Below are positions 1 through 64,000 of a DNA stretch of 64,000 nt, piece after piece (within the stretch, counting starts at the first letter, position 1; each line of letters starts with the position of its first letter). The notes under the pieces are model-generated. The model was not told where the DNA came from and ran no database searches. It saw nothing but the letters and a program-made list of their open reading frames with translations. Source of the stretch: an uncultured Prevotella sp. (GTDB taxonomy: Bacteria; Bacteroidota; Bacteroidia; Bacteroidales; Bacteroidaceae); the NCBI GenBank assembly GCA_946404405.1, contig CAMJDL010000007.1, positions 3,711-67,710 of the forward strand, in the 5' to 3' direction. A program made the translations under genes and the position numbers.

Positions 1-1067
1 GTGATGACAAAATCATTAATTTCTCCGATACCAATCACATGACAGGCTTTCGAAAAATCGTTTGAACGATAAACGTCAATAAGGTCTGGATGGACGTAGA
101 GTATGACATCGGCTGGGAAAGCATAGGAGCTCTTAAACGGATAGTTGACACCAGGCAGCGTCACCTTCTGCAGACTATCGCAGCCGTAGACCACATAATA
201 GTCATCAGACAGGCTGGTCAGTCCTGTTCCAAAAGTCAGTTCCTTCATGGAACGACAATATTCGAAAGCTCCTGTTCCTACTGTCTCAACGACATCGGAC
301 AGCGTAAGCGACTTCAAACTCGTACAACCATACAGCATGTAGTCTGGCAAAGTGGTCAGCAAGCTACAAGTCTGGAGGTTGATACTTTCCAAATTCGGGT
401 TGTTGGTAAAAGCACTTCTACCCATCTCGGTCAGCTTGCTACCAGCGGCAAACGTTACCGTACGCAACGAGTCCATGTAGCTGAAAGCACATTCGTCAAT
501 GGTTGTCACTGAACTGGGTATGGTAATCGTACGCAGATGATCGGTATTTTCAAAAGCCTTCAGCAGAATCGTTGTCAGACTGGTTGCCTCAGCCAGATTG
601 ATGGATGACAAGTTATAGCAAGCCTGGAACGTGTAACGTCCCAATATTTGCAGTTTGCTGTTCAGCGTGACGCTCTCCAACTTGCCACAATTGTAGAAAG
701 CATCACTGCTGGAACCGTCAGCACCACCCGTGGCAATGATGTTCTGGCCGAACACGATACTGACAATATTGCCTCGGTTACCTACTGACCCACTGATGTA
801 TAGCACATCGTGGCTGTTGCCAGCATTATCCGTCACTTGGTCGGCAATAATAATGCGACCAGCCTTGTCGGCATCGGTGCTATAGGTCTTGACACCTACG
901 AACGTTGCTGGACCGTCGTCTGTAAACTGGTATCTCAGCACGTTTCCATTACTGTCGGCCAACGTCACTTCTTCAGCCATAGCCGAAAGCGGCAGAAGGA
1001 AGCCCACTAATAACAGTAGCCATCCTCGCCAATAAGCGTTAAAGTCTTGCGTTTTCTTCATAATCAT
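1..1067 (-). CDS. BspA/TpLRR-type leucine-rich repeat surface protein, 5' part only (runs off the left edge)
   Basis: Not in the ORF track because it has no stop in the window. Manual translation from ATG 1067 gives MIMKKTQDFNAYWRGWLLLLVGFLLPLSAMAEE (signal peptide), then LRR_5-type repeats such as LRTITIPSSVTTIDECAF and LKSLTLSDVVETVGTGAFEYC. Confidence 0.85.
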   Translation of the reverse strand, partial: MIMKKTQDFNAYWRGWLLLLVGFLLPLSAMAEEVTLADSNGNVLRYQFTDDGPATFVGVKTYSTDADKAGRIIIADQVTDNAGNSHDVLYISGSVGNRGNIVSIVFGQNIIATGGADGSSSDAFYNCGKLESVTLNSKLQILGRYTFQACYNLSSINLAEATSLTTILLKAFENTDHLRTITIPSSVTTIDECAFSYMDSLRTVTFAAGSKLTEMGRSAFTNNPNLESINLQTCSLLTTLPDYMLYGCTSLKSLTLSDVVETVGTGAFEYCRSMKELTFGTGLTSLSDDYYVVYGCDSLQKVTLPGVNYPFKSSYAFPADVILYVHPDLIDVYRSNDFSKACHVIGIGEINDFVI

Positions 1068-1213
1068 ATACTTTTTTGGTTTCTAGTCTATAACTAATAA
1101 TGTGCAAATATAGGAATAATCCCGAAAAGGCTACTCCTATATTTGCAAAAATATCTCCTAAATCTACAAAAAGTAACAGAGTTAAGGGTATAGAGATAGT
1201 ATAGTCCTACGTC

Positions 1214-4102
1214 TTACCCTCCGATTTTAGGCTTTAACTCGTCGGGCGATTCGTTGGTAAACATATCGACACGAGGGGCTTCGCGCTCGAAAAGATGACG
1301 GATGACATCGATATCAAGGTGTAGCGAGGGATTGAAGTCGCTACTCTGCATGTAGCGCAGAATGCTGTAGCGTAACTGACGGGCTACAGGACGCTGATCC
1401 AGACGATGCGAGATATCCATCGTTGTCATCAGCAAACGTCCTTTCAGTACACGGGCCTCGATGAGCATGCCAAGCTTGCGGCTGACGTGCCATGTATCTA
1501 TAGGTTGCACGATGGGCTGATAATCCTTAGGAAACTCTGCAAGATTTATGACCTGCGTACGATTCACGAGTTCCCACCAATTCAGATTCTGCCAATCGTC
1601 GGTGGGGAAGTCGCGGAATACGGGATGCGTGCTCTGGATATAGGCACCCGTGGTGTGTGGTGGACGCATCTTAAACCATGAGGTATTCCAGAATACAGGC
1701 AGGAACGTGTGGCGTACATCATTGCCATAGCGTATCTTGCCACCCGCACAGAGCAGTACCGTGCCCCCCCTCTTCAGTACCTTCAGCGCCTTCGCATCCA
1801 GCGTATCCGTCTCGTAGAAATCTTTATTATTTATCATTTCTTCTTTATTATTTAGCGAAGCGCAGGGATAAACCCAGAAGTCCCAATGGTTTTTGATATT
1901 CTCAGAGAACTGAACGGTCAGCGTCAGCTTTTGTGGTGTCGTGACAGCGCCAAGCGACTGACTGATGGTGCCAAGGGCAATGTTCTTACCAGTGGGCAGT
2001 GTGCCGGAAAATAAGGTGCCTTGGCTGAAGATGCTGTCACCAGCCATAATAGTATAGGTGGCACGGGCATCAGTCAGAGAAGTCATGAAGGCATTGTAGA
2101 CCTCAATGGGAACCTGAAGCGTCTCGTCGTTGGTATAGACGAACTTGGGGAAACGAGCCAAAGGAACAATGGCACTACAGAACTGGCGCCAGTCGTCGGC
2201 CGTACAATAGCCTTTTTCGCGCCAATGGACATTGAGTGGGCCGACGAGTGCCGTACCTTGGCCGCTATAGTCGTTGAGCCCTAAGAGTTGGAAACCGGCA
2301 TAGTCCTTGGTACGCAGGTTGCGCTCTATCTCGTACTTATAGGCTAAGACCTGCAAGCGACCGCTGGCCATCAGAAACTTCTCGGCCTGCGAGGCCATAC
2401 CATTATCAGCCAACAGGTCTTGGAATATCTCGAAATTACGGGCCTTATAAACGCCAGTATATTGCGGAATCTCCTTAAAGTCGGGGAAGGCACACCACTG
2501 GCCCTGTTCGTGAGCGACAATAGGCGAATAGTTGGGTTCCTTAGACTTGTAGTTGCGCGGAAAGAGCAGTTGCTGATAGTAGTCATCGTCACTGCTGGGT
2601 GCATGACGGTCCCAGTCGAGTCCGCGTGCACCAGCCTTCACATGGAATTCAGAACCGTCGTCCCATGCCCAGCCGCCACCGACGGCAGCACCTGCGTAAA
2701 TTTTGGTGGGGTCGTACTGGTGCATCACTTTTACCCAGTCGTTACAGTAGCTCACCCAATCACCAGCAGGCTCGTTACCCGCTGCCATCATGATAAACGA
2801 CGGATGATGACCATACTCATCAATGATGCGTTTGGTTTCGTCCATCAGGTACTGGTCAATCTTCTGTCCACGACGCAGTTTCACACCATGATTAGGCCAC
2901 GACGGGCCCTCAGGCTGAAGATAGATACCCACACGGTCAGCAGCAGCAAACGCCGCCTCTGGTGGACAGAAACTGTGGAAGCGCACGTGGTTCAGTCCGT
3001 ATTCCTTGCACTTACGGAAAATCCTAAGCCACTCTGCCTCATCAGTAGGCGGATAACCCGTCTCAGGGAAACAACAGTTCTCGACCGTACCACGCAGGAA
3101 CAAGGATCTGCCATTAAGTTGGATTTGTCCGTCCTTGACTTTGATATCGCGCAAACCAAAGGTTGTCTCATAGACATCGTCACCAGCCCTGACCGTCAAC
3201 TGATAGAGATTGGGCTGCAGTTCATCCCAAAGTCTAAAGCCGTCTAAAGGAATATCAAACGTTAACACATCCTTTGTTGCTTCCTTCGTGCATATTCTAC
3301 GGTCTGGGCGTTTTTGACTATTGTCTAATGGACGTATCTCTACACGCACGCCATAATCGTTAACAGGAAAGACGCGCACGCCTTTGAGATGATTCTCCAA
3401 CTCCACCTCAACAGCCATAGTACGCTTGGGGATGTCTGGACGGATACGGACATGACGGATATTCAGTTTCTTCCACTGTGCCTGCAGTTCCACGCGTCCC
3501 ACGATACCGTTCCAGTTACCTTGCGTCTGATCGGTCACCGAGTGGGAGTCCTGTCCCACGCAAACGTTCTCGATACCATTGTAGACGCAGATAGCAATCG
3601 TGTTACTCTCGCCACTATTGACATAATCAGTAATATCATAGCGATGAGGCGTAGAAAGCGACATCTGATGTCCGACACGCTGACCGTTAACATAGATGGC
3701 GGTCTCGATATGCGGACGTTCCAAAAACAGCGTAATGCGCTGGTCGTTCCAGTTTTTGGGAATATAGATGCTACGCTTATACCAAGCGTTACCGACGTAA
3801 TGCTTCTCAGGCGTCAGAAAGAACGGAAACTTCATCTGTCCCTCGACGCGGTATTTCGCCATATAGGGATTAAAGTAGAACGACGAATCGTAAAGCGAAC
3901 CCGTCCACCGCGTATTCACATTCACAGAATTACCCTTGCCGTTGGTCAGCATGGAACCGGGCAGCATGACATAGTCGTTGTACTGCGTGCTGTCACCTAG
4001 AGAAAAATCCCAGGCGCCCGTCAGCGAGATGGTTTGCGCAGTTATGCTGCTAAATGAAAAATGAGAAATGAGAAATGATAAACCTATCAGAAGTCGTTTC
4101 AT
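1214..4102 (-). CDS. Glycoside hydrolase family 2 (beta-galactosidase/beta-glucuronidase-like), secreted
   Basis: Signal peptide, GH2 sugar-binding N-domain (WYKRSIYIP...YVNG), FGLRDI..LNG, HVRFHS, HHPSFIMMAAGNE acid/base motif and AHEQGQW nucleophile region. Confidence 0.85.
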   Translation of the reverse strand: MKRLLIGLSFLISHFSFSSITAQTISLTGAWDFSLGDSTQYNDYVMLPGSMLTNGKGNSVNVNTRWTGSLYDSSFYFNPYMAKYRVEGQMKFPFFLTPEKHYVGNAWYKRSIYIPKNWNDQRITLFLERPHIETAIYVNGQRVGHQMSLSTPHRYDITDYVNSGESNTIAICVYNGIENVCVGQDSHSVTDQTQGNWNGIVGRVELQAQWKKLNIRHVRIRPDIPKRTMAVEVELENHLKGVRVFPVNDYGVRVEIRPLDNSQKRPDRRICTKEATKDVLTFDIPLDGFRLWDELQPNLYQLTVRAGDDVYETTFGLRDIKVKDGQIQLNGRSLFLRGTVENCCFPETGYPPTDEAEWLRIFRKCKEYGLNHVRFHSFCPPEAAFAAADRVGIYLQPEGPSWPNHGVKLRRGQKIDQYLMDETKRIIDEYGHHPSFIMMAAGNEPAGDWVSYCNDWVKVMHQYDPTKIYAGAAVGGGWAWDDGSEFHVKAGARGLDWDRHAPSSDDDYYQQLLFPRNYKSKEPNYSPIVAHEQGQWCAFPDFKEIPQYTGVYKARNFEIFQDLLADNGMASQAEKFLMASGRLQVLAYKYEIERNLRTKDYAGFQLLGLNDYSGQGTALVGPLNVHWREKGYCTADDWRQFCSAIVPLARFPKFVYTNDETLQVPIEVYNAFMTSLTDARATYTIMAGDSIFSQGTLFSGTLPTGKNIALGTISQSLGAVTTPQKLTLTVQFSENIKNHWDFWVYPCASLNNKEEMINNKDFYETDTLDAKALKVLKRGGTVLLCAGGKIRYGNDVRHTFLPVFWNTSWFKMRPPHTTGAYIQSTHPVFRDFPTDDWQNLNWWELVNRTQVINLAEFPKDYQPIVQPIDTWHVSRKLGMLIEARVLKGRLLMTTMDISHRLDQRPVARQLRYSILRYMQSSDFNPSLHLDIDVIRHLFEREAPRVDMFTNESPDELKPKIGG

Positions 4103-4105
4103 GGG

Positions 4106-6127
4106 CTATTGCATGTTGATGATTTCAATATTAGTGATGGCTTCACCGGCAGTGCGGTCGGCCTCACGGGGCAGGTAAATTGGAGCATCAGGCTGTAAAG
4201 GCAGGACGCGCAATTCCAGTTCCTTGCAATCCTTGGGCAGTCGCCACAGACCATAGAGGAACGGACGACCGTAGTAGAAATTATCGGCTATCAGACGACC
4301 ATTGGCATAAAGACGGGCACAGTCGCCACGATAGGAAATGCTGAGGAGGGCTGATGGCTGATGGCTGATGGCTGATGTGATGCGATAGACGGCGGCATTG
4401 TTCCAATCCTGTTCAGAGGGAGCCTCAGCGACCTTGGCCTTACCCTTCTTAATAGTACGCAAAGGGCCTGCGTCCTTGACCTTCGTGAATTCTACCAACT
4501 TTTCAATCTTCACTCTTAACTCTTCACTCAAAAAGAGGCGTTCGGCCTGTTCACGCGTCATGAGATAGACGTTTTTGTAGACGGGCTTCTCGATACCCTT
4601 AGCCTTGACGTTCTTCAACGTCTTCCCATCCTGCATTTTGATGGTCGTTGTAACACCTGGAATCTGCATCATGTAGAGTTTACCGTCACGATGCGCCACC
4701 AACTGAGCCGTAGCATAGCGGATTCCTGCGATATTGACGGGGAAGATAGCCATGGTGCCAGAAGGAATGGTAAGACGTGGCAAAACCACGCCAGACAATG
4801 ACAACAGCACGTTCTTTTTGGCACTTAGCGTATAGAAGCGTTCGTAGTTGTTGACAAAGACAAAACCGCTGTCGCCCTGACAGCGTACCGCCCAGCGAAG
4901 GGCATCATCTTGTCCACGTTTCAAGTCCTGTGGTGCAGGAAATGAAGCCTCCATAGGAGCAAGTGTCTCACCAAAGTCCTGCATAAAGAGATGCAGCGGA
5001 CGCAGCATATAGTATTGCGGATAGGTCTGTCCGAATTCGCCCAGCGGTGCCTGGAAATCATAGGTGCAAACGGGCAGGTCGTTATTGGCTGTACCAGGTG
5101 ACGTTTGTACTTCGTTCAACGTATTCAGAACACCCTCAGGATTAGTGCCACCATGATACATGTAGTAGCCCAACAGATTAGAGCCGGAACCCAGTTTAAC
5201 AAGCGCCATCGAATAAGCATCCTCGGCATAGACGTAAGGACGGCGGTGATAGGCCGTAGCCATACCACCACCAAGTTCACAGGTGAAGTAGGGATAGGCA
5301 TTATCGCCTTTGTTAATTTTAGCTTCCTGCTTGCCCAAGAGGTCGGTACCAATAGCCGTACTGGAACGGAAAGCCTTGAAGTTAAAGGCTTTATAATAGT
5401 TACCGCATCCTTCCGTCACTTCCTTATCCCAAAAACCGTCGGCATAGTCACCATAAAGCGGTAACATCTCACCGTATGGCACAGGCGTACGCAGTTCGGG
5501 CCATCCGGTACGCGTATAGAAAGGCAGGTCGAAGCCAATCTTCTGAGCTATCTGTTTCAGCGCCATCAGATATTCGCCACGCCCCCGATATTCGTTATCA
5601 AACTGGGCCGCAATCACTGGGCCTCCGTCCTTCCACTGCAGACCTTGAACCTGTGTAAAGATCTGACGATATAATTTCTCGGCAAGACCGAGGAATACAG
5701 GGTTCTGCTCGCGAAGTTTACAGCCTTTAGTAAACGCCCAATCGGGAATACCACCATTGCGCACTTCACCATGACAGAATGGGCCAAGGCGCAGCACGAC
5801 AGGCATCTGCTCTTGTTTGCATATCTCTAAGAAATGGCGCAGATTTCGTTGTCCGTCCCAACGGAAGATGCCTTCCTGCTCTTCAATATGGTTCCAGAAT
5901 ATGTAGGTAGCAATGATTGTCACCCCACCCTCGCGCATCTTACGAACCTCACGATGCCATTCGTCCTGTGGTAAACGCGAATAGTGGATTTCACCCATCA
6001 CAGGACAGACGCGATGTCCGTCAATCATCAGGCTATGACGGTCCCACGTAATGGCTTTCCCAAAATCGGAAGCCCGCATCGTGAGCACGCCCATGATGAT
6101 ACTTATTGTCAAAAAAAACTTTCTCAT
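4106..6127 (-). CDS. Glycoside hydrolase family 35 beta-galactosidase
   Basis: MGEIHYSR, TYIFWNHIE, LRLGPFCHGE, GGPVIAAQFDNEY, YYMYHGGTN and YDFQAPLGEFG are GH35 motifs. Confidence 0.9.
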   Translation of the reverse strand: MRKFFLTISIIMGVLTMRASDFGKAITWDRHSLMIDGHRVCPVMGEIHYSRLPQDEWHREVRKMREGGVTIIATYIFWNHIEEQEGIFRWDGQRNLRHFLEICKQEQMPVVLRLGPFCHGEVRNGGIPDWAFTKGCKLREQNPVFLGLAEKLYRQIFTQVQGLQWKDGGPVIAAQFDNEYRGRGEYLMALKQIAQKIGFDLPFYTRTGWPELRTPVPYGEMLPLYGDYADGFWDKEVTEGCGNYYKAFNFKAFRSSTAIGTDLLGKQEAKINKGDNAYPYFTCELGGGMATAYHRRPYVYAEDAYSMALVKLGSGSNLLGYYMYHGGTNPEGVLNTLNEVQTSPGTANNDLPVCTYDFQAPLGEFGQTYPQYYMLRPLHLFMQDFGETLAPMEASFPAPQDLKRGQDDALRWAVRCQGDSGFVFVNNYERFYTLSAKKNVLLSLSGVVLPRLTIPSGTMAIFPVNIAGIRYATAQLVAHRDGKLYMMQIPGVTTTIKMQDGKTLKNVKAKGIEKPVYKNVYLMTREQAERLFLSEELRVKIEKLVEFTKVKDAGPLRTIKKGKAKVAEAPSEQDWNNAAVYRITSAISHQPSALLSISYRGDCARLYANGRLIADNFYYGRPFLYGLWRLPKDCKELELRVLPLQPDAPIYLPREADRTAGEAITNIEIINMQ

Positions 6128-6131
6128 TGTC

Positions 6132-6449
6132 TCAATCCAAATGGAACACTTCTTGAATAGGAATGGTGACGGGTGAATTATCAGGGTTTACCTCCATGAT
6201 ATCAGCCATCATGTCCCACCAACGTTGCGTGATGGGGTCGACATCCGTGGTGTCCTGCGACGAACCCTCACCCTCGCACTCCTGATAGCCAAAGAGCAGA
6301 TTAGTGTCCTTATCCCAGAAAATACTGTAGTTCTTGACGCCTGCCTCGTGAATCATCTCCACCAGTTCAGGCCATATAGCAGCATGGCGACGCTGATATT
6401 CCTCCTCGCAGCCAGGCTTCAAATACATTTTAAATCCAAATCGTTTCAT
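6132..6449 (-). CDS. rhaM: L-rhamnose mutarotase
   Basis: 105 aa with EEYQRRHAAIWPEL, NYSIF, QRWWDMMADIM and EVFHLD. Confidence 0.92.
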   Translation of the reverse strand: MKRFGFKMYLKPGCEEEYQRRHAAIWPELVEMIHEAGVKNYSIFWDKDTNLLFGYQECEGEGSSQDTTDVDPITQRWWDMMADIMEVNPDNSPVTIPIQEVFHLD

Positions 6450-6500
6450 ATTTCACTATTCATTATTCACTATTCACTATTCACTAAGGCAAAGCCCGCC

Positions 6501-7676
6501 TCAGTTTCCATCAGGTTTTGTAATGTTACTTCCTGCAGACATGTGCCAAACAAACTGAGCGGGATCGTCAGGCTGAGCAGGGTTAAAGTCCTGCCAGTCA
6601 GGACGCAGATGCTGTACCAAGGGTGACTCCATCTGTTTCAGTCCCATCACAATCATTTTTGCAATCTCCCATGCACCATAGGGATTAAAGTGGGTATTGT
6701 CGGCCAGAGCTTTCGGTTGATTGGCGAAGGTATTGGCGGGATAATGAACTAGAGCCTTCTTTGAGCCTTCTTCACCTAATGCCTCGTAGAAGGCGGTAGA
6801 CATAGCAGTAAGATCAATGACGGGTACGTGTTCACGATGAGCTACCGTCTTCATGGCCTCAGGATAGTCACCATGGGTATTCTGATTACGTCCGTTCTTG
6901 AATGAGCGGCGAGCCGTTGGTGTACAGAAAATGATGTGTCCACCAGCAGCCTTCACACGGTCGGCAAATATTTTCAGGTTACGCGAATAGCTATACCATG
7001 CACCATCACCCGGCTTCTTTTCTTTCTCGTCGTTATGTCCGAACTCCACGATGACGTAGTCGCCCTTCTTCAGTTGTGTCAGAATCTTATCGAGTCTCAG
7101 CTGCGCCAGGAACGAGGTACACGACAGTCCACTCTCGGCATAGTTGGCGAAGACCACGCCATCTCCAAACCAACGGGTAATCATCTGTCCCCACGATGCC
7201 CACGGTTCGTTTTCCTGATCAACAACAGTTGAGTTGCCACAAAGGAATACGGTAGTTACATCCTTGACAGGTTCTATCTTGATGCGCTGAACGGCAGGCA
7301 TCGGTCCACAGAACGAGATATTGAGCGAGTCGTCCCAATTCTTATATTCAAGTTCACGTGGCTTCAGCTTTACCTTGGTCTTTGCGTCAATCTGTGAGTT
7401 TTTCTTGTTGACGACAAACGACACCGTCTCGTACTTACCTTTCTTCGTCGTTATCAGGTCATAGTAATGACGACGGCTCTCGGCGCGCACCACGGTCTGA
7501 CCAACCTTTTTCTTATTACCCAGCGTTACCGTCACATGGTAGTTGCCGTCTGGCACTTGAGCAGAAAAGGTAAAGGGTTCTGTACTTACCTTATTCAACA
7601 AGGTGTCAATAGTCTGAGCCTGTGCAGTCAGCATGCTGCATCCAGCCATACAAAGAGTAAAAATCAGTTTTTTCAT
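6501..7676 (-). CDS. Rhamnogalacturonan acetylesterase (CE12, SGNH/GDSL), secreted
   Basis: FLCGNSTV (block I), SWGQM, NYAESG, EFGHNDEK (block III) and DNTHFNPYGA (DxxH block V), signal peptide, pectin-cluster context. Confidence 0.88.
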   Translation of the reverse strand: MKKLIFTLCMAGCSMLTAQAQTIDTLLNKVSTEPFTFSAQVPDGNYHVTVTLGNKKKVGQTVVRAESRRHYYDLITTKKGKYETVSFVVNKKNSQIDAKTKVKLKPRELEYKNWDDSLNISFCGPMPAVQRIKIEPVKDVTTVFLCGNSTVVDQENEPWASWGQMITRWFGDGVVFANYAESGLSCTSFLAQLRLDKILTQLKKGDYVIVEFGHNDEKEKKPGDGAWYSYSRNLKIFADRVKAAGGHIIFCTPTARRSFKNGRNQNTHGDYPEAMKTVAHREHVPVIDLTAMSTAFYEALGEEGSKKALVHYPANTFANQPKALADNTHFNPYGAWEIAKMIVMGLKQMESPLVQHLRPDWQDFNPAQPDDPAQFVWHMSAGSNITKPDGN

Positions 7677-7699
7677 TGTAGTTTGAATGTTTATCGCGG

Positions 7700-7768
7700 C
7701 AAAGTTACAAAAAATTTCTTAAATCTTTCATTTTTAATCTCTAATCTTTCATTTTTTTATTACCTTTG
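7700..7768. promoter_or_regulatory. Divergent Bacteroidota sigma-70 promoters of the RG-I cluster
   Basis: TAACTTTG on minus (7700-7707) and TACCTTTG on plus (7761-7768) match the TAnnTTTG -7 consensus. A 14-bp direct repeat AATCTTTCATTTTT lies between them at 7722 and 7743. Confidence 0.6.
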
Positions 7769-7792
7769 CCCAACAAACAAACTAACAACTCT

Positions 7793-10159
7793 ATGAAACG
7801 AATTATCTCACTACTTTCTGTAGTACTGCTTACTGGCACTTCCGCAATGGCACAGCGCCAAGTGGAAACGTTGAACTTCGGTTGGCAATTCAGTCGTGAT
7901 GCATCCTTCAAAAATGCCACCAATGTCGATGTTCCCCACGACTTCCAGATTTCACAACCATGGGTGGCTCCCTCTGCTGGCGAAAAGGCCGACAACTCGG
8001 ATGCTGCCGCCAACATCAAGAGCCGTCTTTCTGCACGAGGTTTTAAGGAGATTGGTACGGGATGGTACAAGAAAACCATCACGCCCGACGTCTCGAAGAA
8101 AGGCAAGCGCATACTGCTGGATTTCGAAGGAATCATGCTCACCGCCGACGTCTTTTTGAACGGACAGCGCATTGGTGGTACCGATTACGGTTATGTTGGC
8201 TTCGAGATTGACATCACCAACCATTTGAAGTACGGTCAACCCAACGAATTGCTTGTGAAGGCCGAGACACAGGACGAAAAGGCCTCTCGCTGGTACACTG
8301 GTGGTGGACTGTTTCGTGACGTCAACCTCATCACGACCTCTGCAGAGTTGTATTTGGAACGTCATCCGCTGTATATCACCACACGCCACAACAAATATGT
8401 GACAGTCGGTGTCGAGTTTACCAATCGTGGACGACAGAAAGAGGTAGCGATTGGTTTGAAGCTCTATGACCCCAATGGCACATGTGTCTATGAAAGCAAG
8501 GAGAATTTTACACGTAAGACTGCTTCACGTACCCAAGAGGTTCGTTTGAAGGAGATACAGATTACTGATCCAAAGCTGTGGGATGTCAACAACCCCAACC
8601 TATATCGGGCTGAAGTGTCGCTGATGACGAAGGACGGCAAGGTTACGGACTCTTATTCGGAAAACTTTGGTATCCGCACCATCGAGTACGGTCCTGCATT
8701 CGGATTGAGACTGAATGGCAAGAAAGTGCTGTTGCAGGGTTATGCCAACCACCACACGCTTGGTGCATTAGGTGCTGCAGCTTATCCACGAGCTATCGAA
8801 AAGCGCTTGCAGTTGATGAAGGAGTTTGGCATCAACCATATCCGCACCTCACACAATCCCTACTCGCGTCAGTTTATTGAACTCTGCGACAAATATGGCA
8901 TCCTCGTTGTCGATGAGCTCTACGACAAGTGGACGCGCCAGCATTCAGGCACCCGTGCGCCATTCATGAACCACTGGGCTTACGACGTGAGCGAGTGGGT
9001 GAAGCGTGACCGCAACTCACCCAGCGTCGTCATGTGGAGTCTGGGCAATGAGTTGCAGCAAGACCCCAACCAACCATTCAACGACTGGGGTGTGACATGT
9101 TACAAGATGATGAAACCCGTCTTGGAACGCTACGACTCTACACGCAAGGTTACTGTTGCCATGCACCCACGCTATCGCAATTGGGACACAGACTCACTAC
9201 CTGCCAATCTGGCTTTGGAGACCGACATACAGGCTTATAATTATAGATATATGTATTTCCCTGGCGACGGACGCCGCTTCCCGTGGATGACATTCTATCA
9301 AAGCGAGGCCTCCACACAGGCTATGGGACAGAACTTCTTCGAGATGGATCTGAAGAAGGTCATCGGACTGGCCTATTGGGGTGCCATCGACTATTTGGGC
9401 GAGAGCATGGGCTGGCCACAAAAGGGTTGGTCGCAGGGGGTGTTCTATATCTCGCTCGACCCCAAACCCAAAGCCTACTATATGCGATCGTTCTTCAAAC
9501 CCGACGAGCCCGTAGTGCATCTGGCTGTTCTGGAGAGTGAAAAGGCTGAGATGTGGAATGGTGTGAAGATGGGCAACGACCGCATGACAGGCAACTGGAA
9601 CCGCAAAGAAGGTTCAAAGGCCAACATCATTGTCTATACCAACGGTGACGAGGTGGAGCTGCTGCTCAATGGTAAGAGCTTGGGACGCAAAAGCAATCCC
9701 AAGGAAGCCAAACTGCGCAACCAGATTCGTTGGGGAGAAATCGACTATAAGAGTGGACGTCTGGAAGCTGTGGCTTACAAAAACGGTAAGGCCGTAGCCC
9801 GTCATGCCCTCGAAACCACGGGCAAGCCCGTTAAGATTATTGCTGAACCAGACAATGCCAATTGGCAGGCAGACGGTATGGATTTGCAACACGTCCGCTT
9901 GACTGCTGTCGACAGCAAGGGACGCCGTTGTCTCTCTTACGACGACGAACTGACATTCAATATTGAGGGTGACGCCAGCATTGTGGCAGTAACGAATGGT
10001 GACATCACCACCGACGAGATTGCTACACAACAGCATATCCGTCTGTGGCAAGGCCAGGCTATGGTCATACTCCGCAGCGGACGCCAACCCTCAAAGATCA
10101 CATTGACCACGAAGCCCCAAACCTTCAAGGACATCATCACTAAAATAGAAACAAAATAA
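7793..10159 (+). CDS. Glycoside hydrolase family 2 beta-galactosidase with C-terminal Ig-like domains
   Basis: Start moved to ATG 7793 (MKRIISLL signal peptide, downstream of the promoter). HIRTSHNP, RDRNSPSVVMWSLGNE and YTNGDEVELLLNGKSLG. Confidence 0.88.
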   Translation: MKRIISLLSVVLLTGTSAMAQRQVETLNFGWQFSRDASFKNATNVDVPHDFQISQPWVAPSAGEKADNSDAAANIKSRLSARGFKEIGTGWYKKTITPDVSKKGKRILLDFEGIMLTADVFLNGQRIGGTDYGYVGFEIDITNHLKYGQPNELLVKAETQDEKASRWYTGGGLFRDVNLITTSAELYLERHPLYITTRHNKYVTVGVEFTNRGRQKEVAIGLKLYDPNGTCVYESKENFTRKTASRTQEVRLKEIQITDPKLWDVNNPNLYRAEVSLMTKDGKVTDSYSENFGIRTIEYGPAFGLRLNGKKVLLQGYANHHTLGALGAAAYPRAIEKRLQLMKEFGINHIRTSHNPYSRQFIELCDKYGILVVDELYDKWTRQHSGTRAPFMNHWAYDVSEWVKRDRNSPSVVMWSLGNELQQDPNQPFNDWGVTCYKMMKPVLERYDSTRKVTVAMHPRYRNWDTDSLPANLALETDIQAYNYRYMYFPGDGRRFPWMTFYQSEASTQAMGQNFFEMDLKKVIGLAYWGAIDYLGESMGWPQKGWSQGVFYISLDPKPKAYYMRSFFKPDEPVVHLAVLESEKAEMWNGVKMGNDRMTGNWNRKEGSKANIIVYTNGDEVELLLNGKSLGRKSNPKEAKLRNQIRWGEIDYKSGRLEAVAYKNGKAVARHALETTGKPVKIIAEPDNANWQADGMDLQHVRLTAVDSKGRRCLSYDDELTFNIEGDASIVAVTNGDITTDEIATQQHIRLWQGQAMVILRSGRQPSKITLTTKPQTFKDIITKIETK

Positions 10160-10166
10160 ACAAAAT

Positions 10167-11342
10167 ATGATTATGAAACGATTCCTCATCGCCTTTACTG
10201 TTTGTTGCGGTTTTGCCGCAACAATCAAGGCGCAGCCAGCAACCGTCCTTGACGCCGCTCGCCGCACCAACGACTACTTCATGCAGAAGTATGCCGACCC
10301 AACAATCCCCACTAACGTCAAAAAGGTTCGTCCTTCGTCACTTTGGACGCGCGCCGTTTACTACGAAGGCCTGATGGCACTCAATGCCATTGACCCCCAG
10401 CAGCGCTATATCGACTATGCCATGACGTGGGCTAATTTCCACAAGTGGACACCACGCAATGGTGTGAATACCTGCGATGCCGACGACCAGTGCTGTGCAC
10501 AAACCTACATCGAATTGTTGCCCTATACAGGCAAGGACTATAAAGAACTATTGGGCAACGTCATTACCAATCTGGACCACCAGATGGTGACACCTAACGA
10601 CAAGAAGAATGCTACCGCCAAGACCAAGGGCACACAACCCTCGCTATATGGTTGGTGGACATGGATTGACGCCATCCAGATGGCCATGCCCCTCTACATG
10701 CAGGTGGCCAAACTGACTGGCGAGCAGAAGTATTGCGACCATGCTATGAAGATGTATCGCTGGACACGTAACGAGTGTGGCGGTGGACTGCTGAACACGA
10801 AGGGCGAAGGTCTGTGGTGGCGCGATGCTGATTATGTTCCACCTTACAAGGAGAAAGACGGACAGAACTGCTATTGGAGTCGTGGCAACGGCTGGGTATA
10901 TGCTGCCCTCGTGCGCTGCATGAACCAGCTTTCGCCCAAGAGTAAGGAGTATAAGGAACTGAAAAAGGATTTTGTGCTTATGTCAAAAGGTCTGCTGGCT
11001 TGTCAGCACGAAGATGGTTTCTGGCATGTCAGTCTGGTCAGCGATGCCGTATATCCTAATCCTGAGATGACCGGTACCGCCCTCTTCCTCTATGGTATGG
11101 CTTGGGGCATCCAGCAGGGCATCCTCAAGGCGAAAGACTATCGTCCTGCTTGCGACAAGGCGTGGAAAGCCCTTGAGTCATGTCTCCACAAGGATGGTTT
11201 CTTAGGTTGGAATCAAGGCACAGGTAAGGATCCTTCTGCCGGACAGCCCGTTACTTTCACTTCTATGCCTGACTTCGAGGACTACGGTACCGGCTGCTAT
11301 TTATTAGGTTTGAGCGAATATTATAAACTGCTGAAGCCATGA
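10167..11342 (+). CDS. Unsaturated rhamnogalacturonyl hydrolase (GH105/GH88 family)
   Basis: DADDQCC, WWTWIDAIQMAMP, YWSRGNGW, DGFWHVSL and DYGTGCYLL, signal peptide. Confidence 0.88.
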   Translation: MIMKRFLIAFTVCCGFAATIKAQPATVLDAARRTNDYFMQKYADPTIPTNVKKVRPSSLWTRAVYYEGLMALNAIDPQQRYIDYAMTWANFHKWTPRNGVNTCDADDQCCAQTYIELLPYTGKDYKELLGNVITNLDHQMVTPNDKKNATAKTKGTQPSLYGWWTWIDAIQMAMPLYMQVAKLTGEQKYCDHAMKMYRWTRNECGGGLLNTKGEGLWWRDADYVPPYKEKDGQNCYWSRGNGWVYAALVRCMNQLSPKSKEYKELKKDFVLMSKGLLACQHEDGFWHVSLVSDAVYPNPEMTGTALFLYGMAWGIQQGILKAKDYRPACDKAWKALESCLHKDGFLGWNQGTGKDPSAGQPVTFTSMPDFEDYGTGCYLLGLSEYYKLLKP

Positions 11343-14020
11343 AGCGTTTACTTATTTTAATGGTATGTTGCGGTTTGGCCGCAACCGTAGGGGCGCAGTC
11401 CTGGCCTGATGTCAAGAACGAGGCGAAGGCTGGAGCCCGCTGGTGGTGGTTAGGTTCTGCTGTCGACAAGGAAAACCTGCAATGGAATCTGAAACAGTAT
11501 GCTGAACACGGCATTGGTTCGCTTGAGATTACGCCGCTCTATGGTGTACAGGGCAATCAAGCGAACAATATCCCCTATCTCTCTGACAAGTGGATGTCTA
11601 TGTTCCGCGAAACTCAGGTCTATGGCAAGGCTTTAGGCATTGAGATAGATATGGCGACAGGTACAGGCTGGCCATTTGGTGGTCCTTGGGTTCCATTGGA
11701 GGAAAGTGCCAACAAGGTCATCTTCGTCGACACGACATTTACGGGTGGTGCCGTCACTGATATGTTGTTCAACGTGCCTGCCAAGGACAAGAAGAATAGT
11801 CGTCTGCAGAAGGTCATGGTCTACGGTCGCATGAATGGCAAAGCCGTGGCCTTAGACATCACGGCAAATGCCAAAAACGATACGCTGTCGTGGTCGCCTC
11901 TCGCCATGCTTACCACCATGCGCAAAACCTCTACCGATAAAATAGAGAAGAAGACGCTGAAACAGGAAATCAAGGATATCGATCAAGCCCAGTGGCGCAT
12001 CATTGCCGTCTATGCCCGTTTTGGTGTGATGAAGGTAAAGCGTGCGGCACCTGGTGGCGAAGGTCTGGTCATCGACCACTTCGACAAACAGGCTGTGGCG
12101 AATTATCTCAAACACATCGAGGCTGCCTTCGAACGCACGGGCACGCTCTATCCACGCACCTTCTTCAATGACAGCTACGAGGTGAGCGAAGCCACATGGA
12201 CCCCTACCCTCTTCCAGGAGTTCGAAAAGCGTCGTGGCTATAAACTCGAAGAGCACCTGCCCGAGCTGATTGCTGCAGACGTGAAGACTGTGGCCGACTA
12301 TCGCGAAACGTTAGGTGACCTCCTGCTCGAAAACTTCACACAGCAGTGGACGGCATGGGCACACTCGCACGGAGCCACCACTCGTAACCAGGCACATGGT
12401 TCACCCGCCAACCTCATCGACTGCTATGCTGCTGTCGATATTCCTGAGATTGAAGGCTTCGGACTCTCAGAATTTGGCATTAACGGTCTGCGCACAGATC
12501 CGGGTAAGACGCGCAAGAACGATTCCGACTATTCGATGTTCAAGTACGCCCCCTCTGCTGCCCACATCTGTGGCAAGCCCTATACCAGCAGCGAGACATT
12601 CACGTGGCTTACGGAACATTTCCGTACCAGCCTCTCGCAGTTGAAGCCCGACCTCGACCTGATGTTCTGTGCTGGTGTGAACCACATGTTCTTCCACGGC
12701 ACATGCTATTCTCCACAGGATGACCCCTGGCCAGGCTGGAAGTTCTATGCCTCTATCGATATGAGTCCTACCAACTCTATCTGGCGCGACGCTCCCTACT
12801 TTATGAAATATGTTGAGCGTTGCCAGTCGTTCCTCCAGTGGGGACAGCCCGACAACGACTTCCTCGTCTTTCTGCCCGTGCGCGACATGTGGCAGAAGAA
12901 TCCGAAGAAGTTGCTCATGCAGTTCTCGATTCATGCCATGGGCAAGCTGGCACCAGAATTTATCAAGACCATTCTCGATATCGACAAGGCCGGATTCGAC
13001 TGTGACTATATCTCCGAGCGCCTGCTCATGGGAGTGACGTATAAGAATGGTATGCTCGAAACGGCTGCCGGAACTCGCTATCGCGGACTGATTATCCCTG
13101 GCAGCGGCAACATGCCCGAAACGGTTAAGGCACATATCGCTGAACTGAAGGCGCAGGGTGCCAAGATCTTCTACAATGTCGATGCCAAGCAACTCGCACT
13201 GGCTGCCAGTCCTGAGCCCATGAAGACGCAGCACAGTCTGAAAGCCATTCGTCGTAAGAACGACGCAGGCTATCACTACTTCATTGCCAACCTGACCCCT
13301 GACGACCTTGAGGCTGACATACCCCTTGCCGTAGCTTTCCAGAGTGCCACGCTCTTCAATCCGCTTAATGGCGACATCACCCCTGCCTACGTCACAGACG
13401 GCAAGGTACACCTTGCCCTGCGCTCAGGTCAGAGCATCATTCTCCAGACCTTCAACAATGTAGAACAGGTTGTTGCTGTACCACAGCAGCAAACAGAAAA
13501 AGTGTACCCCCTCAACGGTCCGTGGCAACTGACGTTCACTGAGGAAGCACCACACGTGGTCAAGAGTTTTGCTCTTGACAAACTCCAGACCTGGGAAACG
13601 CTGGACGACGACTCCGTAAAGGTCACCATGGGTACTGGCATCTATGCCACCCGTCTGAAACTGATGCAGCGCGACCTCAAGGGATCACAGTCATGGCAAA
13701 TTGACCTTGGCGATGTGCGCGAGTCGGCTCGTGTCTATATCAATGACCAGTTTGTTGGTTGTGCCTGGAGCGTGCCCTTCGTGCTCGACTTCAAGAGCAA
13801 CATCCTGAAGCCCGGCATGAACGATATCCGCATCGAGGTTACTAACCTGCCTGCCAATCGCATTGCCGATTTGGATCGTCAAGGAGTGAAATGGCGCAAG
13901 ATGGAGGAAATCAATGTAGTGGACATCAACTACAAGAAGACCACTTATGACCAGTGGGAACCCGTCAAGAGCGGACTTAATTCAGAAGTGAAACTGAAGC
14001 GCTTCGCTAATGTAAAGTGA
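11339..14020 (+). CDS. Alpha-L-rhamnosidase (GH106)
   Basis: ARWWWLGSAVD, TGTGWPFGGPW, FFNDSYEV, RNQAHGSP and SSETFTWL. ATGA overlap with the GH105 gene. Confidence 0.85.
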   Translation: MKRLLILMVCCGLAATVGAQSWPDVKNEAKAGARWWWLGSAVDKENLQWNLKQYAEHGIGSLEITPLYGVQGNQANNIPYLSDKWMSMFRETQVYGKALGIEIDMATGTGWPFGGPWVPLEESANKVIFVDTTFTGGAVTDMLFNVPAKDKKNSRLQKVMVYGRMNGKAVALDITANAKNDTLSWSPLAMLTTMRKTSTDKIEKKTLKQEIKDIDQAQWRIIAVYARFGVMKVKRAAPGGEGLVIDHFDKQAVANYLKHIEAAFERTGTLYPRTFFNDSYEVSEATWTPTLFQEFEKRRGYKLEEHLPELIAADVKTVADYRETLGDLLLENFTQQWTAWAHSHGATTRNQAHGSPANLIDCYAAVDIPEIEGFGLSEFGINGLRTDPGKTRKNDSDYSMFKYAPSAAHICGKPYTSSETFTWLTEHFRTSLSQLKPDLDLMFCAGVNHMFFHGTCYSPQDDPWPGWKFYASIDMSPTNSIWRDAPYFMKYVERCQSFLQWGQPDNDFLVFLPVRDMWQKNPKKLLMQFSIHAMGKLAPEFIKTILDIDKAGFDCDYISERLLMGVTYKNGMLETAAGTRYRGLIIPGSGNMPETVKAHIAELKAQGAKIFYNVDAKQLALAASPEPMKTQHSLKAIRRKNDAGYHYFIANLTPDDLEADIPLAVAFQSATLFNPLNGDITPAYVTDGKVHLALRSGQSIILQTFNNVEQVVAVPQQQTEKVYPLNGPWQLTFTEEAPHVVKSFALDKLQTWETLDDDSVKVTMGTGIYATRLKLMQRDLKGSQSWQIDLGDVRESARVYINDQFVGCAWSVPFVLDFKSNILKPGMNDIRIEVTNLPANRIADLDRQGVKWRKMEEINVVDINYKKTTYDQWEPVKSGLNSEVKLKRFANVK

Positions 14021-14046
14021 ATAGTGAATAGTGAATAATAAAGAAG

Positions 14047-14994
14047 ATGGAAAAATACATTGCTGACCCTAAACGCTACGAAAAGAGCGACGTGCTGTAC
14101 CAGCGCTGCGGACGCTCAGGCGTACTGTTGCCCAAGGTAAGTCTTGGCTTGTGGCATAACTTCGGAGGTGTCGACGACTACCAGCGTTCGAAAGAGATAC
14201 TGCGCTATGCCTTTGACAATGGTATAACCCACCTCGACTTAGCCAACAACTACGGTCCTCCCTACGGCTCTGCCGAGGAGACCTTTGGTCGCGTAATGGA
14301 CGAAGACTTCCGCCCTTACCGTGACGAGTTGTTCATCTCTACCAAGGCGGGCTACGATATGTGGGACGGCCCTTACGGCAATTGGGGCTCTCGCAAGTAT
14401 CTGATGGCTTCGCTCGACCAGTCGCTAAAGCGTATGCACCTTGACTATGTGGACCTGTTTTATTCGCATCGCTACGACCCCAATACACCACTGGAAGAAA
14501 CTCTTCAGGCCCTTGTGGATATTGTGCATGCCGGTAAGGCGCTCTATGTCGGCATCTCTCGCTGGCCCTTGGAGGCAACGCGCTTTGCCATCGACTACCT
14601 GAAGCAACGCGACGTGCCCCTGCTCATCTATCAGGGACGCCTCAACATGCTCGACCACGAGCCCATCGACGAGGGCATTCTCCAACTCTGCCATCAGGAA
14701 GGCGTAGGCTTCATCTCCTTCTCGCCATTGGCACAGGGACTGCTGACAGACCGCTATCTGAACGGCATTCCTGAGGGGTCACGCATGACACGCGAACATT
14801 TCCTGAAACACGAGATGCTCACACCCGAACTGTTGCAGCAATTACAGGCATGGAACGCAGAGGCACAGGCCCAAGGTCGCACTTTAGCCGAGCGTGCCCT
14901 GCGCTGGATTCTGGAACAGCAAGGCGTTACCAGCGTCCTTGTAGGTGCCAGCAGTACAGCCCAGCTCGAGCGAAACCTGCATGCAATAGAATAA
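14047..14994 (+). CDS. Aldo/keto reductase, YghZ/Gpr (L-glyceraldehyde-3-phosphate/methylglyoxal reductase)-like
   Basis: SLGLWHNFG, DLANNYGPPYGSAE, ISTKAGYDMWDGPYG, YSHRYDP and FSPLAQGLLT. Confidence 0.88.
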   Translation: MEKYIADPKRYEKSDVLYQRCGRSGVLLPKVSLGLWHNFGGVDDYQRSKEILRYAFDNGITHLDLANNYGPPYGSAEETFGRVMDEDFRPYRDELFISTKAGYDMWDGPYGNWGSRKYLMASLDQSLKRMHLDYVDLFYSHRYDPNTPLEETLQALVDIVHAGKALYVGISRWPLEATRFAIDYLKQRDVPLLIYQGRLNMLDHEPIDEGILQLCHQEGVGFISFSPLAQGLLTDRYLNGIPEGSRMTREHFLKHEMLTPELLQQLQAWNAEAQAQGRTLAERALRWILEQQGVTSVLVGASSTAQLERNLHAIE

Positions 14995-15012
14995 AGAGCA
15001 CGGAATATAAAA

Positions 15013-15098
15013 GGCACGGATTTCACGGATTACACGGATTTTTTTATATACGGATAATCGCGGTAGAATAAAGCCGTGAAATCCGTGTAATCCGTGCC
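15013..15098. repeat. Palindromic element built from 9-bp CACGGATTW units, probable bidirectional terminator
   Basis: GGCACGGATTTCACGGATTACACGG (15013-15037) and CCGTGAAATCCGTGTAATCCGTGCC (15074-15098) are near-perfect inverted arms between convergent genes. Confidence 0.85.
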
Positions 15099-15103
15099 AA
15101 ATT

Positions 15104-18100
15104 TTATTTTTTGTACTTACGACGGAATACCCGTTCTTCAATCATCTGGAACACGACAAAGAGAATAGGAACAATAAACAGTAGTGCGATGGTGCCAATG
15201 AGCATGCCGCCAATAGCTCCCACACCGAGCGAGCGGTTGCCATTGGCACCAACGCCTGTAGCGATAGCCAAGGGCAACAATCCGAATATCATCGTTAGCG
15301 ACGTCATCAGAATAGGACGCAAGCGCACGGCAGCGGCATCCAATGCAGCAGCCAGTATACTCATGCCCTGACGACGGCGTGCTGAAGCGTATTCCGTCAA
15401 CAGGATGGCGGTCTTCGACAACAGTCCAATCAGCATGATGAGTCCCGTCTGCATGTAGATGTTGTTCTCCAATCCCCACATCGTGGCGAAGATAAAGCTA
15501 CCTAACAATCCAAAGGGTACGCTCAGGATGACGGCCATCGGAATGAAGATGCTCTCATAGAGGGCACAGAGGAGTAGGTAAACGAAAACGATAACCAAAA
15601 CGAAAACTATCGCCGTCGTATTCTGTGCCGAAGCCTCCTCACGGCTCATACCACCAAACTCATAGCCATAGCCCTCAGGCAACACCTCTGCTGCCGTCTC
15701 GCGAATGGCGTTAATGGCCTGACCACTACTGTAGCCTTCAGCTGCCGTACCATTGACCATGATGCTGGGGAACAGGTTGAAGCGCGACAGCGTCTCACTG
15801 CCATAGATGCGTGTCAGCGTGATATACTGTCCGATGGGCGACATCTCGCCTGACGACGTGCGCACGAAGATGTTATTCAGCGACTCCGCATCCAGACGGT
15901 ATTCAGGCGAGGCCTGCACCATGACACGATACAGTTTGGTAAAGCGCACGAAGTTGGAGGCATACGAACCGCCCACATAGCCCGACAGCGCCTGCAATAC
16001 TTCGGTAGGCGATACACCACGACGCTTACACAAGGCAGCATCCACTTCCACACGATATTGCGGATACTTCAACGAGAAGTTCGTAATGGCACGACTGATT
16101 TCCGGACGCTCGTTCAAGGCGGCAATGAGCTTGTTGGTCTGCATCAGCAGGTCGTTAATCGTGCCACCATGCTTGTCCTGGATATGCAGTTCGAAACCGT
16201 TGATGCGACCAAAGCCCGGCAACATATTCTGCGTGTTCACCTGAATCTTCGCATTGGCAATATCTGCCGTCCTGCGGTATATCTCGTCCACCACACTCTG
16301 CACGTCGTCGCCATCGCCCTTTCGCTCGTCCCACTTCTTCAGTTTCAGCGTGAAGTTACCGTTCGACGACGACTGTTCGAAGTTATTACTGTTACCCGCT
16401 ATCAACGAATAGATACGCAACTGCGGCAGGTCTTTTATGCGTTCCTCCACCTCTTTTAATATATGGTAGGTTTGCTGCAGACTACTACCCGGCGACGCCT
16501 GCACATTGATGAACACCGTGCCCATATCCTCGTTGGGCACCAGTCCCGTCTTCGTTGTGCGCATCATCCAATACAATCCGCCAATGGCCACTACGGCAAG
16601 GCTGAATGCCAGCCATTGCTTGCGTAGAATCTTCGATAGTCCCTGCTTGTAGCCACGAACAAAGCCCTCGTATGACGGCAAGTGACGCAGTACACGTACG
16701 GACTTCGGTGTCTGTTTGCGCATAATCAGCGCACAAAGGGCAGGTGATAATGTCAGGGCATTAAACAGCGAGATTGCCACAGCGATGGCCATCGTCAATC
16801 CGAACTGTGTATAGAACGTTCCTGTCACACCGCCAATAAAGCAGACGGGCACGAAGACCGCCATGAATACCAGCGTCGTCGTTACCAATGCCGACGTAAT
16901 ACCGTGCATAGCGTCAATGGTAGCGTGATAGGGAGAGGTCATGGCAGAACCATGACCAACAGTTTCTGTCTCGTCAAGCTTCGCTTGCACCGCCTCCACC
17001 ACCACGATGGCATCGTCAACCACCGTACCGATGACCAGCACCAGGGCAAACAGCGTCAGCATGTTCAGCGAGAAGCCGATGGCATAGATGACGGCAAGGG
17101 TAGCTATCAGCGACACCATGATGGCAACACCTGGAATAATGGTGGCCCGCCAACTGCGCAAGAAGAGGAACACTACAAGTATAACCAGTGCCAAGGCTTC
17201 CAACAGCGTTTCTACCACACTGGCTATCGACGCGTCCAGGAAGTCCTTCTTCGACTCCAAGTCCTCGATGACGATACCTGGCGGCAGCGATTGCCGTATC
17301 TCCTCCACTTCAGCGTCTATCTGCTTGATAATCTCGTTGGCATTCGAGCCTGCCACCTGGTTAATCGAGATATTTACGCTTGGACTGCCATTGGTCTCGC
17401 CAATGATGTTATAGTTCTGCGAACCCAGTTCCACACGGGCTATGTCGCCTATGCGCAGCACGTCGCCATTGGGCAGCGAACGCACCACCAGATTCTCGTA
17501 GTCTTTCTCCTCCTCATAGCGTCCACGGTACTTCAGCACGTATTGGAACGTGTTCTGGCTCTCAGCGCCAAGTGTACCCGTTGCCACCTCGACATTCTGC
17601 TCATCCAGTACCTTCGTCACATCGCTGGGCACAAGTCCGTATTGCGCCATCTTCAGCGGATTGAGCCATATACGCATAGAATAGTCGGCACCCATCACGT
17701 TCACCTCGCCCACACCACCGATACGGCTCAGACGCGGCTCGATGTTAATCTTCGTATAGTTGGCCAGGAACGAACGGTCGAAGGTCGAATCCGGACTATA
17801 TACCGCCAACTGCTTGATGTTCGACGTCTGACGTTTCCTGACCGTGATACCGCCCTTCACCACGTCGCTCGGCAGTCGTCCCTGCACCGTTGCCGCACGG
17901 TTCTGCACGTTCACCATCGCCATGTTGGGGTCGGTGCCCTGACGGAAGAAGATACCGATAGAGGCCGTACCGTTATTCGAGGCCGACGACGTCATATACA
18001 TCATGCCCTCCACACCATTGATAGCTTCCTCTAAAGGCACCACGACGCTCTTCTGCACCGTCTCAGCATTTGCTCCCGTATAGCTGGCCATGATGCGCAC

Positions 18101-18229
18101 CGTTGGCGGGGCAATCTCAGGGAATTGCTCCAATGGCAGACTGGTCAGTCCGATGATACCCACCAGCACCATCAACACCGAGATAACGCATGCCAATATC
18201 GGCCTATCGATAAATGTCCTGACGTTCAC
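15104..18229 (-). CDS. RND efflux transporter permease subunit (HAE1/AcrB-like)
   Basis: FIDRPILA, FPEIAPPTV, GTVVDDAIVVVE and RLRPILMTSL, 1041 aa with two TM clusters. Confidence 0.95.
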   Translation of the reverse strand: MNVRTFIDRPILACVISVLMVLVGIIGLTSLPLEQFPEIAPPTVRIMASYTGANAETVQKSVVVPLEEAINGVEGMMYMTSSASNNGTASIGIFFRQGTDPNMAMVNVQNRAATVQGRLPSDVVKGGITVRKRQTSNIKQLAVYSPDSTFDRSFLANYTKINIEPRLSRIGGVGEVNVMGADYSMRIWLNPLKMAQYGLVPSDVTKVLDEQNVEVATGTLGAESQNTFQYVLKYRGRYEEEKDYENLVVRSLPNGDVLRIGDIARVELGSQNYNIIGETNGSPSVNISINQVAGSNANEIIKQIDAEVEEIRQSLPPGIVIEDLESKKDFLDASIASVVETLLEALALVILVVFLFLRSWRATIIPGVAIMVSLIATLAVIYAIGFSLNMLTLFALVLVIGTVVDDAIVVVEAVQAKLDETETVGHGSAMTSPYHATIDAMHGITSALVTTTLVFMAVFVPVCFIGGVTGTFYTQFGLTMAIAVAISLFNALTLSPALCALIMRKQTPKSVRVLRHLPSYEGFVRGYKQGLSKILRKQWLAFSLAVVAIGGLYWMMRTTKTGLVPNEDMGTVFINVQASPGSSLQQTYHILKEVEERIKDLPQLRIYSLIAGNSNNFEQSSSNGNFTLKLKKWDERKGDGDDVQSVVDEIYRRTADIANAKIQVNTQNMLPGFGRINGFELHIQDKHGGTINDLLMQTNKLIAALNERPEISRAITNFSLKYPQYRVEVDAALCKRRGVSPTEVLQALSGYVGGSYASNFVRFTKLYRVMVQASPEYRLDAESLNNIFVRTSSGEMSPIGQYITLTRIYGSETLSRFNLFPSIMVNGTAAEGYSSGQAINAIRETAAEVLPEGYGYEFGGMSREEASAQNTTAIVFVLVIVFVYLLLCALYESIFIPMAVILSVPFGLLGSFIFATMWGLENNIYMQTGLIMLIGLLSKTAILLTEYASARRRQGMSILAAALDAAAVRLRPILMTSLTMIFGLLPLAIATGVGANGNRSLGVGAIGGMLIGTIALLFIVPILFVVFQMIEERVFRRKYKK

Positions 18230-19359
18230 TTTTCGTTTTTCACTTTTCGTTTTTCACTTTTCACTTCAATCCCTTCCTTCAGCAATCCTGCGCCCTCGGC
18301 AATGATGGTGTCACCCACGCTGAGACCTTCCTCAACGATATACTCCTTGCCGTCATTCTGCGGAAACAGACGCACGGCGGTTGCCTTCGTCTTGCCGTCC
18401 ACCACGCGATAGACGAACACGCGGTTCTGAAGTTCGTAGGTAGCCTCCTGCGGTATCACGACAACCTGTTCGCGCTTCGTCGGCACCATCACCGTCGCAC
18501 TACCACCGTCGCGCAACAAATGCTGCGGATTCTGGAATACGGCACGCAGGGTGACAGCACCCGTTTGGGCATCCACCGTACCGCTGACGGCATCGATGCG
18601 ACCTTCTACGGGATAGTCGCTGCCACTGGCCAATCGCAGTTTGATGCCAGGAGCCTTTTTCAGAAACTCCGTCGTCGACCCATAGCGGTCTATCAGGCTC
18701 TCGACAGCTCGTTCCGTCACGCTAAAATACGCATACATCTCTTTGTCGTCAGCCACAGTCACTAACGGTTCGCTGATATTGCTGCTCACCAGAGCGCCTA
18801 CATGCCAGGGAATCATCGACGCCACACCGTCCACAGGGCTCTTCACCTCCGTACACGACAGTTGCCAACGGGCATTCTTCTCCTGAGCCTTGGCCTGTAC
18901 CAATGCCGCCTGGGCTTCTAATAGTGCGTGGCGCGTGGTCTCCACGCTGAAGTCGCTCACCACACTACCCTCCTTCAGTTTCACCTGACTGTCGTAGTTC
19001 ATCTTAGCCGTCGACAGCTTGGCCTCGGCACTCTGACGGTTGGCAATAGCCACCTCCAGCGCAGCCTGATAGGGTGTCTGGTCGATGATGAACAGCGTCT
19101 GTCCACGCTTCACGGGCTTGCCCTCACTCGTACAGATACGCGTGATATTACCCGACACCTGCGGACGAATCTCAACGATTTGCCGTCCCGTCAGCTTGGC
19201 ACTATACTGCTGGGTGAGCGTCATGTCCTTCTTGCCCACCACCATCGTCTTGTATTGAGCCGCTTCGTGCTGTTTTTTCTCCTTGCTGCTGCATGCCGTC
19301 AAGCTGCACACCAATACAGCGCCCAGACAGTATGCCATGTATTTCACCATTCCTATCAT
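18226..19359 (-). CDS. RND efflux periplasmic adaptor (AcrA-like lipoprotein)
   Basis: Lipobox LTAC, VEIRPQVSG..GQTLFIID lipoyl motif and VDAQTGAVTLRA. Stop overlaps the permease start. Confidence 0.93.
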   Translation of the reverse strand: MIGMVKYMAYCLGAVLVCSLTACSSKEKKQHEAAQYKTMVVGKKDMTLTQQYSAKLTGRQIVEIRPQVSGNITRICTSEGKPVKRGQTLFIIDQTPYQAALEVAIANRQSAEAKLSTAKMNYDSQVKLKEGSVVSDFSVETTRHALLEAQAALVQAKAQEKNARWQLSCTEVKSPVDGVASMIPWHVGALVSSNISEPLVTVADDKEMYAYFSVTERAVESLIDRYGSTTEFLKKAPGIKLRLASGSDYPVEGRIDAVSGTVDAQTGAVTLRAVFQNPQHLLRDGGSATVMVPTKREQVVVIPQEATYELQNRVFVYRVVDGKTKATAVRLFPQNDGKEYIVEEGLSVGDTIIAEGAGLLKEGIEVKSEKRKVKNEK

Positions 19360-19429
19360 ATTGGCTTTTTGTCTCGTTTAGTTAGAATCATCTGCAAAGA
19401 TAATGCAAATCGAGCGAAATTGACTACTC

Positions 19430-19582
19430 TCATAATAGTTGTGTAGCAGGGATGTGCTCTATGGTCTTGCCATCAGTAGAAACAATGACATTCTCACCAC
19501 GAAGTGCCTTTTCTTCAAGCATCCGCTTTCCAGCTAACTCTATGCCAGCCTTCAATTTTTCGGAAAATTCTTTATTTGACAT
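19430..19582 (-). CDS. Small 50-aa protein, putative partner/antitoxin of the zeta-like ATPase
   Basis: Manual translation MSNKEFSEKLKAGIELAGKRMLEEKALRGENVIVSTDGKTIEHIPATQLL*. Start overlaps the ATPase 3' end by 11 nt. Below the ORF-track cutoff. Confidence 0.65.
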   Translation of the reverse strand: MSNKEFSEKLKAGIELAGKRMLEEKALRGENVIVSTDGKTIEHIPATQLL

Positions 19583-20147
19583 AGTTCTCTATTGTTTTAA
19601 ATTTGGATTCTATAATAACGGTTGTTTTATCATTTCTCCCTCCTGTTGCAATTTGAATAGCAGGATATTCACTATTGTCGTATATTGTCCAATAATCCAC
19701 TTCGTTCATAAACAAACGGAAGAGGTTGTTAATACCTGCAACGTATCTTCGTCTGACGATAGGCTCTGGTATGTTATGTCCACCTTTAGCCACTCTCTCA
19801 GCAATTCGAAGCAATGCCAATTCTGGAGAGTTCAGCCAGAAGAAAAGAAGCCTTACCGTATAGCCTTTCGTCTGTGCTCTACGAACAAGATTAATATATG
19901 ACTTAGTAGCAAGGGTGGTCTCTATAGCGAATGTCTCATCCCTCTCTAATAGGTCTTCGATACGCTGCAACATCAATCGACCTGCTTCTATTGCGACACT
20001 TTCCGGATTAAATGGCGAAAGACCACGAGCTATCTCATCAGCATTCACGAACTCTCGACAATCAAGGATTTCGGGAAGTACTGTGTATGATGCAGTCGTC
20101 TTGCCTGCACCATTACAGCCGCTGATAATATACAGATTCTTATTCAT
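19572..20147 (-). CDS. Zeta-toxin-family / AAA P-loop ATPase (short form)
   Basis: Walker [41 protein letters not shown] and YDNS. Own promoter TTTG...TATTTTTG about 8 nt upstream. Confidence 0.85.
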   Translation of the reverse strand: MNKNLYIISGCNGAGKTTASYTVLPEILDCREFVNADEIARGLSPFNPESVAIEAGRLMLQRIEDLLERDETFAIETTLATKSYINLVRRAQTKGYTVRLLFFWLNSPELALLRIAERVAKGGHNIPEPIVRRRYVAGINNLFRLFMNEVDYWTIYDNSEYPAIQIATGGRNDKTTVIIESKFKTIENYVK

Positions 20148-20283
20148 TTCTGCTGCAAAAATACGAACTTATTTAGAAACTTCCAAATTTTGGAGCAGCG
20201 AATGCAGAGAAAAGTTCACTTTTCCTCTGCTGAGTCGTGACAAAATTCAGCAAAAGCTAAATTATTTCGGAGAATATTAAACG

Positions 20284-20311
20284 GGGAGCCAACCGTTGTG
20301 GCTGGCTCCCT
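20284..20311 (-). terminator. Stem-loop, probable terminator of the BspA/peptide operon
   Basis: GGGAGCCA...TGGCTCCC inverted repeat downstream of the small ORF. Confidence 0.55.
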
Positions 20312-20367
20312 ATTGATTTCAGGTTGTTCAGGATTAAAACAGAATCTGTCACCATGATTGTTCGACC

Positions 20368-20514
20368 TCAATATTCGTATGAATCAAATTCACCTTCAGG
20401 TGCAAACTGAGTATCAGTTCCAGTATTGCTCAGGGGAACGCTCGTTGTAAGCATGGGCTGACGGAGGTTATACTCAATCACGTCTACTGTTGGTTGGATA
20501 TATTTCTTTTTCAT
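20368..20514 (-). CDS. Small 48-aa peptide with a YxxP leader-like N-terminus
   Basis: Manual translation MKKKYIQPTVDVIEYNLRQPMLTTSVPLSNTGTDTQFAPEGEFDSYEY*. Starts 19 nt after the BspA stop, preceded by AGGAGG and followed by a terminator. Confidence 0.7.
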   Translation of the reverse strand: MKKKYIQPTVDVIEYNLRQPMLTTSVPLSNTGTDTQFAPEGEFDSYEY

Positions 20515-20533
20515 ATTCTTGTCCTCCTATTGA

Positions 20534-23500
20534 TTACTTTATAACAACTTTTTTACCATTCACGATGTAGAGGCCCTTAGTGGGCTGAGCCACACGCTGA
20601 CCAGCGAGATTGTAAACACTATTCACTATTCTCAGTTCACTATTCACTAGCGAAGCGCCAATGCCAGTAGTCTCGCCAAATGCAAAGAATTCAGGAGCAT
20701 CAGTAGCATTCGTCTTGTAGAAGGCCTTGTTGGCACCCAGCGTAGCACCGGTGTAGTGGTAGAAGCCGAGGGTTGAACCTTCATTGCTCAGCACATAGTA
20801 CTTGTAATTGGCATCTACAGCTGTAGCCACATCTACGCCCTCCAGGGCATTGTCGCTGTAGTCAGCGGCACTGGCGGCAGCCGAGGTTGTCATTGAGAAG
20901 TTGGCTCCTGTAGACTTCAGAATGACAGCCTGTCCGGCGGTAATCACCTTGTCGTCAATCTCCGTCAGCGTCAGCGAGCTTCCGTTGATGGCAGCCTTAT
21001 AGACGGTGGTATTAGCATCGGCCTTCATGTTGGCAGTACTATTATAATAGGTAGCCCAGTAGACACCGTCCACGGCGTTGCCAGCAACGGCAGGAGCCAG
21101 GTCGCCCACGAAGGTCACGTTGACGTTATAGAATTTGTCGCCCGACGAAGCACACGGCCATGCCGAAGCATTGGCAACGTGGCAAAGGGTTGCCTTGCCA
21201 TCTTTGAAGTCATATCCAAAATACAAACCAGCTGATGACCAAGTCAGTTCCTCTGGGTTGGCATAGCAATAAACATCCGTGACTGCTGTGCAATCAGAGA
21301 ACGCCCTCTGACCAATTGATGTCAGACCGCTGCCAAGAATGACAGTTGTCAATCCACTGCAACCTGAGAAAGCCGATGAACCAATGGTGGTCATATCATT
21401 ATGGATGAACAATGTCGTAAGTTTCTTACAACTCTGGAAGGTATAGGATTCTATCGAAGTCACCGTGTTGGGAATGGAAATATCTGTGAGGTTGGAGCAG
21501 AAGGAGAATGCCGATGAGCCGATGGAAGATATCGTGCTGGGGATGACAAATGTGGTGAGGCCTTTACAACCAGTGAATGCGCCATTACCGATTGTGGCCA
21601 CATCTGCTGGGAATGTGGTATTCTTACAGCCTAATATTATTTTATTGGCTTCTGAATCAATGATGGCATTACAATCGCCTCGTGAATCATACTTGGTGTT
21701 CCCTGCCGCAACGGTGATAGTGGCAAGATTTCCACCGGAGAATGCATTCTCCAAGGTGGTCACCTTGGCAGGAATATTCAAAGAGGTCAATTTGTCACAA
21801 CCACTGAAGGCTCCTTCGCCGATGGTTGTCAACTCGCTTCCCAAAGTCAGGGTCGTCAGCTCAGGGCATCCGTTAAAGGCTTCCCTACCGATAGTGGTCA
21901 AGGCATCTGGAAGGACGAGATTGGTAATAGAACAACCTGCAAAGGTTCCTTCGCCAATCTCTGTGACCCCCGACGGAATGTTGATAGCCGTCAGACCGTC
22001 GGCCAGATGGAAGGCGCGTTCCTCAATGGTGGTGACACTTGCGGGCAGTGTGAGGCTGAATGGTTTCGAGATAGCCCAGAAGGATTCGTAACCGATAGTT
22101 GTCACGCCAGAGGGTACCGTAGAGGCGTTACAGCCTACGACGAGCTTGTTGGCAGCTTTCTCGAAGATGGCATTGCTGCCCAAATCTGCGTATTTAGCAT
22201 TTTCTGCATCCACAGTCAGCGAAGTCATGTTGCACCCAGCAAAGTATCCTGCACCGTAGATGTTGGTAACATTTTTCGGGATGTTGAGTGTTGTAAGACC
22301 CGAGCTCCAAAATACAGAACCGTTGTAATAGACATCACCACCCATATCCTGAATAGTTCCCAATGTCGTAAGACTGTTAGGCAAGGTAATGCTGGTCAAT
22401 TTCGTGCAACCAGAGAAGGCTGATTGGTTGATCGTGGTGAGCGATGAGGTACCAGAGAATGTGACGCTGACCAACTCTGTACAATCACTGAACGCACTTA
22501 CACCAATCTCCTCGACGCTGGCGGGGATGGCAATGGCAGTCAGTGCTTCGCACTCTTTAAATGCGCTCTTGCCTATCGTTGATAATGTGGGTGTACCATC
22601 AAACGTAACTGTAGCCAGATTCTTACACATCCAGAAAGTGTATTCGCCAGTATTGGTCACGCTCTCAGGAATAGTGATACCTGTCAGCTTTTCCTTGGCA
22701 TCATTGTCATATCTGAAAGTATAGTCAGCGATAGCGGTCACCGTTCCATTATAGACTACCGTACCTGTACCAGCAGCAAACTCATGCGACTTCACACCCG
22801 TGGCTCCCGTGAAATTGGACTCGTTGTCGAAAACCGCCAACTTCTCGGAAGCAGTATAAGTGAAGGTAGTGGTAGTGGCTGCTGGAGCTCCACCGCCAGC
22901 AACAATCAGAGCTTTGTAATCTTTCCAGCCGTCAGCGGCTAGGTAATCTTCAACACTGGCAGCAGGAACATAGATGGCTGTGAGGGAGGGGAGAATTACA
23001 GCTGGGGCGTTTTCGTCTAAGAACGCATTTTCACCTAGCGTAGGTGGTGTGGCGCGTAACATAGTTACCGTTTCCAAGGCGATACAATCATAGAATGCCC
23101 AACTGCCAATAGAGGTAACATTTGCGGGAATCGTAATGGAGGTCAAGCTCTCGCAGTCGTTGAAGGCACTACCACCAATCGTTGTCAATGTACTTGGGAG
23201 TGTTATCGACGAAAACTTCGAACCAAGTAAAGCGTAATCACCAATGGTTTCTAAACCTTCAGGCAACGTAATGCTGGTAAAGCCACACTCCTCTAAAGCA
23301 CTATTGCCGATAATTGTCAATGTGCTGGGAAGGCTAACGGAGGTACAATTTTCATACATTGCAAAAGCATAGTCGGGAATATTAGTAATACCATCACCAA
23401 TGACGATTGTGGTAATGTCTTCCATACCTTTATGATTTCCACTTCCATCATAATCACACCATGGATAAGCCATTGGTCCTTGATCAGAGAATGTCTTAAT

Positions 23501-24253
23501 AGTTCCTGTACCCGTCAGTGTCAGAGTGGCAGTTGTTTCATTAAATGACCATTTTACTGCATCGGTTAGGGTACCGTTGTTCTCCCCGCAAATGCCACCA
23601 GGTCCTTGAATTTTCGTACTAAAAGCGTTCCAATTAGTGGCTGCTTGGTAGGTAGCTATACTCGCTGTAGGTACATAAATTGCAGTCGGGGTTACACCAG
23701 AGAAAGCATTGGCATTTGCAATAGTTGGTGGAGTCGTCGCATAACAAGCAATATACTTTAAATCCGTACACTGCATAAAAGCCTCTTGCCAAATCTCAGT
23801 CAAGCCTGTTCCTAGGCTAACTGTCAATAAATGATTATTCGAGAATGCGCATGACTCGATTCTTTGGACACTATTAGGAATGTTAAGTGAAATAAATCCC
23901 GCATTAGTACAATTATCAAAAGCACAGCCACCAATAGACTCTACGTGATCCCCTATAGTAACACTGGTTAAGGCAGTACACCCGCAGAAAGCAAAACGCC
24001 CTACACGTGTAATATTGCTACCAATAACTACTTCAGTAATAGCTGTACGGTATGCATGCCAAGGCGCCTCCGTCAAGTCATCGGTATAGTCTGCCATAGC
24101 TCCTGTACCAGAAATAGTCAGCGTACCGTTGTCATACTCCCACGTGACATCACCCTCATGGCCATCTGTTCCGCAGTTGTTCTGTGCATTCACACTCATG
24201 CACATCACAGTCATAAGTGCTGTGCATAGGAATCTCAGTAGTTTTTTCTTCAT
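20534..24253 (-). CDS. BspA-type LRR surface protein with T9SS-like C-terminal sorting domain
   Basis: Signal peptide, many LTSITIPxxVTxIGxxAF repeats, C-terminus VYNLAGQRVAQPTKGLYIVNGKKVVIK. Confidence 0.9.
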   Translation of the reverse strand: MKKKLLRFLCTALMTVMCMSVNAQNNCGTDGHEGDVTWEYDNGTLTISGTGAMADYTDDLTEAPWHAYRTAITEVVIGSNITRVGRFAFCGCTALTSVTIGDHVESIGGCAFDNCTNAGFISLNIPNSVQRIESCAFSNNHLLTVSLGTGLTEIWQEAFMQCTDLKYIACYATTPPTIANANAFSGVTPTAIYVPTASIATYQAATNWNAFSTKIQGPGGICGENNGTLTDAVKWSFNETTATLTLTGTGTIKTFSDQGPMAYPWCDYDGSGNHKGMEDITTIVIGDGITNIPDYAFAMYENCTSVSLPSTLTIIGNSALEECGFTSITLPEGLETIGDYALLGSKFSSITLPSTLTTIGGSAFNDCESLTSITIPANVTSIGSWAFYDCIALETVTMLRATPPTLGENAFLDENAPAVILPSLTAIYVPAASVEDYLAADGWKDYKALIVAGGGAPAATTTTFTYTASEKLAVFDNESNFTGATGVKSHEFAAGTGTVVYNGTVTAIADYTFRYDNDAKEKLTGITIPESVTNTGEYTFWMCKNLATVTFDGTPTLSTIGKSAFKECEALTAIAIPASVEEIGVSAFSDCTELVSVTFSGTSSLTTINQSAFSGCTKLTSITLPNSLTTLGTIQDMGGDVYYNGSVFWSSGLTTLNIPKNVTNIYGAGYFAGCNMTSLTVDAENAKYADLGSNAIFEKAANKLVVGCNASTVPSGVTTIGYESFWAISKPFSLTLPASVTTIEERAFHLADGLTAINIPSGVTEIGEGTFAGCSITNLVLPDALTTIGREAFNGCPELTTLTLGSELTTIGEGAFSGCDKLTSLNIPAKVTTLENAFSGGNLATITVAAGNTKYDSRGDCNAIIDSEANKIILGCKNTTFPADVATIGNGAFTGCKGLTTFVIPSTISSIGSSAFSFCSNLTDISIPNTVTSIESYTFQSCKKLTTLFIHNDMTTIGSSAFSGCSGLTTVILGSGLTSIGQRAFSDCTAVTDVYCYANPEELTWSSAGLYFGYDFKDGKATLCHVANASAWPCASSGDKFYNVNVTFVGDLAPAVAGNAVDGVYWATYYNSTANMKADANTTVYKAAINGSSLTLTEIDDKVITAGQAVILKSTGANFSMTTSAAASAADYSDNALEGVDVATAVDANYKYYVLSNEGSTLGFYHYTGATLGANKAFYKTNATDAPEFFAFGETTGIGASLVNSELRIVNSVYNLAGQRVAQPTKGLYIVNGKKVVIK

Positions 24254-24284
24254 AGTTGTAAAGTTTAAATTAGTTTGTAATGTT

Positions 24285-24620
24285 TTATTGGTTTATCACT
24301 TGTTGTTCGTCTTGTGCGGGCACCTCCTGCGCAAACATGGTGCGGAGGCCTTCCTCGTAGGCACGCAGGGCGTCGCTGCCCTTGTTGGTGATGCTGCAGG
24401 TAGTGCGCGAGAAGCGGCCTATGCCTGTCTTCGATACATCGAGGTAGCCAGCTTCCTTCAGCGTGGTGATTTGTGTACTAAGGTTACCGCGGGTAGAGTC
24501 GGTAATCTGGCAGAGGTACATGAAGTCGGCACTCCCGAGCGAGTCGAGGGCGACCATAATTTTCAATCGCAGCTCGCTGTGGAGCAGGGGATTGATGACT
24601 TGGAACTTGAAATGATTCAT
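24285..24620 (-). CDS. Winged-helix transcriptional regulator (MarR/ArsR-like, HTH_34 type)
   Basis: LLHSELRLKIMVAL...ADFMYL...TRGNLSTQITTLKEAGYLDVSK...RTTCSITNKG. Confidence 0.85.
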   Translation of the reverse strand: MNHFKFQVINPLLHSELRLKIMVALDSLGSADFMYLCQITDSTRGNLSTQITTLKEAGYLDVSKTGIGRFSRTTCSITNKGSDALRAYEEGLRTMFAQEVPAQDEQQVINQ

Positions 24621-25207
24621 AATCTATGTAGTTTTACGTATTGACGGAACAGATGACCAGGAATGATGAGGGCAATGGTGACGATGGCAGCGGTGATGAG
24701 CAACTGCAAAGGCCACAGGTCACCCTGAAAGAAGAGGGGAACGGCAGATAGCAGGGAGGCAATGATGCCGCAGACGGTCTTGGGACGGAAATGCAGGATG
24801 ATGCCCGTCATAAAGCAGCCCATGCCACAGAGCAGGCCGAGATAGGCAAAGAAGCAATATTGGAACACACCAGCAAAGCCCATCGCTGTCCCACCGACAC
24901 ACGAAGCGAAACCAATGAATATCCACATCATCAGAATGACGTTCTGGTCAAGGGTGCGGTGGTGGGTGCGCTCATAGTCCTCGTTCAGGAAGTATATCAT
25001 CAGCGGCGTGCCTATCAGGGGGATGCCCGCCCATAGCCACGCGCACCAATCTTCGTTCCATATCATGAGGGCGGCAAACTCCAACAACAGGACTAACGCA
25101 GTAGGATAGCCCCAGGCCAAAAACAGGTTCTCGCCAGTAAGGTCCTTGCGGTTCATGACCTCACCACGCATTCGGGTAATTATATCCAGTTCCTCGGTTG
25201 TATTCAT
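24617..25207 (-). CDS. Integral membrane protein (about 6 TM), translationally coupled to the wHTH regulator
   Basis: Multiple hydrophobic segments, ATGA overlap with the regulator gene. Confidence 0.75.
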   Translation of the reverse strand: MNTTEELDIITRMRGEVMNRKDLTGENLFLAWGYPTALVLLLEFAALMIWNEDWCAWLWAGIPLIGTPLMIYFLNEDYERTHHRTLDQNVILMMWIFIGFASCVGGTAMGFAGVFQYCFFAYLGLLCGMGCFMTGIILHFRPKTVCGIIASLLSAVPLFFQGDLWPLQLLITAAIVTIALIIPGHLFRQYVKLHRL

Positions 25208-25217
25208 AAAGGATTAG

Positions 25218-25269
25218 GTTTATATCTTAAACAAGACATTGCAAATATAGTGTTTATTTTCTAAACAAA
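25218..25269 (-). promoter_or_regulatory. Promoter flanked by two palindromic operator candidates GTTTA-N5-TAAAC
   Basis: GTTTAtatctTAAAC at 25218-25232 and GTTTAttttcTAAAC at 25252-25266 flank the -7 element TATATTTG (minus, 25242-25249). Confidence 0.6.
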
Positions 25270-25298
25270 CAACTAACGTGGCAATATTTTAAACTTTA

Positions 25299-26597
25299 TT
25301 AAGAAACAAAGGTCTGGATAATGCCGCGAGTCAGCAGGTACAGAATCATGGACAGCCACAGGCCGTGATTACCCATCAGATTCATCGTGATGGTGGCTGT
25401 GACGAAGAAGACGAGGGCGGCAATAGCTGAAGAGATGAGCATGCCTCGCGTCTTGGTGGTGCCAATAAACAGGCCGTCCCAGATGAAGGCCGCCACGCCA
25501 GCTGCGGGTATCAGGTAGGCCCACCAGACATAGGCTTGCGAAGCCTCGACAACCTGTGGCTCGTCGGTGAGCAGACGGAGGAAAGGCATACCACCGATAA
25601 TATAGGTAGCGGTAAAAAGGATGGTCATCAGGGCTCCCCATCCAAATAGTCGGCGAACCACATCACGGTAGGCCACCATATCTTTGGCACCCCAATATTT
25701 GCCACCCAAAGCCTCACCAGCGTAGGCGAAGCCATCGAGGAAATAAGAGAATAGCAGATAAAGTTGCATTAACAACGTGTTGACAGCCAGAATCTCAGCA
25801 CCCTGACGGGCACCCATAGAGGTAAAGTAGAGATTGACAGCTACCAGACAGAGGGTTCGGAGGAAGATGTCGCGGTTAACGCGGAGAAAGCGAATCATGG
25901 GGACGGTTCTGCTGATCACAGTCGCCTTACGACGTCGGATCATCAGAACCGTCCCCACGATCCTGCGATAATACCGCCACAGGAACCATACTGCTACCAG
26001 AAATCCAGCATACTGTGCCACGACGGTACCAAGAGCCACGCCCTCGACCTTCATACCCAGCCCATAGACAAATGTCAGCGAAGCCACGATGTTGACCACG
26101 TTCTGCATGATAGAGACGAACATGGGAATGCGGGTGTTCTGCATGCCGATGAACCAGCCACTCAAGGCATATAGTCCCAACATGGCTGGTGCGCCCCATA
26201 CCACAATATTAAAATAGGTGACAGCCAAAGGACGCACATCGGCAGTAGGACCGATAAACCACAGCATGCCCTCGCGGACAGGCCATTGCAACACAATAAT
26301 CAGTAATGCAATGGACAACGATATCCAGCCCGAACGCACCAACAATCCTGTGACTTCGCTGAAGTCGCGGCGTCCACGAGCCTGTGCCGTCATGCCACTG
26401 GTGCCCATACGCAGAAAGCCAAACAGCCAGTAAACGAGATTAAAAATCATGGAACCCACGGCAACGGCACCAATATAAGCTGCCGACCCCATGTGTCCTA
26501 CGATAGCAGTATCGATGAGTCCCAACAGCGGCACCGTGATGTTCGTCACGATAGCTGGCAGGGCAATCTCCAATATCTGATGGTCTCTTCTGTTCAC
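25299..26597 (-). CDS. MATE family efflux transporter (DinF-like)
   Basis: IALPAIVTNITVPLLGLIDTAIVGH, FGFLRMGTSG and SYFLDGFAYAGE. Start reassigned to GTG 26597 because the longer ORF runs through tRNA-Pro. Confidence 0.88.
   Translation of the reverse strand: MNRRDHQILEIALPAIVTNITVPLLGLIDTAIVGHMGSAAYIGAVAVGSMIFNLVYWLFGFLRMGTSGMTAQARGRRDFSEVTGLLVRSGWISLSIALLIIVLQWPVREGMLWFIGPTADVRPLAVTYFNIVVWGAPAMLGLYALSGWFIGMQNTRIPMFVSIMQNVVNIVASLTFVYGLGMKVEGVALGTVVAQYAGFLVAVWFLWRYYRRIVGTVLMIRRRKATVISRTVPMIRFLRVNRDIFLRTLCLVAVNLYFTSMGARQGAEILAVNTLLMQLYLLFSYFLDGFAYAGEALGGKYWGAKDMVAYRDVVRRLFGWGALMTILFTATYIIGGMPFLRLLTDEPQVVEASQAYVWWAYLIPAAGVAAFIWDGLFIGTTKTRGMLISSAIAALVFFVTATITMNLMGNHGLWLSMILYLLTRGIIQTFVS
25894..25961. 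repeat. REP-like inverted repeat inside the MATE coding sequence
   Basis: ATCATGGGGACGGTTCTGCTGATC ... GATCATCAGAACCGTCCCCACGAT, 24-bp arms with 2 mismatches. Confidence 0.8.
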
Positions 26598-26618
26598 AAG
26601 CGATGGATATTCGTTAAT

Positions 26619-26656
26619 TAAAAAAAGACCAAGAATCTGTTGATTCTCAGTCTTTT
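26619..26656 (-). terminator. Rho-independent terminator after tRNA-Pro
   Basis: Minus strand AAAAGACTGAGAATC-AACA-GATTCTTGGTCTTTTTTT hairpin with U-tract. Confidence 0.7.
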
Positions 26657-26665
26657 CTCTTTCAG

Positions 26666-26738
26666 TCGGGATTACTGGACTCGAACCAGCGACCTCGCGC
26701 CCCCCAGACGTGTGCGCTACCAACTGCGCTAAATCCCG
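26666..26738 (-). tRNA. tRNA-Pro(GGG)
   Basis: CGGGATT TA GCGC AGTTGGTA GCGC A CACGT CTGGGGG GCGCG AGGTC GCTGG TTCGAGT CCAGT AATCCCG A folds into a 73-nt cloverleaf, CCA not encoded. Confidence 0.93.
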
Positions 26739-26914
26739 AAAGCGGGTGCAAAGGTACGGAGTTTTTTTGAATTGGCCAAATTTATTGCGATGTTTTTTTG
26801 TTTTTGCCATCTTTTTTGCAGAAATCTTTTATAATGTGCGATTTTCTTTGGTATTTCACAAAATAATTCGTACCTTCGCGAGTTATTATAAATAAGAATA
26901 GAAACATTATTATA

Positions 26915-28171
26915 ATGCAATACGAGATAAAAGCACCAAACGTGCTGCGCCACACCGCTAAACTGCCTGCTTCGAAAAGCATCAGTAACAGGGTGCTGGT
27001 GATTCATGCACTAACGGGAGGACACACATTGCCCAGCAATCTGTCGGACTGCGACGATACGGAAGTGATTGTAGAGGCACTGAACAATAATCCCTACGAG
27101 ATTAACATCAAGGCTGCCGGTACAGCCATGCGTTTCATGACAGCCTTTCTGGCTGTGAAAGAAGGCGAAGAGCATGTACTGACGGGTACGGAGCGCATGC
27201 GCCACCGTCCGATAGCCGTATTGGTAGACGCTCTGCGACGTCTGGGAGCCCAGATAGAATATGCGGGCGAGGAGGGCTTTCCCCCACTCCGCATCAAGGG
27301 CTGCACGTTGGAGGGTGGTCTATTAGAGGTGGCTGGCAACATCAGTTCACAATATATTTCGGCTCTGTTGCTGATTGGCCCATGTCTGAAGAACGGTCTG
27401 ACACTGCACATGACGGGTGACGTCATTTCACGACCGTATATTGACCTGACGCTATGGACGATGCGCGAATTTGGCGCTGATGCTGAATGGAGCGACTACG
27501 ACACCATCGTCGTGAAGCCTCAGCCCTACAAAGACAGGACTTACCTGACGGAGAACGACTGGAGTGCTGCCAGCTACTGGTACGAGATGATGGCGCTGAG
27601 CACTAACAGGGATGACGAGATTAAGCTGGAGGGACTGATGGACGGTTCGAAGCAAGGCGACTCGCAGGTGCGCTACATATTTAGTCTGTTAGGGGTCAAG
27701 ACAACCTTCAAAACCAAAAAGGCTGGTGTGCCCACAACGGTAACCTTGCAACATTCCGGACGCTGTGTGCCCCGTCTTGAGTATAACTTCGTAAACTCAC
27801 CCGACCTGGCACAGACCTTTGTAGTATGCTGTGCGCTGTTGAACGTTCCTTTCCACTTCACTGGGCTCTCGACCCTTAAAATAAAGGAAACCGACCGTAT
27901 CGAGGCCATGAAAACTGAGATGCGGAAGTTGGGCTACGTGATTCGCAGTGCCAACGACAGCGAACTGATATGGGACGGAGAACTCTGCGAAGCAACGCTG
28001 GATGCAGGCATCGACACCTACGAAGACCACCGCATGGCACTGGCTTTTGCGCCTGCAGCCCTGCACTTCGAAGGACTACGTATCAACAATCCGCATGTGG
28101 TAACGAAGTCGTATCCGCAGTTCTGGGAAGACATCAAAGCCTGTGGCTTCAAAGTGAAGAATGAAAAGTGA
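26915..28171 (+). CDS. aroA: 3-phosphoshikimate 1-carboxyvinyltransferase (EPSP synthase)
   Basis: LPASKSISNR, AGTAMRF, SSQYISALL, KETDRI, DHRMA and KSYPQFW. Confidence 0.95.
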   Translation: MQYEIKAPNVLRHTAKLPASKSISNRVLVIHALTGGHTLPSNLSDCDDTEVIVEALNNNPYEINIKAAGTAMRFMTAFLAVKEGEEHVLTGTERMRHRPIAVLVDALRRLGAQIEYAGEEGFPPLRIKGCTLEGGLLEVAGNISSQYISALLLIGPCLKNGLTLHMTGDVISRPYIDLTLWTMREFGADAEWSDYDTIVVKPQPYKDRTYLTENDWSAASYWYEMMALSTNRDDEIKLEGLMDGSKQGDSQVRYIFSLLGVKTTFKTKKAGVPTTVTLQHSGRCVPRLEYNFVNSPDLAQTFVVCCALLNVPFHFTGLSTLKIKETDRIEAMKTEMRKLGYVIRSANDSELIWDGELCEATLDAGIDTYEDHRMALAFAPAALHFEGLRINNPHVVTKSYPQFWEDIKACGFKVKNEK

Positions 28172-28192
28172 AGAATTTGCTTCCGCTGTAAT

Positions 28193-31100
28193 ATGGAGTT
28201 CCTGCTGATAGTCGTCATATCGCTTGTGGTGCTTGGTGCTTTGGCTGCCATCTTCTCATTAGGTGGCACGGACGAGCCTATCGTCACGAAGGAAGGTGAC
28301 TGTGCGTCGTGTACCAGCAGGAGCGAATGCAAATTAGCGGAACTGAAGGATGAAAGCGAAAGAAGGAAGAAGGAAGAGGGAAGATGTCAGAAGGATGACG
28401 GAAGAGGGAAGACCGCCGTCATGCTGTTTTGCCTTTTTACCTTTTTACTCTTTACCGCCTGTTCAACGAAGAAAAACACAGCGCAGAACCGTTGGTGGCA
28501 CTCATTCAACGCCCGTTACAACACCTATTTCAATGGTCAGCAGGCCTTTATTGACGGTACTATTGAGAAGGAAAACGGTAATAAGGACAACTACACGGAA
28601 CTGATTCCACTCTATGCCGTAGGCAACAAACAAAGTCGCGATTTGGGCAAGAGTAACTTTTCACGTGCCATCGAGAAATCAGAGAAGGCCATCAAGCAAC
28701 ATAGCATCAAGGCACGACCAGAGTGGAACAAAAGCCGACGGAAGACGCAGAAGGACATCGAATGGCTCTCGCGCAGAGAATACAACCCCTTCATCTGGCG
28801 CGCCTGGCTACTATTGGGTAAGTCGCAATTCCAGCAAGGCGAGTTCGAAGAAGCGGCTGCCACTTTCTCGTACATGACGCGTCTCTATGCCACACAACCT
28901 GCCATTTTGGGTATAGCCCGTGCCTGGCAGGCTAAGAGCTATGTGGAACTGGACTGGATATACGATGCCGAGGACATCATCGTAAAGCAACGTCGCGACA
29001 CGATGCACTTTAGGGCACGTAAGGACTGGGACTTCACGCTGGCCGACTACTATCTGCGTAGCGAGCAATACGACCAAGCCATACCCTATTTACGTCAGGT
29101 CATCAAGCACGAGAAGCGACGCAAACAGAAGGCGCGCGAATGGTTTTTGATGGGACAGTTGCAGGCCAGACAGGGCAATCGTGAGGAGGCCTACAAGGCG
29201 TTCCGTCACGTGACACGACTGAATCCGCCCTACGAAATGGAGTTCAATGCCCGCATAGCCCAGACGGAAGTGATGGCCGAGGGTAATGCCAAGCGCATGA
29301 TTAGTCGCCTGAAACGTATGGCTGCGTCGGACAACAACAAAGACTATTTGGACCAAGTGTATTATGCCATTGGTAACATATACATGGCACAGAAGGACAC
29401 CCTGCAAGCCATAGAAGCCTACGAGCAAGGTGTGAAGAAGGGCACACGCAATGGCATCGAGAAAGGCGTATTGTTGCTTACTTTGGGTAACATTTATTGG
29501 GAACGTGAAAAATATGCCGATGCGCAACGCTGCTATGGCGAGGCCATCGGACTGTTGGATAAAGACCGTCCTGACTACAGCCTGTTGTCATACCGTTCAA
29601 AAGTGCTCGATGAGTTGGCGCCCCACACCAGTGCCGTTGAATTACAGGACTCCCTGCAACGACTGGCTAAGATGAGTGAGGAAGAGCGTCTGAAGGTCAT
29701 CGACAAGATTATTGACGACCTGAAGAAGAAAGAAAAGGAGGAACGACGTGCACAAGAAGAGGCAGAGGCTGAGAAGGAGTTGGCCAAACAGTCGGCAGTA
29801 GGTAACCGCAATCAGACCAACCGCCAACAACAGACGACGACACCTACGCCAACGACGGGCGGTAACGGACTGTGGTACTTCTATAATCCACAGAGTGTGA
29901 ACCAAGGCAAGCGCACCTTTGAACAGCAATGGGGCAAGCGTGAGAATGCCGATGACTGGCAACGCATGAACAAGACGGTGGTAGCCACTACAGCGCAAAC
30001 CACGGAGAATACGGATAGCTTGGAGAATGCAGAAAACCTGGCTGCCAACGGTACTGTTGCCAACGATTCCGTCACTGGCCAAAAGCCAAACGCAGAAGCC
30101 GACAGTCTTGCTAACGACCCGCACAACCGCGAATACTATCTGGCACAGATTCCATTCACCGAGGAGCAGATAGAGGCCAGCAACGTGCTGATTCAGGATG
30201 GATTGTTCCATTCGGGCATCATTTTCAAGGATAAGCTCGACAACCTGACGCTGAGCGAAAGGACACTCAATCGCCTGTTGACACAATTCCCCACCTACGA
30301 GCATAACGATGAAGCACTTTACCACCTCTTCCTGCTTTACTCACGACAACAACGTCAGGAAAAGGCAGACTCATCGTTGGCGCAATTGCAGAGCGACTAT
30401 CCCGAGAGTCAGTGGACCATCTTGTTGAGCGACCCGAACTTCGCTGAGAACCAACGCTTTGGCGTACATATCGAAGACTCGTTATATGCTGCCACCTACG
30501 ATGCTTTCAAGAGTGATCGCTACGACGAGGTTCATGCCAATGCGCAACTCTCCGAAAGCAGATTCCCATTAGGTGCACACCGTCCGAAGTTCCTCTTCGT
30601 AGAAGGTATGGCCTTGTTGAACCAAGGCGATGCCAAGGGCTGTACGGAACGCATGCAACAGGTGGTAGACAAGTATCCACAGAGCGAGGTCACGGAGTTG
30701 GCAGGAATGATTATCAAGGGTGTACAACAAGGCCGACGCCTGCATGGCGGTAAGTTCGACATGGGTGATGTCTGGTCGCGACGCACCATTGACATGGCCA
30801 GCGATTCGACTCGTTCCGATACGCTACGCTTTGAGCGCGAGACAAAGTATGTATTCCTGCTGGCCTACGAGCCCGACTCTGTGAACCAGAACCAATTGTT
30901 GTTCGAAATGGCGAAGCATAACTTCTCGAACTATTTGGTGCGTAACTTCGACATCGAGATGGATCAAGATGCCAACGGACTGTGCCGTATGCTGATTAGC
31001 GGATTCCTCAGTTACGACGAAGCCCGCCAGTATGCACGTGGGTTGCACAATGTAGATGGTCAGCTGTCAACGCTGTTACGAGCCTGTCGCCATCTGATTG

Positions 31101-31381
31101 TGAGTGAGGACAACCTGCGTCTGTTAGGCACATCGTACAGCTATCGCGACTATGAGTTGTTCTTCGAAAAGCAGATAGAACCAGTCGAGATATCCACGCG
31201 TCCGCTACTGGAAGAACCAGAGGTTATCATTCAGGAGGAGGACGACGACGAAGAAGAAGATAACGGTAAAGGCCAAGAGCCAAATACCAGAAGCCAAGAG
31301 CCGACTGACGACCCGATCTTCAACGACGGGCCCGTACAGCAGCAGAACAATTTCCCGGACTTTGACGAAGACTTCTGGTAA
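28193..31381 (+). CDS. TPR lipoprotein, PorW/SprE-like (T9SS), with an unusual N-terminal extension
   Basis: CSTKKNT...WWHSFNARYNTYFNG after a lipobox at residue 90, multiple TPRs, WYFYNP...WGKRENADDW, directly upstream of porX. Confidence 0.75.
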   Translation: MEFLLIVVISLVVLGALAAIFSLGGTDEPIVTKEGDCASCTSRSECKLAELKDESERRKKEEGRCQKDDGRGKTAVMLFCLFTFLLFTACSTKKNTAQNRWWHSFNARYNTYFNGQQAFIDGTIEKENGNKDNYTELIPLYAVGNKQSRDLGKSNFSRAIEKSEKAIKQHSIKARPEWNKSRRKTQKDIEWLSRREYNPFIWRAWLLLGKSQFQQGEFEEAAATFSYMTRLYATQPAILGIARAWQAKSYVELDWIYDAEDIIVKQRRDTMHFRARKDWDFTLADYYLRSEQYDQAIPYLRQVIKHEKRRKQKAREWFLMGQLQARQGNREEAYKAFRHVTRLNPPYEMEFNARIAQTEVMAEGNAKRMISRLKRMAASDNNKDYLDQVYYAIGNIYMAQKDTLQAIEAYEQGVKKGTRNGIEKGVLLLTLGNIYWEREKYADAQRCYGEAIGLLDKDRPDYSLLSYRSKVLDELAPHTSAVELQDSLQRLAKMSEEERLKVIDKIIDDLKKKEKEERRAQEEAEAEKELAKQSAVGNRNQTNRQQQTTTPTPTTGGNGLWYFYNPQSVNQGKRTFEQQWGKRENADDWQRMNKTVVATTAQTTENTDSLENAENLAANGTVANDSVTGQKPNAEADSLANDPHNREYYLAQIPFTEEQIEASNVLIQDGLFHSGIIFKDKLDNLTLSERTLNRLLTQFPTYEHNDEALYHLFLLYSRQQRQEKADSSLAQLQSDYPESQWTILLSDPNFAENQRFGVHIEDSLYAATYDAFKSDRYDEVHANAQLSESRFPLGAHRPKFLFVEGMALLNQGDAKGCTERMQQVVDKYPQSEVTELAGMIIKGVQQGRRLHGGKFDMGDVWSRRTIDMASDSTRSDTLRFERETKYVFLLAYEPDSVNQNQLLFEMAKHNFSNYLVRNFDIEMDQDANGLCRMLISGFLSYDEARQYARGLHNVDGQLSTLLRACRHLIVSEDNLRLLGTSYSYRDYELFFEKQIEPVEISTRPLLEEPEVIIQEEDDDEEEDNGKGQEPNTRSQEPTDDPIFNDGPVQQQNNFPDFDEDFW

Positions 31382-31383
31382 AT

Positions 31384-31432
31384 CATCGAAACATCGAAAC
31401 ATCGAAACATCGAAATAACGAAATATCGAAAT
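31384..31432 (+). repeat. 8-bp tandem repeat (CATCGAAA) x about 6
   Basis: catcgaaa catcgaaa catcgaaa catcgaaa taacgaaa tatcgaaa fills the porW-porX spacer. Confidence 0.9.
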
Positions 31433-31436
31433 AAAT

Positions 31437-32984
31437 ATGAATAACGGCTTATTACTTTGGGCTGACGACGAGATGGAGCTGCTACGCGCCCATCTGCTGT
31501 TCCTGGAAAAGAAAGGTTACGAAGTGGTGACGGTGACCAATGGAACCGATGCCATTGAGGAGTGCAAGAACCGTACCTTCGACTTGGTGCTGCTCGACGA
31601 GATGATGCCTGGACTCTCAGGACTGGAGACGCTGCAGCGCATCAAAGAGCTGTCGCCACAGACCCCTGTGGTAATGGTCACCAAGAGCGAAGAAGAGGAC
31701 ATCATGAATCAGGCCATCGGACAACAGATAGCCGACTACCTCATCAAACCCGTCAACCCCAACCAGATACTGCTGACGCTGAAGAAGAACATCCATCGTC
31801 GCGAAATCGTGACAGAGACGGTACAGACCAACTATCAGCAACAGTTCCAACAGCTATCAATGCAGATTATGGACTGCAGCAGTTGGCAGGACTGGGCCGA
31901 CATCTATCGAAAACTGGTGCGCTGGGAACTGGAACTGAGCCAGACAGATTCGCAGATGACGGAGATGCTGGAAATGCAGAAACAGGAAGCCAATCGAGGC
32001 TTTGCCAAATACATCAAGAAGAACTATCTGGACTGGGTGCAGGGCAGCCCCCATCCCCTGATGTCGAACGAGATATTCAAGAACAAAGTATTCCCATTGC
32101 TCAACGAGGGCGAAAAGGTATTCCTCGTGGTGCTCGACAATTTCCGTTATGACCAGTGGAAAGTACTGGAACAAGAGCTGGCAGCAGACTTCGTTATTGA
32201 CGAAGACTTGTATTGCAGCATCCTGCCTACTGCCACACAATATGCGCGAAACGCCATCTTCTCTGGTCTGATGCCCGACCAAATTGCCAAGATGTTTCCT
32301 GACCTTTGGGTTGACGAAGACGAGGAGGAAGGCAAGAACCTGAACGAGGAACCGCTGATACAGACACAGCTGGAGCGCTATCGCAGGAAGAACACGTTCT
32401 CGTACCATAAAATCAATACGTCGCAGGAGGCCGACCGATTCATGCAGCAGATGAATACGTTGAGCAAGAACGACCTGAACGTGGTGGTGTTCAACTTCAT
32501 CGATATGCTCAGTCATGCCCGTACGGAGTCGAAGATGGTGCGCGAGTTGGCCAACAACGAGAGTGCCTATCGAAGCATCACGCTGTCGTGGTTCCGCCAT
32601 TCTGTCATTGCCGACCTGTTCCGCCAATTATCACAGACAGACTATCGCGTCATCATCACCACCGATCATGGATCGATACGTGCCAACAATCCCGTGAAGA
32701 TTGTAGGCGACCGCAATACCAACACCAACCTGCGCTATAAGTTGGGCAAGAATCTGGCTTACGACTCTAAAGACCTCTTTGTCATCAAGGAACCTCGCAA
32801 GGCCATGCTGCCGGCGCCCAACATATCGACCAGCTACGTGTTTGCTACAGGCGACGACTTCTTCGCCTACCCTAACAACTACAACTACTACGTCAGCTAC
32901 TATCGTAACACGTTCCAGCATGGAGGCATCTCGATGGAAGAAATGCTGATACCGATTATAACATTAAAAGGAAAGAAAAGATAG
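31437..32984 (+). CDS. porX: PorX response regulator (REC + PglZ/alkaline-phosphatase domain)
   Basis: [14 protein letters not shown] receiver domain, [29 protein letters not shown] and [11 protein letters not shown], adjacent to tsaE. Confidence 0.9.
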
Positions 32985-32991
32985 TCTCCAA

Positions 32992-33438
32992 ATGAGAAAT
33001 GAAGAAATGGAAATACGTATTATAGACATAGAACATATTCGCGAGGCGGCTCGCGAATTTATCGGGCATATTGGCGACCATCGTGTATTTGCCTTCTACG
33101 GCAAGATGGGAGCAGGCAAGACAACTTTCGTCAAAGCCATCTGCGAAGAATTGGGCGTCGAGGATGTCATCACATCGCCCACCTTCGCCATCATCAACGA
33201 GTACGGTTTGGAAAACGTTCAACGTTCAACGTTCAACGTTCAACGTATCTACCACTTCGACTTTTACCGTATCAAGAAGCTGGAGGAGGTGTACGATATG
33301 GGGTATGAGGACTACTTCTATAGTGGTGCACTCTGCTTTATCGAGTGGCCCGAGCTTATAGAAGAAATCCTGCCCGACGATGCTGTACGTGTCAGCATCG
33401 ACGAGCAGGAAGACGGTAGCAGGATAGTCAGCTTTTAG
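32992..33438 (+). CDS. tsaE: tRNA threonylcarbamoyladenosine biosynthesis ATPase TsaE
   Basis: [20 protein letters not shown] and FIEWPE. Confidence 0.95.
33214..33246 (+). repeat. Heptamer array (AACGTTC) x4.7 inside tsaE
   Basis: Perfect tandem array translated as [11 protein letters not shown]. Confidence 0.92.
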
Positions 33439-33450
33439 CTATAGCTAATT

Positions 33451-33765
33451 TTACAGCAGGGCGTCGAACTTCTCCTGGATACGGGCCTTGGCCTGAGCAC
33501 CAACCATCTTGTCAACTACCTGGCCACCTTTAATGAAGAGGATGGTGGGGATGTTGCGGATACCAAACTCCATAGCCAGGTCCTCATTTTCCTCAACGTC
33601 GCACTTGCCAACAACAATACGACCATCGTACTCCTGAGCAAGTTCAGAAATCACTGGGCCTACCATACGGCAAGGGCCACACCATGTTGCCCAGAAATCA
33701 ACAACTAATGGCTGTGCGCCATTCTTCAGGCTCTCGAAATTCTCACTTGTGATTGTTACTTCCAT
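33451..33765 (-). CDS. trxA: Thioredoxin
   Basis: VDFWATWCGPC and IRNIPT. Confidence 0.96.
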   Translation of the reverse strand: MEVTITSENFESLKNGAQPLVVDFWATWCGPCRMVGPVISELAQEYDGRIVVGKCDVEENEDLAMEFGIRNIPTILFIKGGQVVDKMVGAQAKARIQEKFDALL

Positions 33766-33790
33766 AATCTTTTTATTTTTAGGATGAATA

Positions 33791-36700
33791 CTAATTTATC
33801 TTATAGTCCAATGCTGGTGTCTGCTCAATAAAGTGTATCAGACAGCTCTTCACGTCGATATTCTTCGTGGTGCTACGCAACAGCACATGCTTCTTACCCG
33901 TAGAGTCGTGCAACTGCACAAACAGACTGGTATTGCCTGAATTCTCAGCTATCAGCTCAGCCAATTCGGCCACGATCTGGTCGTCGAGCATATCAGCCGA
34001 CATTGAAATGGTGATACGGTCGATTGCCTTGTCTTTCACCGTCTGCAGGAACTCCACACCAGTAATCTTAAGGTCCTTGGGACCATCGGCATTATAGCTG
34101 AAACGCGGTTTTATCTTGCCTGTGACATAGACAGAAGCACCAATGGTAAAGAAGCCCGACTTGTCGCCCCAGTCCTCGCCAAACAACGCCAGTTCGCCAG
34201 AGCCCTCAAAGTCTTCAAGGGTCACGATGCCATAAGGTTTACCGTTCTTGGTAAAACCTGTACGCACGTTGGTCACGATGCCACCCAAGATAACATCCTC
34301 ACGATCAGTCAGCTTAGTGACGTCGGCCAGTTCCTGACAACGCGTGTTACAAAGGTTGTCGAGCACTATCTTATACTCGTCAAGCGGATGAGCAGAGAGG
34401 TAGATGCCCACCAGTTCGCGCTCCTTATTCAGACGTTCAATGTCGCTCCAGCGATCATCCGTCTTGGGAACTGCAGGACGCTGTATATCGATGTCGCCAT
34501 CGCCAAACAGCGAGAAGCGAGCTTCCTGCTTCTCGGTCTGATAGTTCTGGCCATAACGCATAACGATATCAATAAACGACTCTCCCTTGGCATTCTGGGC
34601 AAAGAAGTCCTCACGACGGATACCAAACGAGTCGAAGCCACCGCTGAGGGCCAAAGCTTCAAAGGCCTTGCGATTGACCTGAGCGAAATTGATGCGCTCT
34701 ACGAAATCGAACATATCCTTATAGGGGCCATTCTTCTCGCGTTCGTCGATAATGGCTTGTGCCACACCATCGCCCATGCCCTTGATGGCAGCCAATCCGA
34801 AGCGTATCTCACCCTTCTTGTTGACACCAAACTTCTGGTACGACTCATTGACATCAGGACCCAACGTATCGATTCCCATCTGCTTACATTCGTCCATCAA
34901 CTTGGTGATTTCCGTAATCTGGTCGCGACGTCTCGACATGATAGCAGCCATGAACTCGGCTGGATAGTTAGCTTTCAGGTAAGCTGTCTGATAGGCCACC
35001 CACGAATAACATGCTGCATGCGACTTGTTGAAGGCGTAGGATGCGAACTTCTCCCAGTCAGCCCAAATCTTTTCCAGTATCTTCGGGTCATGGCCATTCT
35101 TCTTACCGCCTTCAACGAACTTAGGCTTCATGGCATCGACGATATCCTTTTTCTTCTTACCCATGGCCTTACGCAAGGCGTCACTCTCACCACGGGTAAA
35201 GTCAGCCAACTGACGCGACAGCAACATCACCTGCTCCTGATAGACGGTAATGCCATAGGTATCCTTCAAGTATTTCTCCATACAGGGAATATCATACTTG
35301 ATCTCCTCCTTGCCGTTCTTACGGGCGATAAACGAAGGAATGTAATCCATAGGCCCCGGACGATAGAGGGCATTCATGGCGATGAGGTCTTCGAACACGG
35401 TAGGATGTAGTTCGCGCAGGTATTTCTGCATACCAGCCGACTCAAACTGGAACGTACCGATGGTGCGCCCCTGCTGATAGAGTTCAAAGGTCTTGGGGTC
35501 GTCGATGGGAATGGTGTCCAAGTCAATATCGATGCCTCGCGTCTGTTTGATGACTGCACAGGCCTCTTTCATCTCAGACAGCGTCTTCAGTCCAAGGAAG
35601 TCCATCTTAATCAAGCCCGTCGACTCGATGACGTGACCATCGTACTGTGTACAGTTTGTCTTCGTATCCTTGAAATCAGGGTCGTCAGCTGTCGAAACGG
35701 GCACCCAGTCACTAATCGGGTCACGGCAGATAATGAAGCCACAGGCGTGAATACCCGTACCACGAACGGTACCCTCCAGCATCTTGGCATACTTGATAGA
35801 GTTGCGCAGGGCCGGGTCTGTGCTGGCCTCAGCATCCCGTAACTCAGGTGTACACTTGATCGCGTTAGGCAGATTCATCTTCATACCATCTGGCAAACGG
35901 TCAGGAATGGCCTTGCACAAGGCATTGACAATGCTCAACGGCACCTTCTCCACACGTGCCACATCCTTGATGGAGTTCTTAGTGGCCATCGTCGCATAGG
36001 TGATGATATGCGCACAATTCTCGTGCCCATACTTATCCTCTACCCACTTCAAGACCTTACCGCGTCCATCGTCGTCGAAGTCGGTATCGATATCAGGCAG
36101 CGAGATACGGTCAGGGTTCAGGAAACGTTCGAACAGCAAGTCGTATTTCAGCGGGTCTATCTTCGTGATACCCAGACAGTAAGCCACCACAGAACCTGCA
36201 GCAGATCCACGTCCAGGACCGACCATCACGCCTAACTCGTCACGGGCGCTATTGATGAAGTCCTGCACAATGAGGAAGTAGCCAGGGAAACCCATCGTCT
36301 TCATGATATGCAGTTCGAAGCGCACACGGTCGTCAACCTCCTGAGGCAATGGCGTGCCATAGCGCCGCGCTGCACCTTCGTAGGCCAGTTTGGCCAAATA
36401 GTCGGCCTCGAATTTGATGCGGTACAGCTTGTCGTAACCACCTAACTTCTTGATTTTCTTCTCGCCTTCCTCCTGCGGCAACTGGTTCTCGCCATTCTCG
36501 TCGCTGGTAAACTCCTTGAACAGGTCGTCCTCGGTAAACTTCTGGCGCCACTGTTCCTCAGTACCGAATTCCTCAGGAATGGGGAAAAAGGGCATGATGG
36601 GATCGTGGTCGATACTGTATATCTCTACCTTATCTAATATTTCAAGGGTATTCGACAGCGCTTCAGGCACATCGCTGAACACGTCGTTCATCTCTTCGCG

Positions 36701-37504
36701 GGTCTTGAACCACTCCTGCTTGGAATAGAGCATACGTGTGGGGTCGTCCAAATCCTTCGACGTGGCCAGACACAGCAGGTGGTCGTGGGCCTCAGCATTC
36801 TCCTGATCCACGAAGTGGGCATCGTTGGTACACACCAGTTTGATGCCATACTCACGAGCCAGTTCAATAAGCACTTTGTTGGCCTGTTCCTGCATGGGAT
36901 AGGTCTCGCGATTGGCACGGATGGTGGGGTCTTTGACCTGATGGCGCTGCAACTCCAGATAGTAGTCGTCTCCAAATACGCGCTTGTGCCACTCGATGGC
37001 CTCGCGGGCACCGGCAATGTCACCATTCAGAATCTTCTTAGGCACCTCGCCGGCAATACAGGCTGAGCAGACTATCAGACCTTCGTGGTATTTTTCCAAG
37101 TCCTCACGATCGGTTCGTGGACGCATATAAAAGCCGTCCACCCACGAACGACTTACCAACTTAATCAGATTCTTATATCCTTGATAATTCTTGGCAAGCA
37201 CAATGAGGTGATAACCACCCTGGTGTTTCTTGTCGTCCTTCAGCAGTTTCGAACCATAGCGCGACACATACATCTCACAACCAAAGATGGGTTTGAAGGG
37301 TTCCAAGCCTTCCTTCTTACGTCCCTTATTGATGCCGCCCACATAGTCGTGAAATTCCTTGATGCCAAACATATCGCCATGATCGGTAATAGCCATGCCT
37401 CGCATACCATTGCCGATGGCCTTGTCTACAAGTCGTTTGATGCTAGATTGGCCATCTAATATAGAGTAATATGTGTGTACATGCAAATGTATGAAATCTT
37501 CCAT
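33791..37504 (-). CDS. dnaE: DNA polymerase III alpha subunit
   Basis: HLHVHTYYSILDG PHP domain, GPGRGSAAGS, PDIDTDF, KMDFLGL, YAFNKSHA and OB-fold. Confidence 0.98.
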   Translation of the reverse strand: MEDFIHLHVHTYYSILDGQSSIKRLVDKAIGNGMRGMAITDHGDMFGIKEFHDYVGGINKGRKKEGLEPFKPIFGCEMYVSRYGSKLLKDDKKHQGGYHLIVLAKNYQGYKNLIKLVSRSWVDGFYMRPRTDREDLEKYHEGLIVCSACIAGEVPKKILNGDIAGAREAIEWHKRVFGDDYYLELQRHQVKDPTIRANRETYPMQEQANKVLIELAREYGIKLVCTNDAHFVDQENAEAHDHLLCLATSKDLDDPTRMLYSKQEWFKTREEMNDVFSDVPEALSNTLEILDKVEIYSIDHDPIMPFFPIPEEFGTEEQWRQKFTEDDLFKEFTSDENGENQLPQEEGEKKIKKLGGYDKLYRIKFEADYLAKLAYEGAARRYGTPLPQEVDDRVRFELHIMKTMGFPGYFLIVQDFINSARDELGVMVGPGRGSAAGSVVAYCLGITKIDPLKYDLLFERFLNPDRISLPDIDTDFDDDGRGKVLKWVEDKYGHENCAHIITYATMATKNSIKDVARVEKVPLSIVNALCKAIPDRLPDGMKMNLPNAIKCTPELRDAEASTDPALRNSIKYAKMLEGTVRGTGIHACGFIICRDPISDWVPVSTADDPDFKDTKTNCTQYDGHVIESTGLIKMDFLGLKTLSEMKEACAVIKQTRGIDIDLDTIPIDDPKTFELYQQGRTIGTFQFESAGMQKYLRELHPTVFEDLIAMNALYRPGPMDYIPSFIARKNGKEEIKYDIPCMEKYLKDTYGITVYQEQVMLLSRQLADFTRGESDALRKAMGKKKKDIVDAMKPKFVEGGKKNGHDPKILEKIWADWEKFASYAFNKSHAACYSWVAYQTAYLKANYPAEFMAAIMSRRRDQITEITKLMDECKQMGIDTLGPDVNESYQKFGVNKKGEIRFGLAAIKGMGDGVAQAIIDEREKNGPYKDMFDFVERINFAQVNRKAFEALALSGGFDSFGIRREDFFAQNAKGESFIDIVMRYGQNYQTEKQEARFSLFGDGDIDIQRPAVPKTDDRWSDIERLNKERELVGIYLSAHPLDEYKIVLDNLCNTRCQELADVTKLTDREDVILGGIVTNVRTGFTKNGKPYGIVTLEDFEGSGELALFGEDWGDKSGFFTIGASVYVTGKIKPRFSYNADGPKDLKITGVEFLQTVKDKAIDRITISMSADMLDDQIVAELAELIAENSGNTSLFVQLHDSTGKKHVLLRSTTKNIDVKSCLIHFIEQTPALDYKIN

Positions 37505-37679
37505 AAAGATGTGTCTTCTTATCGTTTTTGAGGTGTAAAGATACTACGAAAAGCCGAAATAACCAAAAAAATTCATAATTATTAAGGCCAATTCCAAAAT
37601 TCTTCACTTTTAACTTTTCACTTTTCACTTTTTTTTGTACCTTTGCATTTTGAAAGCAAACATATTCTGCTACTGACTC

Positions 37680-38396
37680 ATGGGAGAAAAGATACAAAGA
37701 ATAAAGAAACTCAAGAAAATTAGAATACATCGTGAAGGCACAGGCGAGTTGTGGTATAGCGGACTCACCATACTTACCATCAATTTGGTTCTATGGTTTG
37801 CCCTCGGTACTATTCATCCTATTGCCCGTCACATTGTGATGCCTGTCACCTGTGGTATTGGAGCCTTCATCTGGCTGTCAATGCTCAACTTCTACCGTTG
37901 TCCTATCCGCTATTTCAATGGTGATACGGAACATTTGGTGGTAGCACCTGCCGATGGTAAGATTGTAGTGGTGGAAGAAGTTGACGAGCACGTGTATTTC
38001 CACGACAAGCGCCTCATGATCAGTATCTTTATGAGTCCGCTGAATGTACATGCTAACTGGTTCCCCGTCGATGGCAAGGTGAAGTTTGTCAAGCATTTTA
38101 ATGGTAACTACCATAAGGCTTGGCTACCCAAGGCCAGCGAAGAGAACGAGCATGCCGACATCATGATTGAGACGCCTGACGGTCAGGACATTCTGGTACG
38201 CCAGATTGCCGGTGCTGTAGCGCGTCGTATCGTCACTTATGCCAAGGAGGATGAGGAGTGCTATATCGACGAGCACTTAGGCTTTATTAAATTAGGTTCG
38301 CGCGTAGACGTGTATCTGCCGATGACTGCTCGTGCCTGTGTCACAATGAACCAGCCTACAACTGGCGACCAAACAGTCATTGCCAAATTGGCGTAA
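37680..38396 (+). CDS. psd: Phosphatidylserine decarboxylase proenzyme
   Basis: [29 protein letters not shown] and KLGSRVD cleavage motif. Confidence 0.93.
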
Positions 38397-38400
38397 CAGC

Positions 38401-38435
38401 GTTCAATGTTCAACGTTCAATGTTCAACGTTCAAT
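38401..38435 (+). repeat. Heptamer array (GTTCAAY) x5
   Basis: gttcaat gttcaac gttcaat gttcaac gttcaat fills the psd-pssA spacer, same family as the tsaE array. Confidence 0.9.
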
Positions 38436-39113
38436 ATGAAGAAGCATATCCCCAATACGATAACTTGTCTGAATCTGATTTCGGGCTGCATAGCCACTTA
38501 TTATGCATTTCAGGCAGACTATAGCATGGCACTGCTGTTTATCGTCATCGGTGCCGTATTCGATTTCTTCGACGGTATGTCGGCACGTCTGCTGCACGTA
38601 TCTTCCCCTATTGGCAAGGAGCTCGACTCATTGGCTGACGACATCACTTTTGGCTTTGCACCATCGGCCATTGTGTTCAGCTTCCTCTGTTCCTTCCATA
38701 TCCATCTGCCGTTTCTGCCCTTCTTGGCTTTCATCATGGCAGCCTTCTCGGCACTGCGACTGGCCAAATTCAACCTTGACGAACGACAGGTCTTAGGGTT
38801 TATCGGTCTGCCGACACCTGCCAATGCCCTATTCTGGGGAGCACTTATCGTAGGATTGGGCGACCGTATTGCCACCCTACCCTATGTCATGTACATTATG
38901 CTGGCAGGCATACTAATCAGTTCATACCTGTTGGTAAGTGAGATACCTATGTTTGCCCTCAAATTCAAAACGTGGGGATGGAAAGGCAACGAAGTGAAAT
39001 ACATCTTCCTGATTACCTGCATTCCCCTGCTATTATTGTTAGGCGTAAGCGGACTGGCAGCTATCATTGCCTGGTACGTCATCCTATCTGTGATTCACGA
39101 TAAATTCTATTAG
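38436..39113 (+). CDS. pssA: CDP-diacylglycerol--serine O-phosphatidyltransferase
   Basis: IPNTITCLN and DFFDGMSAR...GKELDSLAD CDP-alcohol motif. Start moved to ATG 38436 because the upstream extension is translated repeat. Confidence 0.93.
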   Translation: MKKHIPNTITCLNLISGCIATYYAFQADYSMALLFIVIGAVFDFFDGMSARLLHVSSPIGKELDSLADDITFGFAPSAIVFSFLCSFHIHLPFLPFLAFIMAAFSALRLAKFNLDERQVLGFIGLPTPANALFWGALIVGLGDRIATLPYVMYIMLAGILISSYLLVSEIPMFALKFKTWGWKGNEVKYIFLITCIPLLLLLGVSGLAAIIAWYVILSVIHDKFY

Positions 39114-39150
39114 AAAGTACCAATTACTAACTACTAATCATATAAAGACT

Positions 39151-39540
39151 ATGTTAAAAGGAATACTAGGTTTTGTGCTATTTATTTTCTTCGTTCTCGT
39201 ATTCATCGGCATCCTGATAGGAGGTCGCATCTACAGTACGATACAAAAAGCCAAGAAAGCTGTCCAACAGGCTGCCGAGCAACAAGAACAGCAACGACGT
39301 ACTGAGACGGGACGCCAACGTCAGCAGTATAGCCAACGTCAGCAGTCACATAGTGCCCCAAATGCCCATTCATCCCAGAACACCTATTCAGACCAAAGAG
39401 AAGAAGACTACCAGCCCGAGGCCCGTCGCACTCAGACAGCCACTGGCGAGACCATTATAGATAATCGCCATCAAGAGCGCGAAAACAAGAAGATTTTCGA
39501 CGACTCCGATGGCGAATACGTAGAGTTCGAGGAAGCTTAA
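39151..39540 (+). CDS. Small membrane-anchored protein (DUF4834-like)
   Basis: N-terminal TM, Q-rich linker, C-terminal KIFDDSDGEYVEFEE, follows pssA. Confidence 0.7.
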   Translation: MLKGILGFVLFIFFVLVFIGILIGGRIYSTIQKAKKAVQQAAEQQEQQRRTETGRQRQQYSQRQQSHSAPNAHSSQNTYSDQREEDYQPEARRTQTATGETIIDNRHQERENKKIFDDSDGEYVEFEEA

Positions 39541-39557
39541 CTTTCAACTTTCAGCGT

Positions 39558-40268
39558 TCAATTGTGCACTAAAGTGCCAATTTCCTCACCATCCATCACT
39601 TTCTTCAGGTTACCTACGACGTCCATATTGAACACGTAGATGGGCAGGTTATTGTCCTGACACATACAGATAGCAGTCAGGTCCATCACCTTCAAACCTC
39701 GCGCGAGTACCTCTTTATAAGTAATTGCATCAAACTTCGTAGCCGTCGGATCCTTTTCGGGGTCAGCGGTATAGACGCCATCCACACGCGTGCCCTTCAG
39801 CATCACGTCAGCCTCAATCTCGATGCCACGCAGGCTGGAACCCGTGTCTGTCGTAAAGTAAGGTGAACCCGTGCCAGCCGAGAAGATGCAGACATAGCCA
39901 GCCTCCATAGCCTCAATGGCCTTCCACTTGGTATAGAACTCGCCGATGGGCTCCATACGGATAGCTGTCAGCACCTTGTTCTTCACACCTACTGCACCCA
40001 ATGCTGAGCTGAGTGCCAGCGAGTTGATCACCGTAGCACACATACCCATCTGGTCGCCCTTCACGCGGTCGAACCCCTTCTGGCTTCCACTCAGTCCTCG
40101 GAAGATGTTACCACCTCCGATGACAATGCCTATCTGTACGCCCATCTCACTTACTTCCTTAATCTGGCGCGCATAGTCGCTCAGTCGCTCAGGGTCGATA
40201 CCGTAACCCTGCTTACCCATCAGACTCTCGCCCGAGAGCTTCAGTAGAATTCTTTTAAATCTTGCCAT
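39558..40268 (-). CDS. pyrH: Uridylate kinase
   Basis: RILLKLSGESL, VIGGGNIFRG, PYFTTD and VDGVYTADP. Confidence 0.97.
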   Translation of the reverse strand: MARFKRILLKLSGESLMGKQGYGIDPERLSDYARQIKEVSEMGVQIGIVIGGGNIFRGLSGSQKGFDRVKGDQMGMCATVINSLALSSALGAVGVKNKVLTAIRMEPIGEFYTKWKAIEAMEAGYVCIFSAGTGSPYFTTDTGSSLRGIEIEADVMLKGTRVDGVYTADPEKDPTATKFDAITYKEVLARGLKVMDLTAICMCQDNNLPIYVFNMDVVGNLKKVMDGEEIGTLVHN

Positions 40269-40280
40269 AATCTCTAATTA

Positions 40281-41051
40281 TTATATGATAAAACTTACTT
40301 CCTTAAATGCGTAAAGTCGTTCCTGACCTTCCTTATCCACGAGCAAAAGCCTGCCATCGGGCAAAACATCCGTCAGCGTTGCAGTAAAACAACTTGTTTT
40401 ATCCTCGTAGAAGGCATACTTTCCTCTCCTATATAGCATACTTTTGTAGGTAAAACAAGTTGTTTTGCTGTGGTAGGTGACGTCGAAAGCACGAAGGAAA
40501 GCCTGCAACAGTTCCTCAAGGTCAGTTTCCTTACCCGTTAACTGCCGTATGGAAACAGGATTGGGGGCATCGCTTTTGAACGCCGTTTGATTGACATTCA
40601 ATCCAATACCAATGATGCTTTCCTTAATAACATTACCTTGTAACCGGTTCTCTATCAGAATACCACAGATTTTTTTATCACCCACATAGATATCGTTAGG
40701 CCATTTTATCTCCACCTTATTATTTATATATGCCTGCAACGTCTGGCATAATGCCACTGAGACAGCCTCCGTAATCCGGAATTGTTCATTAGCGGCAATA
40801 TCCATGGGATGGATAAGCATTGAGAACAGCAGGTTCTTGCCCCTTTCGCTCTCCCATGTATTCGTGCCACAGCCACGCCCTGACGTCTGAAAGTCAGCCC
40901 AAACAACCATGTTTTCTGAAGCCTTAGGGTTCGGGGGCTGAATCCTTAGGGTTTGAGCCTCGCAGCCTAAGGCTTCAGCCTCTCGAGCCTTAGCCTTCAG
41001 CCAATGGTTCGTAGAATCGGTCTCGTCGATATGTATGATTTTCCATTCCAC
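40281..41051 (-). CDS. birA: Biotin--[acetyl-CoA-carboxylase] ligase (no HTH)
   Basis: DSTN, QTSGRG, IKWPND, KICGILIE and GIGLNVN, GTG start. Confidence 0.92.
   Translation of the reverse strand: MEWKIIHIDETDSTNHWLKAKAREAEALGCEAQTLRIQPPNPKASENMVVWADFQTSGRGCGTNTWESERGKNLLFSMLIHPMDIAANEQFRITEAVSVALCQTLQAYINNKVEIKWPNDIYVGDKKICGILIENRLQGNVIKESIIGIGLNVNQTAFKSDAPNPVSIRQLTGKETDLEELLQAFLRAFDVTYHSKTTCFTYKSMLYRRGKYAFYEDKTSCFTATLTDVLPDGRLLLVDKEGQERLYAFKEVSFII
40918..41002. repeat. Four degenerate 22-bp-period repeats inside birA
   Basis: CCTWAGSS cores at 40922, 40944, 40966 and 40988. TGAAGCCTTAGG and CCTAAGGCTTCA form an internal inverted repeat. Confidence 0.7.
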
Positions 41052-41119
41052 GATGCAAAGATAACAAATAATTCCTAATTCTTAATTCCTTATTCCTGAT
41101 TTTTTCGTATCTTTGCATC
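41052..41119. promoter_or_regulatory. Symmetric back-to-back promoters for birA and tadA
   Basis: TATCTTTG-CATC-GTG on minus (41063-41049) and TATCTTTG-CATC-ATG on plus (41108-41122), separated by a TAATTCY heptamer array. Confidence 0.7.
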
Positions 41120-41563
41120 ATGGAACAACAAAACAAAGACGATCAGTACATGCGCAAGGCACTGCAAGAGGCACAGGCTGCCTACGACGAAGGCGAGATT
41201 CCCATTGGTGCCGTCGTCGTATGCCAGGACCGCATCATTGCCCGTGCCCATAACCTCACAGAGACCCTGCACGACGTGACAGCCCATGCCGAAATGCAAG
41301 CTATCACGATGGCTGCCAACGAATTAGGCGGTAAATATCTCACGGATTGTACCCTGTACGTTACGGTAGAGCCCTGTACAATGTGCGCAGGCGCCTTAGG
41401 GTGGAGTCAGATTCCCCGCATCGTCTATGGTTGTCGCGATGAGAAACGAGGCTTTTCGGATTATGCTCCCCACGCCTTGCATCCCAAATGCACCGTCACA
41501 GGTGGTGTACTTGAAGATGAGTGCCGACAACTGATGCAAGATTTCTTCAAACAGAAGCGATAA
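41120..41563 (+). CDS. tadA: tRNA-specific adenosine deaminase / nucleoside deaminase
   Basis: GEIPIGAV, AHAE and LYVTVEPCTMC. Confidence 0.88.
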   Translation: MEQQNKDDQYMRKALQEAQAAYDEGEIPIGAVVVCQDRIIARAHNLTETLHDVTAHAEMQAITMAANELGGKYLTDCTLYVTVEPCTMCAGALGWSQIPRIVYGCRDEKRGFSDYAPHALHPKCTVTGGVLEDECRQLMQDFFKQKR

Positions 41564-41567
41564 AAAG

Positions 41568-41606
41568 TAAATCGGGAAGCATTCAAATGAATTGCTTCCC
41601 GATTTA
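41568..41606. terminator. Bidirectional terminator
   Basis: TAAATCGGGAAGCA ... TGCTTCCCGATTTA 14-bp inverted repeat between convergent genes. Confidence 0.75.
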
Positions 41607-41633
41607 TAGATAATCAACTGAGGCAGAATCGGC

Positions 41634-42311
41634 CTACATGTGGCTGGTTATGAAGGTGAGCACCTGACTGAGACTCTCCTCATTCTTCCACTTAATCTTG
41701 TTCTGCTTTTGGAAGTCCTTCCACTCTTTCTGCCCATCAGCATTCAGCACGCTCTCCACACTCTTTTTGGAGGCTTCTATTTGCTTGCCACCAAGAATAA
41801 ACAAATACTGTTTCTTCAAAGGAATGTCTCGACCATCGTTCTTTTCCTGTAACATACGCCCGAGTTCAGGGTTCTCCAGTCCCCCCAGGTCAAGTGATGA
41901 CAGGTCGCGTGATGACGAAGAGTTCAGACTGGCACCATAGGCACCTGTACTAGTGAAAAGGGCATCAAAGTCGGCCTTGGTCAATTCCACAAGCAGATTC
42001 GTCTTATCCACAGCTACGATACGCACCAACTTATGGTCGCTATAGATGTAGGCATCAGGACCTATCTCCACACGGATTACATCCTTATCGTTAGAAGTAA
42101 ATATACGCCCATCATCCGTTAGGTAATGCAATACATTACCCAACAGGTGAATATTAAGCTGAGCCTTAGTTTTCTTGTTTCCATCAAAGAAGATGGTACC
42201 TTCTGTGAAGTTCTCATAGACATAAGGCCACTTGGTATTGGGACTATACTTCTGTGCGCTGACTGTCAGTGCAGTAGTGACCAACAATAGTAAGACAATT
42301 ATCTTTCTCAT
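41634..42311 (-). CDS. Secreted hypothetical protein
   Basis: Signal peptide MRKIIVLLLLVTTALTVSAQ, 11 nt downstream of the C10 peptidase, no recognised motif. Confidence 0.75.
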   Translation of the reverse strand: MRKIIVLLLLVTTALTVSAQKYSPNTKWPYVYENFTEGTIFFDGNKKTKAQLNIHLLGNVLHYLTDDGRIFTSNDKDVIRVEIGPDAYIYSDHKLVRIVAVDKTNLLVELTKADFDALFTSTGAYGASLNSSSSRDLSSLDLGGLENPELGRMLQEKNDGRDIPLKKQYLFILGGKQIEASKKSVESVLNADGQKEWKDFQKQNKIKWKNEESLSQVLTFITSHM

Positions 42312-42322
42312 ATCTGATATTA

Positions 42323-43897
42323 TTACTTAACCATTACCTTACGTGCAGTCACTGAACCGTCGTTAGAACGCTGACGAACAATGTTTAGACCCTTCTGTGG
42401 AGTTTGCAACTGACGACCGTCAACCGTATAGAAAGAAGTCTCAGCGGCATCAGCAGCCGTAATGCTGACAATACCTGACGAACTGACAACACTGATGGTG
42501 AAATCGCGTGTCAGTTCATGACCGTTCTCATTATTCTTTGCAGTAATAGAGAACGTCTGCGTCTTACCCGCTTTGTCCGACAAGTCCTTGGTTGTCACCA
42601 ATTGCATGTTCTTGACCTCAAAAGGAGGTGTAGTTGCCTTATGGGTGATGGGATTTACAGGACCTTTCAGCGTAAACGAGTAAGTGGGATTGGTAGCCTC
42701 ACTCTCCACGATTACGTCAGCAACTACAGTGCCTACAGGAGCTGTAGCAGCAACCTTAGTTGACGACAGGATAATATCCATAGGATATTGCGACGGAGCA
42801 CGCACACCAATAACGGCTTCATGTCCCGCTGTATAATTCATATCCATAGCAGCATCCTTCAGACCATCAAGTCCGAAATAGGCGTTACCATGGCCACCCC
42901 ATCCCCAGTTAAGATGGAAGAAAGAACCATCCCAGCCATCGAGGTTGAAACAATGGCCGTAACTCTTCACAGGATCATTTCCGGCATAGACGACAGCACG
43001 TCCCTCCTGCAATTCTCTTACCAAGAGTTCCTGCCAGTCACCTCCTGCTGCCTCATAGCTTGCACGATTATAGTAAATGACAGATTGAGGATACTTGAAA
43101 TAAGTCTTCAAGGCATTGGCAACAGTAGAAGTATGGGCACCTGAGCCATCCAGTCCGTAGTCCATTGTCACACTCATACCGCAGTGCCAGAGTAAACGAG
43201 CTACATCGTCTTTATTGTTGGCTCCAGAGAGGATATCTGCCCAATTGTATGCAGGCTCCTCATCATAGTTCACCGACAGCCATCCAAAGGTTTTATGGTC
43301 ATACTCTTTCTTTCCTGTGGCATGATCCGGCCACTGGGCTACGCTCATAGCCTGAGCCATACCTACTGCCACACAGCCAACATAAGCATGCTGTCCGCTT
43401 GTTGTTGCTGGACAGTATTTCCAATAGGAACCATTTTGGTTCCAATTAACAGTAATCAGAGGTGCCACTTTATCAGAACTGGCTCGTCTTTGTACTTTTT
43501 GCGAGCGACCATCTACAGTCTTCCAGCCTGTATGTGGTTGCACTTCTGCTAAATTATCTATAATGTTCTTGCATAAACCATCCAAATGTCCCTTCATATT
43601 ATCCGGCATATTCTCGAAAGGATAATCACCTGTTGGTGAATAACCAATAAGTGGTGCTGATGTGTCGTCTGCTGAAATAAGTGCCCAACCCTGCGGTACA
43701 AACTGTACCACATAGTAGGCGCGCCGGCCTTCGTACTCCACAGGAGTTACCGATGCCACAGTAGCATTGAAACCGTCAATACGACTTTCCATCAGCTGGA
43801 CAGCTTTTGTGGCTGCAGTTTGCAGGTTGACTTCCTTGGCTTCAACACCTATAGTCAAGGCCATTAGAATCAAGAAAGCAATAGTCTTTTTCATCAT
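42323..43897 (-). CDS. C10 family cysteine peptidase (streptopain/interpain-like) with prodomain and T9SS-like CTD
   Basis: GWALISADD..PLIGYS prodomain, WNQ, VGCVAVGMAQ catalytic Cys, GHCFNLDG..HLNWGWGG catalytic His, CTD YTVDGRQLQTPQKGLNIV. Confidence 0.92.
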   Translation of the reverse strand: MMKKTIAFLILMALTIGVEAKEVNLQTAATKAVQLMESRIDGFNATVASVTPVEYEGRRAYYVVQFVPQGWALISADDTSAPLIGYSPTGDYPFENMPDNMKGHLDGLCKNIIDNLAEVQPHTGWKTVDGRSQKVQRRASSDKVAPLITVNWNQNGSYWKYCPATTSGQHAYVGCVAVGMAQAMSVAQWPDHATGKKEYDHKTFGWLSVNYDEEPAYNWADILSGANNKDDVARLLWHCGMSVTMDYGLDGSGAHTSTVANALKTYFKYPQSVIYYNRASYEAAGGDWQELLVRELQEGRAVVYAGNDPVKSYGHCFNLDGWDGSFFHLNWGWGGHGNAYFGLDGLKDAAMDMNYTAGHEAVIGVRAPSQYPMDIILSSTKVAATAPVGTVVADVIVESEATNPTYSFTLKGPVNPITHKATTPPFEVKNMQLVTTKDLSDKAGKTQTFSITAKNNENGHELTRDFTISVVSSSGIVSITAADAAETSFYTVDGRQLQTPQKGLNIVRQRSNDGSVTARKVMVK

Positions 43898-43929
43898 TAT
43901 TATTAATACTTTTGTATTTTAAGCCAATA

Positions 43930-43984
43930 ATCCTCTTCCTCCCCATGCCTCCCGAAGAGGGAGTGCATGAAGAAAAAGAGGATT
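43930..43984 (-). terminator. Long imperfect hairpin between the lipoprotein and C10 peptidase genes
   Basis: ATCCTCTT..CATGC.CTCCC-gaaga-GGGAG.GCATG..AAGAGGAT. Confidence 0.55.
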
Positions 43985-43998
43985 AATATTAGAGATAA

Positions 43999-45648
43999 TT
44001 ACTTGCTAAACTTCTTATTCAGTTTACTTTTCACACGAATAGTCTTTGCAGTCTTCTTTGCAGCTCTCTTGGCAGCGGCAGCAGCCTTAATCGGAGTAAA
44101 CTTAGTAGTATGAGCAATCTCAAACCATCCAAGGCCACTTGAGAAGTCCTCGGTATAGGCATATATACCCCATACTACGTCAGCTTCCATAGTACCATCT
44201 GCCTTAACAGTAAATGGAACAGGTACTTCCTCTTCAGTCTCGTTTTCTGCATTATAGAATACCAAACCATACGTAGTACCCTTACTATTGGTATACATTC
44301 CAACAAGCTGACCATCTTCTATGTAAATTTTGCACTCATCCAAGTCATAGTGTCCTTGCAATTGAGAGCCCTCAAGATAGAAGTCTTTAATCAATAGGCC
44401 ATTAGGATTAGCATCGCTTGGGGCCAATTCAATGTTGAAAGGACCAAGGTCGATAGCCTCATCGTTGTAAGTAATATTGCAATTGAAAGTACCTGCAGCC
44501 ATTTCCTTAGTCATGACAAAGCCCTGTTCCCAGTAAACTTTATCAGAATTATAAGCTGCATTACCGTTACCAAATGCATCCTTGAAGACACCCTCAGCGA
44601 TTGCAACAGAGACAATGTCACCTGGCTGAGTTGCTTCGGGCAACATGAAGGTTACCTTCTTAGTTGAGAAATCATCAGCAACACCGAAGTTAATCTTTGC
44701 CTTTGGCAACTTATAGCTGGCAGAGCGACTATTGCCAGTATAGGTAACAACAAAGTCACCATCCTTAACATCATCCTCAATAACATAAACTTTCTCTGCG
44801 AACTCAATAACACCCTCAAATTCTTTCCATTTCAGGAAGGTACTTCCAATCGCAGGAGAAGTAAACTGGCTGTCAGTGATAGCCCAAGTAGTTTGAGGAA
44901 CATGAATCCAAAAGCCTTGGAAAATATCTTCAACGGTCTGAGCCTCAGGATTAACACTTGATATAAATGAGCCACAAGCGTTGCCAACTGCATCTACAAA
45001 GGCACCGGCCTCCCAAGAGAAGAGCACATAAGCACCAGCAGGAGCATCAGTAGCAGTAAGCTGAGTCACTTTGCCACTAATCTGGACGTCAACGTTCTCT
45101 GACTGTACAGGGTTCTCGAAATCATACTCCTTGTAGAATACGGCAGTTACCTTACCTTCACCCCTGAAAATATTCTGGTTGAACTGTACAAGATAAGCCT
45201 TGTTAGCAGCAGATGCCTGAGCAGCTGTTGGTGTTGGAGCACCAGTATCACTGGTCTTAATGCTGGCTGAAGCCACCTTACCAACAATACCCTTCTCATT
45301 ACAAGCCGAAGCATACACATAGTAAGTGGTGTTAGGCTCAGCAGTCTTGACATTGATAGTCGTATCAGGCTGGGCGCTAACTTTCAATACGGTGTTACCA
45401 TATCCACCCTTAATCAGAGTTGCAGAATCAACTGATACAGGAGCTGTGCTAATAGCATAAGCATAGTATGTAGCCCCTGCAGCTGGAGTGATCTGGATAG
45501 TGAAAGCTGAGTCAGTAGGCATGGCGGAAGCTATAGAAACAGCAACCTCAGGACCTACGCCATAGTTCTCAGTGGTGGCATCGTCCCATTTGTTACAGCT
45601 CGTAAGGGCAAGGACTACCAATGCTAAACTATATATAAGTTTCTTCAT
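43999..45648 (-). CDS. Surface lipoprotein with FN3/Ig-like domains (SusE/F-position gene)
   Basis: Lipobox LTSC, EPNTTYYVYA FN3-like motif, basic Ala/Lys-rich C-terminal tail. Confidence 0.75.
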   Translation of the reverse strand: MKKLIYSLALVVLALTSCNKWDDATTENYGVGPEVAVSIASAMPTDSAFTIQITPAAGATYYAYAISTAPVSVDSATLIKGGYGNTVLKVSAQPDTTINVKTAEPNTTYYVYASACNEKGIVGKVASASIKTSDTGAPTPTAAQASAANKAYLVQFNQNIFRGEGKVTAVFYKEYDFENPVQSENVDVQISGKVTQLTATDAPAGAYVLFSWEAGAFVDAVGNACGSFISSVNPEAQTVEDIFQGFWIHVPQTTWAITDSQFTSPAIGSTFLKWKEFEGVIEFAEKVYVIEDDVKDGDFVVTYTGNSRSASYKLPKAKINFGVADDFSTKKVTFMLPEATQPGDIVSVAIAEGVFKDAFGNGNAAYNSDKVYWEQGFVMTKEMAAGTFNCNITYNDEAIDLGPFNIELAPSDANPNGLLIKDFYLEGSQLQGHYDLDECKIYIEDGQLVGMYTNSKGTTYGLVFYNAENETEEEVPVPFTVKADGTMEADVVWGIYAYTEDFSSGLGWFEIAHTTKFTPIKAAAAAKRAAKKTAKTIRVKSKLNKKFSK

Positions 45649-45675
45649 AATTCTTTAGTTTGATAATGGTTTAAA

Positions 45676-46560
45676 CTATTTCTTCAAAACGACACCAGCC
45701 TGGAAAATGTTATACCATCCGCCACTTGTGCCAGCATCATCAGTGTAAACATGAGAACCGAACCAGTCTTGGATTGTGATTGTTCCATTTTCATCGATGA
45801 GACCAGTAATGTAACCACCGGTAGGAATATCTTCTTCACCTTCTTCACCATAGAAGCCTTCCAGCAGGATATGTGGGTAAGAAGAGCTGACTGCAATCTC
45901 CTGACCAACTGGGATGTGAATTTCAGTATGGTCTTCATTAACAACACCATAAACTGGTGACGAAGCACTTGAACCACCATTTACTAAGTTGGTAATCCAA
46001 ACCTTATTCAAATCGGTGTCGTCCTTACCGAAGGTAACCTGCCATTCCTCTTCTCCATTGAAATAAGAAGGACCAACAGCAGTCATAGTACCGAGGATGA
46101 ATGAGAGCGGATGCTCGTCGTCCTCAATAGTAACAACACATGACTTGCTAGCACCAAGAGATGCGCCCTGGGCATTCGACAGTTTAATAGTAAACTTAAC
46201 GTCACCTCCAAAAGTATTATTATCGATAGGTTCAATGATAATGCTCTGAGAAGGAGCATCCTTGGTAAAGGTCAGAGTCTTTGATGCATTACCCAATTTG
46301 TAATTAACGCCCTCAACAGCACCTTTTACAGAATCAGGCTCAATGACAAAGTCTACTGAACCAGAAATACCACTCAAAGAAGTCAACATAACAGGAATCT
46401 CAATAGCCTTTCCTGCATTTTCAGCTACAGATGCTGAACTTGTCTGAATAGCTACGAAAGCATCACCGTCACTGAACGAAGGCAACTCGTTCTTGACACA
46501 TGAAGCCAGCATCAAACCAGCAGCAGCAATCAGTCCGTATGATAATTTAAATATCTTCAT
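45676..46560 (-). CDS. Lipoprotein with a Calx-beta-like domain
   Basis: Lipobox LASC, SVAENAG..AVEGVNY..TLTF..IDNNTFGGDVKFTIKL..VTIEDDE. Confidence 0.75.
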   Translation of the reverse strand: MKIFKLSYGLIAAAGLMLASCVKNELPSFSDGDAFVAIQTSSASVAENAGKAIEIPVMLTSLSGISGSVDFVIEPDSVKGAVEGVNYKLGNASKTLTFTKDAPSQSIIIEPIDNNTFGGDVKFTIKLSNAQGASLGASKSCVVTIEDDEHPLSFILGTMTAVGPSYFNGEEEWQVTFGKDDTDLNKVWITNLVNGGSSASSPVYGVVNEDHTEIHIPVGQEIAVSSSYPHILLEGFYGEEGEEDIPTGGYITGLIDENGTITIQDWFGSHVYTDDAGTSGGWYNIFQAGVVLKK

Positions 46561-46597
46561 AATTGTATATTTTCAATTTTTCTGATTATCAATTCTC

Positions 46598-48025
46598 TTA
46601 ATAGCCAATGTTTTGTTCACAGTTGGGGTTAGCATCCCTCTCATGCTTAGGAATAGGCATAGCCCACTTGTAGTCACCAGCCTTGATGTCCTTATTAACT
46701 GAGCCATCGAAGTCAGTACGGACGAGATCCTTGCCTGTACGAGCATAGTCATAGACAATATGTCCTTCGAACATCAGCTCCTTACGACGCTCGTCGAATG
46801 TGTTGAACTGGGCGGGAACAGTAGCACCACGCTTGTTGGCAATAGCCTCCAAATCACCACGTGCGCTGACACCTGGAATAGAAGCACCGTTTGAAATAGC
46901 CTCTGCACGATTCAGATACATCTCAGAGAGACGCAGAATAGGTACATTGGTCCAACGGGGAACACCACCCTCCTTACCCTTGTACTTGGTGATGAGGTAG
47001 TCGTTCTCGTTCTTCTCAAAGAAATTCAGACGGATATCGCCTTCCTCATACATCTTTACCAAATCCAAGGTAGCACAAACGTCGCCAGAGCCATCGTTAC
47101 CATTGCCCCAACTTGTGATGTAAGGCAGGTGAGTCCAACCTGACTCATCCCAATACTCGTTCTTATTGCTGCCAAACAGCTGGAAGATAATCTCACCTCC
47201 AGCAGGAGCAGTCTGTGCAGAATACATATCGACATAAGCATCGCCACTGAGCAGTGAATACTTACCGCTATTGATAACCGCGGTAGCATAGTCAGCAGAC
47301 TTCTGCCACTCGCCCATATAAAGGTAAACGCGAGACAGGAGAGCCTGGATAGCAGTCTTGGTGGCAGCAGCAGTCTTGTCGCTGATGTCAGCACGGGCAT
47401 AGTTGTCAGCCATAATTTTCTCAGCCTCGGTCAGGTCCTTCAGAATCTGATCGTAAACCTCACCGATTGTGTTACGTTTGGGCTGACCAATCTCAGTCTT
47501 CGTGATAACGGGAACACCGATGGCATCTCTACCAGCCTGTGTATAGGGCTGAGCGTAAGTGATGACAGCATCGAAGTGACAGAGGGCACGCATAAACAAT
47601 GCCTCAGCCTTCAGATTATCCAAATCCTGTTGGGTATGTCCTTGGAACTCTTTACCCTCCAGGTTTGTAATCACGTTACAGCAGCGTGCAATCGTGTAGT
47701 AAGCGTATGCCCAGCAGCTACTGGTACTGCTCTCACTATAGTTCCACTGCGTATCATTGCGATAGCGGCCAGAGCCAGGAATAGAAAGAGGGTTCTTGGC
47801 ATTGCCGGCACGCAACTCTGACTGCAGGATGAACTGACCGTCATACCATGAAGCACTCTGCATCATCGAATAAAGTCCAAGCGTAGCCTGATCAAGACCA
47901 TCGTAAGTAGCAAAGGTAATCTCATTACTCTGCTTCATCTTGGGCTCTTCCTCCAAGAACTTGCTGCAGGAAGAAAATACTCCAGCCACAAGTGTCAGTG
48001 CAAGTCCAAATAATATCTTTTTCAT
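46598..48025 (-). CDS. SusD/RagB nutrient-binding lipoprotein
   Basis: Lipobox FSSC, EALFMRALCHF, VYDQILKDL, ALLSRVYLY, LRLSEMYLNRAEA and ERRKELMFEG. Confidence 0.95.
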   Translation of the reverse strand: MKKILFGLALTLVAGVFSSCSKFLEEEPKMKQSNEITFATYDGLDQATLGLYSMMQSASWYDGQFILQSELRAGNAKNPLSIPGSGRYRNDTQWNYSESSTSSCWAYAYYTIARCCNVITNLEGKEFQGHTQQDLDNLKAEALFMRALCHFDAVITYAQPYTQAGRDAIGVPVITKTEIGQPKRNTIGEVYDQILKDLTEAEKIMADNYARADISDKTAAATKTAIQALLSRVYLYMGEWQKSADYATAVINSGKYSLLSGDAYVDMYSAQTAPAGGEIIFQLFGSNKNEYWDESGWTHLPYITSWGNGNDGSGDVCATLDLVKMYEEGDIRLNFFEKNENDYLITKYKGKEGGVPRWTNVPILRLSEMYLNRAEAISNGASIPGVSARGDLEAIANKRGATVPAQFNTFDERRKELMFEGHIVYDYARTGKDLVRTDFDGSVNKDIKAGDYKWAMPIPKHERDANPNCEQNIGY

Positions 48026-48060
48026 ATTGCTTATTTCTTCTTTAAAAATGTAAATGATGA

Positions 48061-51060
48061 TTAGAACGTAACGTCAAGACCAAGTACGAATGTCTTTGAT
48101 ACAGGATAGATACCATAACCCATACCATCAGTACCGCGCTCAGGATCCCAGAAGTTCACGTCGTGGAAAGTATAGAGGTTCAAAGCACTTCCATATACCT
48201 TAACGGTCTGGAGGCCAATCTTGCCAATCAATGTACGAGGCACACTGTATGACAGCGTAATATCCTTGATACGGAAATAGTCACCCTTCTCAATATAGCG
48301 ATTTGAAGAGAAGCTATAAGAGTTAGTTGCATTACCAGCGATAGGCTTGGGGTTACAACCTGTATCACCCGGTTTCTTCCAGTAATTCAAAGCACTCTTG
48401 GCTTGGTTTATTGACATCTGGTTACCGTCAGACTGCAGGTAACGGTTCTCGATAATGAGCACCTTATTACCACCCTTGAACTCACCAACTACACTCAGAG
48501 TCAAGTCTTTCCAAGAAATGTTGGTATTGATACCACCGGTATAGGTTGGTTCTGGGCTGCCACTCTTGACATAGGCTGCAGCATTAAAGTCGTTAGTCAA
48601 CTCGCCATCCTCGGTGCGCCACAAAGCCTCACCATTGACGGGGTTCACACCAGCATAGTCTTTCAGCCAGAAGGTAAACAGGCTCTCACCAACAATGTGG
48701 CGCAGACGTGAGTCTTCAGAGTAAGCCATCATCTCATCACCAGCAAGTTCCAGAATCTCTGTCTTGTTGTGTGCGATATTGAAACCAACGCTCCACTTCC
48801 AGTCTTTCTTGTCAATGATTTGTGCATCGAGCTGGAACTCAACACCTGAGTTGCGCATTGAACCGATGTTTGTTGTAGCACTTGCGAAACCAGAGGTGTA
48901 CGACAGTGACTTGTCAAGCAACATATCGGTTGTCTTACGGCTGTAGACATCAAAGCTACCAGAGAGAATCTTCAGGAAACGGAAGTCAAGACCGATGTTC
49001 CATGTATAGTTCTTCTCCCATGACAATTTGGGGTTGGCGGGAGTAGAAGGACGAAGACCAGTAGCACCATTGTAAGCTGTAGAGGTGTAGGTACCGTACT
49101 GCTGATAAACGGCAATATTATTATTACCATTGACACCATAGCTGGCGCGCAGTTTCAAAGTATTGATCCAGTTCAGGTTCTGCAAGAATTTCTCATTGTG
49201 GATGTTCCATGATGCACCAAGTGCCCAGAATGTACCCCACTGAGAATCCTGTCCGAAGAGCGAGCTACCATCGGCACGAATACTGGCCTGGAAGTAGTAG
49301 CGGTTGTCATAGTTATAATCCAGGATTCCGAACCAGGACATCATGGTGCGGGTCATCTGGTAGTCCTCTACCTGCATGTCATCAGCAATACCTGATACGT
49401 GGTAAGGAATCTGTGGGTTCAAGCCGTCAGACATCTCCCAAACCATCCAATAATGATATTTGTTAGCTTCCTGGCCACCCAATACACGCAGATTGTGCTT
49501 ATCGAAGAAAGTATCCTGATATGTAATGGTGTTAGAAGTTGTCAAGTTACGATACTGAGCCTGAATGGTCTGCAGTTTCGGATATCCGGCAGCATAGTTA
49601 TGAGCTTCGTTTGACCAATAACGGCGGCTCTCAGTTGAACTGATTTCTGCAGCGTTAGTAGTCTTCAAAGTCAACTGTTTGATAGGTTTCCACTCCAAAT
49701 AGAAGCTACCGTTGAAATTGTACTTCTTCTGCCACTGATCGTCGTAGGCAGCAGTAGCACGTGGGTTCGAGTTAGAGTTCTCAGGAATAGCTGAATTGAA
49801 GTCGCCATTTTCATCATATCTTGGAGTCCAAGGCAGAATGGTCATACCTGCGAAAGCAGGGTTGCTGTAATACAAGCTCTGCATAGGAACGTCTTCGGTA
49901 TAGCTATAACCTGCATTCGTACGGACACCGGTCTTCAGCCACTTGTTGATTTCGTGGTCAACGTTGACACGAGCAGACATACGCTGGAAACCCACTCCGT
50001 AGTAGATACCCTCCTGATTGGTATAAGCCAGAGAGTTGTAGTACTTTGTCTTAGCATTACCACCAGACATGTTAATCTCGTACTCCTGCATCTTACCCTG
50101 ACGAGTGAAGTGATCCATCCAGTTGGTCTGATCACGAGTCAGCAACTCGTAGGGGCGATAGTATGAAGCACCTGCTGTGGGGTTATCAGGATCCTTACCA
50201 GCATTACGCACAGCGTCGCGCTGATACTCTAACAGCTCCTGACCACTCATTACGCCGTAATTGTTGTCATTAGCCAGTGTTGAGATACCAAACTTAACAC
50301 GTGCGGTGAAGTGGCTCTTGCCTTCCTTACCACTCTTAGTGGTAATCAGAATCACACCATTAGCAGCACGACTACCGTAAACAGAAGCTGCAGCAGCATC
50401 TTTCAGCACAGTGATTGACTCAATATCGTCAGGATTAATCATTGACAATGGGTTGGTGCCATTCACCATGTCATCGTCACCGCCATTTGTCAACGTACCT
50501 GTCATGATGGGAATACCGTCAACGACATAAAGGGGTTGGTTACCAGCATTAATAGAGCTGGTACCACGGATACGGATGTCAGATGCAGAACCAGGCTGTC
50601 CTGATTGCTGTGTAACTGACACACCAGCCATTTTACCACTCAACATCTTGTCAACAGAAATGGCAGGGATGTCCTCAATTTGACCACTGCTCAATGACGT
50701 GATAGAACCCGTCTTAGCCTCGCGGCGCTGCGTACCATAACCTACGACGATCACCTCATCAAGAGCCTTCTGGTCGTTGGTTAAGATAATACGCATGTTG
50801 GGGCGGGCACTTACCTCGATGGGTTCCATACCTACGTATGTAATACGCAAGGTATTCTTACCAGCCGGTGCCGTCAGCGAGAACTTACCGTTAGCATCAG
50901 TAATGGCACCAATATTCGTTCCAACTACGAGGACACTTGCACCCACAACGGGTTCATTGTCTTCCTGAGCGATAACGGTACCATTAACCTTGGTCTGGGC
51001 CAGCGCTGTTCCTACCATCAGGAGCATCGCAGCCAGAAGCATTGTTAATCTTTGTTTCAT
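48061..51060 (-). CDS. SusC/RagA TonB-dependent outer-membrane transporter
   Basis: LDEVIVVGYG, IRIRGTSSI..PLYVVDG, INPDDIESITVLKDAAAASVYGSRAANGVILITTK, LSWEK and terminal Phe. Confidence 0.97.
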   Translation of the reverse strand: MKQRLTMLLAAMLLMVGTALAQTKVNGTVIAQEDNEPVVGASVLVVGTNIGAITDANGKFSLTAPAGKNTLRITYVGMEPIEVSARPNMRIILTNDQKALDEVIVVGYGTQRREAKTGSITSLSSGQIEDIPAISVDKMLSGKMAGVSVTQQSGQPGSASDIRIRGTSSINAGNQPLYVVDGIPIMTGTLTNGGDDDMVNGTNPLSMINPDDIESITVLKDAAAASVYGSRAANGVILITTKSGKEGKSHFTARVKFGISTLANDNNYGVMSGQELLEYQRDAVRNAGKDPDNPTAGASYYRPYELLTRDQTNWMDHFTRQGKMQEYEINMSGGNAKTKYYNSLAYTNQEGIYYGVGFQRMSARVNVDHEINKWLKTGVRTNAGYSYTEDVPMQSLYYSNPAFAGMTILPWTPRYDENGDFNSAIPENSNSNPRATAAYDDQWQKKYNFNGSFYLEWKPIKQLTLKTTNAAEISSTESRRYWSNEAHNYAAGYPKLQTIQAQYRNLTTSNTITYQDTFFDKHNLRVLGGQEANKYHYWMVWEMSDGLNPQIPYHVSGIADDMQVEDYQMTRTMMSWFGILDYNYDNRYYFQASIRADGSSLFGQDSQWGTFWALGASWNIHNEKFLQNLNWINTLKLRASYGVNGNNNIAVYQQYGTYTSTAYNGATGLRPSTPANPKLSWEKNYTWNIGLDFRFLKILSGSFDVYSRKTTDMLLDKSLSYTSGFASATTNIGSMRNSGVEFQLDAQIIDKKDWKWSVGFNIAHNKTEILELAGDEMMAYSEDSRLRHIVGESLFTFWLKDYAGVNPVNGEALWRTEDGELTNDFNAAAYVKSGSPEPTYTGGINTNISWKDLTLSVVGEFKGGNKVLIIENRYLQSDGNQMSINQAKSALNYWKKPGDTGCNPKPIAGNATNSYSFSSNRYIEKGDYFRIKDITLSYSVPRTLIGKIGLQTVKVYGSALNLYTFHDVNFWDPERGTDGMGYGIYPVSKTFVLGLDVTF

Positions 51061-51355
51061 AAATCTCTCTCGTTTTAATTATTAATTAATGTGTTTGAAA
51101 ATATTAGTTTTCTCTTACAATTTGACATGCAGGCACTATGATTCCTTACATTTTGCGACAATATCGGGTGCAAAAATAAATAATAAAAAGGAAAACACAA
51201 AAGATTTTATTAATTTTTTTAAATAAATCGCAATTTAATTAACGAAAAACAAGTATTTTGCGGATAAATATGCTAAAAAGAGCGCAAAAAATTGCATAGC
51301 ATGCCTTGTTAGGCACGACAAAACAAATATAATATTTAATGTACGCGCGAGGGGA

Positions 51356-52216
51356 TTACTTGACGAGTATCACCAGATACTTGCTGGTTGACCAGAACAA
51401 CTGGGGATTCTGGATGCGCAGGACATACTGCTTTTGAGCATCTTGTTCAAGCGTATAGCTGGAAGCTGGATGTGAGGTCAGCAACTTAGCAGAACGGCTA
51501 TAGAGACGGATTTCCTTATCGACACGAATATCAATCTTGGTAAAATACTCACGATTGAAGTTCGACTGTAACACCTTTCCGTCCTGAATGATATGCTGCT
51601 CCTTAAGTTCCGACTTCGTGCCATAAACAAACCAAGCCGTATTCAATTGTTTATCCTGGTTAGATATGGTTTGCGACTTCTGGGTTGTCTCCTCTCTCAA
51701 AGTACTCACATTATTAGAAAGATCCTCAACTTTTTCTGTCAGTTCACCAATCTGCACATCTTTAGCCTGCAATTCGGCCTGTAGCTGTCGAACCTGAGCA
51801 TCCTTCTCTTCCATCTGGCGAGTCAGATTATCAATCGTTCGTTTCAGCTGTTCACTATTGACAGAGCCCTGACGAACCTGATTACGAAGTTTGTTGATTA
51901 ATTCACGGTTCTGCTGCATCGCATCCTGAATATATTGCATATTCTCACGAATACGTTCTGTAGAAGACACACCCTCCATTTCACGAGCTACAGAGACACG
52001 CTGTTCAGCCTCATTAATGGCACGGAATCCCGCTTCAATATCGTTCATCGTACCCATAATATCGTTGATTTCATTATCCTTCTGCTGGATAATGCTCTCC
52101 AAGGAGTCACGCTCTTGTGCAAAAGCCAAATCTTTTGTGTTATCAGTTTTTTGGCCGCATCCCGACATCATTGCGACGAAGGCAGCGAGGTAAAATACAA
52201 TCTTTTTCATATTCAT
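51356..52216 (-). CDS. Coiled-coil lipoprotein (resembles the Bacteroidales Cbp1-like family found next to rsmI)
   Basis: Lipobox MSGC, long heptad coiled coil, C-terminal WFVYGTKSELK...FWSTSKYLVILVK. Confidence 0.65.
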   Translation of the reverse strand: MNMKKIVFYLAAFVAMMSGCGQKTDNTKDLAFAQERDSLESIIQQKDNEINDIMGTMNDIEAGFRAINEAEQRVSVAREMEGVSSTERIRENMQYIQDAMQQNRELINKLRNQVRQGSVNSEQLKRTIDNLTRQMEEKDAQVRQLQAELQAKDVQIGELTEKVEDLSNNVSTLREETTQKSQTISNQDKQLNTAWFVYGTKSELKEQHIIQDGKVLQSNFNREYFTKIDIRVDKEIRLYSRSAKLLTSHPASSYTLEQDAQKQYVLRIQNPQLFWSTSKYLVILVK

Positions 52217-52887
52217 TTATTTATTCCACTTACTACAATAACAAATTCGCCCCGTGGTTCATGCGCTTGGAAATGGGCAATGACTTCTGCTAATGTGCCT
52301 CGCACACTCTCCTCATGAACTTTGGAGATTTCACGACACACGCTCACTTGACGATCCGATCCAAACACCTCACTAAACTGCTGTAATGTCTTAAGTACCC
52401 GATAAGGCGACTCATAGAACACCATCGTACGTTCTTCATTAGCAAGTGACTGCAACTTGGTCTGACGTCCTTTTTTCTGTGGCAAAAAGCCCTCAAAACA
52501 GAAACGGTCACAAGGCAAACCACTCGACACCAAAGCCGGCACAAAGGCTGTAGCACCTGGCAATGTCTGAACCTCGATGCCCGCACGCACAGCCTCGCGA
52601 ACCAGAAAGAAGCCAGGATCGGAGATTCCTGGAGTACCTGCATCGCTGATAAGGGCCACCATCTGTCCAGCCTGCAGACGTTCAATAACGGAAGCAGACG
52701 TACCATGTTCGTTGAACTTATGGTGTGAGAGAAGATGTTGTTTGATATCAAAATGCTTCAGCAGAATGCCCGAGGTACGGGTATCTTCTGCCAGCACGAC
52801 ATCGGCTTCCTTCAGTATCCGGATGGCCCTTAATGTCATATCCTCCATATTGCCCACAGGCGTGGGTACTATATACAATATGCCCAT
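52213..52887 (-). CDS. rsmI: 16S rRNA (cytidine1402-2'-O)-methyltransferase
   Basis: LYIVPTPVGNMEDMT, AEDTR, SDAGTPGISDPG, FYESPYR and REISKVHEE. Confidence 0.96.
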   Translation of the reverse strand: MGILYIVPTPVGNMEDMTLRAIRILKEADVVLAEDTRTSGILLKHFDIKQHLLSHHKFNEHGTSASVIERLQAGQMVALISDAGTPGISDPGFFLVREAVRAGIEVQTLPGATAFVPALVSSGLPCDRFCFEGFLPQKKGRQTKLQSLANEERTMVFYESPYRVLKTLQQFSEVFGSDRQVSVCREISKVHEESVRGTLAEVIAHFQAHEPRGEFVIVVSGINK

Positions 52888-52959
52888 TTCGGGTGCAAAA
52901 TTACAAAATAATTATGAATTATGCATTATGAATTGTGAATTATTTCGTATCTTTGCAGC

Positions 52960-53577
52960 ATGATTACATATCCAGCATCGGGCGAGGCACGCCGCCCAGG
53001 AAGAATTGAAGTCGTATGCGGCTCTATGTTCTCCGGCAAGACCGAAGAACTAATCCGTCGTCTGCGCCGTGCCCAATTTGCTAAACAGAAGGTTGAAATC
53101 TTCAAGCCTGCTATCGACACTCGCTATAGCGACGAAGAGGTGGTAAGTCATGACCATAATGCCATTCCCTCTACCCCACTCGACTCGTCAGCCAGCATTC
53201 TTTTGCTATCAAGCGATATCGACGTAGTAGGTATTGACGAGGCCCAGTTCTTTGACATGGGACTTGTAGAAGTGTGCAACGAATTGGCTAACAGAGGCGT
53301 ACGCGTCATTATTGCAGGGCTCGACATGGACTATAAAGGTATTCCTTTTGGACCCATGCCTGCCTTATGTGCCATTGCCGATGACGTCACGAAAGTACAT
53401 GCCATCTGCGTTAAATGCGGTTCGCTGGCCTATGTCAGTCACCGTACCGTCGATAATGACAAACGTGTATTGTTAGGTGAAACGCAGGAGTATGAGCCCC
53501 TCTGCCGCGAGTGTTATCAGCAAGCAATAGCCGAAGAAGCCAAAGAAAAGGCCAAAAATGAAAAAACATCGCAATAA
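52960..53577 (+). CDS. tdk: Thymidine kinase
   Basis: [25 protein letters not shown] and CVKC...YEPLCREC zinc site. Confidence 0.96.
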
Positions 53578-53643
53578 ATTTGGCTATTTCAAAAAAACGT
53601 TGTACCTTTGCAACCGCTTTCGTAAGAATGCACTATAAAGGTT

Positions 53644-53716
53644 GATCCGTTAGCTCAGTTGGTAGAGCACAACACTTTTAATGTTGGGGTCTTGGGTTCG
53701 AGCCCCAAACGGATCA
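53644..53716 (+). tRNA. tRNA-Lys(TTT)
   Basis: GATCCGT TA GCTC AGTTGGTA GAGC A CAACA CTTTTAA TGTTG GGGTC TTGGG TTCGAGC CCCAA ACGGATC A cloverleaf. Confidence 0.96.
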
Positions 53717-53717
53717 C

Positions 53718-53748
53718 AAAAAAGAGGTCTCTTGACCTCTTTTTTTTT
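53718..53748. terminator. Bidirectional terminator after tRNA-Lys and GH30
   Basis: AAAAAAGAGGTC-tctt-GACCTCTTTTTTTTT. Confidence 0.85.
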
Positions 53749-55294
53749 ATTTACTACCCTTAACAAAGACTACCTTGGAAGAACCGTCTGAACGTTTCTC
53801 GATGCACAGTCCTTTCGGTTTATCCAGACGACGGCCTTGTAGGTCGAAATAGGTTTTGGGGGCTTCGACTGATGTTTGCTTCACGCTTTCAATAGCAGCT
53901 TCACCCTTGTCAATCATAAAAATATAGGTATTAAGGCTTCGAGCAGGCAAACTGACAGTCACTTCATTGACGGGTTCGTCAATGGCAATAGGACTCTCCT
54001 GACAGAGGTTCGCAGTTTCATTACCTGTTGACAGGAGATGTATACCGCTCTTCACTTTAGTAGGCAGTATCAGCTTCAAATCCTGAGTGTACTTAGTGGT
54101 ATCAATTGCCATCACAATAAGCGAATCGCCCTTGATGTATGCAGATGCCTCGTACGGAGCATTTGTAACGGCGGCAATTCCCTTTGTCTGCAGACGAGTA
54201 GAGCCAGTAACATGCTTCGAGAAGTGGGACATAACATAGGCGCGAGGCAATAGTTTATTCTTGGTATTGCCTGCAATTGTGTATTTCTTGCCATCAATCT
54301 CAATAGGCTCGCCTGTTCCAACAAAGGCCCAATGCGCACGCATATACCAATATATATATCCCGTACAGCCAGCTTGCATACACTCGTTCAACTCCTCGGC
54401 AAAGAGCAGCTGTTCGTGCCAGTTAGGCAGTCGGGCACCAATATTGTCTGTCGCAGAATGCTCTGTCATCCAGACCTCCTTACCATATTTGAGAGGAAGA
54501 ACAGCCGATTTCTTCATATATTCAAGGGGTGCATGACCATAGAGGTGTCCTGCCACAATATCGATTTGTTCACGACACGTCGGGTCCTCCATAAGTGGGT
54601 CAGTATAGTTTTGGGTAAAGCCAAGGCTCTCACCACTAATCAGTTTAACGCCAGGATAGGTCTCTCGGTCCAGCATCCATGCATAGTTCTTGACAAGCTT
54701 TACCAAATCCTGAGGATCGTAGAGACAACCGGAATAGCTGACCCACCAGTCGGGCTCGTTCTGAATAGACACAGCATCAACGTTGACACCGTTCTTCTTC
54801 ATCCAAGCTAAGAAAGTATTCAGCCAAGGGAAGAATTTTTCGTAACAGTCAGTACGCAGCTTGCCACGTTTGTTGCCCTGATCAGCGGCATTACCGCCTT
54901 GTGCGGTACCATTGGTTTTATATTCACCAGGAGGCGACCAAGGCGTACCAAACACGATGCCACCACGCTGTTTGACAATCTTGGCCGAAGGCAGAGAGCC
55001 ATTCCAATCGTATGGCGAATCCCAGTTTCCCCATTCAGGAACCCTGATGTCGCCTTCAAAATTGGGCGATATCTCCATGCGCATAATATTCAACCCAATT
55101 TTGGACTGAGGACCATAAAGCAGTTTCACAGGATTGGTATCTGAGCCAAACGGACACATAGCGCCATCGCAACAGGCTGCGCCAAAGCCGGTAATGGTCT
55201 GCAGACGGTTATCGGTCACCGTCAGCGTTATCGTAACTGCATGGAGAAACGAAACCGCAGCCAACATTATAACAGTAGTAACAAACTTTTTCAT
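53747..55294 (-). CDS. GH30 glycoside hydrolase (glucuronoxylanase/GH30_8-like) with T9SS-like CTD
   Basis: QTITGFGA, TPWSPPGEYKTNG, SIQNEPDW, VWMTEH and YWYMR. Start moved to ATG 55294 (signal peptide) because the upstream extension is translated repeat. Confidence 0.85.
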   Translation of the reverse strand: MKKFVTTVIMLAAVSFLHAVTITLTVTDNRLQTITGFGAACCDGAMCPFGSDTNPVKLLYGPQSKIGLNIMRMEISPNFEGDIRVPEWGNWDSPYDWNGSLPSAKIVKQRGGIVFGTPWSPPGEYKTNGTAQGGNAADQGNKRGKLRTDCYEKFFPWLNTFLAWMKKNGVNVDAVSIQNEPDWWVSYSGCLYDPQDLVKLVKNYAWMLDRETYPGVKLISGESLGFTQNYTDPLMEDPTCREQIDIVAGHLYGHAPLEYMKKSAVLPLKYGKEVWMTEHSATDNIGARLPNWHEQLLFAEELNECMQAGCTGYIYWYMRAHWAFVGTGEPIEIDGKKYTIAGNTKNKLLPRAYVMSHFSKHVTGSTRLQTKGIAAVTNAPYEASAYIKGDSLIVMAIDTTKYTQDLKLILPTKVKSGIHLLSTGNETANLCQESPIAIDEPVNEVTVSLPARSLNTYIFMIDKGEAAIESVKQTSVEAPKTYFDLQGRRLDKPKGLCIEKRSDGSSKVVFVKGSK

Positions 55295-55331
55295 TGATGT
55301 TGATAATAAAATCGGCTGCAAAGATACGTAA

Positions 55332-55365
55332 AAAAGTGAAAAGTGAAAAGTGAAAAGTGAAAAAT
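55332..55365 (+). repeat. Heptamer array (AAAAGTG) x4 between divergent GH30 and metG promoters
   Basis: aaaagtg aaaagtg aaaagtg aaaagtg aaaaatt. Confidence 0.9.
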
Positions 55366-55436
55366 TTGCTACTGCCATTGTCATTTTTCATTTTTTTTCG
55401 TAATTTTGCAGCCAAAATAAAAATAAAGAAAACAAA

Positions 55437-57503
55437 ATGGGAGAAAAAAAGTTTAAGAGAACAACTGTGACCTCGGCATTGCCCTACGCCAATGGCGGTG
55501 TGCATATCGGTCACCTGGCTGGCGTTTACGTGCCAGCAGATATCTATGTGCGTTACCTTCGTCTGAAGAAGGAGGACGTGATGTTCATTGGCGGTTCTGA
55601 CGAGCACGGTGTGCCCATCACGGTACGTGCCCGCAAAGAAGGTATCACACCACAGGACGTCGTGGACCGCTATCATAAGATGATTAAGGACTCGTTCGAG
55701 GAGTTCGGCATTTCGTTCGATATTTATAGCCGTACGACCTCAGAGACCCACCATAAGTTTGCTGCCGAGTGGTTCCGCAAGCTCTATGACGAGGGCAAAC
55801 TGGTAGAAGAAACTACCGAACAGCTGTACGACGAGGAGGCCAAGCAGTTCCTGGCCGACCGTTATGTGACGGGCGAATGTCCCCACTGCCACAACGAAGG
55901 TGCGTATGGCGACCAGTGTGAGAAGTGCGGACGCGACCTGAGTCCTACGGAATTGATTAACCCCAAGTCGACCATCAGCGGTTCAACACCTGTATTGAAG
56001 GAGACAAAGAACTGGTATCTACCTCTGAATGAATATCAGGAGTGGCTGAAGCAATGGATTCTGGAAGGTCACAAGGAGTGGCGCCCCAATGTCTATGGTC
56101 AATGCAAGTCGTGGTTGGAGATGGATTTGCAGCCCCGTGCTATGACACGCGACCTGAACTGGGGTATCCCCGTGCCCATCGAGGGTGCAGAAGGCAAAGT
56201 GCTGTATGTGTGGTTCGACGCGCCTATCGGTTATGTGTCTAACACGGTAGAATTGTGCGAGAAGGAGCCTGAAAAGTGGGGCTCATGGGAAAAGTGGTGG
56301 CAGGATGAGGACACTCGTCTGGTGCATTTCATCGGTAAGGACAACATCGTGTTCCACTGCATCATCTTCCCCGTCATGATGAAGGCTCACGGCAAATATA
56401 TCATGCCCGACAACGTGCCCTCTAACGAGTTCCTGAATCTGGAGAACGACAAGATTTCCACCTCTCGCAACTGGGCCGTGTGGTTGCACGAATACTTAGA
56501 GGATATGCCTGGCAAGCAGGACGTGCTGCGCTATGTGCTGACTGCCAATGCCCCTGAGACCAAGGACAACAACTTCACTTGGAAGGATTTCCAAGATCGT
56601 AACAACAACGAGCTGGTGGCTGTGTATGGCAATTTCGTAAACCGTGCCCTGCAGCTGACCAAGAAATACTGGAATGGCGTAGTGCCTGCTTGTGGCGAAC
56701 TGAACGACACAGACAAGGCTACCCTTGCTGAATTCAAGGACGTCAAGCAGAAGGTAGAGGCTCTGCTCGACCAGTTTAAGTTCCGCGATGCCCAGTTCGA
56801 GGCTATGAATCTGGCCCGTATCGGTAACCGCTACATCACCGAGTGCGAGCCTTGGAAGGTTTGGAAGTGCGACTGCAAGCGTTGCGAGACCATTCTGAAT
56901 ATTTGCCTGCAATTGACAGCCAACTTGGCTATCGCCTTCGAGCCGTTCCTGCCCTTCTCAAGCAAGAAGCTGCGCGACATGCTGAACCTCGAGAGTTTCG
57001 ACTGGAACGAGCTGGGCTCGACAGACCTGCTGAAGGCTGGTCACAAGCTGGGTGAGCCCGCCCTATTGTTCGAGAAAATTGAGGACGACGCTATCCAGAA
57101 ACAGCTCGACAAGCTGGAGGCCACCAAGAAGGCCAATGAAGCAGCCCAATACAAGGCTGCTCCTATCAAGGACACCGTATCGTTCGAAGACTTCGAGAAG
57201 CTCGATATCCGTGTGGGTCTTATCAAGGACTGCCAGAAGGTAAAGAAGTCGAAGAAGCTCCTTCAGTTTACCATCGACGATGGTTCAGGTACGGACCGCA
57301 CCATCCTTAGTGGTATCGCTGCTTTCTATGACGACCCATCAGTATTGGTTGGCAAGCGCATCCTCTTTGTAGCAAACTTCGCCCCACGTGCCATGATGGG
57401 CATCGAGAGCCAAGGCATGATACTCTCTGCTGTCGACTTCGATGAAAGCCTCAGCGTGGTAACCACGACGAAAGACGTGAAACCAGGAAGCCAAGTCGGT
57501 TAA
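55437..57503 (+). CDS. metG: Methionine--tRNA ligase
   Basis: [13 protein letters not shown], zinc knuckle CPHC/CEKC, YVWFDA, KISTS and C-terminal tRNA-binding domain. Confidence 0.97.
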
Positions 57504-57532
57504 CGGTTATTGGTTAAAGGTTAAGGGTTATG
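57498..57532 (+). repeat. Heptamer array (GGTTAWN) x5
   Basis: ggttaac ggttatt ggttaaa ggttaag ggttatg contains the metG stop and the next start codon. Confidence 0.85.
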
Positions 57533-59377
57533 CAGGCAATTATATTGGCAGCGGGCATGGGGCGCCGTTTGGGCGACTACACAAAGGACAACACGAAGTG
57601 TATGGTCCCCGTGAATGGTGTGCAACTGATTGACAGGCTGTTAGGCCAGCTGGCCAAACAACAGTTGAAGCGTGTCATCATCGTCGTGGGCTACAAGGGC
57701 AAGGAATTGCGCGAGTACATCGAGACGACATATCTCTCACCTCTTACCTCTCACTCCTCACCTCTAAAAATAGAATTCGCCGAAAACCCCGTCTACGACA
57801 AGACCAACAACATCTATTCGTTGGCTATTGTTAAGGACAAATTGCAGGAAGACGACACGCTGCTCATCGAGAGTGACCTCATCTTCAGCGAACGAATGAT
57901 TCCCATGATTGTCGACAACCCCTACCCCAACCTTGCCCTCGTTGCCAAATACGAGACATGGATGGATGGTACGATGGTGCGGCTAGACGACGAGCAGAAC
58001 ATCGTGAACTTCATCTCGAAGGACGCATTTGACTACAATGACGTGGACTCTTACTATAAGACTGTCAACATATATAAACTCAGTAAGCAGTTCTCGCAGC
58101 AGAAGTATGTGCCTTTCCTTGATGCCTACACGAAGGCTGTTGGCAATAACGAATACTACGAGAACGTGCTGCGTATCATCTCGTTGCTGAACAACCACGA
58201 CATGAAAGCCCTGCCCATCGGCAACGAGAAGTGGTACGAAATAGACGATAAGCAGGATTTGGACATTGCCGAGGCGCTGTTTGCAGATGAAAAGGATGTG
58301 CTTCGCAAGTACTACGGTCGTTATGGCGGTTTTTGGCGCTTCCCCCAGATGCTCGACTTCTGCTATTTGGTGAACCCCTACTTCCCCAGTCGCAGAATGA
58401 AGGACGAATTGCGTGCCAATTTCGATACGCTGCTGACGGAATATCCCTCTGGTATGAAGGTCAACACGCTCATTGCCAGCAAGTGCTTTGGAGTGAGCGA
58501 GCTTTATATCGTTCCAGGAAACGGGGCTGCTGAACTCATTAAGGTACTGATGGAAGCACCGCAAGGTAAGACTGGTTTTATCCGTCCCACCTTCGAGGAA
58601 TATCCCAACAGATATGACAAAGACAGCCAAGTGACGTTTGTGCCTCAGAACGAGGACTATCGCTATACGGCTGACGACCTGATGGCATTCTTTGGCGACA
58701 AGGATATCCGGCAGTTGATGGTCATCAACCCTGACAACCCTTCAGGAAACTTCATTCCCAAGGCAGACATCCTACGTTTGGCACAATGGTGTGAGGACAA
58801 GGGCATCCGTCTTGTCGTTGACGAATCCTTTGTCGATTTTAGTGAGGACTATGCTACCAATTCTCTTTTGAGCGACGAAATATTGGAGGCCTATCCCCAC
58901 ATGGCGGTCATGAAGAGCATTTCGAAGAGCTATGGTGTCCCTGGTCTTCGCTTGGGCATTCTCTGCTCTGCTGACAAAGACCTTATTGCGCGCATCAAGA
59001 AAGAGGTGAGCATTTGGAATCTCAACTCCTTTGCCGAGTTCTTCATGCAGATTTACAACAAGCACGAAAAGGACTACCAGCGGGCCTGTGCAAAGTTTGT
59101 TGCTGAACGTGATAACTTTGAACAACAGCTTCGCACTATTCCTTTCCTGCGTGTGATGCCTTCACAAGCCAACTACTTCCTCTGCGAAGTGCTGCCCCCC
59201 TACAAGGCCAGCGAAATTGTCATCTACATGCTGAAGCAGCATAATATCCTGACACGTGACTGTAGTGGAAAGACGGGGTTGAATCCTGATAAGCAGTATA
59301 TGCGCATCGCCGTCAGGAATCATGAGGACAACTCACGACTTGTTGAAGGTCTTAAAGAACTAAAAATTACACAATAG
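57530..59377 (+). CDS. Fusion of a LicC-like nucleotidyl(cytidylyl)transferase and a CobD/HisC-like class I/II PLP enzyme
   Basis: N-term AIILAAGMGRRL..TKCMV, NPVYDKTNNIYSL, IESDL, WYEIDDKQDL. C-term LDFCYLVNPY, GNGAAELI, INPDNPSG, VDESF and PLP lysine motif KSISKSYGVPGLRLG. Confidence 0.88.
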   Translation: MQAIILAAGMGRRLGDYTKDNTKCMVPVNGVQLIDRLLGQLAKQQLKRVIIVVGYKGKELREYIETTYLSPLTSHSSPLKIEFAENPVYDKTNNIYSLAIVKDKLQEDDTLLIESDLIFSERMIPMIVDNPYPNLALVAKYETWMDGTMVRLDDEQNIVNFISKDAFDYNDVDSYYKTVNIYKLSKQFSQQKYVPFLDAYTKAVGNNEYYENVLRIISLLNNHDMKALPIGNEKWYEIDDKQDLDIAEALFADEKDVLRKYYGRYGGFWRFPQMLDFCYLVNPYFPSRRMKDELRANFDTLLTEYPSGMKVNTLIASKCFGVSELYIVPGNGAAELIKVLMEAPQGKTGFIRPTFEEYPNRYDKDSQVTFVPQNEDYRYTADDLMAFFGDKDIRQLMVINPDNPSGNFIPKADILRLAQWCEDKGIRLVVDESFVDFSEDYATNSLLSDEILEAYPHMAVMKSISKSYGVPGLRLGILCSADKDLIARIKKEVSIWNLNSFAEFFMQIYNKHEKDYQRACAKFVAERDNFEQQLRTIPFLRVMPSQANYFLCEVLPPYKASEIVIYMLKQHNILTRDCSGKTGLNPDKQYMRIAVRNHEDNSRLVEGLKELKITQ

Positions 59378-59416
59378 GGTCGGTTCCTCTGTGTACCGCT
59401 GTGTAAAATAAGGAAT

Positions 59417-60424
59417 ATGAAGATTTGTATCTGCGGAGGTGGCAACCTTGGACATGTCGTAGCGGGCTTTGTGGCAGCACAGAACGAGCACGAAGTATGT
59501 CTGTTGACACGCCAGCCTGAACGTTGGAGTCAAAACATCCTTATTGATGCACCTGAACAAACGACATACTCAGGTCGCCTAAGTGGCATATTTAGCGATG
59601 CCAAACAAGCCGTTTCTGATGCCGACATTGTATTGCTTTGCCTTCCTGGCTACGGCATTCGCGAGACTCTATTTCAGATAAAAGATTACCTGAGACCAGA
59701 TACCGCCGTTGGTAGCGTGGTCAGTAGTACGGGATTCTTTTTCCAAGCTATGGAACTACTGCCGAAGGTCCAGCCACTCTTTGGATTCCAGCGTGTACCG
59801 TTCATCTCGCGTATTGAGGAATACGGTCATCGTGCACGTTTAATGGGCTACAAGGACAGCCTTGAACTTGCCATCGAACAATCCTGTAACCCAGAATCGC
59901 TTCGTCAAGTCTTGCAGCAAATGCTTCGCACACCAATTCATCTCCTTGGGAGCCATTATGAAGTAAGCCTATCAAACAGCAACCCATTGCTCCATCCATC
60001 GCGTCTCTATTCCCTATGGAAAGACTGGCATGAGGGTATCGTCTATGACCACATACCTTTATTCTATGAGGAATGGACGGAAGAGGCTGCACGACTCTAT
60101 ATTCAAATGGACAATGAACTGCAAGCATTATTAGAACAATTGCCTGTTACACCAGGCAGCATCGCCACCGTACTCGACTATTACGAGAGTCACGATGCAA
60201 AATCGCTGGCTTGCAAGCTACGAAGCATAAAAGCCTTTAAGGGCATTCTGTCGCCTATGAAAGAAGTGGAAGGTGGCTATGTACCCGACTTCCACAGTCG
60301 TTATTTCACAGAGGATTTCCCCTACGGTCTTGCTTTCGTCCATCGTCTGGCTCACGAAAAAGGCATCCCCTCGCCCACTATCGATATGATTTACAACTGG
60401 GGAACAAGGATGGTTAACGGTTAA
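59417..60424 (+). CDS. NAD(P)-dependent opine (octopine/nopaline) dehydrogenase family protein
   Basis: Rossmann ICGGGNLGH, SNSNPLLHP and SRYFTEDFPYGL opine-DH C-terminal motif. Confidence 0.85.
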   Translation: MKICICGGGNLGHVVAGFVAAQNEHEVCLLTRQPERWSQNILIDAPEQTTYSGRLSGIFSDAKQAVSDADIVLLCLPGYGIRETLFQIKDYLRPDTAVGSVVSSTGFFFQAMELLPKVQPLFGFQRVPFISRIEEYGHRARLMGYKDSLELAIEQSCNPESLRQVLQQMLRTPIHLLGSHYEVSLSNSNPLLHPSRLYSLWKDWHEGIVYDHIPLFYEEWTEEAARLYIQMDNELQALLEQLPVTPGSIATVLDYYESHDAKSLACKLRSIKAFKGILSPMKEVEGGYVPDFHSRYFTEDFPYGLAFVHRLAHEKGIPSPTIDMIYNWGTRMVNG

Positions 60425-60453
60425 TGGTTATTGATTAACGGTTAATAGTTATT
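60412..60453 (+). repeat. Heptamer array (GGTTAAN) x6
   Basis: ggttaac ggttaat ggttatt gattaac ggttaat agttatt spans the convergent stops of the opine DH and LicD genes. Confidence 0.85.
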
Positions 60454-61237
60454 TGTCTAACCAATACGCTTCGAAATGATGGGTAACGCGTTGCTCCACA
60501 GGGGGTAACGTCATATAGTCGCCATAGGTGCGCTCGAGATAGTCCTTATAGCCCACCATCGTCTTATACAGCTTTCCCTCGAACTCGATATCTACTGACG
60601 AAGCAATATCCTCTGCAGGGAAACAACCCTTTATCTTTGGGCCAGCCTCCGTCATATTGCAAACTGTACGTGTTGGCTCCTCCAACACAATGAGATTCCT
60701 GATTTTACGCTCTATCTGTTTGACTGTCATTGGCCAACACTTATAGACAATATATGCCAGACGCGACTGGAGAGGATTGCTATTCGAAATCTTGCAACGA
60801 CGAATTTTGTACAGCAGTTTCTTCTGTTTGAAGACACGTTCACGTTCCTGCAAGTCATCCGTCACATAGTCTACAGGAAAGATATCCATATAGACACCTA
60901 TCTCATAACCCTCGGTCTCATCCTCCACCATTTTAGTACGCTGGTCAACGACCTTCGCAAACGTATAGTAGTAATGAGGTTCTGTGCAGGGATTAATGGC
61001 ACGATAGATACCATTGGCATCGGAATACGTCTGTAAAAACTGCTCATAGTCCTTGCGAGGCATATAGATGTCAATATCGTCGTCCCAGGGGATATAACCC
61101 TTATGGCGCACGGCACCTATCAGTGTACCGCTTGACAGGAAGTAACGCAGTCCCTGCTCCTCACAAAACTGGTGCACACTATCCAGAATACCCATCTGAA
61201 TCTGGCGCAACTCCTGTATGTCTTCTATCTTTCTCAT
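60449..61237 (-). CDS. LicD family phosphotransferase (CDP-alcohol to glycan)
   Basis: GTLIGAVRHKGYIPWDDDIDIYMPRKDY, MDIFPVD and YLERTYGDYMTLPP. Confidence 0.93.
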   Translation of the reverse strand: MRKIEDIQELRQIQMGILDSVHQFCEEQGLRYFLSSGTLIGAVRHKGYIPWDDDIDIYMPRKDYEQFLQTYSDANGIYRAINPCTEPHYYYTFAKVVDQRTKMVEDETEGYEIGVYMDIFPVDYVTDDLQERERVFKQKKLLYKIRRCKISNSNPLQSRLAYIVYKCWPMTVKQIERKIRNLIVLEEPTRTVCNMTEAGPKIKGCFPAEDIASSVDIEFEGKLYKTMVGYKDYLERTYGDYMTLPPVEQRVTHHFEAYWLDK

Positions 61238-61240
61238 CGT

Positions 61241-62335
61241 TTATGAACGTCCAAACAGCCACTTCTTGAAGAACGGACTGATGCGGAGGATATTTGATGT
61301 AATGATACTGAAACCAATGACGACCAGTCCCAAAACCGTAGAAAGCAAGATATCTATGACAAAGTTATGTGGATAGCTCTTGAAGAATTCGCCTACGTGT
61401 GGCAAGTCGGGCATAAACAGGAAGTGAATGAGATAGATGTCCAGCGTTCGACGTCCGATATACTGCAGCGAAGCGCCCATAAAGGTCAGTTTCGTAAAAT
61501 ACTGGTGGTAGTGACGGAAATACATGAAGGTAATGGTCAGCAGGCCAAATCGTGATACCGTCAAAGGTATAATGGCCCATGCCATACGCAATGTACGCCA
61601 TTTCAGTGCATCGAGCGTTGCCAGGATGACAATAACAATCACAATAGGGAAGAACCACTTGCTATCCATCACGCGCTGCCACTTATCCCAATAGCGATGT
61701 ACGATATTACCGTAGAGGAAGAAAGGGAAATACAGGAATACCTGAACAAAACTCGAGTCTTGCAGGAAGTAGAACAAGTCGGTTTTTGCGCCCTTATAGC
61801 CTTGTGCCCATGAGAAATACTTTGGCAGATAGTTCGTTTCGTAAAAACCTATTGATATCAAGAACAATAATGTGATGGGTATCCATGATTTCCATTTCAA
61901 CTTACTCTCAAGATATGAGAACACGTAATAAATGATAAACATGTAGAGCAGTGCTATGGTAAACCAATAGCCGCCTTTCAAGGGGGAATGGAATGCGTCT
62001 TCAATGGCAGGCAGAATATGTTGATTCAATATAGCCATAGCCAGAAAGAAGAAAACTACCGTAGGAATGGTCTGCACCTTGACCTTCTTCCAAATCAAAG
62101 AACCAAAATTCTTCAGATTCCAAATCTGCGAGGCTTTATAAGCCAAGAAGCCGCTGACAAAAAAGAACAGCGGCATTCTGAATAATATCAAGAAGGGGAT
62201 AGCTGACGAATGTTTCCATTCCTCGCCAAAGCCCATACCTGCCACGTGGTTGGCAACAACCAGTATCATTGTGAATCCTCTTAGGGCATCAAGCCACTCC
62301 AAACGAGGCTTTTTAACTACTGCATTATTCTCCAT
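61241..62335 (-). CDS. Acyltransferase family 3 (membrane O-acyl/acetyltransferase)
   Basis: RLEWLDALRGFTMILVVANH, FRMPLFFFVSG, YWF and IGRRTLDIYLIH. Start moved to ATG 62335 behind a TAAATTTG promoter. Confidence 0.88.
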   Translation of the reverse strand: MENNAVVKKPRLEWLDALRGFTMILVVANHVAGMGFGEEWKHSSAIPFLILFRMPLFFFVSGFLAYKASQIWNLKNFGSLIWKKVKVQTIPTVVFFFLAMAILNQHILPAIEDAFHSPLKGGYWFTIALLYMFIIYYVFSYLESKLKWKSWIPITLLFLISIGFYETNYLPKYFSWAQGYKGAKTDLFYFLQDSSFVQVFLYFPFFLYGNIVHRYWDKWQRVMDSKWFFPIVIVIVILATLDALKWRTLRMAWAIIPLTVSRFGLLTITFMYFRHYHQYFTKLTFMGASLQYIGRRTLDIYLIHFLFMPDLPHVGEFFKSYPHNFVIDILLSTVLGLVVIGFSIITSNILRISPFFKKWLFGRS

Positions 62336-62402
62336 AGCTGGGTGCAAATTTACACATAATATTTTGATTTTCAAATAAAATATAGTATTTTTGCACACTG
62401 AA

Positions 62403-63836
62403 ATGGATAATTTAAAGGAAAAGACGGCAAAAGGTATTGCCTGGGGAGCCATCAACAATGGAGCTACTCAGGTGTTGAATCTTGTCTTTGGCATATTCTT
62501 AGGACGTCTTCTTTCTACAGAAGACTATGGTATTCTGGCACTGATTACCATTTTTACTTTGCTGGCAGGTTGCATCCAGGCGGCAGGTTTCTCGCAGGCA
62601 CTGGCCAACTTGAAGCCTCCCACTCAGCGCGACTATAACGCAGTGGCATGGTTCAACATCATTGCCGGATTCTCCTTATATATTATACTCTTTCTTTGTG
62701 CACCACTGATTGCATGGTTTTTTGACCAGCCCGCGCTGACTGATGTGTCACGACTGGCCTTCCTTGCTATCCCCATCTCGGCTATCGGTATCGTTCCTAA
62801 TGCCAGATTATGGATTGAGCTGCGCAATCGTGAACAAGCCATTGCTAGCATAGCCGCCCTGCTGACGTCAGGGTGTTGTGGTGTATGGCTGGCTTGGAAC
62901 GGATACGGCTACTGGAGTCTGGCTTGGCAACAGGTCATATACATCAGTGTCGCTAATATCTTCAAATACTATTTTACACGCTGGATACCCACCCTGCCTG
63001 TCGACTTCAGTCCCATTCGCAGGATGTTCAGTTTCTCGTCGAAGATGTTAGCGACGAACATGCTGACAGTCATTAGCCAGAACGTACTGACGTTTATCTT
63101 TGGTAAACTGCTGCCCATCTCGACTGTAGGACTATTCAACCAGGCAAACAAATGGAATACGATGGGGAGTTCACTGATTTCAAACACAATGGCACAGGTG
63201 GCGCAACCCGTCTTGTCGAACGTCAATAGTGAAGAGGAACGCCAAGAGCGTATCTTCCGCAAGATGCTGCGTTTTACGTCCCTCCTGTCCTTCCCGCTGA
63301 TGTTTGGATTGGCACTGACAGCCCACGAATTCATTCTCCTGACTGTCGGACCAACGTGGGAGCGTTGTGTACCCCTACTTCAGATACTGTGTATAGGAGG
63401 AGCCTGCCTCCCTCTACAAGGCCTCTACCAGAATTTCATCATCAGCCGTGGGCGCTCTGATATCTACCTGCGCATGGTAGCACTCCAGATTTTCCTCCAG
63501 GTAGGCATCACGCTGAGTCTGTCGTCACAGGGTATTACCACGATGGTAGCTGCCTTTTCTACATTGAACGTGCTATATACCGTCTGCTGGCATCTCGCCC
63601 TTCAACGCATCCACGCCTTGGCTTTGTTCGATGTTCTGAAAGACACGGTTCCGTTTGCACTCATTGCCGCCCTTGTAATGCTGGCAACCCACTATATAAC
63701 ACTGTCCATCGACATACTTTGGTTGTTGCTGCTGTCACGTGTCGTCACAGCCGCCCTACTCTATTTCATTGTCATGCGCCTGCTCAACGTGGCAATCTTG
63801 AAAGAGTGCCTACAATTTATCCGAAAGAAGCAATAA
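62403..63836 (+). CDS. Wzx/WzxC-type polysaccharide flippase
   Basis: LKEKTAKGIAWG, LGRLLSTEDYG, GYWSLAWQQ and VGLFNQANKW, many TM segments. Confidence 0.9.
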   Translation: MDNLKEKTAKGIAWGAINNGATQVLNLVFGIFLGRLLSTEDYGILALITIFTLLAGCIQAAGFSQALANLKPPTQRDYNAVAWFNIIAGFSLYIILFLCAPLIAWFFDQPALTDVSRLAFLAIPISAIGIVPNARLWIELRNREQAIASIAALLTSGCCGVWLAWNGYGYWSLAWQQVIYISVANIFKYYFTRWIPTLPVDFSPIRRMFSFSSKMLATNMLTVISQNVLTFIFGKLLPISTVGLFNQANKWNTMGSSLISNTMAQVAQPVLSNVNSEEERQERIFRKMLRFTSLLSFPLMFGLALTAHEFILLTVGPTWERCVPLLQILCIGGACLPLQGLYQNFIISRGRSDIYLRMVALQIFLQVGITLSLSSQGITTMVAAFSTLNVLYTVCWHLALQRIHALALFDVLKDTVPFALIAALVMLATHYITLSIDILWLLLLSRVVTAALLYFIVMRLLNVAILKECLQFIRKKQ

Positions 63837-64000
63837 GCTTTTTCTTATAGCACCATTTCACTGTCAGGTAGGCAAATCTTAGCAAGGGAAGCGTCTGCTG
63901 ATGAGCCAAGAGACCTTGCAAACATCTGAACTGCAGTGCTTTAGGCTTATAAGAGAGCATTTCTGCTATCTGCTGTTTGTCAATCCCCACGGCCAAGGCC
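63817..64000 (-). CDS. 3' end of a gene entering from the right edge (possibly a glycosyltransferase)
   Basis: Open frame ALAVGIDKQQIAEMLSYKPK...WCYKKKLIASFG* whose stop overlaps the flippase 3' end. Function guessed from context only. Confidence 0.45.
   Translation of the reverse strand, partial: ALAVGIDKQQIAEMLSYKPKALQFRCLQGLLAHQQTLPLLRFAYLTVKWCYKKKLIASFG

What the first reader, a model, noticed from the sequence alone, without database searches (positions are those of the whole stretch)
57530..63836. Candidate pathway for decorating a surface glycan with an opine-type phospho-substituent (LicC-CobD fusion + opine dehydrogenase + LicD)
Seen: a cytidylyltransferase-PLP fusion and an opine dehydrogenase form a two-gene unit that converges on a LicD, with an AT3 acyltransferase and a Wzx flippase alongside. 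No choline kinase (LicA), choline transporter (LicB) or PEP mutase is in the window. Established: LicC makes CDP-choline and LicD transfers the phospho-alcohol to glycans. CobD decarboxylates L-threonine-O-phosphate to an amino-alcohol phosphate, and the PLP domain here has CobD-like LDFxxxxNP, GNGxxE and DExF motifs. Opine dehydrogenases reductively condense an amine with an alpha-keto acid such as pyruvate. From memory, 2-[(R)-1-carboxyethylamino]ethyl phosphate is a reported O-antigen substituent in Proteus. Inference: phosphoserine (or phosphothreonine) is decarboxylated to ethanolamine-P (or aminopropanol-P), activated as a CDP-amino-alcohol, N-carboxyethylated with pyruvate and NAD(P)H, then transferred by LicD. 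This would give a zwitterionic opine-phosphate glycan modification. I know of no characterised enzyme set for it in Bacteroidota.
Basis: partly seen in the sequence, partly recalled or inferred. Interest (0 to 1): 0.85.

Follow-up and report, generated by a model that had tools for sequence, protein, structure and literature searches.

The report
Opine-capped phosphoethanolamine glycan decoration genes
Three conserved neighbouring genes in a Prevotella-family genome likely turn phosphoserine into a CDP-activated ethanolamine phosphate, cap its nitrogen with a pyruvate-derived group (an "opine") and attach it to a surface sugar chain, a decoration known chemically from Proteus for which I found no published enzymes.

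Summary
All genes are real and intact. The cytidylyltransferase-PLP fusion is closest to the Sulfurospirillum decarboxylase SMUL_1544 and has the Glu/Glu amine pocket of PntC, not LicC's Asp/Asp. The dehydrogenase folds like octopine dehydrogenase and keeps its His-Asp-Arg set.

The link holds across genomes. In 401 family genomes, 54 of 56 with this dehydrogenase also have the fusion. Of 92 with the fusion, 54 have the opine dehydrogenase, 24 have an unrelated OCD/mu-crystallin-family protein (directly behind it in 18 of 40 loci fetched), and 1 has both. The dehydrogenase also occurs fused to LicD in both orders and to a second cytidylyltransferase fold, and once follows a complete aminoethylphosphonate pathway.

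Best reading (0.6): phosphoserine to CDP-ethanolamine, then N-(1-carboxyethyl) capping, then LicD transfer. The locus follows metG and holds the genome's best O-glycosylation flippase match, so the target here is probably the protein O-glycan. Substrates, step order and product are inferred, not assayed. Proteus mirabilis has a same-clade enzyme, but its context could not be fetched. The scan noted this cassette before in three other genomes.

The parts
55437..57503 (+). metG, methionyl-tRNA synthetase; context gene that marks the start of Bacteroidota protein O-glycosylation (lfg) loci
   Evidence: Pfam tRNA-synt_1g E 3e-162; lfg loci begin with metG (PMC8698959 passage; PMC12871550); within the fetched locus in 18 of 69 relatives
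57530..58294 (+). N-terminal LicC/PntC-type cytidylyltransferase domain of the fusion (about residues 1-255); GxGxR..K motif; E114/E211 at the amine-binding positions
   Evidence: Best PDB matches are Tde-PntC 6pd1 (E 5e-8) and LicC 1jyk (E 3e-7); PntC Glu104/Glu196 versus LicC Asp105/Asp192 (PMC6697681 passage); E114 and E211 invariant in 102 of 102 fusion sequences
58295..59377 (+). C-terminal fold-type-I PLP domain of the fusion; likely an O-phospho-L-serine (or CDP-serine) decarboxylase; predicted PLP lysine K466, DESF motif
   Evidence: Best PDB hit 6oux SMUL_1544 (E 1e-41), ahead of CobD 1lc5 (2e-29) and the named HisC structures 8bj1/1fg3 (1e-16 to 7e-16); same top hit by Foldseek on a weak model (pLDDT 61); the genome's his-operon HisC has DEAY
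59417..60424 (+). Opine (octopine-type) dehydrogenase; predicted to N-carboxyethylate the CDP-ethanolamine amine
   Evidence: PF02317; model pLDDT 91, Foldseek best hit scallop octopine dehydrogenase, TM 0.83; H193/D300/R295 align with OcDH H212/D329/R324 and are near-invariant
60449..61237 (-). LicD-family phospho-head-group transferase; predicted to move the substituent from CDP onto the glycan
   Evidence: PF04991 E 7e-45; natural dehydrogenase-LicD fusions in relatives
61241..62332 (-). AT3 membrane acyltransferase (likely glycan O-acylation; accessory, not a constant part of the cassette)
   Evidence: PF01757 E 4e-23; homologue cluster in 13 of 79 loci clustered
62403..63836 (+). Wzx flippase; the genome's best match to the O-glycosylation flippase model
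   Evidence: NF058658 594 bits (cut-off 720) versus 325 for the next copy in the genome

Best explanation
The fusion likely converts O-phospho-L-serine and CTP into CDP-ethanolamine, the opine dehydrogenase likely condenses its amine with pyruvate and NAD(P)H to give CDP-N-(1-carboxyethyl)ethanolamine, and LicD would transfer the N-(1-carboxyethyl)ethanolamine phosphate to a lipid-linked glycan before Wzx flips it. In this genome the acceptor is probably the outer part of the general protein O-glycan (about 60% given the chemistry); in many relatives the same cassette sits in capsule or O-antigen-type clusters.

Shown here: the genes, folds, catalytic residues, linkage, fusions and partner swapping.

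Inferred: phosphoserine as substrate; decarboxylation rather than transamination; pyruvate as the keto acid; the dehydrogenase acting after cytidylylation; the order of the two fusion steps; the acceptor glycan.
For: 1. Linkage. The fusion is adjacent to the dehydrogenase in 60 of 69 relative loci and within three genes in 64. One 'miss', L071, is adjacent by coordinates; my ORF caller dropped it. 54 of 56 dehydrogenase-positive genomes have the fusion. LicD is in the fetched locus in 43 of 69, LicD or a TagF-like transferase in 47 of 69. The pair or trio recurs in low-GC metagenome contigs with a different gene order (L163, L165-L167).

2. Fusions. Dehydrogenase-LicD in 5 of 69 loci plus P0122 and P0146; LicD-dehydrogenase in P0238; CTP_transf_like-dehydrogenase in P0210 and P0240.

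3. Non-homologous replacement. An OCD/mu-crystallin gene lies directly behind the fusion in 18 of 40 fusion loci fetched for lacking a linked dehydrogenase. Of 27 genomes with that OCD clade, 24 have the fusion and only 1 also has the dehydrogenase, against about 14 expected among fusion genomes (my count). On the fusion tree the OCD label needs at least 10 changes on starred branches. That superfamily includes tauropine and strombine dehydrogenases (PMC4141209 passage); that tauropine is N-(1-carboxyethyl)taurine, the sulfonate analogue, is recalled.

4. Upstream swap. In L096 the dehydrogenase follows a PntC-like gene, PEP mutase, phosphonopyruvate decarboxylase and a split AEP transaminase instead of the fusion. 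In Gloeothece a methyltransferase sits between the fusion and LicD.

5. Substrate clues. Top hit is SMUL_1544; a Sulfurospirillum homologue is annotated serine-O-phosphate decarboxylase. Cj1436 is a precedent for phosphoserine decarboxylation in a capsule locus (PMC11800397 passage). A SerC is present (438 bits, cut-off 444) and no CbiB was found. The Glu/Glu pocket fits a primary amine.

6. Product precedent. R-Cet-EtnP occurs in P. mirabilis O-polysaccharide. P. mirabilis, P. terrae, Providencia and Xenorhabdus carry a same-clade dehydrogenase (33% identical).
Against: No enzyme assay or glycan structure exists for any strain with the cassette in what I could search.

- LicD is on the opposite strand here, so the three genes are not one operon. 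The genome has four other LicD matches, and the LicD beside the cassette belongs to several clades at about 30% identity.
- 26 of 69 loci show no LicD within the fetched stretch (some end at contig ends).
- 15 of 92 fusion genomes have neither reductase, so capping is optional.
- The PLP domain passes neither the CobD nor the HisC cut-off, and a HisC-like transaminase making serinol phosphate (Cj1437) is a real precedent.
- R126 and R196, candidate phosphate binders, are also in Burkholderia dehydrogenases from non-glycan clusters, which nest in the same broad clade. They are not diagnostic.
- Nothing here fixes pyruvate.
- The only Proteus locus I could read holds a different, siderophore-cluster dehydrogenase, and that genome has no LicD.
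Confidence: 0.6

Rival explanations
1. Same three-step cassette, different chemistry: the amino alcohol is aminopropanol-P (from P-Thr) or serinol-P (DHAP transamination), or the keto acid is 2-oxoglutarate or glyoxylate, giving another N-carboxyalkyl head group.
For: CobD is the second PDB hit and the best NCBIfam model (188 bits). Cj1437 makes serinol-P with a PLP enzyme in a capsule locus. Opine dehydrogenases use several keto acids (established knowledge), and no keto-acid determinant was tested.
Against: SMUL_1544 outranks CobD. DESF matches the decarboxylases (DESF/DEAF), not DEAY. No cobamide pathway marker was found to supply P-Thr. The AEP-linked locus L096 points to a two-carbon aminoethyl group. 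The nearest solved relatives are pyruvate-using, and Cet-EtnP is a known substituent.
Confidence: 0.22
2. The glycan receives plain ethanolamine phosphate from the fusion plus LicD, and the dehydrogenase does something else nearby (a free opine for redox balance, or N-carboxyethylation of an amino sugar or amino-acid amide).
For: 15 of 92 fusion genomes have neither reductase. Fusobacterium vincentii has the fusion and LicD in a polysaccharide locus with no dehydrogenase. Same-clade enzymes occur in non-glycan Burkholderia clusters.
Against: The dehydrogenase almost never occurs without a source of aminoethyl-P (54 of 56, plus L096). It is fused to LicD and to cytidylyltransferases in different arrangements, and it is nearly mutually exclusive with the OCD-family protein.
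Confidence: 0.1
3. The head group is made as proposed but ends up on a lipid (for example diacylglycerol or a glycolipid) rather than a glycan chain.
For: The LicD hits the diacylglycerol cholinephosphotransferase Mf1 model weakly (90 bits, cut-off 225). Distant fusions lie next to CDP-alcohol phosphatidyltransferases in Erwinia and rhizobia.
Against: Neighbours in this clade are flippases and glycosyltransferases (flippase in 30 of 69 loci). I saw no CDP-alcohol phosphatidyltransferase among the recurring neighbours that I annotated.
Confidence: 0.05
4. It is an ordinary phosphocholine (Lic) or aminoethylphosphonate (Pnt) pathway, or the PLP domain is a spare HisC/CobD.
For: The cytidylyltransferase resembles LicC and PntC, and LicD is present.
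Against: No choline kinase or PEP mutase found; Glu/Glu rather than Asp/Asp pocket; a separate HisC sits in the his operon; no CbiB. The genome is only 84% complete.
Confidence: 0.03

Closest known systems
Lic phosphocholine pathway (LicA/B/C/D; e.g. P. mirabilis O18, PMC8027243)
   Same: CDP activation of an amino-alcohol phosphate by a LicC-type enzyme, LicD transfer, flippase alongside.
   Different: No kinase or transporter; the head group is predicted to be made inside the cell by a fused PLP domain; Glu/Glu pocket; an added opine dehydrogenase.
Pnt aminoethylphosphonate tailoring (Treponema denticola PntC-AEPT, PDB 6pd1; PMC6697681)
   Same: Cytidylyltransferase fused to a PLP enzyme, same Glu104/Glu196-type amine pocket, surface-tailoring role.
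   Different: The PLP domain here is class I/II (CobD/HisC-like), not class V; no PEP mutase; a phosphate ester is predicted, not a C-P bond.
FrbH of FR-900098 biosynthesis (Streptomyces rubellomurinus)
   Same: One protein that cytidylylates an amino acid bearing a phosphoryl-type group and decarboxylates it with PLP, with N-tailoring continuing on the CMP-bound intermediate (passages of PMC6697681 and PMC8007912).
   Different: Substrate is 2-amino-4-phosphonobutyrate and the product is an antibiotic. Sequence orthology was not tested.
SMUL_1544 (PDB 6oux), Salmonella CobD and Campylobacter Cj1436
   Same: Best sequence and fold match; decarboxylation of an O-phospho amino acid to an amino-alcohol phosphate (Cj1436 passage; the SMUL_1544 assay itself is recalled).
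   Different: Those are stand-alone and feed cobamide linkers or glucuronamides; here the domain is fused to a cytidylyltransferase.
Octopine dehydrogenase (Pecten maximus, 3c7a/3c7d) and Arthrobacter CENDH (1bg6)
   Same: Fold (TM 0.83 and 0.80), Rossmann motif, His-Asp dyad and Arg sensor.
   Different: The arginine-binding Glu142 is Gln125 here and Thr143 is Arg126; genomic context is surface-glycan synthesis. I found no report of such an enzyme acting on a nucleotide-linked amine.
Bacteroides lfg protein O-glycosylation locus
   Same: metG first, then a related Wzx and two terminal GT2 genes.
   Different: The cassette is inserted between metG and wzx, genes lie on both strands, the flippase scores under the model's cut-off, and orthology of the GT2 genes to BF4306 was not tested.

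Membership tests
Opine dehydrogenase (PF02317) | Rossmann domain plus Octopine_DH helical domain over Pfam cut-off; OcDH-like fold | tested here: met
   116 bits versus cut-off 30; Foldseek TM 0.83 to 3c7d
Opine dehydrogenase (PF02317) | His-Asp dyad and NADH-sensing Arg | tested here: met
   H193, D300, R295 align with OcDH H212, D329, R324; H193 in 77 of 77 locus sequences, D300 and R295 in 76 of 77
Opine dehydrogenase (PF02317) | NAD(P)H-dependent reductive condensation of an amine with an alpha-keto acid | not testable with these tools
   needs an assay
CobD threonine-phosphate decarboxylase | TIGR01140 over cut-off and cobamide-pathway context | tested here: not met
   187.7 versus 290.55 bits; no CbiB in an 84% complete genome
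CobD/SMUL_1544-like decarboxylases (works like) | Fold-type-I PLP domain with SxSK lysine and DExF; nearest structures are the decarboxylases | tested here: met
   SISK466, DESF; 6oux first. That DExF versus DExY separates decarboxylases from transaminases is my inference.
HisC histidinol-phosphate aminotransferase | TIGR01141 over cut-off, DEAY motif, his context | tested here: not met
   141 versus 276.55 bits; a separate HisC with DEAY lies beside hisD/hisG-like genes on C21
LicC phosphocholine cytidylyltransferase | GxG(T/S)RxnPK motif | tested here: inconclusive
   G9, G11, R13, K23 conserved, but GMGRR..TK departs from the consensus
LicC phosphocholine cytidylyltransferase | Asp105/Asp192 pocket that makes room for choline | tested here: not met
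   Glu114/Glu211 in 102 of 102, as in Tde-PntC; the Glu211 mapping rests on the LicC alignment, and HMMER's PntC alignment is one residue off
Lic operon | Choline kinase LicA (and transporter LicB) | tested here: not met
   no PF01633 match in the genome; LicB not searched genome-wide
Pnt phosphonate tailoring cluster | PEP mutase | tested here: not met
   no match over cut-off; no motif
FrbH-type bifunctional enzyme | Cytidylyltransferase and PLP decarboxylase in one chain | tested here: inconclusive
   architecture matches; FrbH sequence not available here, activity untested
Bacteroidota lfg protein O-glycosylation locus | [quoted passage not shown] | tested here: met
   metG, then the cassette and AT3, then wzx; definition
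Bacteroidota lfg protein O-glycosylation locus | Flippase over the NF058658 cut-off | tested here: not met
   594 versus 720 bits, though best in the genome
Bacteroidota lfg protein O-glycosylation locus | Ends with the conserved GT pair including the BF4306 fucosyltransferase orthologue | not tested
   two GT2 genes follow wzx; no reference sequence compared

The most novel reading that the evidence does not exclude
This is a widespread, undescribed route to N-(1-carboxyethyl)ethanolamine phosphate, in which an opine dehydrogenase, or interchangeably an unrelated OCD-family reductase, works on a CDP-linked amine. It decorates the general protein O-glycan of many Prevotella-family species, accounts for the Proteus Cet-EtnP antigen, and in at least one genome makes the phosphonate analogue.
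Probability: 0.35. Interest if true: 0.8.

Novelty: new variant of a known kind. Interest (0 to 1): 0.62.

Why it matters
It would supply enzymes for a substituent known only from Proteus O-antigen structures, and give opine dehydrogenases a role in cell-surface synthesis. It predicts a specific mass (+195.030 Da) to look for in glycoproteomes and polysaccharides of an abundant gut family, where 77 of the 401 genomes searched carry the fusion plus one of the two reductases. It also shows a modular head-group logic: a kinase-free source of CDP-ethanolamine whose nitrogen can be left free, methylated or carboxyalkylated. That would change surface charge, and so plausibly phage, antibody and cationic-peptide binding (inference).

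Tried and rejected
Proteus context: not obtained. The plasmid collection gave only a siderophore-cluster dehydrogenase in strain H63, with no LicD in that record. Metagenome and viral scans with the Proteus protein gave no Proteus locus, and Proteus genomes could not be reached through the genome search. The Proteus gene-cluster paper PMC5560731 does not contain the words carboxyethyl, octopine or lic in its main text. Its eight supplementary files could not be read and may bear on both the novelty and the Proteus link.

Conserved R126/R196 as phosphate-binding proof: rejected, because they are shared with non-glycan Burkholderia enzymes.

Amino-acid bias of the Proteus protein (FYMINK 0.48 versus 0.25 for the siderophore enzyme) fits an AT-rich accessory locus but is only a hint.

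Expression: RNA runs held 5-8% of the words. One sheep-gut run has short identical contigs over the dehydrogenase start and AT3; contigs cannot show transcription or operon structure, so this was not used.

Promoter and terminator scans were near chance. The fusion model was weak (pLDDT 61) and was used only for the fold ranking. The phage collection gave one weak partial hit. The Atlas returned only Octopine_DH clusters for a homologue. The first tree run did not finish; the FastTree and quick IQ-TREE trees lack bootstraps and carry long-branch or composition warnings.

Primary papers on SMUL_1544, Cj1436/Cj1437 and FrbH were not held. No complex prediction was run.


Full report
Observation. 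The finding is accurate. The window holds metG (55437-57503,+), a 615-aa cytidylyltransferase-PLP fusion (57530-59377,+), a 335-aa Octopine_DH protein (59417-60424,+), a convergent LicD (60449-61237,-), an AT3 acyltransferase (-) and a Wzx (+). Beyond the window come two GT2 genes, then nadD- and gmk-like genes (the last two named from their sequence). The nearest named relatives are Prevotellaceae/Bacteroidaceae genomes, many from rumen. The genome (84% complete) shows no choline kinase, no PEP mutase over cut-off and no CbiB. It has a probable SerC (438 bits, cut-off 444) and a separate HisC in the his operon.

The fusion. The PLP domain's best solved relative by sequence, profile and fold is SMUL_1544 (6oux), ahead of CobD and well ahead of the named HisC structures 8bj1 and 1fg3. 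A Sulfurospirillum homologue is annotated 'norcobamide biosynthesis serine-O-phosphate decarboxylase'; the SMUL_1544 assay itself I recall and could not read. The domain passes neither the CobD nor the HisC cut-off. Campylobacter capsule genes give precedents both ways: Cj1436 decarboxylates phosphoserine and Cj1437 transaminates DHAP to serinol-P (PMC11800397, passages). The DESF motif sides with the decarboxylases in the alignments seen.

The N-terminal domain is nearest to Treponema PntC and pneumococcal LicC. It has Glu114 and Glu211 where LicC has Asp105/Asp192 and PntC has Glu104/Glu196, positions discussed as steric discrimination against choline (PMC6697681, passages). Both are invariant in 102 of 102 fusion sequences. 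A small primary amine is therefore likely, and a carboxyethylated amine would fit poorly, which suggests the dehydrogenase acts after cytidylylation (inference). FrbH, a lead from an earlier scan note, cytidylylates and decarboxylates 2-amino-4-phosphonobutyrate in one protein (passages), so the route may run through CDP-serine.

The dehydrogenase. The model is confident (pLDDT 91) and matches scallop octopine dehydrogenase (TM 0.83) and CENDH. H193, D300 and R295 align with OcDH H212, D329 and R324 (H212, R324 and the His-Asp relay in PMC2924402 passages) and are near-invariant. The arginine-binding Glu142 is replaced by Gln. Two clade arginines (R126, R196) could bind phosphate but also occur in non-glycan Burkholderia enzymes, so they prove nothing.

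Linkage. The fusion lies directly upstream in 17 of 18 GTDB loci. I then pooled 69 loci with a dehydrogenase of at least 40% identity, leaving out the own locus, two duplicates, one locus without a dehydrogenase and six distant or partial ones. The fusion is adjacent in 60 and within three genes in 64. LicD is in the fetched stretch in 43 (adjacent or fused in 29), LicD or a TagF-like transferase in 47, a flippase in 30 and metG in 18. In one fixed set of 401 family genomes, 56 have the dehydrogenase clade at E below 1e-50, 92 have the fusion and 54 have both. A phylum-wide sample had PF02317 in 3 of 301 genomes, so within Bacteroidota it is patchy. Metagenome contigs of 26-29% GC, probably from other phyla, hold fusion, dehydrogenase and LicD in polysaccharide clusters, some in a different order.

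Fusions and swaps are the strongest evidence. The dehydrogenase is fused to LicD in five genomes and two further proteins, behind LicD in P0238, and behind a cytidylyltransferase of a different fold in P0210 and P0240. I fetched 40 fusion loci from 39 genomes that lack a linked dehydrogenase; 18 have an OCD/mu-crystallin gene directly behind the fusion. That OCD clade occurs in 27 of the 401 genomes, 24 with the fusion and only one with the dehydrogenase as well (my count); about 14 would be expected among fusion genomes if the two were independent. On a FastTree tree of 100 fusions the OCD label needs 13 changes, at least 10 forced by starred branches, so this is repeated swapping and not one lineage. 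The OCD superfamily includes tauropine and strombine dehydrogenases (PMC4141209, passage).

Two further swaps point the same way. In L096 the dehydrogenase follows an aminoethylphosphonate pathway instead of the fusion. In Gloeothece a methyltransferase sits between the fusion and LicD. The simplest common reading is a slot for N-modification of an activated aminoethyl-phosphoryl group. Against this, 15 of 92 fusion genomes have neither reductase, and kin are not independent.

Target. Bacteroides protein O-glycosylation loci start with metG and a wzx and end with two glycosyltransferases (PMC8698959, passages; PMC12871550, parts 1-2 of 4). This locus has that outline, and its flippase is the genome's best match to the O-glycosylation flippase model, though under cut-off. 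The genes lie on mixed strands and GT orthology was not tested. Many relatives carry the cassette in capsule-type clusters instead. I put the protein O-glycan at about 60% for this genome.

Proteus. R-Cet-EtnP is a P. mirabilis O-polysaccharide substituent (PMC9630907, passages). A 328-aa P. mirabilis protein is 33% identical to the window enzyme. Its listed cluster members were seen on about 100 contigs in all, it has relatives in P. terrae, Providencia and Xenorhabdus, and that group sits nearest the LicD-fused P0238 on a quick tree (support 92). Its context could not be read, so the gene-to-structure link remains open. The unread supplements of PMC5560731 may bear on it.

Literature. Ten full-text searches were run. 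Four targeted this pathway or product and their listings showed no paper describing these enzymes in glycan decoration. The other six were for background. I also read passages of PMC5560731, PMC8027243, PMC7685785 and PMC6461909. Most subscription journals, where Proteus carbohydrate work is largely published, are not in the library. Three earlier notes of this scan reached a similar reading on other genomes; they are not independent support.

Verdict. A real, conserved, probably undescribed variant of CDP head-group tailoring. Most likely product: N-(1-carboxyethyl)ethanolamine phosphate (0.6). Another N-carboxyalkyl amino-alcohol phosphate: 0.22. Plain ethanolamine phosphate with an unrelated dehydrogenase: 0.1. 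Interest 0.62.

Noticed in passing
L096:3807-10309 (G616:C10): PntC-like gene, PEP mutase, phosphonopyruvate decarboxylase and AEP transaminase (in two ORFs) followed by the opine dehydrogenase, a TagF-like transferase and Wzx; predicts an N-(1-carboxyethyl)aminoethylphosphonate substituent. L098 has fusion, dehydrogenase, PEP mutase and Ppd together.
   Followed up: partly
L120:7977-11439 (Gloeothece verrucosa plasmid NC_014502.1): Fusion, SAM methyltransferase and LicD among glycosyltransferases: a candidate de novo route to phosphocholine or N-methyl-ethanolamine phosphate without choline uptake.
   Followed up: no
L117:7023-12866 (Fusobacterium vincentii record NZ_CP084075.1): Fusion (47% identical) in a polysaccharide locus with LicD, a formyltransferase just upstream and a DUF1015 gene just downstream; possibly N-formylation of the head group and a phosphoserine supply.
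   Followed up: partly
L118, L119 (Erwinia, Priestia plasmids): Distant fusions (about 32%) in clusters with ATP-grasp and MFS genes, in Erwinia with a CDP-alcohol phosphatidyltransferase; these look like small-molecule biosynthetic clusters.
   Followed up: no
L114, L115 (Paraburkholderia, Burkholderia plasmids): Two convergent opine dehydrogenases with a methyltransferase and a phytanoyl-CoA-dioxygenase-family gene: an unexplained opine-type cluster.
   Followed up: no
G000:C2:6099-9223: HisC-like PLP gene (DEAY) with a membrane protein and a probable CDP-alcohol phosphatidyltransferase (named from sequence appearance only); a possible amino-lipid pathway separate from the finding.
   Followed up: no
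G000:C14:21196-39187: Capsule-type locus with two further LicD genes, a class V PLP enzyme, a probable BCCT-type transporter, acyl-carrier-type genes and a second Wzx: another head-group system in the same genome.
   Followed up: no
G000:C9:77626-82353: A further LicC-like nucleotidyltransferase, a DegT-like PLP gene and a LicD among glycosyltransferases.
   Followed up: no
window 43999-51060 (-): SusC/SusD-like pair with two downstream lipoproteins; looks ordinary (by sequence appearance, not scanned).
   Followed up: no
window about 55330-55372: Short element between the GH-like gene and metG that many unrelated contigs match; probably a dispersed intergenic repeat.
   Followed up: no
P0098: Opine dehydrogenase of this clade fused to a HAD hydrolase (cluster of 33 members).
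   Followed up: no
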